Shown here in pieces: positions 1 through 64,000 of a stretch of 64,000 nucleotides of DNA; position 1 is the first letter of the stretch, and each line of letters starts with the position of its first letter. A model generated the notes under the pieces. It saw only the letters and a program-made list of their open reading frames with translations, had not been told where the DNA came from and did not search any database. Location of the stretch: NCBI RefSeq assembly GCF_009914755.1, contig NC_060937.1. One strand, written 5' to 3'. Origin of the DNA: the human T2T-CHM13v2.0 reference genome, Homo sapiens. A program made the position numbers and the translations under genes.

Positions 1-463
1 GTTTATTGCGGCACTATTCACAATAGCAAAGACTTGGAACCAACCCAAATGTCCAACAATGATAGACTGGATTAAGCAAATGTGGCACATATACACCATG
101 GAATATTATGCAGCCATAAAAAATGATGAGCTCATGTCCTTTGCAGGGACATGGATGAAGCTGGAAACCATCATTCTCAGCAAACTATCGCAAGGACAAA
201 AAACCAGACACCGCATGTTCTCACTCATAGGTGGGAATAGAACAATGAGAACACACGGACACAGGAAGGGGAACATCACACACTGGGGCCTGTTGTGGGG
301 TGGGGGGGAGGGGGGAGGGATGGCATTAGGAGATATACCTAATGTGAAATGACGAGTTATTGGGTGCAGCACACCAACATGGCACATGTATACATATGTA
401 ACTAACCTGCACGTTGTGCACATGTACCCTAAAACTTGAAGTATAATAAAAAAATAAATAAAA
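1..463 (+). mobile_element. L1PA 3' end (ORF2 tail, 3'UTR, A-tail); continues beyond the window start
   Basis: ORF2 C-terminal text (MWHIYTMEYYAAIK), G-rich 3'UTR tract, GTACCCTAAAACTT terminus and A-rich tail at ~445-463. Confidence 0.95.
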
Positions 464-1290
464 TATCAAGAATAATTACAAACTTCTTTAGTGCAGTGAG
501 ATGATAGCCTGAAGTGTTAATCGGTGCTTTATTCCTTGGTCTTTCTTGTGACTTTGTGCTCCCTAGTCAGACAGCAGAGAAGGTAGTACCAACAGTTCTC
601 AAGGTATGTTCATTATAGCAGTGCAAAGAATAACAAGTAAAGGCCTTAACTAACAAAAAAAGTCAATGTTCAGTTTCAGATTCTCAAACACACACTTGAC
701 ATTCATGGCAAGGATAGTAGTGTAAGAGAAAGAGGTTTTGAGTTGTAAGAAAATTGATGTCAAAATCAGAACACTGAAGTCTATGCCAAAGACGAGAGGC
801 ATGGAATAATATTGGACAGATCCAGGTAGCCCACCTTCCTAGACTAGATAATGTTACTGCAGTTTGGGGAAACAATAGAAAAAAAGAGCCATGGTTAGAG
901 GATGGTATGAGGGAATAAAGAACTCCATGCGCACACTTAAGGATACAGGAGTGCATTGCAACTTTGCTTTGTTCCTGGGTGGATCTAGGAGAGGGGTAAG
1001 GTTTCCAATTTTTTCCACATCATGGTGCGGGTCATAGTATCTAGGCAACATGACATGGATAACATCCAAAACATTGCCCTGTTTTTAAGATGGTCACAGA
1101 AACAGGTAGAGAAGGCTGTTGGGCCTGCAGAGCCCCAAGGTTAGCACAAGGGTGACAGAGAAATAGTTCAGGAGTGTAGATTGAAGACCAAATGGAACTG
1201 AGGTCATTGGTGGGTGTTAGCTATATAGATGTCTCACACTAGGGGCCAGTGAGAGCAAGGACCAGCAAGATATACCAGCATGGACAGATT

Positions 1291-1335
1291 GGGGCAGGGT
1301 GGTGGTCAGAAGTCATCTGACCACCACCCTGCCCC
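1291..1335. repeat. Perfect inverted repeat, 20-bp arms with 5-nt loop
   Basis: GGGGCAGGGTGGTGGTCAGA-agtca-TCTGACCACCACCCTGCCCC. Confidence 0.97.
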
Positions 1336-2677
1336 CATGCCTGGATATTAGAGATCCTTTTGCATCTTAGAATCAATCTCAGAGAAATGGAAAGAGAATG
1401 GGGAAAATGTTCTGAACTGGCAGAGGAAATTCTACTTGACTAGCATTAATTTTATGTCATTCATAGGATAACGGCACAAGAAAGAAATTTAGTTATGGAA
1501 AAATATATATATTTTTTATTTTAAGTTTTGGGATACATGTGCAGAATGTGCGGTTTGTTACATAGGTATACATGTGCCATGGTGGTTTGTTGCACCTACT
1601 GACCCATCCTCGAAGTTCCCTCCCCTTGCCCCCCACCCCCGAAAAGGCCCTGGTGTGTGATGTTCCCCTCCCTGTGTCCATGTGTTCTCATTGTTCAACT
1701 CCCACTTATGAGTGAGAAGATGCAGTGTTTGGTTTTCTGTTCCTGTGTTAGTTTGCTGAGGATGATGGCTTCCAGCTTCATCCATGTCCCTGCAAAGGAC
1801 ATGATCTCATTCCTTTTTATGGCTGCATAGTATTCCATGGGGTATACGTATCACATTTTCTTATCCAGTCTATCATTAATGGGCATTTGGGTTGGTTCCA
1901 TGACTTTGCTATTGTAAATAGTAATGCATATGTGTGCATGTGTCTTCATAGCAGAATGATTTATATTCCTATGTATTCCTTTGGGTATATACCTAGTAAT
2001 GGGATTGCTGGGCCAAATGGTATTTCTGGTTCTAGATCCTTGGGGAATCGCCATACTGCTTTCCACAATGGTTGAAATAATTTACATTCTCACCAACAGT
2101 GTAAAAGGATTCTTATTTCTCCACAGCCTTGCCAGCATCTATTGTTTCTTGACTTTTTAATAATTACCATTCTGACTGGTGTGAAATGGTATCTGATTGT
2201 GGTTTTGATTTACATTTCTCTAATGATCAGTGAGGTTGAGCTTTTTTTCATATGTTTCTTGGTTGCATAAATGTCTTCTTTTGAGAAGTGTCTGTTCATA
2301 TCCTTTGCCCACTTTTTGATGGAGTTGTTTTTTTCTTGTAAATTTATTTAAGTTCCTTGTAAATTCTGGATGTTGGACCTTTATCAGATGGGTAGAATGC
2401 AAAAACTTTCTCCCATTCTGTAGGTTGCCTGTTCACTCTGATGATAGTTTATTTTGCTGTGCAGAAGCTCTTTAGTTTAATTAGATCCCATTTGTCAATT
2501 TTGGCTTTTGATGCAATTCCTTTGGGCATTTTCATCATGAAGTCTTTGCCCATGACTATGTCCTGAATGGTACTGCCTAGGTTTTCTTCTAGGGTTTTTA
2601 TGATTTTGAGTTTAAGTCTTTAGTCCATTTTGAGTTAATTTTTGTACAAGGTGTAAGGAAGGGTCCAGTTTCAGTTT

Positions 2678-3529
2678 TCAGCATATGGCTAGCCAGTTTT
2701 CCCAGCACCATTTATTGAATAGGAGATCCTTTCCCCATTGCTCATTTTTGTCAGGTTTGTCAAAGATCAGATGGTCATAGATGTGTGGTTTTATTTCTGA
2801 GGTCTCTGTTTTGTTCCATTGGTCTATATGTCTGTTTTGGTACCAGTACCTTGCTGTTTTGATTACTGTAGCCTTGTAGTATAGTTTGAAGTCAGGTAGC
2901 ATGATGGTTCCAGCTTTGTTCTTTTTGCTTAGGATTGTCTTGGCTATATGGGGTCTTCTTTGATTCCATATGAAATTTAAAGTAGTTTTTTCTAATTCTG
3001 TGAAGAATGTCAGTGGTAGTTTAATGGGAATAGCATTGAATCTATAAATTACTTTGGGCAGTATAGCCATTTTTACGATACTGATTCTTACTATCTGTGA
3101 GAATGGAATGTTTTTCCATTTGTTTGTGTCCTCTCTTATTTCTTTAAGCAGTGGTTTGTAGTTCTCCTTGAAGAGGTCCTTCACATCCCTTGTTAGCGGT
3201 ATTCCCAGGTATTTTATTCTCTTTGTAGCAATTGTGAATGGGAGTTCATTCATGATTTGGCTCTCTGCTTGTCTATTGTTGGTGTAAAGGAATGCTTGTG
3301 ATGTTTGCACATTGATTTTGTATCCCGAGACTTTGCTGAAGTTGCTTATCAGCCTAAGGAGTTTTGGGGCTGAGATGATGGGGTTTTCTAAATATGGAAT
3401 CATGTCATTTGTAAACAAAGACAATTTGACTTCCTCTCTTCCTGTCTGAATACTCTTTCTTTCTCTTGCCTGATAGCCCTGGCCAGAACTTCCAATACTA
3501 TGTTGAATAAGAGTGGTGATAGAGGGCAT
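2678..3529 (-). pseudogene. L1 ORF2p remnant (RT/thumb region)
   Basis: 283-aa ORF matches L1 ORF2p ([27 protein letters not shown]); catalytic FADD is altered to FTND; flanked by frameshifts. Confidence 0.9.
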
Positions 3530-4201
3530 CCATGTCTTGTGCTGGTTCTTAAAGGGAATGCTTCCAGCTTTTGCTCATTAAGTATGATATTGGCTGTGGG
3601 TTTGTCATAAATAGTTCTTATTATTTTGAGATATGTTCCATCAATACCTAGTTTATTGAGAATTTCTAACATGAAGGAATGTTAAATTTTATCAAAGGCC
3701 TTTTCTGCTTATATTGAGATAATCATGTGGTTTTTGTCTTTGGTTCTGTTTATATGATGGATTACACTTATTGATTTGCATATGTTGAACTAGCCTTGCA
3801 TCCCAGGGATGAAGCCAACTTGATAGCAGTGGATAAGTTTTTTGCTGTGCTGCTGCATTCATTTTTGCATCAATGTTCATGAAGTTTTCATGAACTGAAA
3901 TGGCCTGAAGTTTTCTTTTTTTGTTGTGTCTCTGCCAGGTTTTGGTATCAGGATGATGCTGGCTTCATAAAATAAGTTAGGGAGGAGTCCCTCCTTTTCA
4001 ATTGTTTGGAATGGTTTCAGAAGGAATGGTACCAGCTCCTCTTTGTTCCTCTGGTAGAATTCAGCTGTGAATACGTCTGGTCCTGGGCTTTTTTTGGTTG
4101 CTAAGCTATTAATTACTGCCTCAATTTCAGAACTTGTTATTGGTCTATTCAGAGATTTGACTCCTTCCTGGCTTGGGAAGATGTATGTGTCCAGGAATTT
4201 A

Positions 4202-4390
<189 letters not shown>

Positions 4391-5809
4391 CTACATTAGT
4401 TTAGCTAGTGGTCTATTTTGTTAATAATTTCAAAAAGCCAGCTCCTGTATTCATTGATTTTTTTGGAGGGTTTTTTCTTGTCTCTATCTCCTTCAGTTCT
4501 GCTCTGATCTTAGGTATTTCTTGCCTTCTGCTAGCTTCTGGATTAATTTGCTCTTGCTTCTCTAGTTCATTTAATTTTGATGTTAGGGTGTCTATTTGAG
4601 GTCTTTCTAGCTTTCTGATGTGGGCATTTAGTGCTATAAATTTCCCTCTACACACTGCTTTAGCTGTGTCCCAGAGATTCGGGTACGTTGTCTCTTTGTT
4701 CTCATTGGTTTCAAAGAATTTCTTGATTTCTGCCTTAATTATTTACGTAGGAGTCATTTAGGAGCATGTTGTTCAATTTCTATGTAGTTTTATGGTTTTG
4801 AGGGAGTTTCTTAATACTGAGTTCTAATTTGATTGCGCTGTGGTCTGAGAGTCTGTTAGTTATTATTTTAGGTTTTTTTTTCTGCATTTGCTGAGGAGTG
4901 TTTTCTTCCAATTATGTAGTCGATTTTAGCATAAGTGCTATGTGGCACTGAGAAGAAAGTATATTCTGTTAATTTTGGGGTGGAGAGTTCTGTAGATGTC
5001 TATTAGGTCCATTTGATCCAGAGCTGAGTTCAGGTCTTGAATATCCTTTTCAATTTTCTGTCTCATGATCTATTATTGATAGTGGGGTGTTAAAGTCTCC
5101 CACTATTATTGTGTGGGAGTCTAAGTCTCTTTGTAGGTCTCTAAGAACTTGTTTTATGAATCTGGATGCTCCTGTATTGGGTGAATATATATTTAGGATA
5201 GTTAGCTCTTCTTGTTGAATTGATCCATTGACCATTATGTAATGCCCTTCTTTGTCTTTTTTGATCTTTGTTGGTTTAAAGTCTGTTTTGTCAGAGACTA
5301 GGATTGCAACCCCTGTTTTTTATGCTTTCCATATGCTTGGTAAAATTTCCTCCATCTTTTTATTTTGAGCATATGTGTGTCTTTGCCTGTGAGATGGGTG
5401 TCTTGAATACAGCACACCAATGGGTCTTGACTCTTTATCCAATTTGCCATTCTGTGTCTTTTAAATGGGGCATTTAGTTCATTTACATTTAAAGTTAATA
5501 TTGTTATGTGTGAATTTGATCCTGTCACCATGATACTATCTGGTTATTTTGCACACTGCTTGATGCACTTTCTTCATAGTGTCATTGGTCTTTATATTTT
5601 GGTGTGTTTTTGCAGTGGTTGGTACCTGTTTTTCCCTTCTGTATTTAGTGCTTCCTTCAGGAGCTCTTGTAAGGCAGGTCTGGTGTTGACAAAATCCCTC
5701 AGCATTTGCTTGTCTGAAAAGGATTTTATTTCTCCTTTACTTATGAAGCTCATTTGGCTGGATATGAAATTCTGGATGGAGTGTTTTTTCTTTAAGAATG
5801 TTGAATATT

Positions 5810-6167
<358 letters not shown>

Positions 6168-8579
6168 TTAGTCTGATGGGCTTCCCTTTGTAGGTGACCT
6201 GGCCTTTCTCTCTGACTGCCCTTAACATTTTTTCCTGATTTCGACCTTGGAGAATCTGATGATTATGTGTCTTGGGGTTGATCTTCTCATAGAGTATCTT
6301 AGTGGTGGTCCCCATATTTCCTGAATTTGCATGTTGGCCTGTCTTGCTATGTTGGGGAATTTCTCCTGGATAATATCCTGAAGTGTGTTTTCTAGCTCAT
6401 TTCCATTCTCCCTGTCTCCTTCAGGTACTCCAATCAATCATAGGTTCGGTCTTTTTATGTAGTCCCATATTTCTTGGAGGCTTTGTTCATTCCTTTTTAT
6501 TATTTTTCTCTAATCTCGTCTGCATGCCTTATTTCAGCAAGGTGGTCTTCAAACTTTGATATTGTTTCTTCTGCTAGGTCAATTCAGCTATTGATACTTG
6601 TATATAGTTCCCAAAGTTCTCATGCTGTGTTTTTCAGCTCCATCAGGTTGTTTATGTTCCTCTCTAAACTGGTTATTCTAGTTAGCAGCTCCTCTAACCT
6701 TTTATCAAGTTCTTAGCTTCTTTGCACTGGGTTAGAACATGTTCTTTTAGCTCATTGGAGTTTTTTATTATCCATCTTCTGAAGCCTACTTCTGTCAATT
6801 CATCCATCTGATACTCCATTAAGTTCTGTGCCCTTGATGGAGAGACACTGTGATCATTTGAAGGAGAAGAGGCACTCTGACCTTTTGGGTTTTCAGCATT
6901 TTTTCATTGATTCTTTCTCATCTTCATTAGTTTGTCTAGTTTTGGTCTTTGAGGCCCTTGGATGCGGTTTTTCTGGGGGATTTTTGTTGTTATTGTTGAA
7001 GCTGTTGTTGTTGCCTTCTGCTTGTTTGTTTTTCTTTTAATAGTTGGATCCCTCTTCTGTAGGGCTGCTGCAGTTTGCTGGGGGTTCACTTCAGGCCCTA
7101 TTTATCTGATTTGCTCCCATGCCTGGAAATGTCACTCAAGGATGCTGGAGAACAGCAAAGATGGGTGCCTGCTCCTTTTTCTTGGACCTCTGACCTCGAG
7201 GGGCACCAACCTGATACCAGTAGGATTGCTTCTGTATAAGGTGTCTGACAACTCCTGTTGGAGGGTCTCACCCAGTTGGGTGGCATGGGGAATAGGACTC
7301 ATTTAATGAAGCACTTTGTCCCTTGGTGGAGGGGGTGTGCTTCGCTGGGGGAAACCCACTAGTCTGGGCTGCCCAGATTCCTCAGAACTACCAGGAGGAA
7401 AGGCTAAGTCTGCTTGTCTGCAGAGACTGTGAGCACTGTCCTTCTAGGGGCTCAGGCCCAGGGGGATCAGGGTTCTGTCCCTGAGCCTCTGGCTGGAGTT
7501 GTTGGAGCTCCTGCAGGGAGGCCCCACCCAGTGAGGATGGATGAGTCACGGTCAGGCCTAAAGAGGCGCTCTGGCCGCAGTCTGCCACAGCCAGTGTGTT
7601 GGGCTGTGGGGGACACCTCTTGGGACCAGGCCATCCAGCCTCCCTGGCTCCAGCAGGGTAAAAGCACAGCCTGGAGCTATAGAGATGGATGCCACCCTTC
7701 CCCTGCCCAGGGAGCTTAGCAAGTTAGGCAGTTATGAGTCCCAGTGCTGGCTGCTGCCTCTGTCCCAAGGAGCTCAAACAGCTTAGACAGCAGGCAGCCA
7801 CAGCTGTGGTACTGGTTGCCCCTCCCACTGGGAACTTGGCAGGCTTAAGCAGATTGTAGCTGTTGAGAATCTGTGCAGCTCCAGGGTTGGGATCCTAGGC
7901 CCCAGTGGCATGGGTTTGAGAGTGGGATATGCCAGTCCATGGGTTGCACAGTTCTATGGAAAAAGCAGTTTTCCCGGCTGGGTAGCATGCTCACTCACCA
8001 CCTCCCTCCGCTGGGGGTTGGGGGCTCCCTTGCCCTGTGTGGCTGTCAGGTGGGCACCATACTGCTCTTCCTTCCTCCCTGTGGATCATGCCAGCCGCCT
8101 AGTCAGTTCTGATGAAAGAACCTGGATACCATGGTTGCCAGTGCAGGATTTACATGCTATTATGGTTCTTTTTGATGGGAGCTTCTGATTGCTACTGCTG
8201 CTGACTGCTACTCCTTCTAGTCAGCCATCTTTTCACTTTCTGGAAAAATATTTTTTACATGCCTGAATTGCAGCCTATGAGATTCAGTGTCTCTACATAG
8301 TTATTAGTGTAAAGACCTAGTCAAAAATTTATATCAGAATCTTACACATTCAAATAAAATAAAATATCTTAAAGTATATATAAAAGTTTAAATATCAACC
8401 TTTGGGGAGGAGGTTTTCACTTTATAGCTTAGTTCCATCAAGATGTAATACATTTGGAAAAGGTTCCCATTCTAATTTCAACAGTGTTCTTGTGAAATAA
8501 ATGTCAGTGCTATTACAGTAGTTTTCTTGGTGGAGAAAAAAATACTGTAATGTAAAACTAAGTTTAAATGAAGACCTTG

Positions 8580-9030
8580 ATTCAGAAGAGCCAATAGGCT
8601 ACAGCTAGGTTTTGCCCTCCCCTTTCTGGGAAAATCTAAATCCTAAATACTGGGTCCCTGTAATGATGCCTCTGCATCTGTTTCTATGAGAAGAGCCTTC
8701 CCCATAAACCATGGATGTGCTATTTCAGCTGTTGTGTTTCTACAGTCCCATGGCCATAGATAATTGGCTCAAAGGTGGACAACTGACCCAAGCCAGGTCA
8801 ATCTGATTTTCTCTTCTGGAAATTCAAAATGTAAAATACACAGACTAGGAGTTTTAGTAGCTGAGACGTATGTGGGGAGGTAGGAACTCATGTACTGAGG
8901 TTCCCACTGGAGTCTTGAAGCCTTGATTTTCAAAAATCTTTGAATTTCATGAGCCAGTCTAAAAATCTTTCCATTGTTTTTCCTTAAGTTAGCTACATTG
9001 GTTTTTGGTACTTAAAACTGAAAGAGTCCC
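8580..9030 (+). mobile_element. Old ERVL-type LTR (LTR33/LTR16-like)
   Basis: CTGACCCAAGCCAGGTCAATC and a terminal TAAGTTAGCT...GGTTTTTGGTACTTAAAACTGAAAGAGTCC resembling the family 3' end. Confidence 0.5.
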
Positions 9031-9542
9031 AAATCATTCTTCTTACAATAATATCTTCACTTAATGAAAAGAAAGAATTGACCTTAGGCAACAAGGCCCT
9101 ACTACGATGTCTTGGGTGAAATCAGATTTTGACTGGGGTGGTGGCCTCTGTCCCTGGATATACAAGACTTTTCACATCCCTCTTCAAACACATACAGAAC
9201 ACACATAATACAAAGTGTTCTTTCTGAAATCAGCTCACAAATGTTGATGAGCCAGACCTATACAACTTAGCCCTTATCCCAGATTATAGTTGAAAATATT
9301 CTTGAAAGCTTTTAAAATCTGATTTAGAGAACATTCATATCTGCAGATGTGTTTAGAAAATGTTCGGGTGACTTGAAAGTAAAATTAAGATTCCAGGTGC
9401 TCTTTTATGGCTTATTCCTGCCAATTCTGTAAATTGTACATTTTTTATGATTACAGAAGAAAAATAATAAAGGTGTTTTAGAGAGCACTTATGGGACAGC
9501 ACATCCTCCTGCACAGCTGCTTTTTTTTTTTTTGGTTCTCAG

Positions 9543-9663
9543 CTCTGTCCCCTGGAGTGACCCATCCAGACCAGTGGTCAATGCCTTGCCCATCAGGAAA
9601 CCCCTCATCCCAGTCAGTCCTATTACTTTTGATTTTGTCTCTCTTTCCTTTTCCATGGATACT
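9543..9663 (+). other. Candidate non-coding exon
   Basis: T13-GGTTCTCAG acceptor and ACT|GTAAGT donor; splice motifs only. Confidence 0.2.
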
Positions 9664-9769
9664 GTAAGTGTACTATTTAGGTAGAAGGGAACACAAATAT
9701 TTTAATTATAAAGTTTTATTTATAAAATTTAAAAGCTTGCAGAATGAACTGTGAGATGCCTGGTTTTTG

Positions 9770-10680
9770 TCTGAGATATAAAAAGCTTGGAAGTCACCAT
9801 GGTTGTCCTCACAATAAGACAAAGCTAATCAAACTGAAAGCTATCAAAACTAACAGTTCTTAGATCCGTCACAAGATTGAGGTAATGGGGCCAGATGTTG
9901 CCCACAAAATTGGAGAGACAGGCAAATACAGAGAATCATAGCTTACTGTGAGCAGAAGCCAGTATTGGGTAGGAAAACTTGAACTATAATTGACAAATTA
10001 CTGGACGAACTTAAGAGTTAAACACTCTGGAGGACAAGTTTTAGGGGTTTTCCATTTTTTTGTGTGTGAATTTTACTTCCAGGAGCCCCACTGGGCTCTC
10101 AGCATGCATATTAGAGAAAAATCTGGTAGAGTGAAAGGGAGTGGCCATTTTGAAATATGCCCAGAACATTCTGTTTCTCTCAAGGGAAATTATTATACCA
10201 GAACCTAATTATCATGGGTTTCATTAGAGCCTAACTGATCTAGAGGAAGGGCAATATACAACTTCATCCCCCTCTAGCCTTTCTATTTTACCTAAAGATG
10301 AAAAAACATTGACAAGCACTGTGAAGGTCACAGCCCAGGGACACAGGCTCACAAAGACAAGGACCTAATGAGGGGAGAAAGTTTCCCCTCTCCTATGCAT
10401 TACCATGCATTACCACCACATAAATCAGGCCCCTGTATATATAATAATGGGGAATTACACCTGAACGGACTGCAAACCTCGGACTCTATTTAAGCAAGAG
10501 TCTCTAGGGAAGCCCAAAGACAGCAGAGGAGGAAAAAATGAGGACATTAGGAAAAATTTTAGCTTCTGACACCTATGTCTACAGCAAACAATTAATACAG
10601 CCTAACTCCTAGCCAGACAAACATAAAATCTCACATTAAAGACCTATTTACTTCATCACATCCAGCTATCAACAAACCAT
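9770..10680 (+). mobile_element. Old L1M 5'-region fragment
   Basis: Resembles L1MC/MD 5' sequence (GGTAGGAAAACTTGAACTATAATTGACAAATT; CCAGAACCTAA). Confidence 0.5.
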
Positions 10681-10684
10681 TAGG

Positions 10685-10985
10685 AGCTCTATGTGGCTTG
10701 GGATTCTTCCCAACATGGTGGCTCGGTTCCAAGGTTAATCATCTAGTGAGTAAGATTATATGTGTGTGTGAGAGAGAGATAGAGTGTGCAAGAGAGAGAG
10801 AGACAGAGAGAGAGAGAGGCATTGCCTCATATAATCTACCCTCAGAAGTCATGCAGCTTCATTTTTGTAACATACTATCAGTTGGGACAGTTACAAGGTC
10901 TGTGTGCTGATATCACTTTGTAAGAAGAGCATATGGGATGGGATAGATATTAAGTGTGGCCACCTTTAGAAAATACAATTTGCCA
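10685..10985 (-). mobile_element. MLT1-family MaLR LTR fragment with (GT)n(GA)n tract
   Basis: CAACATGGTGGCT.GGTTCCAAG and CTCAGAAGTCATGCAGC motifs; microsatellite at ~10760-10818. Confidence 0.6.
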
Positions 10986-11071
10986 ATTATGTGTCAGGAC
11001 CTGTTAATACCTTTTTCTGTGCTTTAGAATATTTACTTATGTTCTTTTAGATGATTGAATATAAATTAATG

Positions 11072-11430
<359 letters not shown>

Positions 11431-11489
11431 TCAGGAGTCTAAAAAAGCAGAATGTAATTGGTCATCTTCTTTCATGGTTCAAGATGGTT

Positions 11490-11610
11490 TGCTTGTTCAA
11501 CAAGTATTTATTGGGCATCAGCTGCCAGGCACTAAAGCTAGGTGTGGAGGAGACAGGTGAACAAAACAGAAATGATTTCTGCCCACATTAAGGTAGTGGT
11601 CTGGTTGGTG
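11490..11610 (-). mobile_element. L2 3' fragment
   Basis: TTCAACAAGTATTTATTG...CCAGGCACT motif. Confidence 0.6.
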
Positions 11611-11669
11611 TCAGAAGAATGCATAGCGGCCATCATTTTTGGTTGCAGAGTAAAGACAGAGTTGAAATA

Positions 11670-11990
11670 GTAGAATCATGGATCAGTAAGGGTATAAGGG
11701 ACTTTAATGAGCACCCTCCTTCTTCCATGATGGTCCTGTAGACCAGATGTTTGACCATTCTGTTTTTAAAGCTATCCAGGATATAAAAGAGGAAGTTTCT
11801 ACTGTTAAAGGCTTACTGCAATTTAAGTTCATCCCTCTCTTGTCTGTTCTTATATGAAGCTGTAGAAATGATCAGTGTCTTCCTTACAAAAACTTGTTAT
11901 ATATTAAGTGAATTTATTGAATCATATATTCACTTTTCCTTTTTCTAGCTAAACTTTCTCAACTTTTTGAGCTTTTTCTCATAGGGGTAT
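11670..11990 (-). mobile_element. CR1/L3 fragment (tentative)
   Basis: AGAATCAT... and CTGTTTTTAAAGCTATCCAGG resemble the L3 3' end. Confidence 0.35.
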
Positions 11991-12239
11991 TATCTATTCT
12001 TTAATTTTAATATTTCATATTTATTTTTCTGTAGGGAAACTCAAACTCCACGGATTTTGAGGAAATCTAAAAAGCCAAGGAAGTGAAAGGATAACTTTTT
12101 GGCTTACAAATGTGGCCTTTCTCTGTGGGTACACACTGCCATCAATGGCTTTTAATGTGGCACCATATTGTCTATATGTATTTCAAGTCAGGACAGTTCA
12201 TTGACTCTTCTATTCCTCCTCTTTCTTATCCAACTGGTG

Positions 12240-12514
12240 TTTCTATTTATTAGAGAGAGGGTCTTGCTCTGTTGCCCAGGATGGAATACCATGGTGCAAT
12301 CATGGCTTATGGAAGCCTTGAACTCCGGAGCTCAAGCAATCCTCCCACCTCAGCCTCCTGAATAGCTGCGATTACAAGATACATGTCACCATGCCTGGCT
12401 AATTTTTTAAATTTTTTGAAGAGATGCTGGTCTCAAACTCCTAGGTTCAGGCAATCCTCCTGCTTTGGCCTCCCAAGTGTTGGGATTTATAGGTGTGAGC
12501 TACTGTACCTGGCC
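12240..12514 (-). mobile_element. AluJ, diverged
   Basis: AGGGTCTTGCTCTGTTGCCCAGG, GCTCAAGCAATCCTCCC, ending CCTGGCC. Confidence 0.88.
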
Positions 12515-12732
12515 TTAATTGGCGTATTTAACTTTGCTCCAGTTTTCACTTTGTTCTTGAATGTCCATATTCAACCCTACTATCAGAATTAAAACCTTAT
12601 TGAAAGAGGCTCTGTAATTCTATTTTCCTATTTTGATATTTAAAATATTTTAGCATCCTTTTTGACCTAGGATTGAATGTGTTGAATTTAATTTAGACAA
12701 ACCAGTTCTAAACTCCCTGGACCCAGTTTCCT

Positions 12733-12870
12733 TCACTCAGCACATATTTATGAGTGTCTACTACATGATAGGCACTGTACAAGGTCCTAGAGATTTAATG
12801 CTCAGCAAAAATTGGCATGGTCTCTGCCTTCCCAGAGCCTACAGATTCTGGTTGGGGAGACATTAATTGA
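12733..12870 (-). mobile_element. L2 3' fragment
   Basis: CATATTTATGAGTGTCTAC...AGGCACTGT...GGTCTCTGCCTTC. Confidence 0.6.
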
Positions 12871-12974
12871 ATTACAGACTTCTCAGGAAAATGCTTGCTT
12901 CATATGAGGCAGAACAGTGTGCTTACTCTTATGGAAAGATTTGAGGGTTGGGACAGAGAGCCTGATTTTTTTTG

Positions 12975-14890
12975 TCTAATAACTTTTTAATCTTACATCA
13001 GTTTTAGACTTACAGAAAAACTGAGAGTCATTAATAACATTCTCATATATGCAGTGCAGCACAGTTTCCCTCTTATTAATATCTTTCATTAGTTTGGTAT
13101 ATTTGTTACAATTAGTGTGACTATATTGATACGTTCTAATTAACTAAAGTCCATACTCCATTCAGATTTTCTTCCTTTTTCACATAATGTTCTTTTTCTG
13201 TTCCAGGATTCCATCTAAGATACCACATTATTTATGTTCAGTCATCACGTCTTCTTAGCGCCTCTTGGCTCTTAGTTTCTCAAACTTTCTTTGGGTTTGG
13301 CGACCTTGGCACTTTTTTTTAAAATTATTATTATACTTTAAGTTATAGGGTACATGTACACAATGTGCAGGTTTGTTACATATGTATACATGTGCCATGT
13401 TGGTTTGCTGCACCCATTAACTCGTCATTTATATTAGGTATCTCTCCTAATGCTATCCCTCCCCCATCCCCCTACCCCATGACAGGCCCCGGTGTCCCGT
13501 GCCTATGTCCTGAATGGTATCGCCTAGGTTTTCTTCTAGGGTTTTTATGGTTTTAGGTCTAACATTTAAGTCTTTAATCCATCTTGAATTAATTTTTGTA
13601 TAAGGTGTAAGGAAGGGACCCAGTTTCAGCTTTCTACATGTGGCTAGCCAGTTTTCCCAGCACCATTTATTAAATAGGGAATCCTTTCCCCATTGCTTGT
13701 TTTTGTCAGGTTTGTCAAAGATCAGATGGTTATAGATGTGTGGTGTTATTTCTGAGGCCTCTGTTCTGTTCCATTGCTCTATATATCTGTTTTGGTACCA
13801 GTGCCATGCTGTTTTGGTTACTGTAGCCTTGTAGTATAGTTTGAAGTCAGGTAGTGTGATGCCTCCAGCTTTGTTCTTTTTGCTTAGGATTGTCTTGGCT
13901 ATATGAGCTCTGTTTTGGTTCCATATGAACTTTAAAGTAGTTTTTTCCAATTCTGTGAAGAAAGTCATTGGTAGCTTGATGGGGATGGCATTGAATCTAT
14001 ATATTAGCTTGGGCAGTATGGCCGTTTTCATGATATTGATTCTTCCCATACATGAGCATGGAATGTTCTTCCATTTGTTTGTGTCCTCTTTTATTTCGTT
14101 AAGCAGCAGTTTGTAGTTCTTGAAGAGGTCCTTCACATCCCTTGTAAGTTTGATTCCTAGGTATTTTATTCTCTTTGTAGCAATTATGAATGGGAGTTCA
14201 CTCATGATTTGGCTCTCTGTTTGTCGTTATTGGTGTATAGGAATGCTTATGATTTTTGCACATTGATTTTGTATCCTGAGACTTTGCTGAAGTTGCTTAT
14301 CAGCTTAAGGAAATTTTGGGCTGAGATGATGGGGTTTTCTAGATATACAATCATGTCATCTGCAAACAGGGACAATTTGACTTCCTCTTTTCCTGATTGA
14401 ATACACTTTATTTCTTCCTCTTGCCTGATTGCCCTGACCAGAACTTCCAACACTACGTTGAATAGGAGTAGTGAGAGACGGCATCCCTGTCTCGTGACCT
14501 TGGCACTTTTGATGAGTACTGGGCAGGTGTTTTGTAGTATGTCCCTCAATTGGAATTTGTCTGATGTTTTTCTCATGATTACTTTGAAGTTAAGAGATTT
14601 TGGGAGGAAGAACACAGAGGTCAAGCACCATTCTTATCACATCAATTCAAGGGTATATTGTTAACATGAAGCATCACTGTTGATGTTGACTTTTATTGCC
14701 TGTTTGAGATAGTGTTTGTTGGGTTTCTCCACTGTGAAATGACTTCACTTCCCAACCATAATTTGGAAGGAAGTCATTATGCAAAGCCCATACTTAAGGA
14801 GTGGAGAGTTATGTTCCACTTCCTTGAGGACACAGTAGCTCCATAACTTATTTGGTATTTTTCTTCATGGGAGATTTGTCTTTTCTCCCC
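12975..14890 (-). mobile_element. L1MC-type 3'UTR split by a younger L1PA
   Basis: TTTAGACTTACAGAAAAA on the left and GAGTACTGGGCAGGTGTTTTGTAG on the right rejoin across the TSD. Confidence 0.7.
13317..14495 (-). mobile_element. 5'-truncated L1PA with ~0.9 kb internal deletion
   Basis: TSD GACCTTGGCACTTTT at 13302-13316 and 14496-14510; ORF2 RT (LFADDMIV); 3'UTR joined to ORF2 at 13495/13496. Confidence 0.93.
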
Positions 14891-14909
14891 TGGAAACCTG
14901 ATTTTAATA

Positions 14910-15060
14910 ACCAGCTTTGTCTTTGCTATCTATGCTACCTCTGGCAAGTCCCTTTACCTTGAGTTTGTTTCCCTATCTTTCAACTCTGTCTTCTTCACAT
15001 AATTTTGTGAGATATGGTAAGGCAAAATGCTTTATGCTTTATAGAGTATGACTATATGAA
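14910..15060 (+). mobile_element. MIR fragment
   Basis: Diverged core GGCAAGTCCCTTTACCTTGAGTTTGTTTCCCTATC. Confidence 0.45.
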
Positions 15061-16560
15061 GGTCTTAGTAATTGTTTCTCCTAATTCAGATTCCTTGTCC
15101 CCTCAGAGAGATCCTCTCATGGAGGCCACCTAAACAATGCCTTTCCACTGGGTATCAGGAGTACTTGAGCAGCTATTAGTGGAAGAGGAATTATGCCCTC
15201 CTCCCTAATTAAGGTAGGGTGGAGACTGGTGATTTCTGCCTTGGGGACAGACAGGCCCAAGTAAGGAGTCCTGCATTGCTTTAAATTCCTTCCCTTTCTG
15301 CTTGGTACACTCCCAATCTGGGGTGATTTCTGCGGTTAAGATTACCCAATATAGATGTTTGAAGGCTGTTAACCAGGTCAGAGGTATGAGAAAAAGAAAG
15401 GATTTTTCTAATCGGGTGCTATGAAGACAGTCTGAGGTCAGAAGCATTTTGACCCAAGGATTTCATTAACAGCCTCCTTCCCCTACCCTTTTGGGTTTAC
15501 TTCTACCTCAGACTCTCTTGAGCGTATTTTTGGTTTCGGTTTTGTGCCAGTTTCTAACACCATGGCAGGTTGTGATTAGGATGACTGTCTTTATAAAAGT
15601 TACTTGAAAGTCAGGTTTGAACAAGACACTCACACGTTCTTTGCAGAGGATGTTAAGCTTGTTGACTGGAAGCCTGCCTGCCAGAACAAGATCTTCTGCA
15701 CACACCAGAAACAATCTGCTATTGTCTCCAGGGGTAAAATGGTGCCAATAAAAAATGAAAACTTTTAGCCAAGAGGAGGAATACTGCATTAACTGCTTCA
15801 CCACTAAAGGTAATTATGGGAAAGGATTGAGAAGGTAAAAACCTCTTTTGTTTTCAGCCTAGAAATACACACATTGCACAAATGTGGTACCCAGAGCAAA
15901 GCTGCCCTGTTACAGCAGAGTGAGTGGTTCGTTCCCCGTGCAGGAACTTGTCAGGGTTAGAGCTCTTCCTTTATTCTGAAAGTTCTTAATGATGCCAGGG
16001 GAGGAGGCTGAGTGTCCCCCACCCTGCCCCATTTCCTCTGTGCTGATCTTGGTCCCAGAAACTGTTACCTCAGGGACAATTCCATGCCAGGACTTTGGGG
16101 AAGATAGAAGAGTGTGCATAGCTTTTAGGACATCTTCAGGGAAGAGCACAAAATGCAGTGTCTATGGCAAAAACCAGGGAAAGAAAAGCAAGAGAGAAAA
16201 GACCAAAAAAAGTAAACTGAATCAGGTAATGGGGTGGCTTGTCTTAATTTTATTAATTTTTAATTTGTGGCTTAATGAGTGTGGAGGCAGAAGATAGGAC
16301 AGGGAATTACAATTTTCAGAGCCCCCGTCCCATTTTCTCTCATATCCTCTGATGAATAAAAATAAAGGACTGTTGATTAAATCTAAGTGGGAACTCCATT
16401 TACTTTCTTCCCACAGTCTGTGTTGGCGTCTGACCCCCACTGTAACTCATAGGAAACACAATGGTAATATTCTGAGCCCTTATTATTCACCTACCGGGTC
16501 TGTCCTAAATTTCCCATCCTTTCACACAATTCAGCTTTACCATTAAAAAATTCAAGTTCT

Positions 16561-16963
<403 letters not shown>

Positions 16964-17472
16964 TCAAAGTTCCCTCTTGTTAAACAAGGACAGTTCAGAA
17001 CAACAGCCTTGAGAGGAGAAGCTCATTCCTGAGTTACCAAAATTTCTAGCCAGGTCCACTTCCAGTTTCATGTGTTATAAATTCATCTATGATCCTTTAT
17101 AAACTATCTGTGGTTGGGGGTGGGAGTGGAATTTGCCCTTGTTTTAAAGTTTGTGTCTGATCCTTTCAATATCTGAATCACTACAGTCTGGTTTGTTTCT
17201 TAATTGTCTATCTGGGTATGTCTGATAATCTTTCATGGGAGTCTGGACATTGTGTGTGGAAAATGGTAGAGGGTCTAGACAGTGTTCTGTTTCTTCAGAA
17301 AGAATGTTATTTATCTTCTGGGAGGCTGTTAGTATATCAGCAGATCACATTCATCTAATTAGGGAGCAAGCCATTTGAGGCTGTGCCTGTCTTTAAGGTT
17401 TTGACTACCTTGGGTTCACCCTATGTCTAGGGTGTAGAAAGTCTCAAATGAAACCCTAGTTTGTTTACTTGA

Positions 17473-18235
<763 letters not shown>

Positions 18236-18681
18236 TCAGCCACCTAGCACTTCTTGGATCAGCTTGTCTCCCTCTTGGGTTAAGCCACAAAGAAATGGAT
18301 GACTGTCTCCAGAGGAATAGTAGCTTGAATATCAAAGTTATTCTCTTTCTCTCTAGAATCTTGGCTTCTCTCAACATGGGACTCTTGATAGTCTTGAACT
18401 TCAATTTCTGTTTCTCCAGCCCCATAGGGTTGCTAAAAGCTTTGCTCAGCTTCTCAGTCTCTCTGCTTAGGCTTAATTTTTTCTTCTTTCAAGGATCTTT
18501 ACCCCTGAAATTTGACTACTTTTATAGTTCTTCAATGCCATTAAACAGGGTTGTGTGTTTGTGTTTGTTGTCCTTCTTTTCTAGTTTTTCTAAGACTAAT
18601 AGAAGCATTGCTCTGCTATAAGTCAGAAAGCAAAGTCCTTCCCTTGTTTTAGTTACCACAGTTGGAAATATTTTATAGTTT

Positions 18682-19111
18682 TGCAATAGACGGAATGGTT
18701 ATGTCCTCCCCCTGCCCCCTGCCCAAATTCCTATGTTGAAATCCTAACTCCCAAAGTGATGGCATTAGGAGGTGAGGCCTTTGGGAGGTGATTAGGTCAT
18801 GAGAGCAGAGCACTCATAACTAATTAGAGATCATAACTAATCCCTTAGTGGGATTAGTTCCCTTATAAAAGAGATCCAGAGAGATCCCTCTTACCCTTCC
18901 ACTATGTGAAGACACATGTGAAGACTGCCATCTGCCATCACCAGACAGATTTGGTGTCAGGCGAGGAAGTGAGACCTCCCTAGACTCCACACCTGTTAGC
19001 ACCTTGTTCTTAGACTTCCCTCCCTCCAGAACTGTGAGAAATGAATTTCTGTTGTTTGTAAGCCACCCAGTCTAAGGTATTCCATTATAGAAGCCAGAAA
19101 AGACCAAGGCA
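18682..19111 (+). mobile_element. MLT1A-type solo LTR
   Basis: AATTCCTATGTTGAAATCCTAAC, TATAAAAG, CAGAACT|GTGAGA; TSD AGTTT at 18677-18681 and 19112-19116. Confidence 0.85.
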
Positions 19112-19729
19112 AGTTTCCGTTCTTGTCTGCCTTGTTTCCAACCTTTAGTTTTAACCCAATGAACCAAAAATATACTTGTTCTGACTTTACTTATAATTTA
19201 AATGTAAGAGGGGTTATATTTGGGATTGTGTATGTGTTTCTAACAAACAGGAGTTTGTATTTCTTGCTTCTCCCATTGTGACTTACAGAGTAGATGCTCT
19301 AGAATAACTGGAATAAATGAATTTTGTGGTTACCATCTTACTCATGAGAAATTCCCCCTCCCTGGGAATCCAGCTGAATCACTTAGGGTGCCAGCCAGAT
19401 GGAGATTTCCTGCCGGAGATAAGACAGACCATCTGCATCTCTCCTGAGGCAAAGGGGAGAGGAAGCCAAGAGACAACTCATTTCAGTTTCTTCTGCCGTC
19501 AAATGAACAGGATGACTCTAGTTGGTCTCAAAGTCCCTTCCAACACTAAGAGTCTGTGCAACTATTAGTGAACCTATTCCTCATTCTTTGGTTTCTTTTT
19601 TGAGGATTTTGTTAAAGACCATGCCACATCTGCATCTTTGTTTTTGTCAGGCCATGCCCATGCTCAGTGGCACTGTGATAAGGGAGACTTCAGTGTGGGT
19701 GGTCATTTTTGCATTAACTCTGTTCACCA

Positions 19730-20200
19730 TGTATTAGTTTCCTAGGGCTGCCACAACAAATTACCATGAACAATTACCATAACAAATTACCATGGTGGCT
19801 TAAAACAACAGAAATGGATTCTCTCACAGCTCTAGAGGCCAGAAAGTAAATCAAGGTGTTGCAAATATTGTTTGCTTCTGGGGCCTCTAAGGAAAAACCA
19901 TCCCAGGCCTTTCTCTTAGCCTCTGGTGGCTGCTGGCAATCCTTGGCCTTCCTTGGATTATAGAGGCATCATGCCAATTTCTGCCTCCATCTTCCAGTTG
20001 ACTTATTCTCTGTGTGTCTCTCTGTGTCTGCTCCTCTTATAAGGACACCAGTCATTGGATTTAGGGCCCTAAATCCAGGGTGACTTAATCAAGATCCTTA
20101 GCTAGTTATATTGACAAAGACCAGTATTCCCAAATAAGACCACATTCTGAGGTTCTGAGTGGACATGACTTTTTGAGTTACACTTTTCAACTTACCGTAA
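19730..20200 (-). mobile_element. MLT1B/C-type LTR
   Basis: TGTATTAGTTTCCTAGGGCTGCC...GGCTTAAAACAACAG; TTATAAGGACACCAGTCATTGGATTTAGGGCCC. Confidence 0.85.
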
Positions 20201-20679
20201 CCACCAACATCAATCTTAAAACAATAAGCTTTATGAGGGCAGGAATCGTGTCTGCCTTATTCACTACAGGATTCTCAATGCCTAGTACATTCAAGGCACT
20301 TAATATTTAAAAAATGATTGAAGTTGAAATGATAGGAACTCATTACATGTTGCCAGAGACATTCAAATTAAGATGTCATTCATGGGCCAATCTGGGATGC
20401 TTGTTCTTAGAGTTTTCGATATATTTATATAAGCTCCTATGCCTCATTGGATAGATGGAAATGTAACCTACTATTGAAAACAGTATTACTTTGTAATCTA
20501 CTTTTGAAAAACTTATCCTTAAATTCTTACTTTTACTTTCTCTCTTCTTCTCTTTCTTTGGTTTCTTCCTTTTTTATTTTCTGTTGGATTACCAGCTACT
20601 AGTCCTCTGTTTTCTTCTTAGTTCTTTTTTCAATTCCTCATAATTGTCCTTTTAAAAGGCATGAGCCTAGAATGATGTT

Positions 20680-20860
20680 CATGTATGTGTATGTATGTGT
20701 GTATATATATACACATACTAGTATTATATATAAATTATATGTATAAAATATTAGTACATATTACTAATACGTATTAGTCATATATATATGTATACATGTA
20801 TATATAATGACTTAAATAAGACTTAAATATTATTTAAGTCTTGTACACTTAAATAAGATT
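20680..20860. repeat. AT-rich low-complexity patch with clustered palindromes
   Basis: (TA)/(TG) runs; palindromes at 20763-20778 and 20818-20842. Confidence 0.85.
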
Positions 20861-22514
20861 TAGACCAAAGGAGTCTGAAACATTTGGGCAGAATCTGAGA
20901 AAAGAGGATGATACTTAATTAGCCATTTTATAGTTTATCTGAAGAAAGGAGAAGCAGTTCATTTTGTATTTTAAATGAGTTATAAGATGAAAAGAATTTC
21001 ATGTTTTCCAGCATACAGTCTTTTAAGGTAATACTGTCTGCATCTTTTCCAACTATTAAACTAGGACATAATGAGTGAGATGACATTATACATAATAAGC
21101 TGCTAGTCATCCAACTAAGAAATCCTTTCTCACGCCATTTCCTGCAGAGTGAGATTGTATGGATGCCTGCAAGTATCTAAACTTGCTGCACTGTTTGAAC
21201 ATCCCTATTACCTTTCCGAGCCTCAGATCTAGTGCTTTGATTTGTTCTCTCAAGCTCCTTAAAGCTTCTTCTATGCCACTTTGGATGGTATTTAGGAATC
21301 TTGATGAATATGTTCATTATCTAATACAAAGTGACATAAAAAACTCCTGCCATGAACTCTGCCACATAACCATACCCTGCTGAACTCCTGTGATTCATTC
21401 GGTACTAGATTAATAGCATTTATGTTATTCACATATCTCTGTTGACCTTGATCTGCTAGAAACTCCCTCCTTTTTATCTCTGTTCCATACTGGGGAGGTT
21501 TTGTCCCACATTAACAATGGTTCTTTTGTACATCAAAGCGCACCCCCCCTCAATATCCCAAGTTTTAATTTTCCTTGCATGCATAATATGTATCTCTCTT
21601 CTGTTCACTGTCTGTTACTTCTTACCTATGTTTAATTGATGGATAATGGAATTTTCTACTCATTTTGCAAAAGAAAAGCACTTAAAATTAACCTTTTAGT
21701 ATCTGAATAAAAAAGACTGCAGTTTTGTGAATAAAAATGTTCACAGAAATGATTTTTCCTTCTCTTTTACAAATTTAAAAAGTACAGACTAGACACTTAA
21801 GCAGAAATCTAGTCTCATATACTTCCATTTTCCTAGCATCTTTCAAATAACAGTATTTATTTGTCTTGGAAAACAAAAGTTTTAACCAAACTGTAATATC
21901 CCTATTTTGGATGGAGTATTAAAAAATTGTATATATTATACACACAATTTTTCTATGAGTAACAATAAAGACATTGAATAAAGGTTTGTGGGCAATAACT
22001 GAGTTAAATTCAGTGAATCAATTCTGCCGTACGTTTTAGGAAACTTCACTGAAAGGCACTTGCAGAAAGGCAAACAAACAAAATCAACAACAAAATCTAA
22101 AAATTAAAACCTCATAACCTAGGAATCATTTTGTAACATGTGTCTTCCCTATTCTCAACAAGACATCTTAAATGTAAAGCATCCCCCTTTGGTTACGTTT
22201 ACGTTCAATTAGCTTATTTTTTTTTGTAATCAGTGAATACTAATCTGGTATTTAGTAGTTCCATGTAAAATACTTGTAACTCAGTTTTCCAGCAATTACT
22301 GTAGTGGCACCAGTTGGTAAATAAAAGCTTTTTAAAACTTCTCTCATGGAGTCTGATTCAGAGTGTTCGAGCAGCCTCTTGTTTTTACTTGAATTCAAAT
22401 CTTCATTTAATGTATTTATTGTTCTGGTATATTACTTCTGTGAGAAGGTAGCTCATAGCTATTATTGATGGCAAGGTGTGTAATGAGAATTAGCTACCTT
22501 ACGTGGTTTTGAAT

Positions 22515-22712
22515 TATCCAAATTTTCAAACTTTAGTGTGTATAAATGTCACCTGGGCAGCTATTTAAAAGTGCAGATTCTTGAGTTTTCCCCATTTTGA
22601 GAAATGCTGACTTTGTGGATCTGGGGGTAAGGACCCAAGTATGTGTTTTAAGAAAGCAGCCCTGTTGATTCCAATGTGCTTGACTACAGACCACACTTTG
22701 AGAAGCACTGTT
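22515..22712. mobile_element. MER5-family hAT-Charlie element
   Basis: TTTTCAAACTTTAGTGTG...TCACCTGGG...CACACTTTGAGAAGCACTG. Confidence 0.75.
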
Positions 22713-23399
22713 CTAAAATATGATGGAGCCAAGAGCTTAGTTCTATTGCTGATGGGCTTAGAATAGGAAGGTTTGAAGGATGCAGTGGAACTGCTTCCTC
22801 AATGCATAAAGTTGAATCTAGAAACAAAAATGTATAAACTATATAAACTAAGAAGAAGAAATACTTCACAGACTTGGCTTTTAATACTTTGCCAAAAGCA
22901 GGAAGAGGGAACTCTTGAATAAATTGATTTAGAAAGTGATATGGAGTAATGAGTCTTGTTGGATGTAGGACTGATAGGTTATTTTCTTCTTTACCTCAAC
23001 TGTGCTGATTTAAAATGAGCTGGGCCCCATGATTACTCATGCAAATAAATAGAACAGGCTAAAATTGCTCCATGGGACTGAAATTATTCACCCAACAATT
23101 TGTACTTGTTTTTGTTTCTTTAAGTCTTCCCATAATTGTGCTACAGGGATACTTTAGAAATGAAATGTTTCAAATCAGTTTTTAAACAGTTTTTAAATTT
23201 CTCCATGATAAATTGCTCATTTCCCCAGATAAATAGGTATGGGGATATTCATAGTCTGCATTAACATAGTTAGTGTAGAAAGTACTTTTAAAAATTAGGT
23301 CATATAGTTAATTGTTTCTATCTACATTTGTCTTTAGTTAATTAAGTGAGAAAATACGTGTGAAAGGACCTAACGGAATCTGGTACATGTTAAATACTT

Positions 23400-24525
23400 G
23401 TATCCAATTGCCCATTTAACATCTTCTCTTGCGTACCTTGCAGCATGTCAAACTCAACATAAGCTATATTGAACCATCTTTTCTGTCTCTTTTGTAAACC
23501 ACCCAGTTATTCAAGCCAGAACCTTTGTTTCATCTTTTAACATCTCCTTGTTCATCTCCCCTCCAAATTCTGTTGACTTTGTAAATATGTCTTAAACCAC
23601 ACACTTCATTCATTCACTGCTTTTGGAATAAAGCAGTGAACCAAACAGTTTTGTCTCATACAAAGTTTTTAGGTAGGTTATGAGTGATCCTCCTCATGTC
23701 CCAAGAGCTTGGTACCTATAAAGAACAGAAAGGGTGAGTGTGCAAGAGGAACGGGGCCAGAACACAAAGAGCTCTTTAGGCCATGTTAAGAATTCTGAAA
23801 TTTTATCCTAAGTACAATGGGAGAGGCTTGAAGAGTTTTGATTATGGGAGTGACACGATCAGATCTATGTTTTACAAAAATTGCTCCCTTCTATGTCTCT
23901 CCAACCCCATTTATCATAATACGAAGCCTGATCACAACATCTGACCTCAGGAGTATTACATCTGGTCTCCTTGCCTTATTCCTTTCCCAAACACATACTC
24001 CACATTGCAACCAGACAAAGGAAACAGAACAAACAAAACCCCTAGAAATCTGATTACATACTCTCCTGTTTCAAATCTTTTAATGACTTCCCAATGCCCT
24101 TAGGATAAAATCCAAATCCCTTGATAGGGTTCTGAGGCTTATGGTTAATGTTGACCTTTCTAGCCTCTTCACTCAACACTTTCCTCTCTCACACTCCAGG
24201 TACACTGAAGTTCTTTCAGTTACCCTAACGAACTGTGGTCTCTGTCACTCAGACCTTGCTGTTCTCCATGCCTGGGCACCAACCCTGTCTAGCTCTGTTT
24301 GGGCTGGCAAATTTGCTAAGCTTCACTTGGCTCGAAGTGATTTTTTCTAACCCTTGACTATGTGAGGTCCCTGCAAATAATCTTTTCCAGTTGCAACATT
24401 GATTACATTTCTGCTAGACTTAAGCTCTACCAATGTCCTGTCCTGGTCATTTCTTCAACCACAGATCCTTGCACAGTGCCTGCCACCTGGCAGGTTCTCA
24501 GTACACATCTGCCTAATGAATGATT
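23400..24525 (+). mobile_element. L2 fragments (segment ~23605-23880 in opposite orientation)
   Basis: CCTTAGGATAAAATCCAAATCC, CACAGTGCCTG, AATGAATGA terminus; the internal TTCATTCA-initiated piece is reverse. Confidence 0.6.
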
Positions 24526-24829
24526 GAACAGTACCTATTAGCTTTCTTCTAAAGAGGTCCTTGGGAAAAGGAATACTTTTGTTCATAATGACACATCTGT
24601 TTTGAGTTTATATGACAAATATCAGTAGAGTTGAAAATAAAGGTAACTGAGTTAAAATTTAGACAGGGATGTGGGATCTGATAGATGAGGCAAATGAGAA
24701 AGGACAGACAAATGGAAAGTTATGTCTATTCTAAATGAGTGATACTAATTGTTATACACAATTTTATCGGTTGTATAAGGTTTCACTTATTCCTTTCACA
24801 ATCATAATATTTGAAAAATGTTTTATATT

Positions 24830-26420
24830 TTATAAAATGCTTTTTATACATATGATCCTTGTATCTTAACAACCCTATACTATTATTATCCTACTATAAA
24901 TTAGAAAATTGAGGCCTAGCAATTGTGTCTGGAATTGGTAGGTTCTTGGTCTCACTGACTTCAAGAATGAAGCCGCAGACCCTGGCAGTGAGTGTTACAG
25001 TTCTTAAAGGCGGCGTGTCGGAGTTTGCTCCTTCTGATGTTCAGATGTGTTTGGAGTTTCTTCCTTCTGGTGGGTTCGTGGTCTCGCTGGCTCAGGAGTG
25101 AAGCTGCAGACCTTCGCGGTGAGTGTTACAGCTCTTAAGGTGGCGCAACTGGAGTTGTTCGTTCCTCCCGGTGGGCTCGTGATCTCGCTGGCTTCAGGAG
25201 TGAAGCTGCAGACCTTCACGGTGAGTATTACAGAGTGAGCAGCAGCGAGATTTATTGCAAAGAGCTAAAGAACAAAACTTCCACAGTGTGGAAAGGGACC
25301 CGAGCGAGTTGCCACTGCTGGTTCGGGCAGCCTGCTCTTATTCTTATCTGGCCCCACCCATGTCCTGCTGATTGGTAGAGCCCAGTGGTTTGTTTTGACA
25401 GGGTGCTGATTGGTGCGTTTACAATCCCTGAGCTAGACACAAAGGTTCTCCACGTCCCCACCAGATTAGTTAGCTACAGAGTATTGACACAAAGGTTCTC
25501 CAAGGCCCCACCAGAGTAGCTAGATACAGAGTGTCGATGGGTGCATTCACAAACCCTGAGCTAGACACAGGGTGCTGATTGGTGTGTTTACAAACCTTGA
25601 GCTAGAGACAGAGTGCCAATTGGTGTATTTACAATCCCTGAGCTAGACATAAAGGTTCTCCAAGGCCCCACCAGACTCAGGAGCCCAGCTGGCTTCACCC
25701 GGTAGATCCCGCACTGGGGCTGCAGGTGGAGCTGCCTGCCAGTCCCGTGCCATGCGCCTGCACTCCTCAGCCGTTGGGTTGTCGATGGGACTGGGTGCAG
25801 TGGAGCAGGGGATGGCGCTCGTCGAGGAGGCTCGGGCCGCACAGGAGCCCACGGAGAGGGTGGGAGGCTCAGGCATGGCGGGCTGCAGTTCCCGAGCCCT
25901 GCCCCGTGGGAAAGCAGCTAAGGCCCAGCGAGAAATTGAGCGCAGCGCCGGTGGGCTGGCACTGCTGGGAGACCCAGTACACCTTCTGCAGCCGCCAGCC
26001 CGGGTGCTAAGCCCCTCATTGCCCAGGGCCGGCAGGGCCGGCCGGCTGCTCCGAGTGCGGGGCCCGCCAAGCCCACGCCCACCCGGAACTCCAGCTGGCC
26101 CGCAAGCGCAGCGCGCAGCTCAGGTTCCCGCTCGCTCCTCTCCCTCCACACCTCCCTGCAAGCTGAGGGAGCGGGCTCCGGCCTTGGCCAGCCCAGAAAG
26201 GGGCTCCCACAGTGCAGCGGTGGGCTGAAGGGCTCCCCAAGTGCCGCCAAAGTGGGAGCCTAGGCAGAGGAGGCACAGAGAGCGAGCGTGGGCTGTGAGG
26301 ACTGCCAGCACGCTGCCACCTCTCACAATGATGCAAAGTGACTCCTCAGCAGTAAGTGGCAAATTGGGACTTGAACTCATTTCCTGACTACAAATCCCAC
26401 CCTCTTTAGCTATAGCACAT
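24830..26420 (-). mobile_element. MIR split by the LTR12C insertion
   Basis: TATTATTATCC...GAAAATTGAGGC on the left continues as AGTAAGTGGC...GGGACTTGAACTC on the right. Confidence 0.6.
24924..26325 (-). mobile_element. Solo LTR12C (ERV9), CpG-rich promoter-type LTR
   Basis: Minus strand starts TGAGAGGTGGCAGCGTGCTGGCAG and ends CCAATTCCAGACACA; 4-bp TSD CAAT at 24920-24923 and 26326-26329; tandem CCAAT-containing units at ~25370-25680. Confidence 0.95.
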
Positions 26421-26948
26421 TCCCTCTCTAAACATCTGAAAGCAAAATAATAATAATAATAAGTTACTTCTGGGCATGGTTTTATGTACAAAATTATTTA
26501 ATCCATTAAAAGTTGAAAACAAATGGGAGGAAAAGATAGACAATGGGAAAATGACTGTTATGGCGAGGAATCAAACCAGTTTCTGAAATATTAGCCTGCA
26601 GAAGCAGTAACAGTAGTGCAATGGTGTGCTACACCTAACTGGGATTCTCATTAAGCAGGCTGACCACCTGAGGAAGAAGAGCCTCGTGGAGGGAGGCTTC
26701 CAGTTGCTGTCACCATTTGCGTTGAACAGTCAATCAATAGTGATGATGAGATTCTACAAGACATTTAGGCAGGCTAAAAGAAAAATAAAAGGCAGAGGTT
26801 AAAAAACAAAACAAAACAAAAATTAAGAAATAAAGCCCTGATGAAACTTCTAACCTATGGGGGAAATGGATAAGCCCTTTAAACCTCTACCAGCATAAGA
26901 ATAGCTAAGACTTAATTAAGAACAGATGATTTAATGAAGCGTCTATGC

Positions 26949-27110
26949 CAGTGGTCCTCAACCTTGGCTGCACATTAGAATCACCTGAGGAACTTAAAAT
27001 AGTCTGCCATCCAGACAGCAGCCCACACCAATTTAATTAGAATCTTCGAAGGTGGAGCCCAGGCATCAGTAATTTGAAAAAACTCCTCAGGTGATTCCAA
27101 TGTTTGAGGC
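26949..27110. mobile_element. MER5A-like hAT element
   Basis: CAGTGGTCCTCAACCTTGGCTGCACATTAGAATCACCTG...CAGGTGATTCCAATGT. Confidence 0.8.
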
Positions 27111-27690
27111 AAAGTTAAAGTGTAAGAAACATGGCCCAGAATACTCTTCTTTTGCTAATTCAACAGGAGTTATCCCAATCTTAGTTTTATGACCCCCTTA
27201 TGCTGTGTTTCTGATTATTTTAAGAAGTGCTGAAAAAGTTTCTAAATATTGAGCTGAAAATTCATCTGGATCTGCCTTAATTAGATGAGCACACTACAAT
27301 GGCCAGTGTCCACTAGAGCACCCATAAAAGCCCAGCACAGGGCTAAGGGCTTTATCTAAATTATCATCCTGTTCCATGATCTGTGAACTGAGATTTAAAT
27401 AACTATATTACCTGCCTAAAGTCATACAACTGGTAAAGGGTGGCAGAGACTGCTATGGTTTGAATGTGGTGTCCCCCCCAAAATTCATGTTGAAACCTAA
27501 CCATCAAGGTGATGGTATTGGAAGGTGGGGCCTCTGGGAGGTGATAGACCCTGAGAGCTCCTCCCTTGTAAATAAATTAGGAAACTTATAAAAAGGGCTT
27601 GCAGGAATGAGTTCACCTTTTTTTTTTTTTCTGCTTTTTTTCCAAGTGAAGGTGCGGTGTTCCTACCCTCCAGAGGAAGCAGCATCAGGG

Positions 27691-28079
27691 TGTTGTGTTG
27701 GACCCCTGCAAACTTCAGTAGGGATGGCACCAGGTTCAAGAGGCTGAAGAAGAGACCCAGAGCCAGCAAACAAGACATAGAGTCTTACTGGGACGGTCCA
27801 GTGGTGGCAGGACCGATCCACCATACAGGAACGGTCCAGTGGTGGCAGGACCGATCCACCATACAGGAACGGTCCAGTGGTGGCAGGCTAGACAGGAGAC
27901 CCACAACCACTTGCAAAAAGCATGCAGTTGATACAGCACCTTCACTCAGAACCCTCCCCAGCAACCTCCATGTGGTAACCCTCATCTTATAAGTAACATT
28001 ATTAGTCAGGTGAATCTAGCATGCAGGGTCATTCTCAGGGTATGCTTAAATTATTGCTGTCAGGTGCATCTACCATACA
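27691..28079 (-). mobile_element. ERVL solo LTR (LTR47/LTR32-like)
   Basis: TG...CA ends; minus strand starts TGTATGGTAGATGCACCTGACAGCAATAA; 5-bp TSD CAGGG/CAAGG at 27686-27690 and 28080-28084. Confidence 0.75.
27793..27887. repeat. Perfect 38-bp tandem repeat, 2.5 copies
   Basis: ACGGTCCAGTGGTGGCAGGACCGATCCACCATACAGGA starting at 27793, 27831 and 27869 (partial). Confidence 0.97.
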
Positions 28080-28261
28080 CAAGGCACCATCTTGAGAGTG
28101 GAGACTTGGCCCTCACCAAACAATTGAACCTGCTGGCACCTAGATCTTGGAACTACCCGTCTTCAGAACTGTGAGTAAAAAATTTCTGCTCTTTATAAAA
28201 ATTACCCAGTCTTAGGTATTCTGTTATATCAGCACAAATGAATTGGAACTTGTCTGCTTGA

Positions 28262-28301
28262 TTTTTTTTTTTTTTTTGAGACGGAATCTCACCGTGTCGC
28301 C
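28262..28301 (-). mobile_element. Extremely 5'-truncated Alu (24 nt plus A16)
   Basis: T16-GAGACGGAATCTCACCGTGTCGCC; TSD TGTCTGC[T/C]TGATTTT at 28251-28265 and 28302-28316. Confidence 0.85.
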
Positions 28302-28989
28302 TGTCTGCCTGATTTTATAGTCACCAGCCTGTAAACCACTCTGTATAATCACTGGGCAAGAGATGATATTAACAGCAAATGATGTATCTGCAAATGTTGG
28401 GACGTGCTGGAATTCATACTAGAGATAATGTATTGTAGGCTTTGGTTTTATTTCTACTACTGCTTTCAAAACCTATAAAATTTGAATTTTTATGCTTTAG
28501 TTTTTTAATTAAAAATGGGCAACAATGCTTTTTACAACTTTTATGTTTTTTTTCACACGTACATGCCCATGTAACAAAATTCATAGAATTCAAAGGGGGT
28601 ATTTAGTGAAAAGTAAATCTTCTATTTTCTTCTATCCCCCAGCTACTCAGTTCACCCAGAGGCAGTGGTTTGGGATATTTTATTGCATTCCAATAAGGAA
28701 AACGGAATGACTGTTGCTGGCATAGTCTCTTCAAGATTAATCTCCTGGGGCTGGGGAAAGGATTAGTGAAACTAGTCTGTTGGCCAAATAGAAGACAAGC
28801 CACAGTATCTGCCATGGTTTGAATAATCTGTTACTTATTTAGTAAAATGCACTATTGATGGCACTTTCTAAACTTTTGCTACAGTGAATATCTTTGTATA
28901 AATGTAATTTTGTAAGTATTTCTGTAAGATAAATGTTTAGAGGTGGAATACCTGGGTGAAAAGTATGTGCACTAAAATTAAAAAAAAAA

Positions 28990-29755
28990 TTTCAACTTTT
29001 ATTTCAGACTCAGGGAGTATATGTGCTAGTTTGTTACCTGGGTATACTGCATGATGCGGAGGTTTGGGGTATGGTTGATCCTGTAACCCAGGTACTGAGC
29101 ATAGTACCCAATAGTTATTCAACCCTTTTCCCTCTTTGTCCCTCTCTCCTCCAGTAGTCCCCAGTGTCTATTGTTGCCATCTTTATGTCTGTGACTACCC
29201 AGTGTTTAGCTCCCACTTATAAGTGAGGACATGTGGTATTTGGTTCTCTGTTTCTGCATTAATTCACTTAGGATAATGACCTCCAGCTGCATTCATGTTG
29301 CTGCAAAAGACATTTCATTCTTTTTCATGGCTGTGTAGTATTCTATGGGGTATTCCATGGTGCATATGTACTACACTTTATCCAATCCACCACTGATGGA
29401 CACCTAGATTGGTTCTGTGTCTTTGCTATTGTGAACAGTGCTGCAACGAACATACAAGTGCATGTATCTTTATAATAGAATGGTTTATATTCCTTTGGGT
29501 GTATACCTAGTAATGGAATTGCTGGGTCAAATAGTAGTTCTGTTTTTAGCTCTTTGAGGAACCATCATACTGATTTCAACATGGTTGAACTAATTTATAC
29601 TCCCTCCAATAGTGTATAAGCATCCCTTTTTCTCCACAACCTCACCAGCACTTGTTATTTTTTGACTTTTTATTAATAGCCATTCTGACTGGTGTGAGAT
29701 GGTATCTCATTGTGGTTTTGATTTGCATTTCTCTGATTAGTGATGTGGAGCATTT
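28990..29755 (-). mobile_element. L1PA15/16-like 3' end, lying within older L1M-like fragments (~28480-29960)
   Basis: TTCAACTTTTATTTCAGA...GTTTGTTACCTGGGTATACTGCATGATGC 3'UTR and ORF2 tail. Confidence 0.85.
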
Positions 29756-30904
29756 TAATACTGTTTATAATAACTGTAGCTTTATAATTGATTTAATCCC
29801 TAGGAAGGCTAATGTCCCCTGACCACCATTATCATTTCAGAAATTTTGTGGTTATCTTTACTGTTTTAATTTTAAATTTTTATTTGCTTTTTCATCAGTT
29901 TATCAAATTAAAAAAATCCTTGTGTATCATTATTAGAATTAAGTTAAATTTATAACACGGAAATCCTAGTTGACATTTTGCCTTTCTATCAAAGGGAACA
30001 GTATATGTACTTTCCACCTTTCTCTCCTAGTTTTTGTTTTTAAACTAAAGAATGTTTGATTCTCTTTCTCAGGGGAAATTTGTCTTTAGGAAATAGAAAA
30101 AATATATACCTTTTTTTTGGTTTTGGTCTTTAGATTTGGCTAAAATATTCACCCTGAACTCATTCACCGATTTTATGATGAAATTATAATGGGAAAAAAA
30201 AGTTTGCTTTTATAAAGTTCTGTGAGTAGTTGGTCTTGAATCACAGCAATGCCAAATCTCCTTTTTCAGTGTTTTGCAAGTTCTTCTAGGGTATCCTATG
30301 GCTGTTTGCCAGGGATTAATATACCTTATTGTGGCTTAGGACTTCAATAGCAATGGTGAGGTCCCCAGATCAAGCACCACCAAGGCACACAGCATGTTTA
30401 CATTTCCTAATCAGCCTCACTCTCATGCCAACATTCAAAGAGGACAAACTAAACAAATACTTATTAACTTGTTTAAATCTTGTCTTAAATTCTGCATGTG
30501 AAACCTGAACCTTCCTGAAATCAACTCCCTAGGTAACAAAAACATCCTTATCAATGTTGGGCATGTGCTATAATCATAGTGTCATTGTTTGGAGAAGAAC
30601 GTAGATTATGGCCAAATATCCCTTTCAGTTTGTGAGGAGCCACCGTGCAAATCTTATGAAACAGTTCTGACTTCTCTGCATGCTCTGACTTGCCATGAAA
30701 TAAAGTACTTCCTCTCACAGCTAACCAAACTTTCTTCATTCCTCACTGCTTTAAGATTTAAGAATGGCTGTTTCTAAGAGGTGTAATTTAAAATTATTAT
30801 GCATTATACATCAGAGTTTTAATTGAAATTACTCCTGTTTGCAGCTGTTAGGCCAGTACCTCTATTCTAGGGATCAGTATTTTTTCTATTTTATATATAA
30901 ACAT

Positions 30905-30990
30905 ATATAAATATCGATTGTACTTTGGGGATGAATGGAAAATTAAAGGTTAATGTAAATTAACTTTATTTCGTGCAAACATTTAACTTG
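30905..30990. promoter_or_regulatory. Candidate endoderm/hepatic enhancer motif cluster
   Basis: ATCGAT (ONECUT/CUX), TGTACTTTG (HNF4-like), GGTTAAT (HNF1 half-site), GCAAACA (FOXA) within 80 bp of unique sequence. Confidence 0.3.
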
Positions 30991-31269
30991 AGAAAAACAT
31001 CCTGAAATGTATTTGAAACTTTCTCATTTCTTGCTGTGGAGCTGCACAGCATCCAGTCAGGGCCCATGGCAGCGTTAGAAGTCAAGATGAGCTTCATGCC
31101 CACATAAAAGTGGAAGTGGAGGGTACTGGCTGCTCTTAATTTAGTTAATGCAGCACACGTTCAGGGAACTTATTCTACTATCTGTCTATTAATTTGGCCA
31201 GCTCTTAAGTGTTCTTGTTTGTTTTGTTTTGATTTGTTTTTTGTTCCGATTTGTTTTTTATTCCTTCAG

Positions 31270-31333
31270 GAAGAATCAGAAAGAAAGAGTGATTGTTTTG
31301 GTGACTTGGTTTCAAATCCAAAATAAAACTGAG
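31270..31333 (+). other. Candidate 64-nt exon
   Basis: ~55-nt T-rich tract ending TTCCTTCAG; donor GAG|GTATGG. Confidence 0.3.
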
Positions 31334-32777
31334 GTATGGACTAGAGAGGGATGGGTGAAGATCATACTGTGGTTAGTGTGTTCAGAAGGCAGTGATGTCT
31401 GAGCAGATGCATGAATTCCTGAAAGGGAGTCAGCCACACGAAGAGCTGGGGAGGAAGGGGTTTTAGGCAGAGGAATAGTTAGGGAGAAGGCCCTAAGGTA
31501 GAGTCAAGCTTAGTGTATTCAAAGGACAGGAAGGCAGCCAAAGTGTCTGGCACCTGGAGTACAAAGGTGAGAGGAGTCGGAGATGAAGTTCAAGAATAGA
31601 TGTGGTGTGCAGGTGGCTCCTGGTGATTCCACCTCCTGGGATTCATGCCCTTGTGTAATCTCCTCCCTTATCTCTGAGCTGGACTTGGTGACTCTCTTTT
31701 AACAAATGGCATATGGCAAAAGTGATGCAATATCACTCTGGGATTAATTTATAAAAAACTAAGACTTTTTGCTCTCTCCCTGTGTTAGTCTGTTCTCATG
31801 CTGCTAATAAGACATACCCAAGACTGAGTAATTTATGAAGGAAAGAGGTTTAATGGACTCACAGTTCTGTATGGCTGGGGAGGCCTCAGACACTCAATCT
31901 CTGACCTTCCTCTGTTTTTATCTCCATGTGGATATATTATCTACAATCATGGTGGAGGGCAAACGAGAAGCAAAGGCACATCTTACATGGTGGCAGGGAA
32001 GAGAGCTTGTGTAGGGGAACTCCCATTTATAAAACCATCAGATCTCGTGAGACTTATTCACTAGTATGAGAACAGTATGGGGCAAACTGCCCTCATGATT
32101 CAAGTATCTCCACCTTGCCCTGCCCTTGACATGTGGGGATTATTACAATGCAAGGTGAGATTTGGGTGGGGACAAAAAGACAAACTATATGATTCCGCCA
32201 TGGCCTTTCTCAAATTTCATGTTCTCACATTTCAAAACCAATCATGCCTTCCCAACAGTCTCCCAAAATCTTAACTCAAAAGTCCACAGTCCAAAGTCTC
32301 ATGTGAGATAAGGCAAGTTCCTTTAGCCTATGATCCTGTAAACCCAAAAGCAAGTTAGTTACTTCCTAGATACAATGGGGATATAGGCATTGGGTAAATA
32401 CACCCATTCCAAATAGGAGAAATTGGCCAAAACTGAGGGGCTACAGGCCCCACACAAGTCTGAAATCCAGTGGGGAAACCAAATCTAAAGTTCTGAAATG
32501 ATCTCCTTTGACTTCATGTCTCATATCCAGGTCACGCCGATGTAAGAGGTGGGCTCCCACAACCTTGGGCAGCTCTGCCCCTGTGGCTTTGCAGGGTACA
32601 GCCCCCTCGTGGCTGCTTGCACAGGCTGGTGTTGAGTGTCTGGCTTTCCAGGTGCATGGTGTAAGCTGTCGATGGATCTACCATTCTGGGGTCTGGAGGA
32701 CAGTGGCCCCCTTCTCACAGCTCCGCTAGGCAGTGCCCCAGTCGGGACTCTGTGTGGAGGCTGCAACCCCACATTTC

Positions 32778-35700
32778 TATTTTTTAATTAATTTTTTTTA
32801 TTTTCATACGTTATTGGGGGAACAGGTGGTGTTTGGTTACATGAGTAAGTTCTTTAGTGGTGATTTGTGAGATTTTGGTGCACCCATTACTCAAGCAGTA
32901 CACACTGCACTTAAATTGTGGTCTTTTATCCCTCACCCCTTCCCATCCTTTCCCCCTGAGTCCCCAAAGTCCATTGTGTCTTTCTTACGCCTTTGCATCC
33001 TCATAGCTTAGCTCTCACATATGGGTGAGAACATACGATGTTAGATTTTCCATTCCTGAGTTACTTCACTTAGAATAATAGTCTCCAGTCTCATTCATTG
33101 CTTTTTGTGGCTGAGTTTTATTCTATCACATATATATATATATATGTGTATGAACTCAAACAAATTGGCAAGAAAATATATATATATATGTGTATATATA
33201 TATGTGTATATATATATACACATATGTATATATATGTGTATATATATATACACATATGTATATATATGTGTATATATATATATACATATGTATATATATA
33301 TGTCACAGTTTCTTTACTCATTGATTGATGGGCATTTTGGTTGATTCCACATTTTTGCAACTGCAAATTGTGCTGTTATAAACATGCATGTGCAAGAATC
33401 TTTTTCATATAATGACTTGTTTTCCTCTGGGTAGAAACCCAGTAGTGGGATTGCTGGATCAAATGGTAGTTCTACTTAAGGAATCTCCACACTGTTTTTC
33501 ATAGTGGTTGTACTAGTTTACATTCCCACCAGCAGTGTAGAAATGTTCCCTGTTCACTGCATCCATGCCAACATCTATTTTTTTTTATTTTTTGATTATG
33601 GCCATTCTTGCAGGAGTAAGATTGTATCACACTGTGGTTTTGATTTGCATTTCCCTGATCATTAGTGATGTTAAACATTTTTTCATATGTTTGTTGGCCA
33701 TTTGTGTATCTTCTTTTGGGAATTGTCTATTCATGTCCTTAGCCCATGTTTTAATGGGATTGTTTTGTTTTCTTGCTTATTTGTTTTTGAGTTCATTGTA
33801 GATTCTGGATGTTAGTCCTTCATCAGCTGTATAGATTGTGAAGATTTTCTCCCACTCTGTGGATTGTCTGTTTACTCTGCTGACTGTTCCTTTTGCTGTG
33901 CAAAAGCTCTCTGGTTTAATGAAGTCCACCTATTTTTATTTTATTGCATTCACTTTTGGGTTCTTGGTCATGAAATCCTTGCCTAAGCCAATGTATAGAA
34001 GGGTTTTTCCAATGTTGTCTTCTAAAATTTATAGTTTCAGGTCTTAGATTTAAGTCCTTAATCCATTTTGAGGTAATTTTTGTATAAGGTGAGAGATGAG
34101 GATCCAGTTTCATTCTCCTACATGTGGCTTCCAATTATCCCAGCACTGTTTGTTGAATAGGGTGTCCTTTCCCCACTTTGTTTTTGTTTGCTTTGTTAAA
34201 GATCAGTTGGCTGTAAGTATTAGGGTTTACTTCTGTGTTCTCTATTCTATTCTGTTGGTATATGTGCCTATTTTTATGCCAATACCATGCTGCTTTGGTG
34301 ACTATGGCCTCATAGTACAGTTTGAAATCAGGTAGTGTGATGCCTCCAGATTTGTTCTTTTTGCTTAGTCTTGCTTTGGCTATGCAGGGTGTTTTTTTTA
34401 GTACCATATGGATTTTAGGATTTTTTTTCTAATCTGTGAAGAATGATGGTGGTATTTTAATGGGAATTGCATTGAATTTGTCAACTGCTTTTGGCAGTAT
34501 AGTCATTTCCACAATATTGATTCTACCCATCCATGAGCATGGGATGTGTTTCCATTTGCTTGTGTCATCTATGATTTCTTTCAGTGGTGTTTTGTTGTTT
34601 TCCTTGTAGAGGTCTTTCACCTCCTTAGTTAAGTATATTCCTAAGTATTTTATTTTTATTGTGGCTGTTGTAAAGGGGTTGAGTTCTTGATTTGATTCTC
34701 TGTTTGGCCACTGTTGGTGTATAGAAGAGCTACTGATTTGTGTACATTGATTTTTGTATCCAGAAACTGCCGAATTCTTTGATCAGTTCTAGGAGCTTTC
34801 TGGAGTAGTCTTTAGGGTTTTCTAGGTAAACAATAAATCATCAGCAAACAGTTTGACTTCCTCTTTACCGATTTGGATGCCCTTTATTTCTTTCTCTTGT
34901 CTGATTGCTCTGGCTAGGACTTCCAGTGCTACATTGAAGAGTAGTGGTGAGAGTGGGCATCCTTGTCTTGTTTTAGTTCTCAGAGGGATACTTTTAACTT
35001 TTCCCTATTCAGTATTATGTTGGCTGTGGGTTTGTCATAGATCGCTTTTATTACATTGAAGTATGTCCCTCGTATGCCAATTTTGCTGAGAGTTTTAATC
35101 ATAAAGCGATGTGGAATTTTGTCGAGTGTTTTTTCTGCATCTATTGAGATGATCATGTGATTTGTGGTTTTGATTCTGTTTATGTGGTGTGTCACATTTA
35201 TTGACTTGCATATGTTAAACCATCCCTGCATCCCCACTTGATCATGGTGGATTATCTTTTTGATATGTTGTTGGATTTGGTTAGCTAGTATTTTGTTAAG
35301 GATTTTAGCATCTGTGTTCATCAGGGATATTGGTATGTAGTTTTCCTTTTTTTGGTTATGTCCTTTCCTGGTTTTAGTATTAGGGTGATACTGGCTTCAT
35401 AGAATGATTTAGGGAGGGTTTCCTCTTTCTCTGTCTTGTGGAATAGTGTCAATAGGATTGGTACCAATTCTTCTTTGAATATCTGGTAGAATTCTGCTGT
35501 AAATCCATCTGGTCCTGGACTTTTTTTGTTGGTAATTTTTTTTATTACCATTTCATTCTTGCTGCTTGTTATTGGTCTGTTCATAGCATCTAATTCTTCC
35601 TGATTTAAGCTAGGAAGTTTATATCTTTTCAGGAATTTATCCATCTCCTCTAGGTTTTCTAGTTTATGCAGATAAAGGTGTTCATAGTAGTCTTGAATAT

Positions 35701-37958
35701 TATTTTATATTTCTGTGGTGTCAGTTGTAATATCTCCCATTCCATTTCTAATTGAGCTTATTTGGATTTTCTCTCTTCTTGGTTAATATTGCTAATGGTC
35801 TATCAATTTTATTTCTCTTTTCAAAGAGCCACCTTTTGCTTCATTTATATTTTGTATTTTTTTGTTTCAATTTCATTTAGTTCTGCTCTGATCTTGGTTA
35901 TTTCCTTTACTTTGCTGGGTTTGGGTTTGGTTTGCTCTTGGTTTCTCTAGTTTCTTGAGGTGTGACCTTAAATTGTCTGTGCTCTTTCAGACTTTTTGAT
36001 GCAGCCATTTAGGGCTATGAACTTTACTCTTAGCACCACCTTTGCTGTATCCCAGAGGTTTTTTTATAGGTTGTATCACTATTGTCATTGAGTTTAAATA
36101 GTTTTTTAATTTCCATCTTGATTTCATTTTTGACCCAGTGCTCAATCAGGAGCATGTTATTTAATTTCTGTGTATTTGCATGATTTGAAGTTTCCTTTTG
36201 GAGTTGATTTTCAGTTTTATTCCACTGTGGTCTGAGAGTGCTTGATATAATTTCAATTTTCTTGAAATTTTTTAGGCTCATTTTGTGGCCTATCCTATGG
36301 TCTATCTTGGAGAAAGTTCCATGCATTGTTGAATAGAATGTATATTCTGCAGTTGTTGGGTAGAATGTTCTGTAAATATCTGTTAACTCCATTTGTTCCA
36401 AGGTATAGTTTAAATCCATTGTTTCTTTGTTGACCTTGTCTTGATGACCTGTCTAGTGCCATTAGTGGAGTATTAAAGTCCCCTCCTATTATTCTGTTGC
36501 TGTCTATCTCATTTCTTAGGTCTATTAGTAATTGCTTTATAAATTTGGGAGCTCCAATGTTAGGTGCATATATATTTAGGATTGTGATATTTTCCTATTG
36601 GACAAGGCCTTTTATCATTATATAATGACCCTCTTTGTCTTTTTAAACTGCTGTTGTTTTAAAGTTTGTTTTGTCTAATGTTAGAATAGCTACCCCTGCT
36701 TGCTTTTGATGTCCCTTTGCATGGAATGTATTTTTCCATCCCTTTATCTTAAGTTTATATGAATCCTTATGTGTGAGGCATGTCTCTTAAAGGCAGCAGA
36801 TAGTTGGTTTGTGAATTCTTATCCATTCTGCAATTCTGTATCTTTTAAGTAGAGCATTTAGGCTATTTACATTCAATATCAGTATTGAGGTGTGAGGTAC
36901 CATTCCACTCATCATGCTATTGGTTGCCTGTATACCTTTTTTTTAATTGTATTTTTGTTTTATAGGTCCTGTGAGATTTATGCTTTAAAGAGGTTCTGTT
37001 TTGATGTGTTTCCAGGATTTGTTTCAAGATTTAGAGGTCATTTTAGTAGTTCTTGTGGTGCTGGCTTAGTAGTGGCACATCCTCTCAATATTTGTTTGTC
37101 TGAAAAAGACTGCATCTTTCCTTCATTTATGAAGTTTAGTTTCACTGGGTACAAAATTCTTGGATGATAATTGTTTTGTCTGAGGAGGCTGAAGATAGGG
37201 CCCCAATCCCTTCTAGCTTGTAGGGTTTCTGCTGAGAAATCTGCTGTTAATCTTACAGGTTTTTCTTTATAGGTTACCTGGTGTTTTTGCCTCACAGCTC
37301 TTAAGATTCTTTCCTTTGTCTTAACTTTATATAACAGATGGAAGTGTGCCTAGGCGATGATCTTTTTGTGATGAATTTCCCAGGTGTTCTTTGAGGTTCT
37401 TGTATTTGGAAGTTTTAGTTCTCTAGCAAGGCAGGGGAAGACTTCTCAATCAGTTCAAGTTGTTATAAAGTTCAATTGGAGGTTTTCTTCTCCCTGTGGC
37501 CTTTCCCCAGTGCCTCTGGAAGCCATCCTTAAGGACGCCTGTGAGGTGAGGCAGAAATGGCTTGCTAGAGGACCCAGAAGGCCCACAGGGATTTTTCCAC
37601 TGCTTCCTCTACCCCTGTATTTCACTCAGCTCTCTAAATCAACTCAGCTTCAGGTAACATCAGAATCTTCTCCTGTAGTCTACACCTTCAAGTTCCCCAG
37701 TGAGAGTGTGTGTTCAGGAGTGGACAATATCCCTTTTTCACTTCCACTGTTTGAGCACTCAAAGCATTTGGGATGTCTCCTGGGTCCTGCAGGAGCAATC
37801 TGCTTCCTTCAGAGGGTCTGTGTGTTCTCTTGGCTTTCCTAATGTATTCCTGCAGTTGCTCTGCAGTCAAAGTTCATGCTGAAAGCCTCCATGTGCTGTT
37901 CTGTGCACCTGAGTGGGAGCTTAAATCTAGTCCTGCCTCCCATCTGCCATGATCTCTC
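32778..37958 (-). mobile_element. L1PB1-like element with intact 5' terminus and a 5'UTR/ORF1 internal deletion
   Basis: 3' end GGTTACATGAGTAAGTTCTTTAGTGGTGATTTG; ORF2/ORF1 fragments; 5' start GAGAGATCATGGCAGATGGGAGGCAGG; TSD CAACCCCACATTTC at 32764-32777 and 38089-38102. Confidence 0.92.
33128..33302. repeat. (TA)n/(TATG) microsatellite in the L1PB 3' region
   Basis: Alternating TA with TG/CA interruptions; contains a 27-nt non-repeat insert. Confidence 0.95.
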
Positions 37959-37970
37959 CATCTAGAAGTT

Positions 37971-38088
37971 AGTTTTGCAGGCTGGGAAGTCCAAGATCAA
38001 GAGGTTAGCATATTTGGTTTCTAGTGAGGGCTCAGTCTCTGCTTCATAAATGGCACCTTGTAGCTATGTCCTCCCATGGGGAAAGGAC
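37971..38088 (-). mobile_element. MST (MSTD-like) LTR fragment inside the L1PB TSDs; putative 5'-transduced first exon
   Basis: Minus strand CCATGGGAGGACATAGC...GCCCTCACTAGAAACC...TTGATCTTGGACTTCCCAGCCTGCAAAACT, stopping where GTGAG would follow. Confidence 0.85.
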
Positions 38089-41000
38089 CAACCCCACATT
38101 TCCCTTCCATACAGCCCTAACAGAGGTTCTTCATGAGGCCAGCCCACCTCCCCCCACCCCGTGCCCCACAGCAAACTTCTGCCTGTACATCCAAGAGTTT
38201 CCATACATCCTCTGAAATCTAGGCAGAGGTTCCAAAACCTCAATTCTTGATTTCTGTATATCTGCAGGCTCAACACCACATGGAAGCTGCCAAGGCTTGG
38301 GGCTTGTACCCTCTGAAGTCATGGCCTGAGTGGTACCTTGTCCCTTTTAGCATGGATGGAGCAGCTGGAACACAGGGCACCAACTCCCTAGGCTGTACAC
38401 AGTGGTGGGCCCTGGGCCTGACCCATGAAACCAGTTTTTCCTCCTAGGCCTCCGGGCCTGTGATGGGAGGGGCTGCCATGAAGGTCTCTGATGTGCCCTG
38501 GATACATTTTCCCCATTGTTTTGGCGATTAACATTTGGCTCCTCATTATTTATGCAAATTCCTGCAGCTGGCTTGGATTTCTTCTCAGAAAATGGCTTTT
38601 TCTTTTCTATCACATCATCAGTTTGCAAATTTTTGAACTTTTATGCTCTGCTTCATTTTTAAACACAAATTCCAATTGTAAACCATATCTTTGTGAATAC
38701 ATAAAACTGAATGATTTTAATAGCACCCAAGTCATCTCTTGAACACTTTGCTGCTTAAAAATTTCTTTTGCCAGATGCCCTAACTCATCTCTCTCAAGTT
38801 CAAAGTTCCACACATTTCTAGGGCAGGGGCAAAATGCTAAAGGATTTTGCTAAAATGTTATGCTCTTTGCTAAAGCATAACAAGGGTCACTTTTACTCCA
38901 GTTCCCAATAAGTTCCTCTTTTCCATCTGAGACCACCTCAACCTGGACTTTATTGTTCATATCATTGTCAATATTTTGGTCAAAACTATTCAACAAGTCT
39001 CTAGGAAGTTCCAAATTTTCCTACTTTTTTTGTCTTATTCCGAGCACTTAGAACTGTTCCAACCTCTACCTGTTACCCAGTTCCAAAGTCATTTCCACAA
39101 TTTTGGAACAGCAGCTCCCCACTCTTTCGATACTACTTTACTGTATTAGTCTGTTCTCATGCTGCTAACAAAGACATACCTGAGACTGGTTTATTTATAA
39201 AGGAACGAGGTTTAATGGATTCACAGTTCCACATGACTGGGGGTGGTCTCACAATCATGGTGGAAGGCAGAGGAGAAGCAGAGGCACATCTTACATGCCA
39301 GCAGGGAAGAGAGCTTATGCAGGGAAACTTCCATTTATAAATCCATCACATCTTGTGAGACTTATTTACTATCATGAGAATAGTATGAGAGAAACCACCC
39401 CCATGATTCAATTATCTCCACCTGACCCTGCCCTTGAAATATGGGGATTATTGACATTCAAGGTGAGATTTGGGTGGGGACACTGTCAGACTGTATCATT
39501 GGCTTTTTGTCTCTCTTTTTGGCTCGCCCCTTCTGGTGAAGCAAGCTGCAATGTTTTGAGATGCTCTATGGAGAGATCTGTGATCTATATCCAAGGAACT
39601 AGACGTGGCCTTTGGCCAATAGCCAGTGAATAATGAGGCCCTCACACATACAGCCCACAATGAACTGAATCCTATGAACTACCGCATGAGTGAGTTTGGA
39701 ACAGGATCTCCCTAAGTTGAGCACTGAGATGACTTGCAGCCCTATGCAATTGCTTGAATGACACCCTGACACAGAGGACCCAGTTAAGCTGTCTTTGGAT
39801 TTCTTATTTACAGAAACTGTGAAATAATAGATGTTGTCATTTCAAGTCACTATGTTTTGGGGTAATTTGTTATACAGTAATAGATAAATAATACAGATAG
39901 GTAGGGTCAGATCATATTGAGATTTATGGGCTATGGTAAGGAGTTTGTATTCTCATTACAGTATAGGGAAGGATATGACCACATTTTAAAAGATCACTTT
40001 GACAGCTGTGTGGGGGAACTAACAGCACAGAGGCAAGAGTAGAAGTGGAAGGACTAACTAGGAGGCCCTCACAGAAGTATGTTTGGACATAGTGCTCATA
40101 TAACTCACTGGGTATTGGATGTAGGGGATAAAGGAAACAGAAGAATTACAGTTGATTTCTATGATTTTGGCTTGATTAACTGGATAGATGAATGAGCCAT
40201 TTGCTGAGATAAGGTTAGAGGAAGAATTAAGTTGGGGTAGATATGGAAATATTCATGTTGAAGATAATATATCCAGATGGAGATGTAAATAGGGAAAAGT
40301 CAGAGGTTCAGACATGCCTGAGTATGTCTGGAAGATGGGTGGGGCAGTTCTTTGGGTGAATCTACTTACATGAGTGCTCAGAAGCCTCTTGAGAAAGAAC
40401 TAGCCTAGCCTAAGAGAAGTCAAGGTGCTTTATTTGTTTGAAAGAAAAGAAGCCAAAGTTAGGGTTGGTAAGCCTGTGTATACCACCTCATCTTCTAGCT
40501 TAGGCCACATGTCCTAGGGTAAGGGGGATACAATAACAGCCTCAATAAAAATAAAAATAAACACTTTCAATAACATCTCCATTGATTCAACATTTATCAG
40601 TCCAAGGGACAGAAGTTCTGCAGAAATGGGAGATGGTGGTCCTGGAACAGACATCAGCACTTATGATATGAGGCAGCCTTGACTTGCATATTGATGGGTC
40701 TAAGCAATGTTATTGGTGGTGTTGTCAACCACTGGTGATGACCACTTCTGAGAGCTGCAGTAACATGGCTGCCACTTTTGTCCTCAGTAGTGATAGGAGC
40801 TATCACTGCAGAAACAGGAGAGGAAATGGTGGATGCCTCATTTTAGCCAAGAAGGCCCTTCTTGGGAATTTTCTTTTGTTTAGGAATTTGAAATGGGCTG
40901 AGCTTTCTCAACTGGGATGGAATTGGACTTTTATCAGGAACCAATTTCTACCCTTAGGACATGTTCTCTAGAAAACAGGGGATGTAGAAGAGTCATTAAA

Positions 41001-42969
41001 GGAAAAAAAACTTCTATATTTGTTGAAAAATTGTCAAGAACATTAACTCTTGAAGCATACAACGTACATATATAAAATCCTAGATGATATTAATACTATT
41101 TACTATTTAGACAAGCAATTGATGTGCTTTATGCTTTGAATGTTTATGTTCAAAAGAACATCATAGGTAAGTGTGTCTATTTTCATCCTACTTCTCAGGA
41201 AAATCATGGATATGTTTTACTCTCAGTTATGTTTATATCTATGGTTGACACATTTGCTTTCTCCTCAATTATTAGTTTTTATTTTATAACCTCATTTCTT
41301 AACCTTGTTAAGATTCTTTTACTGTATGCCCTTTCAAGTTTTTCTTCTTCCAAGAAAAATGAGGGTGTTAAATAAAACATTTTAGGGTGACTCAATATTG
41401 AATTATAAATATCCTTAGTATTTTTTAATACCATGCAATATGGCATAAATTTTGTTTTCATATGTCACTCTTTAGGTTTAAATACTTGTCATTTCTAAAC
41501 AGGAAAAAAAAGAGATTCAAACTATTGAACTCCTTTTTGTCTTTGACCTCCCTGCTGCCTCTGCCTTTTTTTTTTTTTCAAATATAAAGGTTTGGAACAT
41601 TGAGCTTCTTGAGAGCTAACTGCTTTGAGAAAAAATTTGCAGCCTAGGGGAGGTTAGTTTTTTTTTTTTTTTGAATGAGAAAGTTAACTGAGTAGAAAGA
41701 GTATAAAAATATTAGCAAATGTGCTCCAAATATTTGCTCTAATATACTCAAAATAAAATTTTTCTTTAATGCTGATTTCTATTTTTTCCATACTACCCGT
41801 TTTTAAAATTATAGCACATATTATCTTTCTTGAACACAGCATTTATTACTTCTGAATTTATTACTTCTGATATGATTCATGAATTAATGACCAGCAAACT
41901 TGATAGTGTAGAAAAAAATATTATATATTAAAATTTCAGATGTGATAAGATGAAATTACGAATAGGGTTGATACACATTGTATTATTCCACTACTTATTG
42001 AGAAAAAAATCTTCTGAATCCTTACCTACTATTATATTTTTCTGTTGAAATTAATCTTATATATAGTTCAACATTTAGAAAAACTGATGAGAACTGAAAA
42101 GCCTGGAAAGAGATTCTTCTGTTAAAATTAGATGATGCTGTGGGATCTCTTTCTAGTTGGTATTCCTAGACCTGACCCTAAGGTTTAATTAGGGTGAATC
42201 AGTTAATGCCTAGAAATGTTCAAATGAGTTACCTACTGCTTGAAAACGAAGAATTGGCCATATATTCACCTCTTTAGGGGTGTTAAGTTTTGAACACTGG
42301 AGCACTAGTTTTTCAAGTGGAACACTATCACTTGAATTTGCAATCTGACATTTATACTCTGCTAATCTACCTTCAGGGAAAACGTGTCAGTCCGTTTAGG
42401 TGGCAGAATTAGAGACAGCCTTAAAAAGCAATCAGATTCTTATATGATCATTCCTTCTCTATCAAGAATAAAATCAATCTCAACTTTTAGTAGGTACATA
42501 TACTTAGCATGCATTGTTATTCCTGGCCTCATTTGATATGTTTACTAGTTAGCTGACTTTTACATTACTAATCCAATATCTATGCCACTTTTTTGGTATT
42601 ATCTGCTTTTATGTGAAATGATATAAGAAATTACCCCCATAACCAAGAATATAAGTAAAATAAAAGAGGTTGGGTTTATCACCCTAAAATATAAATATTT
42701 AATAACATTTAAATTTATTTACTTTTTCGGAGTTAAGTGCTAATTTCAAATAGCATCATAAAATGGCATTACATTATGAAAATAATAAGGTGCTTGCAGG
42801 TGCCAACCTGCACCTAACAGAATACCCTACACATAGTAGAGGCTCAGTAAAAACTTATGGGGTAATTTAATATGTCTGACTTGAGATTTGACAACGAACA
42901 CAATTTTGAAAGTTAATTTTTTTTAATTTGTGTTCATTCAACAAATTCTTTTTGATAGATTTACCTCAA

Positions 42970-43440
42970 TAACTAGGGATGTAGCTGGCCTCAGGGATTT
43001 CAAAGACTAAAACAGTGTTGTTAGGTCTGTCTCTCTGTTCATCCTGCTCTGTTTCTCTCTGCTGGTTGGCACATTCTCCCTATTTCAGACGAACTTCCTT
43101 CATGTGGTGAGAGCAGGAGTTCATGGCCATAAGCTGCTTTAAGTTAGGGACCCAAAGGGAAGAGGGATCTCCTCCCTTTATAGAGCCTATTTATAGCATC
43201 CCGGAGAAGGACTGTGTTCCTATTGGTCTGGCTGGGATCATGTGTCTATCCTTGGCCCAGGTATAATGGCCAAGGAGATGCATTGCTAGCCAGGGCTGGG
43301 CCACATACCCATCTTTGTGCCTAAGGGTATAAATTATTGTAATTAGCAGTTAGAGACACATAGAGTATAGGGGGAAGGTGAGGAGATGGTGGTAGTTCAC
43401 CAAAAGAAGTAGGAGTGTTGTTACAAGAAGAATGTTGAAA
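42970..43440 (-). mobile_element. Old MaLR/ERVL LTR (MLT1J/K or LTR33-like)
   Basis: ATTGGTCTGGCTGGGATCATGTGTCTATCCTTGGCC and GGGCTGGGCCACATACCC motifs. Confidence 0.45.
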
Positions 43441-43704
43441 GTCCATCTAGGTAGACAAAACAGGTATCTCTGACACATGTTCCTGTTTGTTGGGGTCTGA
43501 GCTAGATAGTGGTCTTTCTACTGTGTGTGCACTCAGTAAAGTGGGGGAGAAAAATATGAACGGTGACAAATGGCAAAGGGGAAAGTTCTGGGGCGGGGGG
43601 GCAGGCCCAAAATGCCACAGCCCAGAGGACATATTTTGCTTGGGGAAGCCTAGAATCCCTTCTCAGAGATGGTGACATGAAGAGTGGATGGGAGTTTCCA
43701 GGGG

Positions 43705-43737
<33 letters not shown>

Positions 43738-43742
43738 TGTGT
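43705..43742. repeat. (GT)n microsatellite
   Basis: About 19 GT units with one interruption. Confidence 0.95.
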
Positions 43743-43812
43743 AGCATTCAATACACGTTTGTTGGCTGCATGAATAAAAGAATGATAAAATAGCATTTGA
43801 GGCAGAGAATCA

Positions 43813-44205
<393 letters not shown>

Positions 44206-44274
44206 AATAGACAGAGAGATAGATATTGAAAGAGAAGGTAACAGGAAGAGCTGAGTCTTGAGGGCTTACGAGAT

Positions 44275-44450
44275 CCATTGATTTATTCAACAACTATTTA
44301 CTGAGCACCTATGTAATGTGGCAGGCACATATAATAAAAATAATCTAAAACAATTGCATTGAATGTTATTCAGTATGCGATAAGAGGAGTGACATGATCA
44401 GAAATGAGTTTCAAAAGATAATTTTGGCAACAATGTATGAATGTACCTTA
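44275..44450 (-). mobile_element. L2 fragments
   Basis: ATTCAACAACTATTTACTGAGCACCTA; GAGGAGTGACATGATCAGA. Confidence 0.55.
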
Positions 44451-45257
44451 CAAAGGAAAAGTAAGATACTTGTTCATTTATTTTTTCTGTGATTTATTTA
44501 TTCCACTCTGATGTGCCCACTTCTTGAGTCTTTTAATTCCTTCCTCACCACCTGCCTTGATAACTCTGGCATTTCTATTTCATTTAGTGAGGGCTATCTT
44601 TTTCTCCAAGCTTCCCGGAGCCACCCTACCAATGCGTTTGGATTGTCTCCCTGGATCCTTGCCAACGTGGTAAGTTCTATGTCACAGGAGTGCTGCTGTG
44701 ACATAAACTCTTCCCTGTCCAGTTTACGTTCTGCTCCTGGTGATCTAGTACTCTTAGGCTCCAGTCCTTTGTGTACTGTTCTGGTTTCTGTGGGACCTCT
44801 TGGGGTCTTGTGGCAATATTAAGGTATAATCCCTTTGTTTTCTTAGCAGACCCAATACTACTTCAGTGGGATTATAGTTTGACTTGGTTATTGGTCTGGT
44901 GGCCAGGAGGTGGGAGTAGATCAAGAGTGCCCTGTGTATTCATGTGTGTGTGTGTGTGTTTAATATTATAAGGCAGAAGTCTCTTAATACTTTTTAAGAA
45001 ACGAGAGGGTCACTAGACTTTAACTGGGAGGAGTGGGCCACTTCTGCAGGCCCAAAGGGCTCAGGAAAAATTGAGGATATAAGATTTTTGAATGTATCAA
45101 TGCAGATATCCCATGTTTTAACTTCCCGCTACTTCCCAGTCAGGGCTCTGATCTTGGTGTAGCAAATGAGTCAAAGTTGAGAGTACAACTTCCCCTGGAG
45201 CTCTGCTAGTCTTAAATTAAGTCATGAGTCTAACCCTCCCAAGTTTTTCTTACCCAA

Positions 45258-45659
45258 TGATATGATTTGGCTCTGTGTCCCCACCCAAATCTCACGTTGA
45301 ATTGTAATCCCCAGTGTTGCAGGTGGGACCTGGTGGGAGGTGATTGGAACATGGGGATGGTTTCTGATGGTTTAGCACCATTCCCCTGGTTCTGTCTTAT
45401 GATAGAGTTCTCACGAGATCTGGTGGTTTGAAAGTGTGTAGCACACCCCATACCCCTCTTTGCTCTCTTCCTCCTGCTCCAGCCATTTAGATGTGCCTCC
45501 TTCCTTTTTGCCTTGTGCCATGATTGTAAGTTTCCTGAGGCCTTCCCAGCCATGCTTCCTGTATAGCCTGTGGAACCACAAGCCAATTAAACCTCTTTTC
45601 TTTATAAATTACCCAGTTGCAGGTAGTTCTTTATAGCAGTGTGAGAACGAACTGATACG
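45258..45659 (+). mobile_element. MSTA/B-like solo LTR
   Basis: TGATATGATTTGGCTCTGTGTCCCC start; CATGATTGTAAGTTTCCTGAGGCC; AAATTACCCAG near the end. Confidence 0.9.
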
Positions 45660-47057
45660 GCATCTGGTTGTAAAAAATGAGAATCTCTTTATATACTACC
45701 TAGGAAGGGCCCCCTCTACCCTGCTTGAATAATTATACTTTAATTAATGATTACTCACTCTCAGCTATTTACTGTCTTTCCCCAAAACATCAGTTGATCC
45801 TACCAACATGAACTACAAATCCCTGCTATGCTGCATCAGGCCATGCATTCCCTTCCACTGGTACACAGGTCTAGCTCTCCACTGAGGAAAATTTTGACAA
45901 TTGAACTGTTACTTATGCCAGGGGCTCTCTGTGCTCCCCCTACTACTAATGAAGGGGTCCTGTGAGCTGGCCAGCTATTGATACAGCTGATACAACATCC
46001 CACTTCAGAGTCTGCTTCCTTGGACCAACATCTGAGACAGATTTGGGTGAAATAACTTTATCAAAAAGTGCATGAGTTCAACATCTAGGGTGACTAGGAA
46101 GCAGGATTGTACCCAGAAGTTGAACTACAATGCACTTGCAACAAAGCCCTCAATCAACCCTGAGGCCTGTAATGCCTTTGATTGACCAGTCATTAGAAGC
46201 AAGGAGTGGGTGAGGGAGCTGTCTTTAATGCAGGACAATGCCTGGAGATGGATGCGGCTGAGAATGGTTGGCCACCAATGCACACAACAACTGGGGAGTA
46301 AATTCTCGAGCAGGATCTGGGCTAGCATTTGGGACCTTCAAGCATTCAGTGGGCATGGAGAGGTGGGGCAGGTCTTCCCTTTCTAGTGAGTTTAGTCTTC
46401 ATCCTGTGGAAGGAGGTACAGGAATCACAAGTAGGCTGATTATCCTAACAATAAGATTGTTAAAGGGATAAAGAATGTGCAGAAAAGATGTAGAGAAGAA
46501 ATTGCCTTTTCTTTTGAACAAAAGGTGGGGAGTTCTCAACATTGAGTATGTTCAGTAAATTGGTCTGGCTTTTTAAAAGCTAGCTATAGCAAACACTTTA
46601 TTTAAAAGTTTCCTACAGAAAAATAATAACTTTTTCAATGAGTTTGATATTCTGTACATTATGAGTTCCTTCTTTTTAGACTCTGGCTGAAAGAGTAGCT
46701 TTTATAATGTGATTTTTGAAAACAAGAAGTTTCACAGGCACACAAAGCCTGCTTCTTAGGAGTAAGTGAAGATACCATGCACAGACTCTAAAGAGTGCTA
46801 ATTTTTCTTCTCTGATAGGACTAAAACTTACTTGGTACATGTGTAAAGAAGAGATCATTCATAATTTGTAGGGTTTTTGGAGAAAGCAAGATGTCTGCAT
46901 TACTGGTGGCATTTCTTCTATATGTAATATTAATTTTTTGCTAAGTCATTTTGTTGCCTTGTTTTTTTTCTGACAAACTCTGATTATAACAAAACAATCC
47001 CCCAAACCTTACTTTATTCACATAATTTTGTATACTTCTTATTTTTATATACTTTTT

Positions 47058-47433
47058 TGTTATATTAAAATATAAACTTAGGCACATTAAAATTTATGGA
47101 GTTTATTTGAGCAGACTGATTTATGAATTGGGCAGCTCCAAACAGACCACATGTGGCTGGAGGCTCTGCCCAAGGGGAATGAGGGGAAGGCTTTTATAGG
47201 GTGAACATGGAAGCAAAGCAAACAGTATTTGATTGGTCATAGTGGAGCAGTAGCCTTATTTGGATCATTTCAGTGGAAAGTCCCTAGTTAGAGGTTAGTT
47301 GACAGTTTCTGCTTGGTTAAGCTTAAATTTTGTTTTACTGTTTATACTGAGTCGGGTTTCAATTTGATTACATGGGAACCCAGGGTGCAGGAGCCACCTC
47401 AGTCTGATGACCTCCCAATTAATTATTTTAACA
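47058..47433 (-). mobile_element. MER93-like (ERV1) solo LTR
   Basis: Minus strand starts TGTTAAAATAATTAATTGGGAGG, with TATAAAAG and AATAAA; TG...CA ends. Confidence 0.7.
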
Positions 47434-47779
47434 GTTATTATTGCCTACTTTTAAAGATGAGGACACTGAGGCTCTTAGGAATTAAATGAATTGCCAGATT
47501 CCACAATTCTGCCTCCCAGGGCCTGTGACCTTTTCTAATACTACAAGACCTGGGATTTATTTGTAGTCTCTTGCAGCCAGATAACTCAGCAGTTTACCTA
47601 TAATTCAGAAGCAGAAGAAGGGGGAGGAGAGGGTGGAGGACAGAGAGTGTGAGCCCTTCTGAAATGAATCCAATTACATGGCATAGAAGAAGTTTCATTC
47701 TGCCGTGGGCAGTGAAACACCTTGGACCCACCCTGGATATCGAAAGGGAGAAAAAGACCAAAGGGATGTGAAGAATTCA

Positions 47780-48130
47780 AGAGATTTACCCCAGGGTAGG
47801 GAAGTGATTCTGATGAAATGGCACCTGAAAACCACATTTGTTCTGGGAGCCTGAGACCAGGAAAGATGTAGACATTTTCTTGGAAAAAGTTCAAACAAGA
47901 AGTCAGGAAGATGATTGAGGGGTTGAAGGCACTGACTTAGGAGGACAGGTTAAAGGAATTAAATAGGTTCACCTTGGCTTAGAGAAAGCAAAGATAGACC
48001 TTGATAACCATGTGCAATTATTTGGATGTCTAAATATCAAGGAAGGTAAAGTGCTACTTGGGGTAGAACAAAGGAGTATAATTACATGAAAATTAAGACA
48101 ATGAAAAGCTGGAGTATGAAACAATTCATG
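47780..48130 (+). mobile_element. CR1/L3 fragment
   Basis: GATGATTGAGGGGTTG...GGACAGGTTAAAGGAATT...CACCTTGG resembles the L3 ORF2 end. Confidence 0.5.
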
Positions 48131-48483
48131 TTTACAAGAAAGTTCACAGCAGGTCTATTATCAACTTTGTGGTGTTAAAGGACCATTTTACAATAGACAA
48201 AAACTGCAGTACATAGTTTCATTACCTCAAAAATATTCTTGTTGTTATGCTGTAAATTGTATTGAACTTGAATTCAGATATTAGCTATGAAAAATGCTAT
48301 GGGATTGTACTACACAGATTACATCATCATTCAGCTGGGCACCAGGGACACTCCTTTTGCCATTTATTCCCGGCCTGCAAGTGACCCAAGGTGACAGGAA
48401 AGGCCCTGGACATCCCCTCCAGGAAAGAGGTTCAGTGACCAAAGAGGGTAGCTGAACACCAGAGGACACCTGGAGTGGTCAGT

Positions 48484-48528
48484 GCAGGGGCAGGGGCTGG
48501 GCAGGGGCTGGGCAGGGGCTGGGCAGGG
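48484..48528 (+). repeat. G-rich 11-bp tandem (GGGCAGGGGCT), G-quadruplex-capable
   Basis: About 4 units with eight runs of three or more G. Confidence 0.85.
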
Positions 48529-48857
48529 TTGTGGTTTACTCTTATGTTCCGTGATGAAGAAGCTATGAATGTCAAACACATACTGTGCCCTTGATTTGAA
48601 GAACCTTGGTTTGAATAACCTTGGTTTTAGGATTCTGTCTTTGACTCTTCTGCTATTTTAAAGTGTTTGTACTCTTTGTGCGTTTTATGCTGCTTTTGTA
48701 AGCTGGTCAGAAAATGCTTATATTTGATAAATATTTGCATTCCTTAATTACTTATAAAGTATTTTGAAATAGTATATGGAATTCCTAATATATACTTATT
48801 TTCACCCATACCCTTGTAGCTTAAGTGTTGATTTACTTTTGGGAGGAATGTCCCTGT

Positions 48858-49617
48858 TGAGACAGAGCAGGGACCCCTCTTAGGGGCTTGTTGGCCCCCC
48901 AAAACAGGGTAATAAAGGAAAATCTTGAGCTCCCTTGAGGGAAATTCCAGGCATCTAGCTAGCCTTGAAAAGTAAACAAACAACCTCATAAGTAAGAAGG
49001 TAATAGTAACTTAAAACAATCACCAAGGAGGTTAGAGTCAGGAGATGTTTTGTTCCCTATAGAAACTAAAGCTAACATGTTAATCATGTCACTGAGTTGT
49101 TTTTCAGAATCCAGACCCACACCAAATAGATCCACTGGCACGTAGACCTCAGATAAGGGGAAACTAAGGACTGAACTCTGACCTTTGCTTTTTGTTCTTA
49201 ATTTCTTCCTGAGGGACCTGGAGGAGGTCATGCCTACAAGCCAGAGCTAACATTCTTTTCTGCTGATCCCAAGTTTTTAGACAAAGCTTTGCGTCCTTAA
49301 CCAATGATGAATCAGAAAGTCTTTGAAGTCTACTTATGATCTGGGGGTCCCCACTTCTAGATGTCCTGTCTTTTTAGGTCAAATTAATGTTTAGCTTCCA
49401 TGTATTGACTTATGACTTTGCCTGTAACCTCTGCCTCTCTGCTTTTAAAAATTCTTACCTGTATGCTATCAGGGAGTTTGAGTTTTAAGTGTGAGATGCC
49501 CAATTCTCCTTGATTGGCATCTTGCAATAAATGCCTCACTTTATTTCACGGCTTTCCTGATGTCAGTGTTTGGCTTTGCTGCACCAGGTACACGGGCCCC
49601 AGTTCTGTTCAATAACA
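48858..49617 (+). mobile_element. MER39-like (ERV1) solo LTR
   Basis: TGAGACAGAGCAGGGACCCCTCTTAGGGG start, AATAAA, ...TAACA end; 4-bp TSD CTGT/CCGT. Confidence 0.8.
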
Positions 49618-50587
49618 CCGTCGTGAAGCATTCATTCCTTTTTTTTTATTTTCAAATTCTTGTGGACCAATACTTTTTAGAATACAATTATGAGAAAAAT
49701 GAAATTAAAAACCTCTAAGATGTACAAACTACAAATTCTTGATTTATTTATTTTTATATTTAACAGGGAAAATTTTGCGTCGTAAATTGTTACAAAATTT
49801 CTCAGCACTTAACAGTTCCGTGCTCCACACAAAAGTGCTTGGTTCTACTTTGGATTCTGCCAGTTCCTGATCATGTTGCCTTGGGCAACACATTTACCCA
49901 ACTAGAGCATGAATTTCCTTGTCCCTGAAATGGACATAACAATTCCTGTCCCTTAGGCATGGTGAACATCATGGGGCAGGAAGGAAGGGGGCTTGGCTTG
50001 TAACTAGTGAGATGCTAATTACACAGGACAGAGGGTGTGGGCGAAGTGGATCCTATGGGTGTGATGTAACTGAGCAAGTTCTTTTTCATTCATGGCAAAC
50101 AAGTCAGTTGTTTATCCAGTTATATTTCTTACATTTAAGGAACTGTCTTAAATTCTGAACTATTTAATTTTGAATGTTTTTCTTTTAGGAATTTTTTTCA
50201 TATTTTACTGGCCAGGGACCCACTGATGTAGGTCTCAAGAAGTTATATGTATCAGAATAACTTTGGAGCTTCGTCAAGTTATTCACATTGACCCCTTGCC
50301 CCAGATTTGACATATCCCCCTTTTCCCAGGCTGGGATCTACTTTTTCTAAGTTAATACATTGTGTGTCTTCCCCAGGATTTTGGCAGGTATCCCATAGTA
50401 CATATCAAAACATGAAAGGGGTAAAAGAATGGGGGCAGGGCAAAGTTGTATAGCTTTGAAATTTCTCACGGGACATTCTGATACCCCAGCCTTCAACCCT
50501 CATTTGAAGACAGTTCTTCTCTACATAGTGTTAGGAGGGCTTACAAGTAATTTTCAGGGACTCACGTTAACTTAAGAAGTACAGGTG

Positions 50588-50897
<310 letters not shown>

Positions 50898-51654
50898 GAA
50901 GTACAGGTGTTAGTAGCATGAGTACCTACAGATTGATTGGGGAAATAAGCTGGGGACAACTAAGTAATATGGAGGCCATCTATGTAGCCTGAACTATCAT
51001 TGCGTGTTAAAGTAACAGATTCACCATCATTAAGATTTAGGCAAGAGGAAGACATGCTTAGCTTTCAATGGGCAGGAACCTGCTAAGTTACTGAACTTTC
51101 AATAAAGGATATAGCGGGTCTGATTTTGCTTGGCCGTTTTTCAGATTTTCTGTGCTTTAAAAAGATTTTGTGAATCACAGAATGTCTTCTGTTTCGTGGA
51201 GGAGTTGCTGTGAACCTTCCATAGAAGATGGTATGCCATTTTACCACTTTGTTTATAAAATTTATTCATATTGGTATATTCATTCAATTACTCATTTAAT
51301 AAATTCTTAGTCATTAAATGTAGAAGATAATAACAAAATGAGATGATTGCTATATCCTTTCATACAACATTATTTTGTGATTTTGCTATATGACAAGTGG
51401 TACATACATGCAAAAGAAAACCTCAAACAACATTCTCAAATAGTAACTTAGAATCATGAAGCTGCTCAGAAAATATTGTACATGCAGTTTAATCTCATGT
51501 CTTTTATTTATCACACAATTATTTATTAGATTCTTATGGTTCCGTTGGTTTGACTTTGTGAAGTGTTTGGAAAAAGGTGTGGCTAAAAGTAAGACATTTG
51601 AAATGAAGTCATCTAGTGCAGTAATATAGGGGGAGGAGTTTCTAAAATTTAAGT

Positions 51655-51900
51655 TCACTGTTCAGGAGGCTGTGGGTTAGAGATTCAAACAGAGCTAAGT
51701 ACTTATTGGGGCTTAATAATTGCCTAGCTCTATGACCTTGGGCCAATTTAATAATTTACCAGATCTCCAATTTTTTCACCTGCAAAATGGAGCTAATCTT
51801 GCCTTTCTTAAAGAATTGTTAAAAGGTTTAAATAAGAAAAAATTTAAAGGCAACTACTATGTTGCCTAGTAAAAGAAAGTTATTATTAAATATGAGTTTC
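51655..51900 (+). mobile_element. MIR
   Basis: CTAGCTCTATGACCTTGGGC...CACCTGCAAAATGG core. Confidence 0.6.
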
Positions 51901-52379
51901 CCTTCCCTTTAGGGGGCTTTTGAGATTTCAGATTTGCACAGTCAGTTCATTTGTCACCATTGATGAGACACTTAAACTGAACTGAAAATTGTGAAGTCTA
52001 CATACCCTTGAATGAATGAAGGTGACAGTCAGATTTTTGCTCTTCAATATACCAATACTGTGTTTCTACTTCAGTGAGAAAATAGTTTCTTAACCTCAAG
52101 TTTAATCATTTGATTCATATCTTAATAGTAGTTATTTTAACAGTACTTTTATTTGTTTTACGTTCATTTCATGTCCCACAAAAGTACAATGAGATTGATT
52201 AAAATTGAAGTAATTTTAAAGCTAACTTGAATGTTGTAGTCAGGGGCAACTATCCTGAATCTTGTAGCAGTTCCCTCACTGACTGCTTCTGACAGATATT
52301 TTCATGGTTCTCACACAGGAAACAGTAATAACAGTGTTTATTCCAACAATCCTGCTCAAGAGTTAATGTGGTATGAATA

Positions 52380-52541
52380 TAGTAAGTCCTCATGCAACAT
52401 CATCAATATATTCTTAGAAACTGCAAACTTCAAGTAAAACAACATTTAATGAAACCAGTTTTACTCTAGGCAATTTTTTCCTCTCATTAACTTTATAACA
52501 AAATGACATTGAATAAAACAATATTATTTGAGGAACTGCTG
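52380..52541 (+). mobile_element. MER82-like Tigger (TcMar) non-autonomous element, internally deleted
   Basis: TIR-like ends TAGTAAGTCCTCA ... TGAGGAACTGCTG. Confidence 0.65.
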
Positions 52542-52758
52542 CACTTGTTTTTGCAAGAATTTGCCTTTAAAAAAATGCTTATCCATGTTCTGATACTGTT
52601 ACATTTAGTCTTTACATGTCTAGAACTTTCCAATCATGTATTTCTCTTCTTTTCTTGTGTATCCTTGTATTTAAAATGATAATTTTAAATCTACCTTTTA
52701 TTCTCGGTGAACTTCAGGATATAATGCTAACTGTTGTAATAAGTTTCTTTTCTTTCAG

Positions 52759-52821
52759 AGAAACTGTTAGTTATCTTTCCTCAGTATCACAGGCTTATAT
52801 CCTGACAAGACCAACCAACAG
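52759..52821 (+). other. Candidate 63-nt exon
   Basis: CTAAC branch point ~28 nt upstream, TTTCTTTTCTTTCAG acceptor, CAG|GTATTG donor. Confidence 0.25.
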
Positions 52822-53134
52822 GTATTGAGTGTTAGTTGTTTTAACAAAATGTTTGAATGATATAACTGAAGTTGCATATCATTAAACAAATATCAACAAC
52901 AAAAAAGCAGAAAACAAGAAAAGTTTCTAGGCATGAAGTATAACGTATGGGGAATCTTTTAAAATATAATTTAATATTTTAATAGAAGTGCATATCACAT
53001 TTTTGTGGTTAATCGTTCCATGTTACTCAATCTTCCCATTCAGCGGAATGTGAGCCACTTGAGGTTGCAGGTTTGTTTTAATGAATGTGGGTGTGAGACA
53101 CAGTTAAGCATGGGATTAAAACAGAAACACTAGT

Positions 53135-53605
53135 CCATTGCAGCGTTATTCACAATAGCCAAAAAGTAGAAGCAACCCCAATGTCCGCTGATTAATAAAT
53201 AAATGGATAAATAAAATGCGGTATATACATGTAACAGAATATTATTCAGCCTTAAATGGGAAGGAAATTCTGACACATGCTACAACATGGATGAAACTTG
53301 AGGACATTTTGCTAAGTAAAATAAGCCAGTTGTAAAAAGACAATTACTGTATAATTCTACGTAAATGAGGAACCTAGCGTAGCCACACTCATAGAAGCAG
53401 AAGATAGAACGGTGGTTACTAGGGGGTTGGGGAGTGGGGAAATGGGGAGTTGTTTAATGGGTACAGCGTTTAGTTTTGCAAGATAAGAGTTCTGGAGATT
53501 GATTGTACAACAATGGAATGTACTTAACACTACTAAACTGTATACTTAAAAATGGTTAAGATGGTAAATTTTATGTTATGCATATTTTACCACAATTTAA
53601 AAAAT
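53135..53605 (+). mobile_element. L1MB-type 3' end
   Basis: TTATTCACAATAGCCAAAA...AAAATGGTTAAGATGGTAAATTTTATG. Confidence 0.85.
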
Positions 53606-53642
53606 GACTCTAGCTTAAAACCCAAAAAGGCTAACAATAATT

Positions 53643-53935
53643 GGGCTAGGTGCTGTGGCTCATGCCTGTAATCCCAGTGCTTTGGGAGGCTGAGGTGGGA
53701 GGATAGCTTGAAGCCAGGAGTTTGGGACAGCCTAGGTGACATAGTGAGACTCCATCTCTATTAAAAAATATATATATAGCTGGGTGTGTTGGTGTGTGCC
53801 TGTAGTCTTAGCTATCAAGGAAGCTGAGGCAGGAGAACTGCATGAGCCTAGGCGTTCAAGGTTGCAGTGAGCTATGATCTTGCCTCTGCACTCCAGCAGC
53901 CTGGGCAACACAGCAAGACCCTGTCTCTTAAAGAG
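53643..53935 (+). mobile_element. AluJ
   Basis: GGAGGATAGCTTGAAGCCAGG; GAGCTATGATC. Confidence 0.88.
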
Positions 53936-53940
53936 AAAAA

Positions 53941-54296
<356 letters not shown>

Positions 54297-56379
54297 TTAT
54301 TCCTCCACTTTATGACCTTATATATGCCACTGTACAACTTATAAACTGTAATAACCTTAGTATTGGGATATCAGGAATGTGACTTTTCCAATTAGAAATG
54401 TCTGTCCATGTGATTCTCATTGCCAGGAACACGATTATGTAAACAGGATTGTGGGAAGGTTAAAAAAGGCTGCTAGAACTTACTAGTTTGCTGAAACATA
54501 GAACGCTTCTATCAGTTTTCTGTGATCTTGGCCATGGTAGAGGACACACCTCATTAACTTTTTGCCATCTTTTCTTCAGTGTATTTTCCTCATCGGTTTT
54601 GGTTTCTGTCAGTCAGTGTCACATGGCACTTCCGGCTTCATCCCTACTTGACAAGGTTAAGCCAGTTGATGCTCTGCAGTTCTGTTGAGCTTTATTTTCC
54701 TTAGATTTCTCCTGATAACCATAAAGTGAACTCTAGAGTATGTGTTAGGGACTGAAAAGAAGCCAAAATATTTTTATTAGAGTTTGTATTTCCACATTCA
54801 CTAATTTTCTGAGCAGCAACAATGTGTCAGTGTCCTCTTTGAAAAAATATAATTAGGATGAAAACATTAAAAAAAATTTTTGCTCCATGTTAAACAAAAT
54901 TCAGGAATAATCTTTACTGATGACATCTGCTTTTTATGCAGTCTTCAAAGTGAACCTATTTAGAGTTTCTCTTGCCCTCTCACTTTTTAGAATATAACTT
55001 GGCATTTATTCTGTAGCTCTCTGCTTTGACATATTCTGAGCTAATATGGAAATTGCTATGATCAGTTTGATCTTTAAGCTTTGGTAGATATTTTAGGACT
55101 ATTTGCATTTTGTATTAAGCGTTAAAATAAAGATAGATAATGCTTTCTTTAACTCTTATTTTGTGGTAGACAGACATAAACATGACCAACAGATATTTTG
55201 ATGAAGTTCAGATTATAGCAGAGAAATAAATGTAGTCCTCTGTACTAATCATGACTCTTTTCCTATTACACAGAGGGTGAGTGTGATCGACACACTTGAT
55301 GTTGGTGTGATGTTCTTTCAGCACACTGTTAATCATCTCCTTTGTCCACTTTAGCTGATGCATTATTTTCTCAGTATTTGGACATAGGTATACTGAAAGA
55401 TCAGTGATCTTTATTTTGTTATTTTGATAACTGGAGCGGATTATGAATAATTTCCATAAACCAAAGTCCAGTGCTTTTTAATGGTTTGTAGGACCATAAG
55501 AAAAAACTTATTCTGAAAAGTTTATTGTGAAGTAAAGCAACTTTCCAGAGTTCATATTTGGGAACAGTTAATCAGGATAAAGTATCACTTGTGTATCATA
55601 AACAGTTCTAGCCATGAAACAAGATGGCAACTTCTGCCAAACTCTAGGGATGGAGCAAGGTGATATATTATTGGCGTTGAGGGTATGGAGGGAAGAGAGT
55701 GAAAACTGGGATGGAATTGTGTGAGGCACAGTTGTTTCCCATAAATTCATGGATAAAGGAACAAGTTTAGGTCCAATCCCAGGGAGAAGTCAATATGGAA
55801 GTTCTCATCTGCCAGGGAGAGGTGATGGTGCACCTTAGACATTTTTTTTTCAGTGACGGCAATATTCTGCATCAAAAATAATAAGGTTATGAATTTGGGT
55901 TTTGTATCAATGAAAGGGCTACTGAAACATGAGCCCATAGGAATGCAGATTGAACTCTGGAGGAACTAGCTAAAACTAAGAGCTTGGGTCCTATCTTCAA
56001 AGTGAACTTTAAGTGAAAACTAGCAGCTGGCTACCTGAAGAAAAGAATCCATTTGCAAGTGTACCAGGATGCCCAAATCTCAGTGACCCAGGAGAGAGGT
56101 TGCAGGTAGAAAAGAGCATAATAGGTAGCTGGAATGTGATGAGGGCAAGTGTGAACTATCATGAAGTAATGTGAGGTGAACTTGATGGACGCTATGGGCT
56201 TGATCTTTTTTCTGTCCTTTCTCCTTTAAAGCCAGTTTGAGTCCTACCAGCAGGTTTAACCTTTCCTGAAGTATAAGTCCATTTCTGATTTTCAGTAGGC
56301 GATCCCTCTAGGTTGGCGTTTCTCGACTCAGCAGTACGTCATTCCTGCTGATTAGGTAGAAGTGACGTTTTAGTTTTGA

Positions 56380-56585
56380 TAACTGGCTTCACTATCTCAA
56401 TCTAGATTCATATCCAGCTCTACCATTTAGCAAGTAATCCAGAACAAGTTACTTAAACTTTCTGAGTCTCAATTTCTTTCTATGTAAGTTGCTCAAAAAT
56501 AATACTTCCCTCTTAGGGTTTTTGAGAGGTGTAGGTGCGATCATGTATTTCAAGTACCGGACACACAGTGGGTACTCAGTGCTGG
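56380..56585 (+). mobile_element. MIR
   Basis: CAAGTTACTTAAACTTTCTGAGTCTCAATTTC core. Confidence 0.65.
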
Positions 56586-57029
56586 TTCTTCTCTTTTTTT
56601 GACAGCCTCATTGTCCATTTCAGAGTGACAATAATCATGGAGAGCGAACAGGACAGGGCTAGAATTCCTATTCTGTAGATACAGAAACTAAGCCTTGGAT
56701 GGTTGTGAGTTACATCAAGTGGCTACTGGGCAGAGGAGGAGGCAGCATGAAAAACCAATGCTTCTGACTTCTGTTCAATGCCTTTTGCATTCAGAGGTGC
56801 TGCTTTTACCCCTGACCAAAAAGAAAGTAAAAAGAATCAAGATACAATTTGCAAGAAAGCATCTACCATCACTTGTTATGTATTCCTTTTAAAATGTTGG
56901 TCAAAATGGCTAAGTAGCTTGTGGTTCTTTCTTCTTTGCTCAATTCCTGCCACTGATCTTTTCATGTTCATTTTTCCATGGTGAACGCACATGCTACTTG
57001 GGAAGGAATAACAACCATTTGGCAATAAC

Positions 57030-57230
57030 CAAGCTGTATTTAGTTTTCACTATGTAGCAGTCCCTGAAAGTATTTTAAATGTTTACTTATTTATGTCCTT
57101 CATCCACATTTTAGGATGATAACATGGAAATAAAGAGAGCTTACATGAGCCCATGTTTGTAGAGCTAGTAAGTGACAGATTGCGAGTTTGACCCAAGTCT
57201 GCCTGGCATCGGAGCCCCAAACTGCTTATT
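57030..57230 (-). mobile_element. MIR
   Basis: AGCTAGTAAGTGACAGA...TTTGACCCAAGTCTGCCTG. Confidence 0.55.
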
Positions 57231-57789
57231 TTCTTAATTACCTCTTTATGCAAGTGCTTAGTACACTTTTAATTTATTGCCATCTGTCTTAGCATTTTAT
57301 ATTGGTAAGCTAAATACCTGTTTATACTAGCTTGAACTGAAGGGGGCAGAGCCTGCCCAAAATGAAAAGAAGACTAGATTTCCAACTTGATGCCAACTGG
57401 AACAAGTTGGAAAACTACTCTGCTGTGGCCTCGGGCTATTTTTTATGAAAAAGGAAGGATGACTCAGAGGGTAGAACCAAGAGCATAGCATACAGTCAGG
57501 AGGCAACAAGAATTATTCACAGGGAGGAGGACTTGACTGGCCTATAATCAAGAAAGTGGTCCTGGCTTGTTCAGTAAGATAGAGACAGAGAGAAAGAAAG
57601 GAGGGAAAGAAGAGGATAGGAAAGGAAGCTAGAAAAATATCATTTATTTTAGATTATATGATTATTCACATATAAAGTCCCAAATAATTTATCAATAAAT
57701 TATTAAATTTCATAGGTTAAGATTAAATTCTCAAGGCCTCCAGGTAGATGGCCAAATAATTTTTAAAGGTGAAAGACTGGCATTAGACT

Positions 57790-58085
57790 TTTTTTTTTTT
57801 TTTGAGTCAGAGTTTCACTCTTGTCACCCAGGATGGAGTGCAATGGCATGATCTCGGCTCTCTGCAACCACCCTGTCCCAGGTTCAAGCATCCTCCTGCC
57901 TCAGCCTCCCTAGTGGCTGGGATTACAGGTGCCTGCCATCATGCCCAGCTAATCTTTGTATTTTTAGTAGAGATGGGGTTTCACTGTTTTGGCCAGGCTG
58001 GTCTCAAACTCCTGACCTCAGGTGATCTGCCTGCCTGGGCCTCCCAAAGTGCTGGAATTACAAGCATTAGCCACCGTGCCCTGCT
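57790..58085 (-). mobile_element. AluSq/Sp-like
   Basis: GAGTTTCACTCTTGT; TSD GCATTAGACTTTT at 57780-57792 and 58086-58098. Confidence 0.92.
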
Positions 58086-58099
58086 GCATTAGACTTTTG

Positions 58100-61000
58100 A
58101 AAGCTCACAGACAAAGTAAGAAAAGAAAGCACACTGAAAAAAAATCTGTGAAAAAAAGTGAAAGCCAAGGATTTTTCATCCAACTAAGGTATCTGTCAAA
58201 TATGAAGCCTATAGAAAAACAATTCTCAACATACAAGGAATTAGGAAATTCTGTACTCATCATCTCTTCTTGAGGAATCTACTAGAGGATTAAATCCCAC
58301 CAAGTGCTGATTGGAAAAAGTTCAGCAAAAGGACTGATGGCGAACACTTGAAAATATATAAATGTGCATCTAAGACTAAATGTAAGTAGGAATGAGGATG
58401 GAAAATGAATTTACAAATGCCATATACTGTAACAAAATAGAAATAATGCACCAAAAAATTGGGAGATGAAGGGAAAAAGAAAATGGAAAAAGCTCATTGT
58501 TGTATAGGCAACAGGTGGACATAAAGGATACTGGGGTGGCATCTCAAATCACTGGGAGAAAGGCAGGTTTTTAACAAATATGCTAGAACAACTAGATCGC
58601 CACTTGGAAAACAATAAATTTAAATGTATACCTTGCACCATACATAAGAATAAACTGCAAATTATAGATTAGGATCTAAAGTGTAAAAAATACTAAACCA
58701 TTCAAGTACTGGAATAAACTATGAGTGAACTCTTATTAACCTTGAGCTCTCATTAAACTTGATATAGGGAAAATCTTTATAACTATGACTCAAAATCCAG
58801 AGACAAAAAAGATTGAAAATCTGACTATATAAAAATAAAAAAATTTGAATAGAAAAGCAGCCCCATATCAAAAGCACCACCAAAAGGCAACTGACGAACT
58901 GGAAGAAAATTCACCACACATCGCAGAGACAAAGAACTCTTAAAAGTTGAGGGACACAGGATCAAAAACCTGATAGAAAAATTAGAAAAAGAATGAACAA
59001 ACAATTTACATTAAAAATGATACAAAAGTGGTCCTTAAACATCTAAAGCCATTCAAATTAAATCATAGAGAAATACAAACTAAAATAGCACAGAGATAAC
59101 AGTTCTCATTTTTAGAGTGGTAAAAATTAAAAAGCAATAATATTTTGTGAGGTTGTGCAGAAATGGGCATTCTCATACATTGCTAGTGGGAATGAAAAAT
59201 GGTACATCACTTCTAAAGGGATCTATGGCAAGACCTAGCAAAACTACCTATTCTCTTACTTTTTGGCTCAGAGATTTCATTTCTAAGCATCTGTCCTGAC
59301 TATAAACCTCCAACAATATGAACATTCATATGCACAAGACTATTCATTGAGATATTGTCATTGCAAACTATTGGGAATATAAACGTCTATACATAGTGGA
59401 ATAGTATCATAAATTATGGTATATTCACCCAACAGAAAACCATATAGCTGTAAAATTGAAGGATGGTGATTTCTGGGAAGTGACTAGTGATTTTCAGGAT
59501 ATACCATTAAGTGTGAAAGCAAACTACTAAAGAGTATTAAAGTGTGACAACAATCATATGAGAAAGAAGGAGGTATAAGAAAGTATGTATCTGCTAGTTC
59601 ATGCAAAATATAAGATAAATCTGTAAACAAGGAGATTGGTTACTTACAGAGGTAAATGGAAAGAGGGTAGAGAGAAGGGAGGAATGGGAGTAGAACAATG
59701 TGGATTAGGAAGAGGTGTACTCTTCAATGAATCCAACTTTTCTATAGCTCTGACTCTAATAACCATAGTAATGTCTCATATAACCATAGTAATGTTTCAT
59801 GTACTAAAAAATTAAGTTAACCAGGATATACAGATATAAAAATGGAATATAAATAGCAAAAAAAAAAAATGAACCTAACTGCATTACAAATAAATAACAT
59901 TTTACTGAAGGGGATGAGGAAGATAAGGCCTGATCTGAGTAACTCTGGAAAAAGTGTATTTTAACTGGGTATCACAAGGCTGAAGACCAAAAAACAAAAG
60001 CAAAACCAAAAACAATCCTGTATACAAACACCATACTCTAGTTGGTAAATCTATAAGAGTATGGATTAGTAATTCAGTAACTATTTTATGTGTATAATAG
60101 GATTGAAGGAATAAATGAATGTGTGATAGATAATGAGAGTCAGGTTTCCCATGGTCAGAAATAGAAATATAAAAATAAGGAAAAGGGGAAGGCTGCAATG
60201 AATATTGTGCTGATTGACAGTATCATTATGAACTCAAATTATTTAACATAAATGCATACAGATATAGAAATAGAGATATATGTATGAGTCAGTACACATG
60301 CATATGTTTCTTATCTATACATGTTCAGAAAGCATAGGGGCAATGGCACCACAGAAAAGTAAGCCTAGCATTCAAATATTTGTTTCCAAATACTATTATT
60401 CTCCAGTAAGAGGAACTAGGGATTCTCTAGTTGAATGCATGACTGGGCCAGGGAATATGCAAGATGAGCCTGTACCATTTTGTGGTAGCAGAAAAAAAAT
60501 GAAGTGATTAAGAAAAAAAGGTAAAAAAGGATGGGCCATGCCAAAAGGACACAGAATCAAACTGAAGTTCCCTATGGCCCAAACTAGACAAATCTGAAGA
60601 ACAGAATACTCATAATAGTATTGGATTTTAGTCCATAGATTAAAATAGATATTCATAAGTCTATATTGACATAAATAAATGGGAATAAGGGATGGTCTTG
60701 GCTTATGGAAGAATTGAAACTGATAAATTAGAAAAATGATAGTGATAAAGACCCATTAGACAAAGAGTTCAGTAATTGTAGCAAGCAAGATCTACCAGTA
60801 GATGCTAACATCCGTGGGTAAAAGTTTGAAGAGGAGTAGGACATTAGCATAGTCTCAAAGTATCTCTGCCAAGATATTTATCAATTACAAAGGGGAAAAT
60901 AGTAACATTACAGTGGAGATACTTGGAAGGTACCACCTTAAGGAAGTAATCATGGTTAAGATGTTGAGATTATGAACCCCTTGAGATGAAGAAGTGAGAA

Positions 61001-62890
61001 ATACCATCACATCTCATTTTTGACAAAAATGCATAATCTTATTTTAATCACCAGAAACATGAGAAAGTTCAAAACTGAGATACACTCTACAAAATAACTG
61101 ACCAGTACTCATCAAAAGTATTAAGGCCAGAGAAGACTGAGGAACCCTCACAGAATAGAAGCAATGAGGAACCCTCAACAGTTAAATGAAATGTAGGATT
61201 TTGGATTGGATCCTCAAACATAAAATGGACCTGAGTGGGAAAACTAGTGAAATGTTAATTTTTTTCAGTTAATAGTATTGTATCAATATTAATTCCTTGG
61301 TTTCGATAACTGTACTCTGATAATGTAAATTGTTGACATTTAAGGGAATCAGGGTGAATTAATTCCAGTGGATTAAACCTTTAATGTGAAAGGCAAAACT
61401 GTAAAAATTTTAGAAGACAGTACAGAAGCATAACTTTATAGCCTTTGGTCAAGAAAGACTTTATTAAAGAAGAAGCCAAAAAATAAAAAATTCAAACTAT
61501 AAGTGCAATAGTTGATGAATTAACAATTAAAATTAACAGCTTTTGAACCTACAAGCAGAATAAAAAGATGATCCAAACCCAGGAGAAAATATTACAAGCA
61601 TATGTAACTAATAAATAATTGTGACTATAAATATATAAATAGTTCCTACTAATCAAGAATTGAAACATAAATTTACTCGGTAGTAAAATAGGTAAAAGAC
61701 ATAAATGGATTTTCATAGAAAACAATATATGACTGGCTTAAGCATATTAAAAATGTTTAATTTCATTAGTAATTCCTAAAATGAAATATACAACTCTAAT
61801 GAAATGCCATTTAACTCTCATCAGATTGGCAAATATGAAAAGTTAGATACTGTTAGGCCTGGCGCAGTGGCTCACGCCTGTAATCCCAGCACTTTGGGAG
61901 GCTGAGGCGGGAGGATCACAAGGTCAGGAGTTCAAGACCAGCCTGGCTAACATGGTGAAACCCCGTCTCTACTGAAAATACAAACACTAGCTGGTCATGG
62001 TGGCACATGCCTGTAATCCCAGCTACTCGGGAGGCTGAGGCAGGAGAATGTCTTGAACCCGGATCCAGGAGGCAGAGGGGTTGCAGTGAGCCAAGATCAC
62101 ACCACTGCACTCTAGCTTGGCCAACAGAGCGAGACTGTCTCAAAAAAAAAAAAAAGTTACTGCTAAATGTTGGAAAGAATATAGATGAATGAGAATCTCA
62201 TCCACTGCTGGTAGGAGTGTTACCTGGTAGAGTCTCTTTGCAAAACAGTTTAGTCTTACCAGTAAGGGTAGAATTTGTGCATAGGATATGACCAGCTCTT
62301 CCCCTCCTTGATACAACTCCTGGAAAATTTCCTGCACAAGCGCATTTAAGACATGTACAAAAATGTTCACAGCAGCATGATTCTGAGTAGTCAAGAACCA
62401 GGAAAATTCAAGTGTTCACCAACTATAAAATGTACAAATAAATATTGATGTATTTATACTATATGTTCATAGCATGGTATGTAGTATAGCATAGAGTATA
62501 TGTTATGTATATAGTATACATAAATAAATGAAAGCTGCAAGTGTCAACATGGATGAATCTTAAAATCTGTTGAGTGAAAGAAGCAAGCCATGTAAACACA
62601 CATTCTATGATTTTATTTATGTAGGGCTCAACAAAAACAGTAATTGTTCAATGATACACATACATTAAAGATATACATATAAAGCAAAATTATGAAAAGA
62701 AGTAATTAATGAATTTATCACAGTGATCATCCCTAGAGGGAAATAAGTGGTTATCAGGGAGAGGTACTCATGGGTTCTTTAATCTACTGATAACATTTCT
62801 TTCTCTCTATATATTCTATATAAAAAGTAAATAAAATAATATGTTTTATATACTATTTGGCATGTATTATATAGCATATAATTAAAAATA
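58100..62890 (+). mobile_element. Tract of old L1M (L1MC/L1ME-type) ORF2-end and 3'UTR fragments
   Basis: A-rich; TCTCATACATTGCTAGTGGGAATG, CTCTACAAAATAACTGACCAGTACTC, TCAACATGGATGAATCT motifs. Confidence 0.7.
61856..62156 (+). mobile_element. AluS (Sg/Sx-like)
   Basis: Full dimer with A-tail; small insertion at GAACCCGGATCCAGGAGG. Confidence 0.92.
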
Positions 62891-64000
62891 AACAGTTTTA
62901 GACGAAACAAAAATATTGCCTGAAACGTAACTACTAATTTATCAAAAGCCTTTGCTCTTAGGATTTTCTTTGTAGCTTAGAGATAAATCCATAGAATATA
63001 GTGTCTTGCTGGTTTGTTACTTAAAATGAACCAGTATTTTAAAAGACATTTCACTGTTTAAGAATGGGGTCATGAGTTTCAAGGCTGCTTCTCTGATCAA
63101 GAAAAAAAAGTGAAGATAATAATTTGGCTTTGGTTCCATCCCACACTTAAGTTACTAAAGAACATTAGTCCGCACTCGGCCATCTGCCATGCAATGTGCA
63201 GCCAGGGCAGGGAAAGTAACTCGTGTGAATTCAGAAACTTATCTCTCTGACATTCTGGCCCAGAAAAGAGAACCAGAAATAGAGTACTACCCGTTGAGCC
63301 AACATTTTCCCACAGTCTGTCTCAAATTTCATAGCCCTTGTTAAGTAAGTTGATAATATCAGTCCTATTCCCAGTGAGCAAATGTTAATGTCATTTAAAT
63401 AGAATCTGAGGAAAGGATTTGATGAACCAAAAAGCTAACTGAAAGTATTGAGAGATCAAGAGTGGAGAATATATGAAGAAACACAAATTATTTGCTCTAC
63501 CATTTTGCAAATTGTCTAACCCTGTACTTAAGGGAGAGAAGGCAAAGAGGGTCTGACATCATTTTTTTTCCATTAAGCAGGTGCAAATCTCTCTGGTATG
63601 TCCATTTTATTTTCTTATTTCTCTGTTCTCTTTCCGGTTTTTTTGTTTTATTCTTCCCAGTTTTTTAAAAAACTCTTAATATTGTTAGCTCCAGATCCAT
63701 TCAGTAGGGACAAGTTAAGGTTAAAGATTAAGTAGGGTATTTGTTTTTTTCCTTTTGCTTCAAATACTGATTACTACAGGCTGGGTGTGAGAACAGATAG
63801 CTCAATTTTCATTGCTGCTTGCATCAGGACCTAGAAACAGAGTAAGCAAATACATGGTCTAAATTGTGCCTCTTTGGTGGAAAGCCTTTATGTTAAATAT
63901 GTCTTGTTAAGTCTTAAGTAAATGTTAAGTAAATAAATCGCAGAACTTGAGGAAACAACAAAATGGGAAGTTAGTATGGTCCATTTTCACATCTTAAGTC

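What the first reader, a model, noticed from the sequence alone, without database searches (positions are those of the whole stretch)
32764..38102. L1PB1 apparently mobilised from an MST-LTR-promoted, spliced transcript (5' transduction)
Seen: one 14-bp TSD (CAACCCCACATTTC, 32764-32777 and 38089-38102) brackets the L1PB, a 12-nt linker (37959-37970; AACTTCTAGATG in L1 sense) and 118 bp of MST LTR (37971-38088) in the same orientation, upstream of the L1 5' end. The LTR piece lacks U3/TATA. It stops at ...CAGCCTGCAAAACT, the position where other MaLR LTRs in this window continue GTGAG (28170/28171, 19033/19034). Known: MaLR LTRs act as promoters in oocytes and early embryos and use this donor; 5' transduction arises when L1 is transcribed from an upstream promoter. 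Inference: an MST LTR initiated transcription and spliced to an acceptor ~12 nt before a source L1PB, and the chimeric mRNA was retrotransposed. This would be a fossil of an LTR lending its germline promoter to a LINE. Caveat: the endonuclease site (TTTC/CC) is non-canonical.
Basis: partly seen in the sequence, partly recalled or inferred. Interest (0 to 1): 0.8.

Follow-up and report, generated by a model that had tools for sequence, protein, structure and literature searches.

The report
L1 insertion carrying an LTR-exon leader
An ancient L1 retrotransposon copy was pasted in together with a 118-base leader that looks like the first exon of a transcript started and spliced from a MaLR (MST-type) LTR, a neat fossil of a known but rarely seen process.

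Summary
The exact 14-mer CAACCCCACATTTC occurs only at 32764-32777 and 38089-38102. All 29 paralogous copies of the host element carry that site once and uninterrupted, so MST piece, linker and L1 entered in one event.

The L1 (minus strand) reaches the usual L1PB-type 5' end. The 118-nt piece aligns in sense to MaLR LTRs. It begins about 24-28 nt after the LTR TATA, where a start site is expected. It ends at ...AACT, where 6 of 9 compared copies continue GTGAG. The 11-12-nt linker matches neither L1 nor the LTR tail.

The leader therefore looks like exon 1 of an LTR-initiated, spliced RNA. The best reading is a spliced 5' transduction from a source L1 downstream of an MST LTR (about 0.55).

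Not shown:
- No source locus, acceptor or sibling copy was found in the human genome.
- Template switching of the L1 reverse transcriptase onto such an RNA is not excluded (about 0.2).

The leader lacks U3, so the daughter copy did not inherit the promoter. The mechanism is a known kind; this is a new, well-delimited example.

The parts
32764..32777 (.). Target-site duplication, left copy (CAACCCCACATTTC), next to the L1 poly(A) end
   Evidence: There is a single copy of this site in 29 of 29 paralogous host elements.
32778..32804 (-). A-rich tail of the L1, read as a T-rich run on the + strand
   Evidence: The paralogous L1 copy L060 aligns up to the tail.
32778..37959 (-). L1PB-type L1. It is 5'-complete and contains about 520 nt of 5'UTR, the ORF1 C-terminus, ORF2 remnants and the 3'UTR.
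   Evidence: Pfam Tnp_22_dsRBD E 1e-26, Transposase_22 E 1e-6, RVT_1 E 1.9e-15. Identity to full-length paralogues is 82-87%. The 5' terminus is shared with 11 plus 12 other copies.
37438..37439 (-). Junction of a roughly 1.4-kb internal deletion that removes the rest of the 5'UTR and most of ORF1. It shows CT/TCC microhomology and no GT..AG.
   Evidence: Three full-length paralogues (L060, L061, L064) carry about 1390-1450 extra bases here.
33097..33292 (.). TA/CA-rich simple repeat inside the L1 3' part, absent from the paralogues
   Evidence: There is a gap in the alignments at insertion positions 4811-5006, and repetitive translations appear.
37960..37970 (-). Linker AACTTCTAGAT(G), 11-12 nt, of unknown origin. 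Under the splicing model it is the start of exon 2, that is, the 5' flank of the source L1.
   Evidence: It is not L1. Its similarity to the LTR tail is at chance level: 1971 of 2000 shuffles score as high or higher.
37971..38088 (-). MaLR (MST-type) LTR leader in L1 sense. It runs from the predicted transcription start to the LTR splice donor and lacks U3/TATA, the poly(A) signal and U5.
38089..38102 (.). Target-site duplication, right copy
31781..39498 (-). Host: a full THE1-like MaLR element with LTRs at about 31781-32135 and 39142-39498. The composite was inserted into its internal region, in the same orientation.
   Evidence: The name THE1 is my recognition of the LTR sequence and was not given by a tool.

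Best explanation
A full-length L1PB-type element lay downstream of a sense-oriented MST-type MaLR LTR in an ancestral primate germline or early embryo. Transcription started at the LTR's TATA-directed start site. The LTR's conserved donor (AACT|GTGAG, just before its AATAAA) was spliced to a cryptic acceptor 11-12 nt upstream of the L1 5' end. The resulting LTR-exon/L1 mRNA was retrotransposed by target-primed reverse transcription into the internal region of a THE1 element, making a 14-bp target-site duplication.

Shown: a single insertion event; a 5'-complete L1; and a leader whose two ends coincide with the LTR start site and donor.

Inferred: the splice itself, the cis linkage of LTR and L1 at the source, and the tissue. 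The roughly 1.4-kb internal deletion is a separate, non-splicing event of unknown timing.
For: 1. One event. The 14-mer occurs only twice in the window, against a chance expectation of 0.03. 29 of 29 paralogous host copies have the site once and uninterrupted, and 27 of 29 give an exact 14-bp overlap of the two flanks.

2. The L1 5' end is complete. It has the same GG(A)GAGATCATGG terminus as 23 other copies, whose upstream flanks are unrelated.

3. The 3' boundary of the leader is ...AACT. 6 of 9 compared MaLR LTRs continue GTGAG exactly there, and each copy has only 1-3 GTRAG sites in the 188 nt examined.

4. The 5' boundary falls at G29 counted from the first T of the TATA, in the rows with an intact cttata (4 of 8 comparators). 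The last 4 TSD bases (GTTG) also match the LTR in L005 and L008, so the RNA start lies about 24-28 nt after the TATA.

5. Literature, passages read:
- MaLR LTRs carry a donor at a conserved position near the 3' end, upstream of AATAAA (PMC5538554).
- THE1/MLT1 LTRs initiate spliced transcripts in human oocytes (PMC6102241).
- DUX4-induced MaLR transcripts are spliced (PMC8120133).
- TE-derived focused start sites have the TATA at -25 to -30 (PMC12963367).
- 5' transduction from an upstream promoter via a spliced mRNA is drawn as a standard scenario (PMC6035798).
Against: - No source locus was found. The pattern linker+L1 5' end at up to 3 mismatches found only the window itself plus 2 non-L1 chance hits, and the control pattern gave 2.
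- No sibling has the leader. All 39 non-self hits of the junction query cover only the MST part (40 of 683 candidates scored). The exon/linker junction pattern hits only the window itself.
- The closest MST LTR (chr4, 90% identity over 117 nt) reads ATGAG at the donor and lacks the TATA region. It has no L1PB 5' end within 49 kb downstream. None of the 100 listed L1PB 5'-motif matches (of 446 in total) lies near it.
- The acceptor cannot be inspected.
- The endonuclease site TTTC/CC is non-canonical and was so ancestrally.
- MST LTRs are reported to have broader start-site distributions and weaker promoter activity than THE1 (PMC12963367).
Confidence: 0.55

Rival explanations
1. Template switching (a chimeric retrocopy). 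The L1 reverse transcriptase copied an ordinary, self-promoted L1PB RNA to its 5' end. It then jumped onto an unrelated LTR-initiated, already spliced RNA 11-12 nt past its exon 1/exon 2 junction and copied that RNA to its cap. The LTR never drove the L1.
For: It explains the same anatomy: one TSD, the same orientation, and a leader running from the start site to the donor. It also explains why no genomic locus with linker plus L1 exists. An L1 part ending exactly at its own 5' terminus fits end-to-end template jumping.
Against: It needs an acceptor RNA whose usable 3' end lies only 11-12 nt into exon 2. From recall, known chimeras mostly join a complete small RNA to a 5'-truncated L1. No other retrocopy of this exon junction exists in the genome at up to 3 mismatches over 34 nt.
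Confidence: 0.2
2. Unspliced 5' transduction. The source L1 had itself landed inside (or next to a truncated) MST LTR, just after ...AAAACT, with about 11 extra nucleotides at its own 5' junction. The LTR promoter read straight through into the L1, and the coincidence with the donor is chance.
For: The LTR start-site coincidence is explained equally well. The AAAACT just before the breakpoint would give a TTTT/G-like endonuclease site on the opposite strand; this is my reading. An insertion between the start site and AATAAA would also remove the LTR poly(A) signal from the path.
Against: The breakpoint hits the one conserved GTGAG among 188 transcribed LTR positions, with only 1-3 GTRAG sites per copy. 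The linker shows no significant similarity to the LTR tail (1971 of 2000 shuffles score as high or higher). A contiguous source should have been the top hit of the 203-nt junction query, but none of the 39 non-self hits spans the junction.
Confidence: 0.12
3. The leader is not of RNA origin. It is either filler DNA captured at the 5' junction during repair of the integration intermediate, or the result of two successive insertions.
For: From recall, extra nucleotides at L1 5' junctions are known. The endonuclease site is atypical.
Against: A captured DNA fragment has no reason to begin at the LTR start site and end at its donor. An LTR-element integration would bring complete LTR ends and its own short duplication, and neither is present. 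A single 14-bp TSD encloses everything.
Confidence: 0.05

Closest known systems
L1 5' transduction (transcription of a donor L1 from an upstream genomic promoter)
   Same: Non-L1 sequence lies between the 5' TSD and a 5'-complete L1, in the same orientation, within one TPRT event. The reviews describe this, including a spliced version (PMC6035798, figure legend and text passages; PMC6681178, passage).
   Different: The transduced piece here is an LTR-derived first exon delimited by the start site and the donor, and the event is tens of millions of years old. No donor locus is known, whereas modern cases are defined by tracing the donor.
SVA subfamily with a spliced MAST2 first exon at its 5' end (5'-transducing SVAs)
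   Same: An upstream promoter's first exon was spliced onto a non-LTR retrotransposon RNA and carried along by the L1 machinery. I saw only the search listing and the start of the abstract of PMC6139936 and related titles; the details are recalled.
   Different: That chimera founded a proliferating subfamily and carries CpG-island promoter sequence. Here no sibling copy was found, and the promoter part (U3) was not carried.
LTR-initiated chimeric transcripts of MaLR LTRs in oocytes, zygotes and DUX4-expressing cells
   Same: They use the LTR start site and the conserved donor near the LTR 3' end, spliced to downstream acceptors (PMC5538554; PMC6102241; PMC8120133; PMC3836709).
   Different: Those are living transcripts joined to genes or lncRNAs. 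Here the downstream partner would be an L1, and the evidence is a retrotransposed DNA copy.
Chimeric retrocopies made by L1 reverse-transcriptase template switching (U6/L1 type)
   Same: Two RNA-derived parts lie in the same orientation inside one TSD, with the L1 part at the 3' side.
   Different: The L1 part here is 5'-complete rather than truncated, and the 5' part is not a complete small RNA.
Spliced integrated retrotransposed elements (SpIREs)
   Same: They are retrotransposed copies of spliced L1 RNAs (PMC5860796; search listing and start of abstract only).
   Different: SpIREs use donors and acceptors inside the L1. The internal 1.4-kb deletion here has no GT..AG and shows microhomology, so it is not a SpIRE junction.

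Membership tests
L1 insertion by target-primed reverse transcription | Target-site duplication enclosing the whole insert | tested here: met
   There is an exact 14-bp duplication, and 29 of 29 paralogous sites carry a single copy.
L1 insertion by target-primed reverse transcription | 3' poly(A) tail next to the TSD, and L1 coding remnants | tested here: met
   The A-rich tail is at 32778-32804. The ORF1 dsRBD-like domain and RVT_1 were found by Pfam.
L1 insertion by target-primed reverse transcription | TTTT/AA-like endonuclease cleavage site | tested here: not met
   The site is ATTTC/CC. It is ancestral: 19 of 29 paralogues read atttc/cctt. This is a degenerate site; TSD and tail still argue for endonuclease-dependent TPRT.
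L1 5' transduction | Non-L1 sequence between the 5' TSD and a full-length L1 5' end, in sense orientation | tested here: met
L1 5' transduction | A donor locus where the transduced sequence lies upstream of the source L1 | tested here: inconclusive
   None was found in the human genome. At this age, loss or decay of the source is plausible, and other primate genomes were not available.
Spliced leader (exon 1 of an LTR-initiated RNA) | The 3' end of the leader coincides with a GT donor in the parent LTR family | tested here: met
   6 of 9 MaLR copies read GTGAG immediately after the breakpoint. The position agrees with the conserved MaLR donor upstream of AATAAA (PMC5538554).
Spliced leader (exon 1 of an LTR-initiated RNA) | The 5' end of the leader coincides with the LTR transcription start | tested here: met
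   It lies 24-28 nt after the first T of the TATA, in 4 of 8 comparators with an intact TATA. This is a prediction from the TATA distance rule (PMC12963367), not a measured MST start site.
Spliced leader (exon 1 of an LTR-initiated RNA) | The sequence after the junction is preceded by AG and a pyrimidine tract in the genome | not testable with these tools
   The source is unknown, and 11-12 nt is too short to place in the genome.
MaLR (MST-type) LTR | Sequence similarity to LTR copies in sense, with TATA upstream and AATAAA downstream of the matched part | tested here: met
There are 39 non-self matches at 76-90% identity, with alignments.
SpIRE (internally spliced L1) | Internal deletion bounded by GT..AG in intact copies | tested here: not met
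   The boundaries read ...agtct|cctggcc... and ...ggaaaa|cttcccc..., with CT/TCC microhomology.
Template-switch chimeric retrocopy | Two RNA-derived parts in the same orientation, in one TSD, joined without genomic contiguity anywhere | tested here: inconclusive
   The anatomy is compatible, and no contiguous locus was found. Absence of a source cannot distinguish this from a lost donor.

The most novel reading that the evidence does not exclude
This copy may be the visible trace of a wider, uncatalogued route. Germline- or embryo-active MaLR LTRs would splice their first exon onto downstream full-length L1s. That would let L1s whose own 5'UTR promoter is silenced be transcribed and retrotransposed, leaving an LTR-exon leader as the signature whenever the acceptor lies in the flank. 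If recurrent, it would be one concrete way in which LTR elements and LINEs cooperate, and a candidate first step in how L1 lineages acquire new 5' ends.
Probability: 0.15. Interest if true: 0.6.

Novelty: new member of a known kind. Interest (0 to 1): 0.4.

Why it matters
Hosts silence L1 largely through its own 5'UTR. A copy mobilised from a borrowed, germline-active LTR promoter shows a way around that control.

It is also a clean example in which both ends of a transduced leader map to functional landmarks of the lending element. Old 5' transductions are rarely recognisable; here the host element's many paralogues supply an empty-site control without needing other species.

The limits are clear:
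- It is a single fossil, and no donor locus or sibling copies were found.
- The leader lacks U3, so the promoter was not passed on.
- The general mechanism, 5' transduction including spliced forms, is already in the reviews.

Tried and rejected
1. Is the linker the continuation of the MST LTR after a 10-bp deletion (AACTTCT against AATTTCT)? Rejected as unsupported: 1971 of 2000 shuffled linkers score as high or higher against the 7 LTR tails.

2. Is the chr4:42213456 MST LTR (90% identity; the other hits are 83% or less) the donor?
- There is no L1PB 5' end in the 10 kb upstream or 49 kb downstream that I fetched. Only a 74%-identical ORF2 fragment of an older L1 lies about 35 kb away.
- Its donor reads ATGAG, and its TATA region is missing.
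- With 683 candidates, one outlier at 90% over 117 nt is about what chance gives; this is my estimate.
- A genome-wide list of the L1PB 5' motif showed none of its 100 listed places (of 446 matches) near that locus.

3. The linker+L1 pattern hits on chr5 and chr6 are not L1.

4. Twelve further L1PB copies whose alignments reached into the linker have no similar upstream flank.

5. Is the internal 1.4-kb deletion a splice (a SpIRE)? No: there is no GT..AG.

6. Are there other LTR-exon/L1PB joins? The exact pattern CAGCCTCCAGAACT, 1-30 nt, GATCATGGC gave 0 matches. Sensitivity is low for sequences this old.

8. Literature searches for an LTR-promoted L1 5' transduction returned reviews of the general mechanism but no described case. 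This covers only the open-access library that was searched.
Full report
**What is there**

The 14-mer CAACCCCACATTTC lies at 32764-32777 and 38089-38102. These are its only two occurrences in the window at up to one mismatch. Chance expectation is 0.03, and none of 100 shuffles gave two.

Between the two copies, read on the minus strand, lie in order:
- a 118-nt piece similar to MaLR LTRs (38088-37971);
- 11-12 nt of unassigned sequence (AACTTCTAGAT, plus a G that may belong to the L1);
- an L1 that runs to an A-rich tail ending at 32778.

Pfam confirms the L1: ORF1 C-terminal dsRBD-like domain at E 1e-26, and RVT_1 at E 1.9e-15. The endonuclease match is only below cut-off.

**One insertion event, shown by paralogous empty sites**

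The flanks on both sides belong to one repeat, present in thousands of copies (5080 first-look candidates). It spans 31781-32777 and 38088-39500. It ends in two LTRs that I recognise as THE1-type: about 31781-32135 and 39142-39498, on the minus strand. The name is my recognition and was not given by a tool.

I fetched 29 paralogous copies. In 27 of them the left and right flanks overlap by exactly 14 bp in BLAST projection. The two exceptions are explained by differences further downstream. Direct read-out shows the site once and uninterrupted in all 29. The MST piece, the linker and the L1 therefore arrived together, and the duplication is real.

The same read-out shows that the cleavage site was ATTTC/CC already in the ancestral target: 19 of 29 read atttc/cctt and 5 read atttc/cttt.

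**The L1 is complete at its 5' end**

A 286-nt query across the junction found 39 non-self L1 copies (40 of 1312 candidates scored). All of them begin to align at query positions 23-46, that is, at or just before the L1 start.

Alignment of 11 of these copies, and inspection of 12 more, shows a common terminus GG(A)GAG(G)ATCATGG with unrelated sequence upstream in every copy. The window copy starts at the same point (37959/37958). At least 446 genomic sites match a 30-nt motif of this 5' end at up to 3 mismatches.

The element is nevertheless only 5.2 kb, because about 1.4 kb is missing (the rest of the 5'UTR and most of ORF1). Three full-length paralogues carry the extra 1390-1450 bases. The deletion boundaries have no GT..AG and share a CT/TCC microhomology. 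It is an ordinary deletion, not a splice.

**The leader is delimited by LTR landmarks**

The junction query matched 39 other genomic places at 76-90% identity, all covering only the MST part (40 of 683 candidates scored). I aligned the leader with six genomic copies and the two MaLR LTRs of the window.
- It ends at ...AACT.
- Six of nine copies continue GTGAG at exactly that point. Two read ATGA and one reads GTTGG.
- Each copy has only 1-3 GTRAG sites in the 188 nt examined.
- The AATAAA follows directly after this point in those copies.

This is the position at which MaLR LTRs are reported to carry a conserved splice donor (PMC5538554, passages).

At the other end, the first inserted base aligns with position 29 counted from the first T of the TATA, in the four of eight comparators that keep cttata. 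The last four TSD bases (GTTG) also match the LTR in two copies, so the RNA may have started up to four bases earlier. Either way the start lies 24-28 nt after the TATA. TE-derived focused start sites are reported to have their TATA at -25 to -30 (PMC12963367, passages). No measured start site for this LTR subfamily was available to me, so this end is a prediction.

The leader thus contains neither U3 nor the poly(A) signal nor U5. The 12-nt linker has no more similarity to the LTR tail than shuffled versions do (1971 of 2000 score as high or higher).

**Interpretation**

A fragment that begins at a promoter's start site and ends at its donor is what the first exon of a spliced RNA looks like. 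A random DNA breakpoint would hit each boundary with a probability of the order of one or a few per cent (my estimate and the LTR length). I therefore give about 0.75 to the statement that the leader derives from an LTR-initiated, spliced RNA.

How that exon came to sit in front of the L1 is less certain.
- **Spliced 5' transduction (0.55).** The scenario is drawn in a review (PMC6035798). It fits known behaviour of MaLR LTRs in oocytes, embryos and DUX4-expressing cells (PMC6102241; PMC8120133; PMC3836709).
- **Template switching (0.2).** The reverse transcriptase, on reaching the L1 5' end, jumped onto an unrelated LTR-initiated spliced RNA.
- **Unspliced read-through (0.12).** The source L1 sat directly in the LTR. 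This requires the donor coincidence to be chance, and it should have left a contiguous locus, which was not seen.
- **Capture of DNA filler, or successive insertions (0.05).** Neither fits the boundaries or the single duplication.

**What was not found**

- No locus joins the linker to an L1PB 5' end at up to 3 mismatches in 24 nt. The two hits are not L1, and the control pattern gave as many.
- No other copy of the exon/linker junction exists, and no sibling L1 carries the leader.
- The best-matching LTR, on chr4, is 90% identical. It has a mutated donor, lacks the TATA region, carries an Alu, and has no L1PB 5' end within 49 kb downstream. With hundreds of candidates, one such outlier is expected by chance.
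- A further 200 kb of chr4 could not be fetched.
- An exact-pattern search for other LTR-donor/L1PB joins found none, with low sensitivity.

At this age (paralogous L1 copies are 82-87% identical), the source may simply have decayed or been lost. Other primate genomes, which could still hold it, were not available.

**Novelty and weight**

5' transduction, including spliced forms, and LTR-initiated spliced transcripts are both established. My two literature searches for an LTR-promoted L1 transduction returned only general reviews, within the open-access library searched.

I therefore file this as a new, unusually well delimited member of a known kind. The leader lacks the promoter part of the LTR and no descendants are visible, so the event had no lasting consequence for the L1 lineage. 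Its value is as evidence that LTR promoters could mobilise L1s in the primate germline, and as a template for a genome-wide screen.

Noticed in passing
window 31781-39498 (minus strand): The host of the insertion is a complete THE1-like MaLR element with both LTRs, about 2.4 kb without the insert. The L1 composite lies in its internal region in the same orientation, about 1 kb downstream of the host's 5' LTR.
   Followed up: partly
window 37438-37439: The L1 has a roughly 1.4-kb internal deletion running from the 5'UTR into ORF1, with CT/TCC microhomology and no splice-site dinucleotides. Whether it arose before, during or after insertion is unknown.
   Followed up: yes
window 33097-33292: A TA/CA-rich simple repeat of about 195 bp lies inside the L1 3' part and is absent from the five paralogous L1 copies compared.
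   Followed up: partly
L069 (G000:C11:129798602-129798922) and L070 (G000:C9:33752742-33753062): Two L1PB-type copies share their 5' end and at least 190 bp of upstream flank at about 97% identity. That is far more than the age of the L1 allows, so this is most likely a later segmental duplication rather than a 5' transduction pair.
   Followed up: partly
L002 1395-1990 (G000:C4:42213350-42213945): This is the MST-type LTR closest to the leader (90% identity over 117 nt). It lacks about 85 bp including the TATA region relative to other copies, reads ATGAG at the donor position, and is interrupted by an Alu with its own duplication of the LTR sequence ttacccatttg.
   Followed up: partly
window 31765-31778 and 39503-39516: Near-identical 14-nt strings (CTTTTTGCTCTCTC and CTTTTTGTCTCTCT) flank the host THE1-like element, 2 and 4 bases outside its LTR ends. 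That is longer than the short duplication I would expect for this class. It may be chance in a low-complexity stretch.
   Followed up: no
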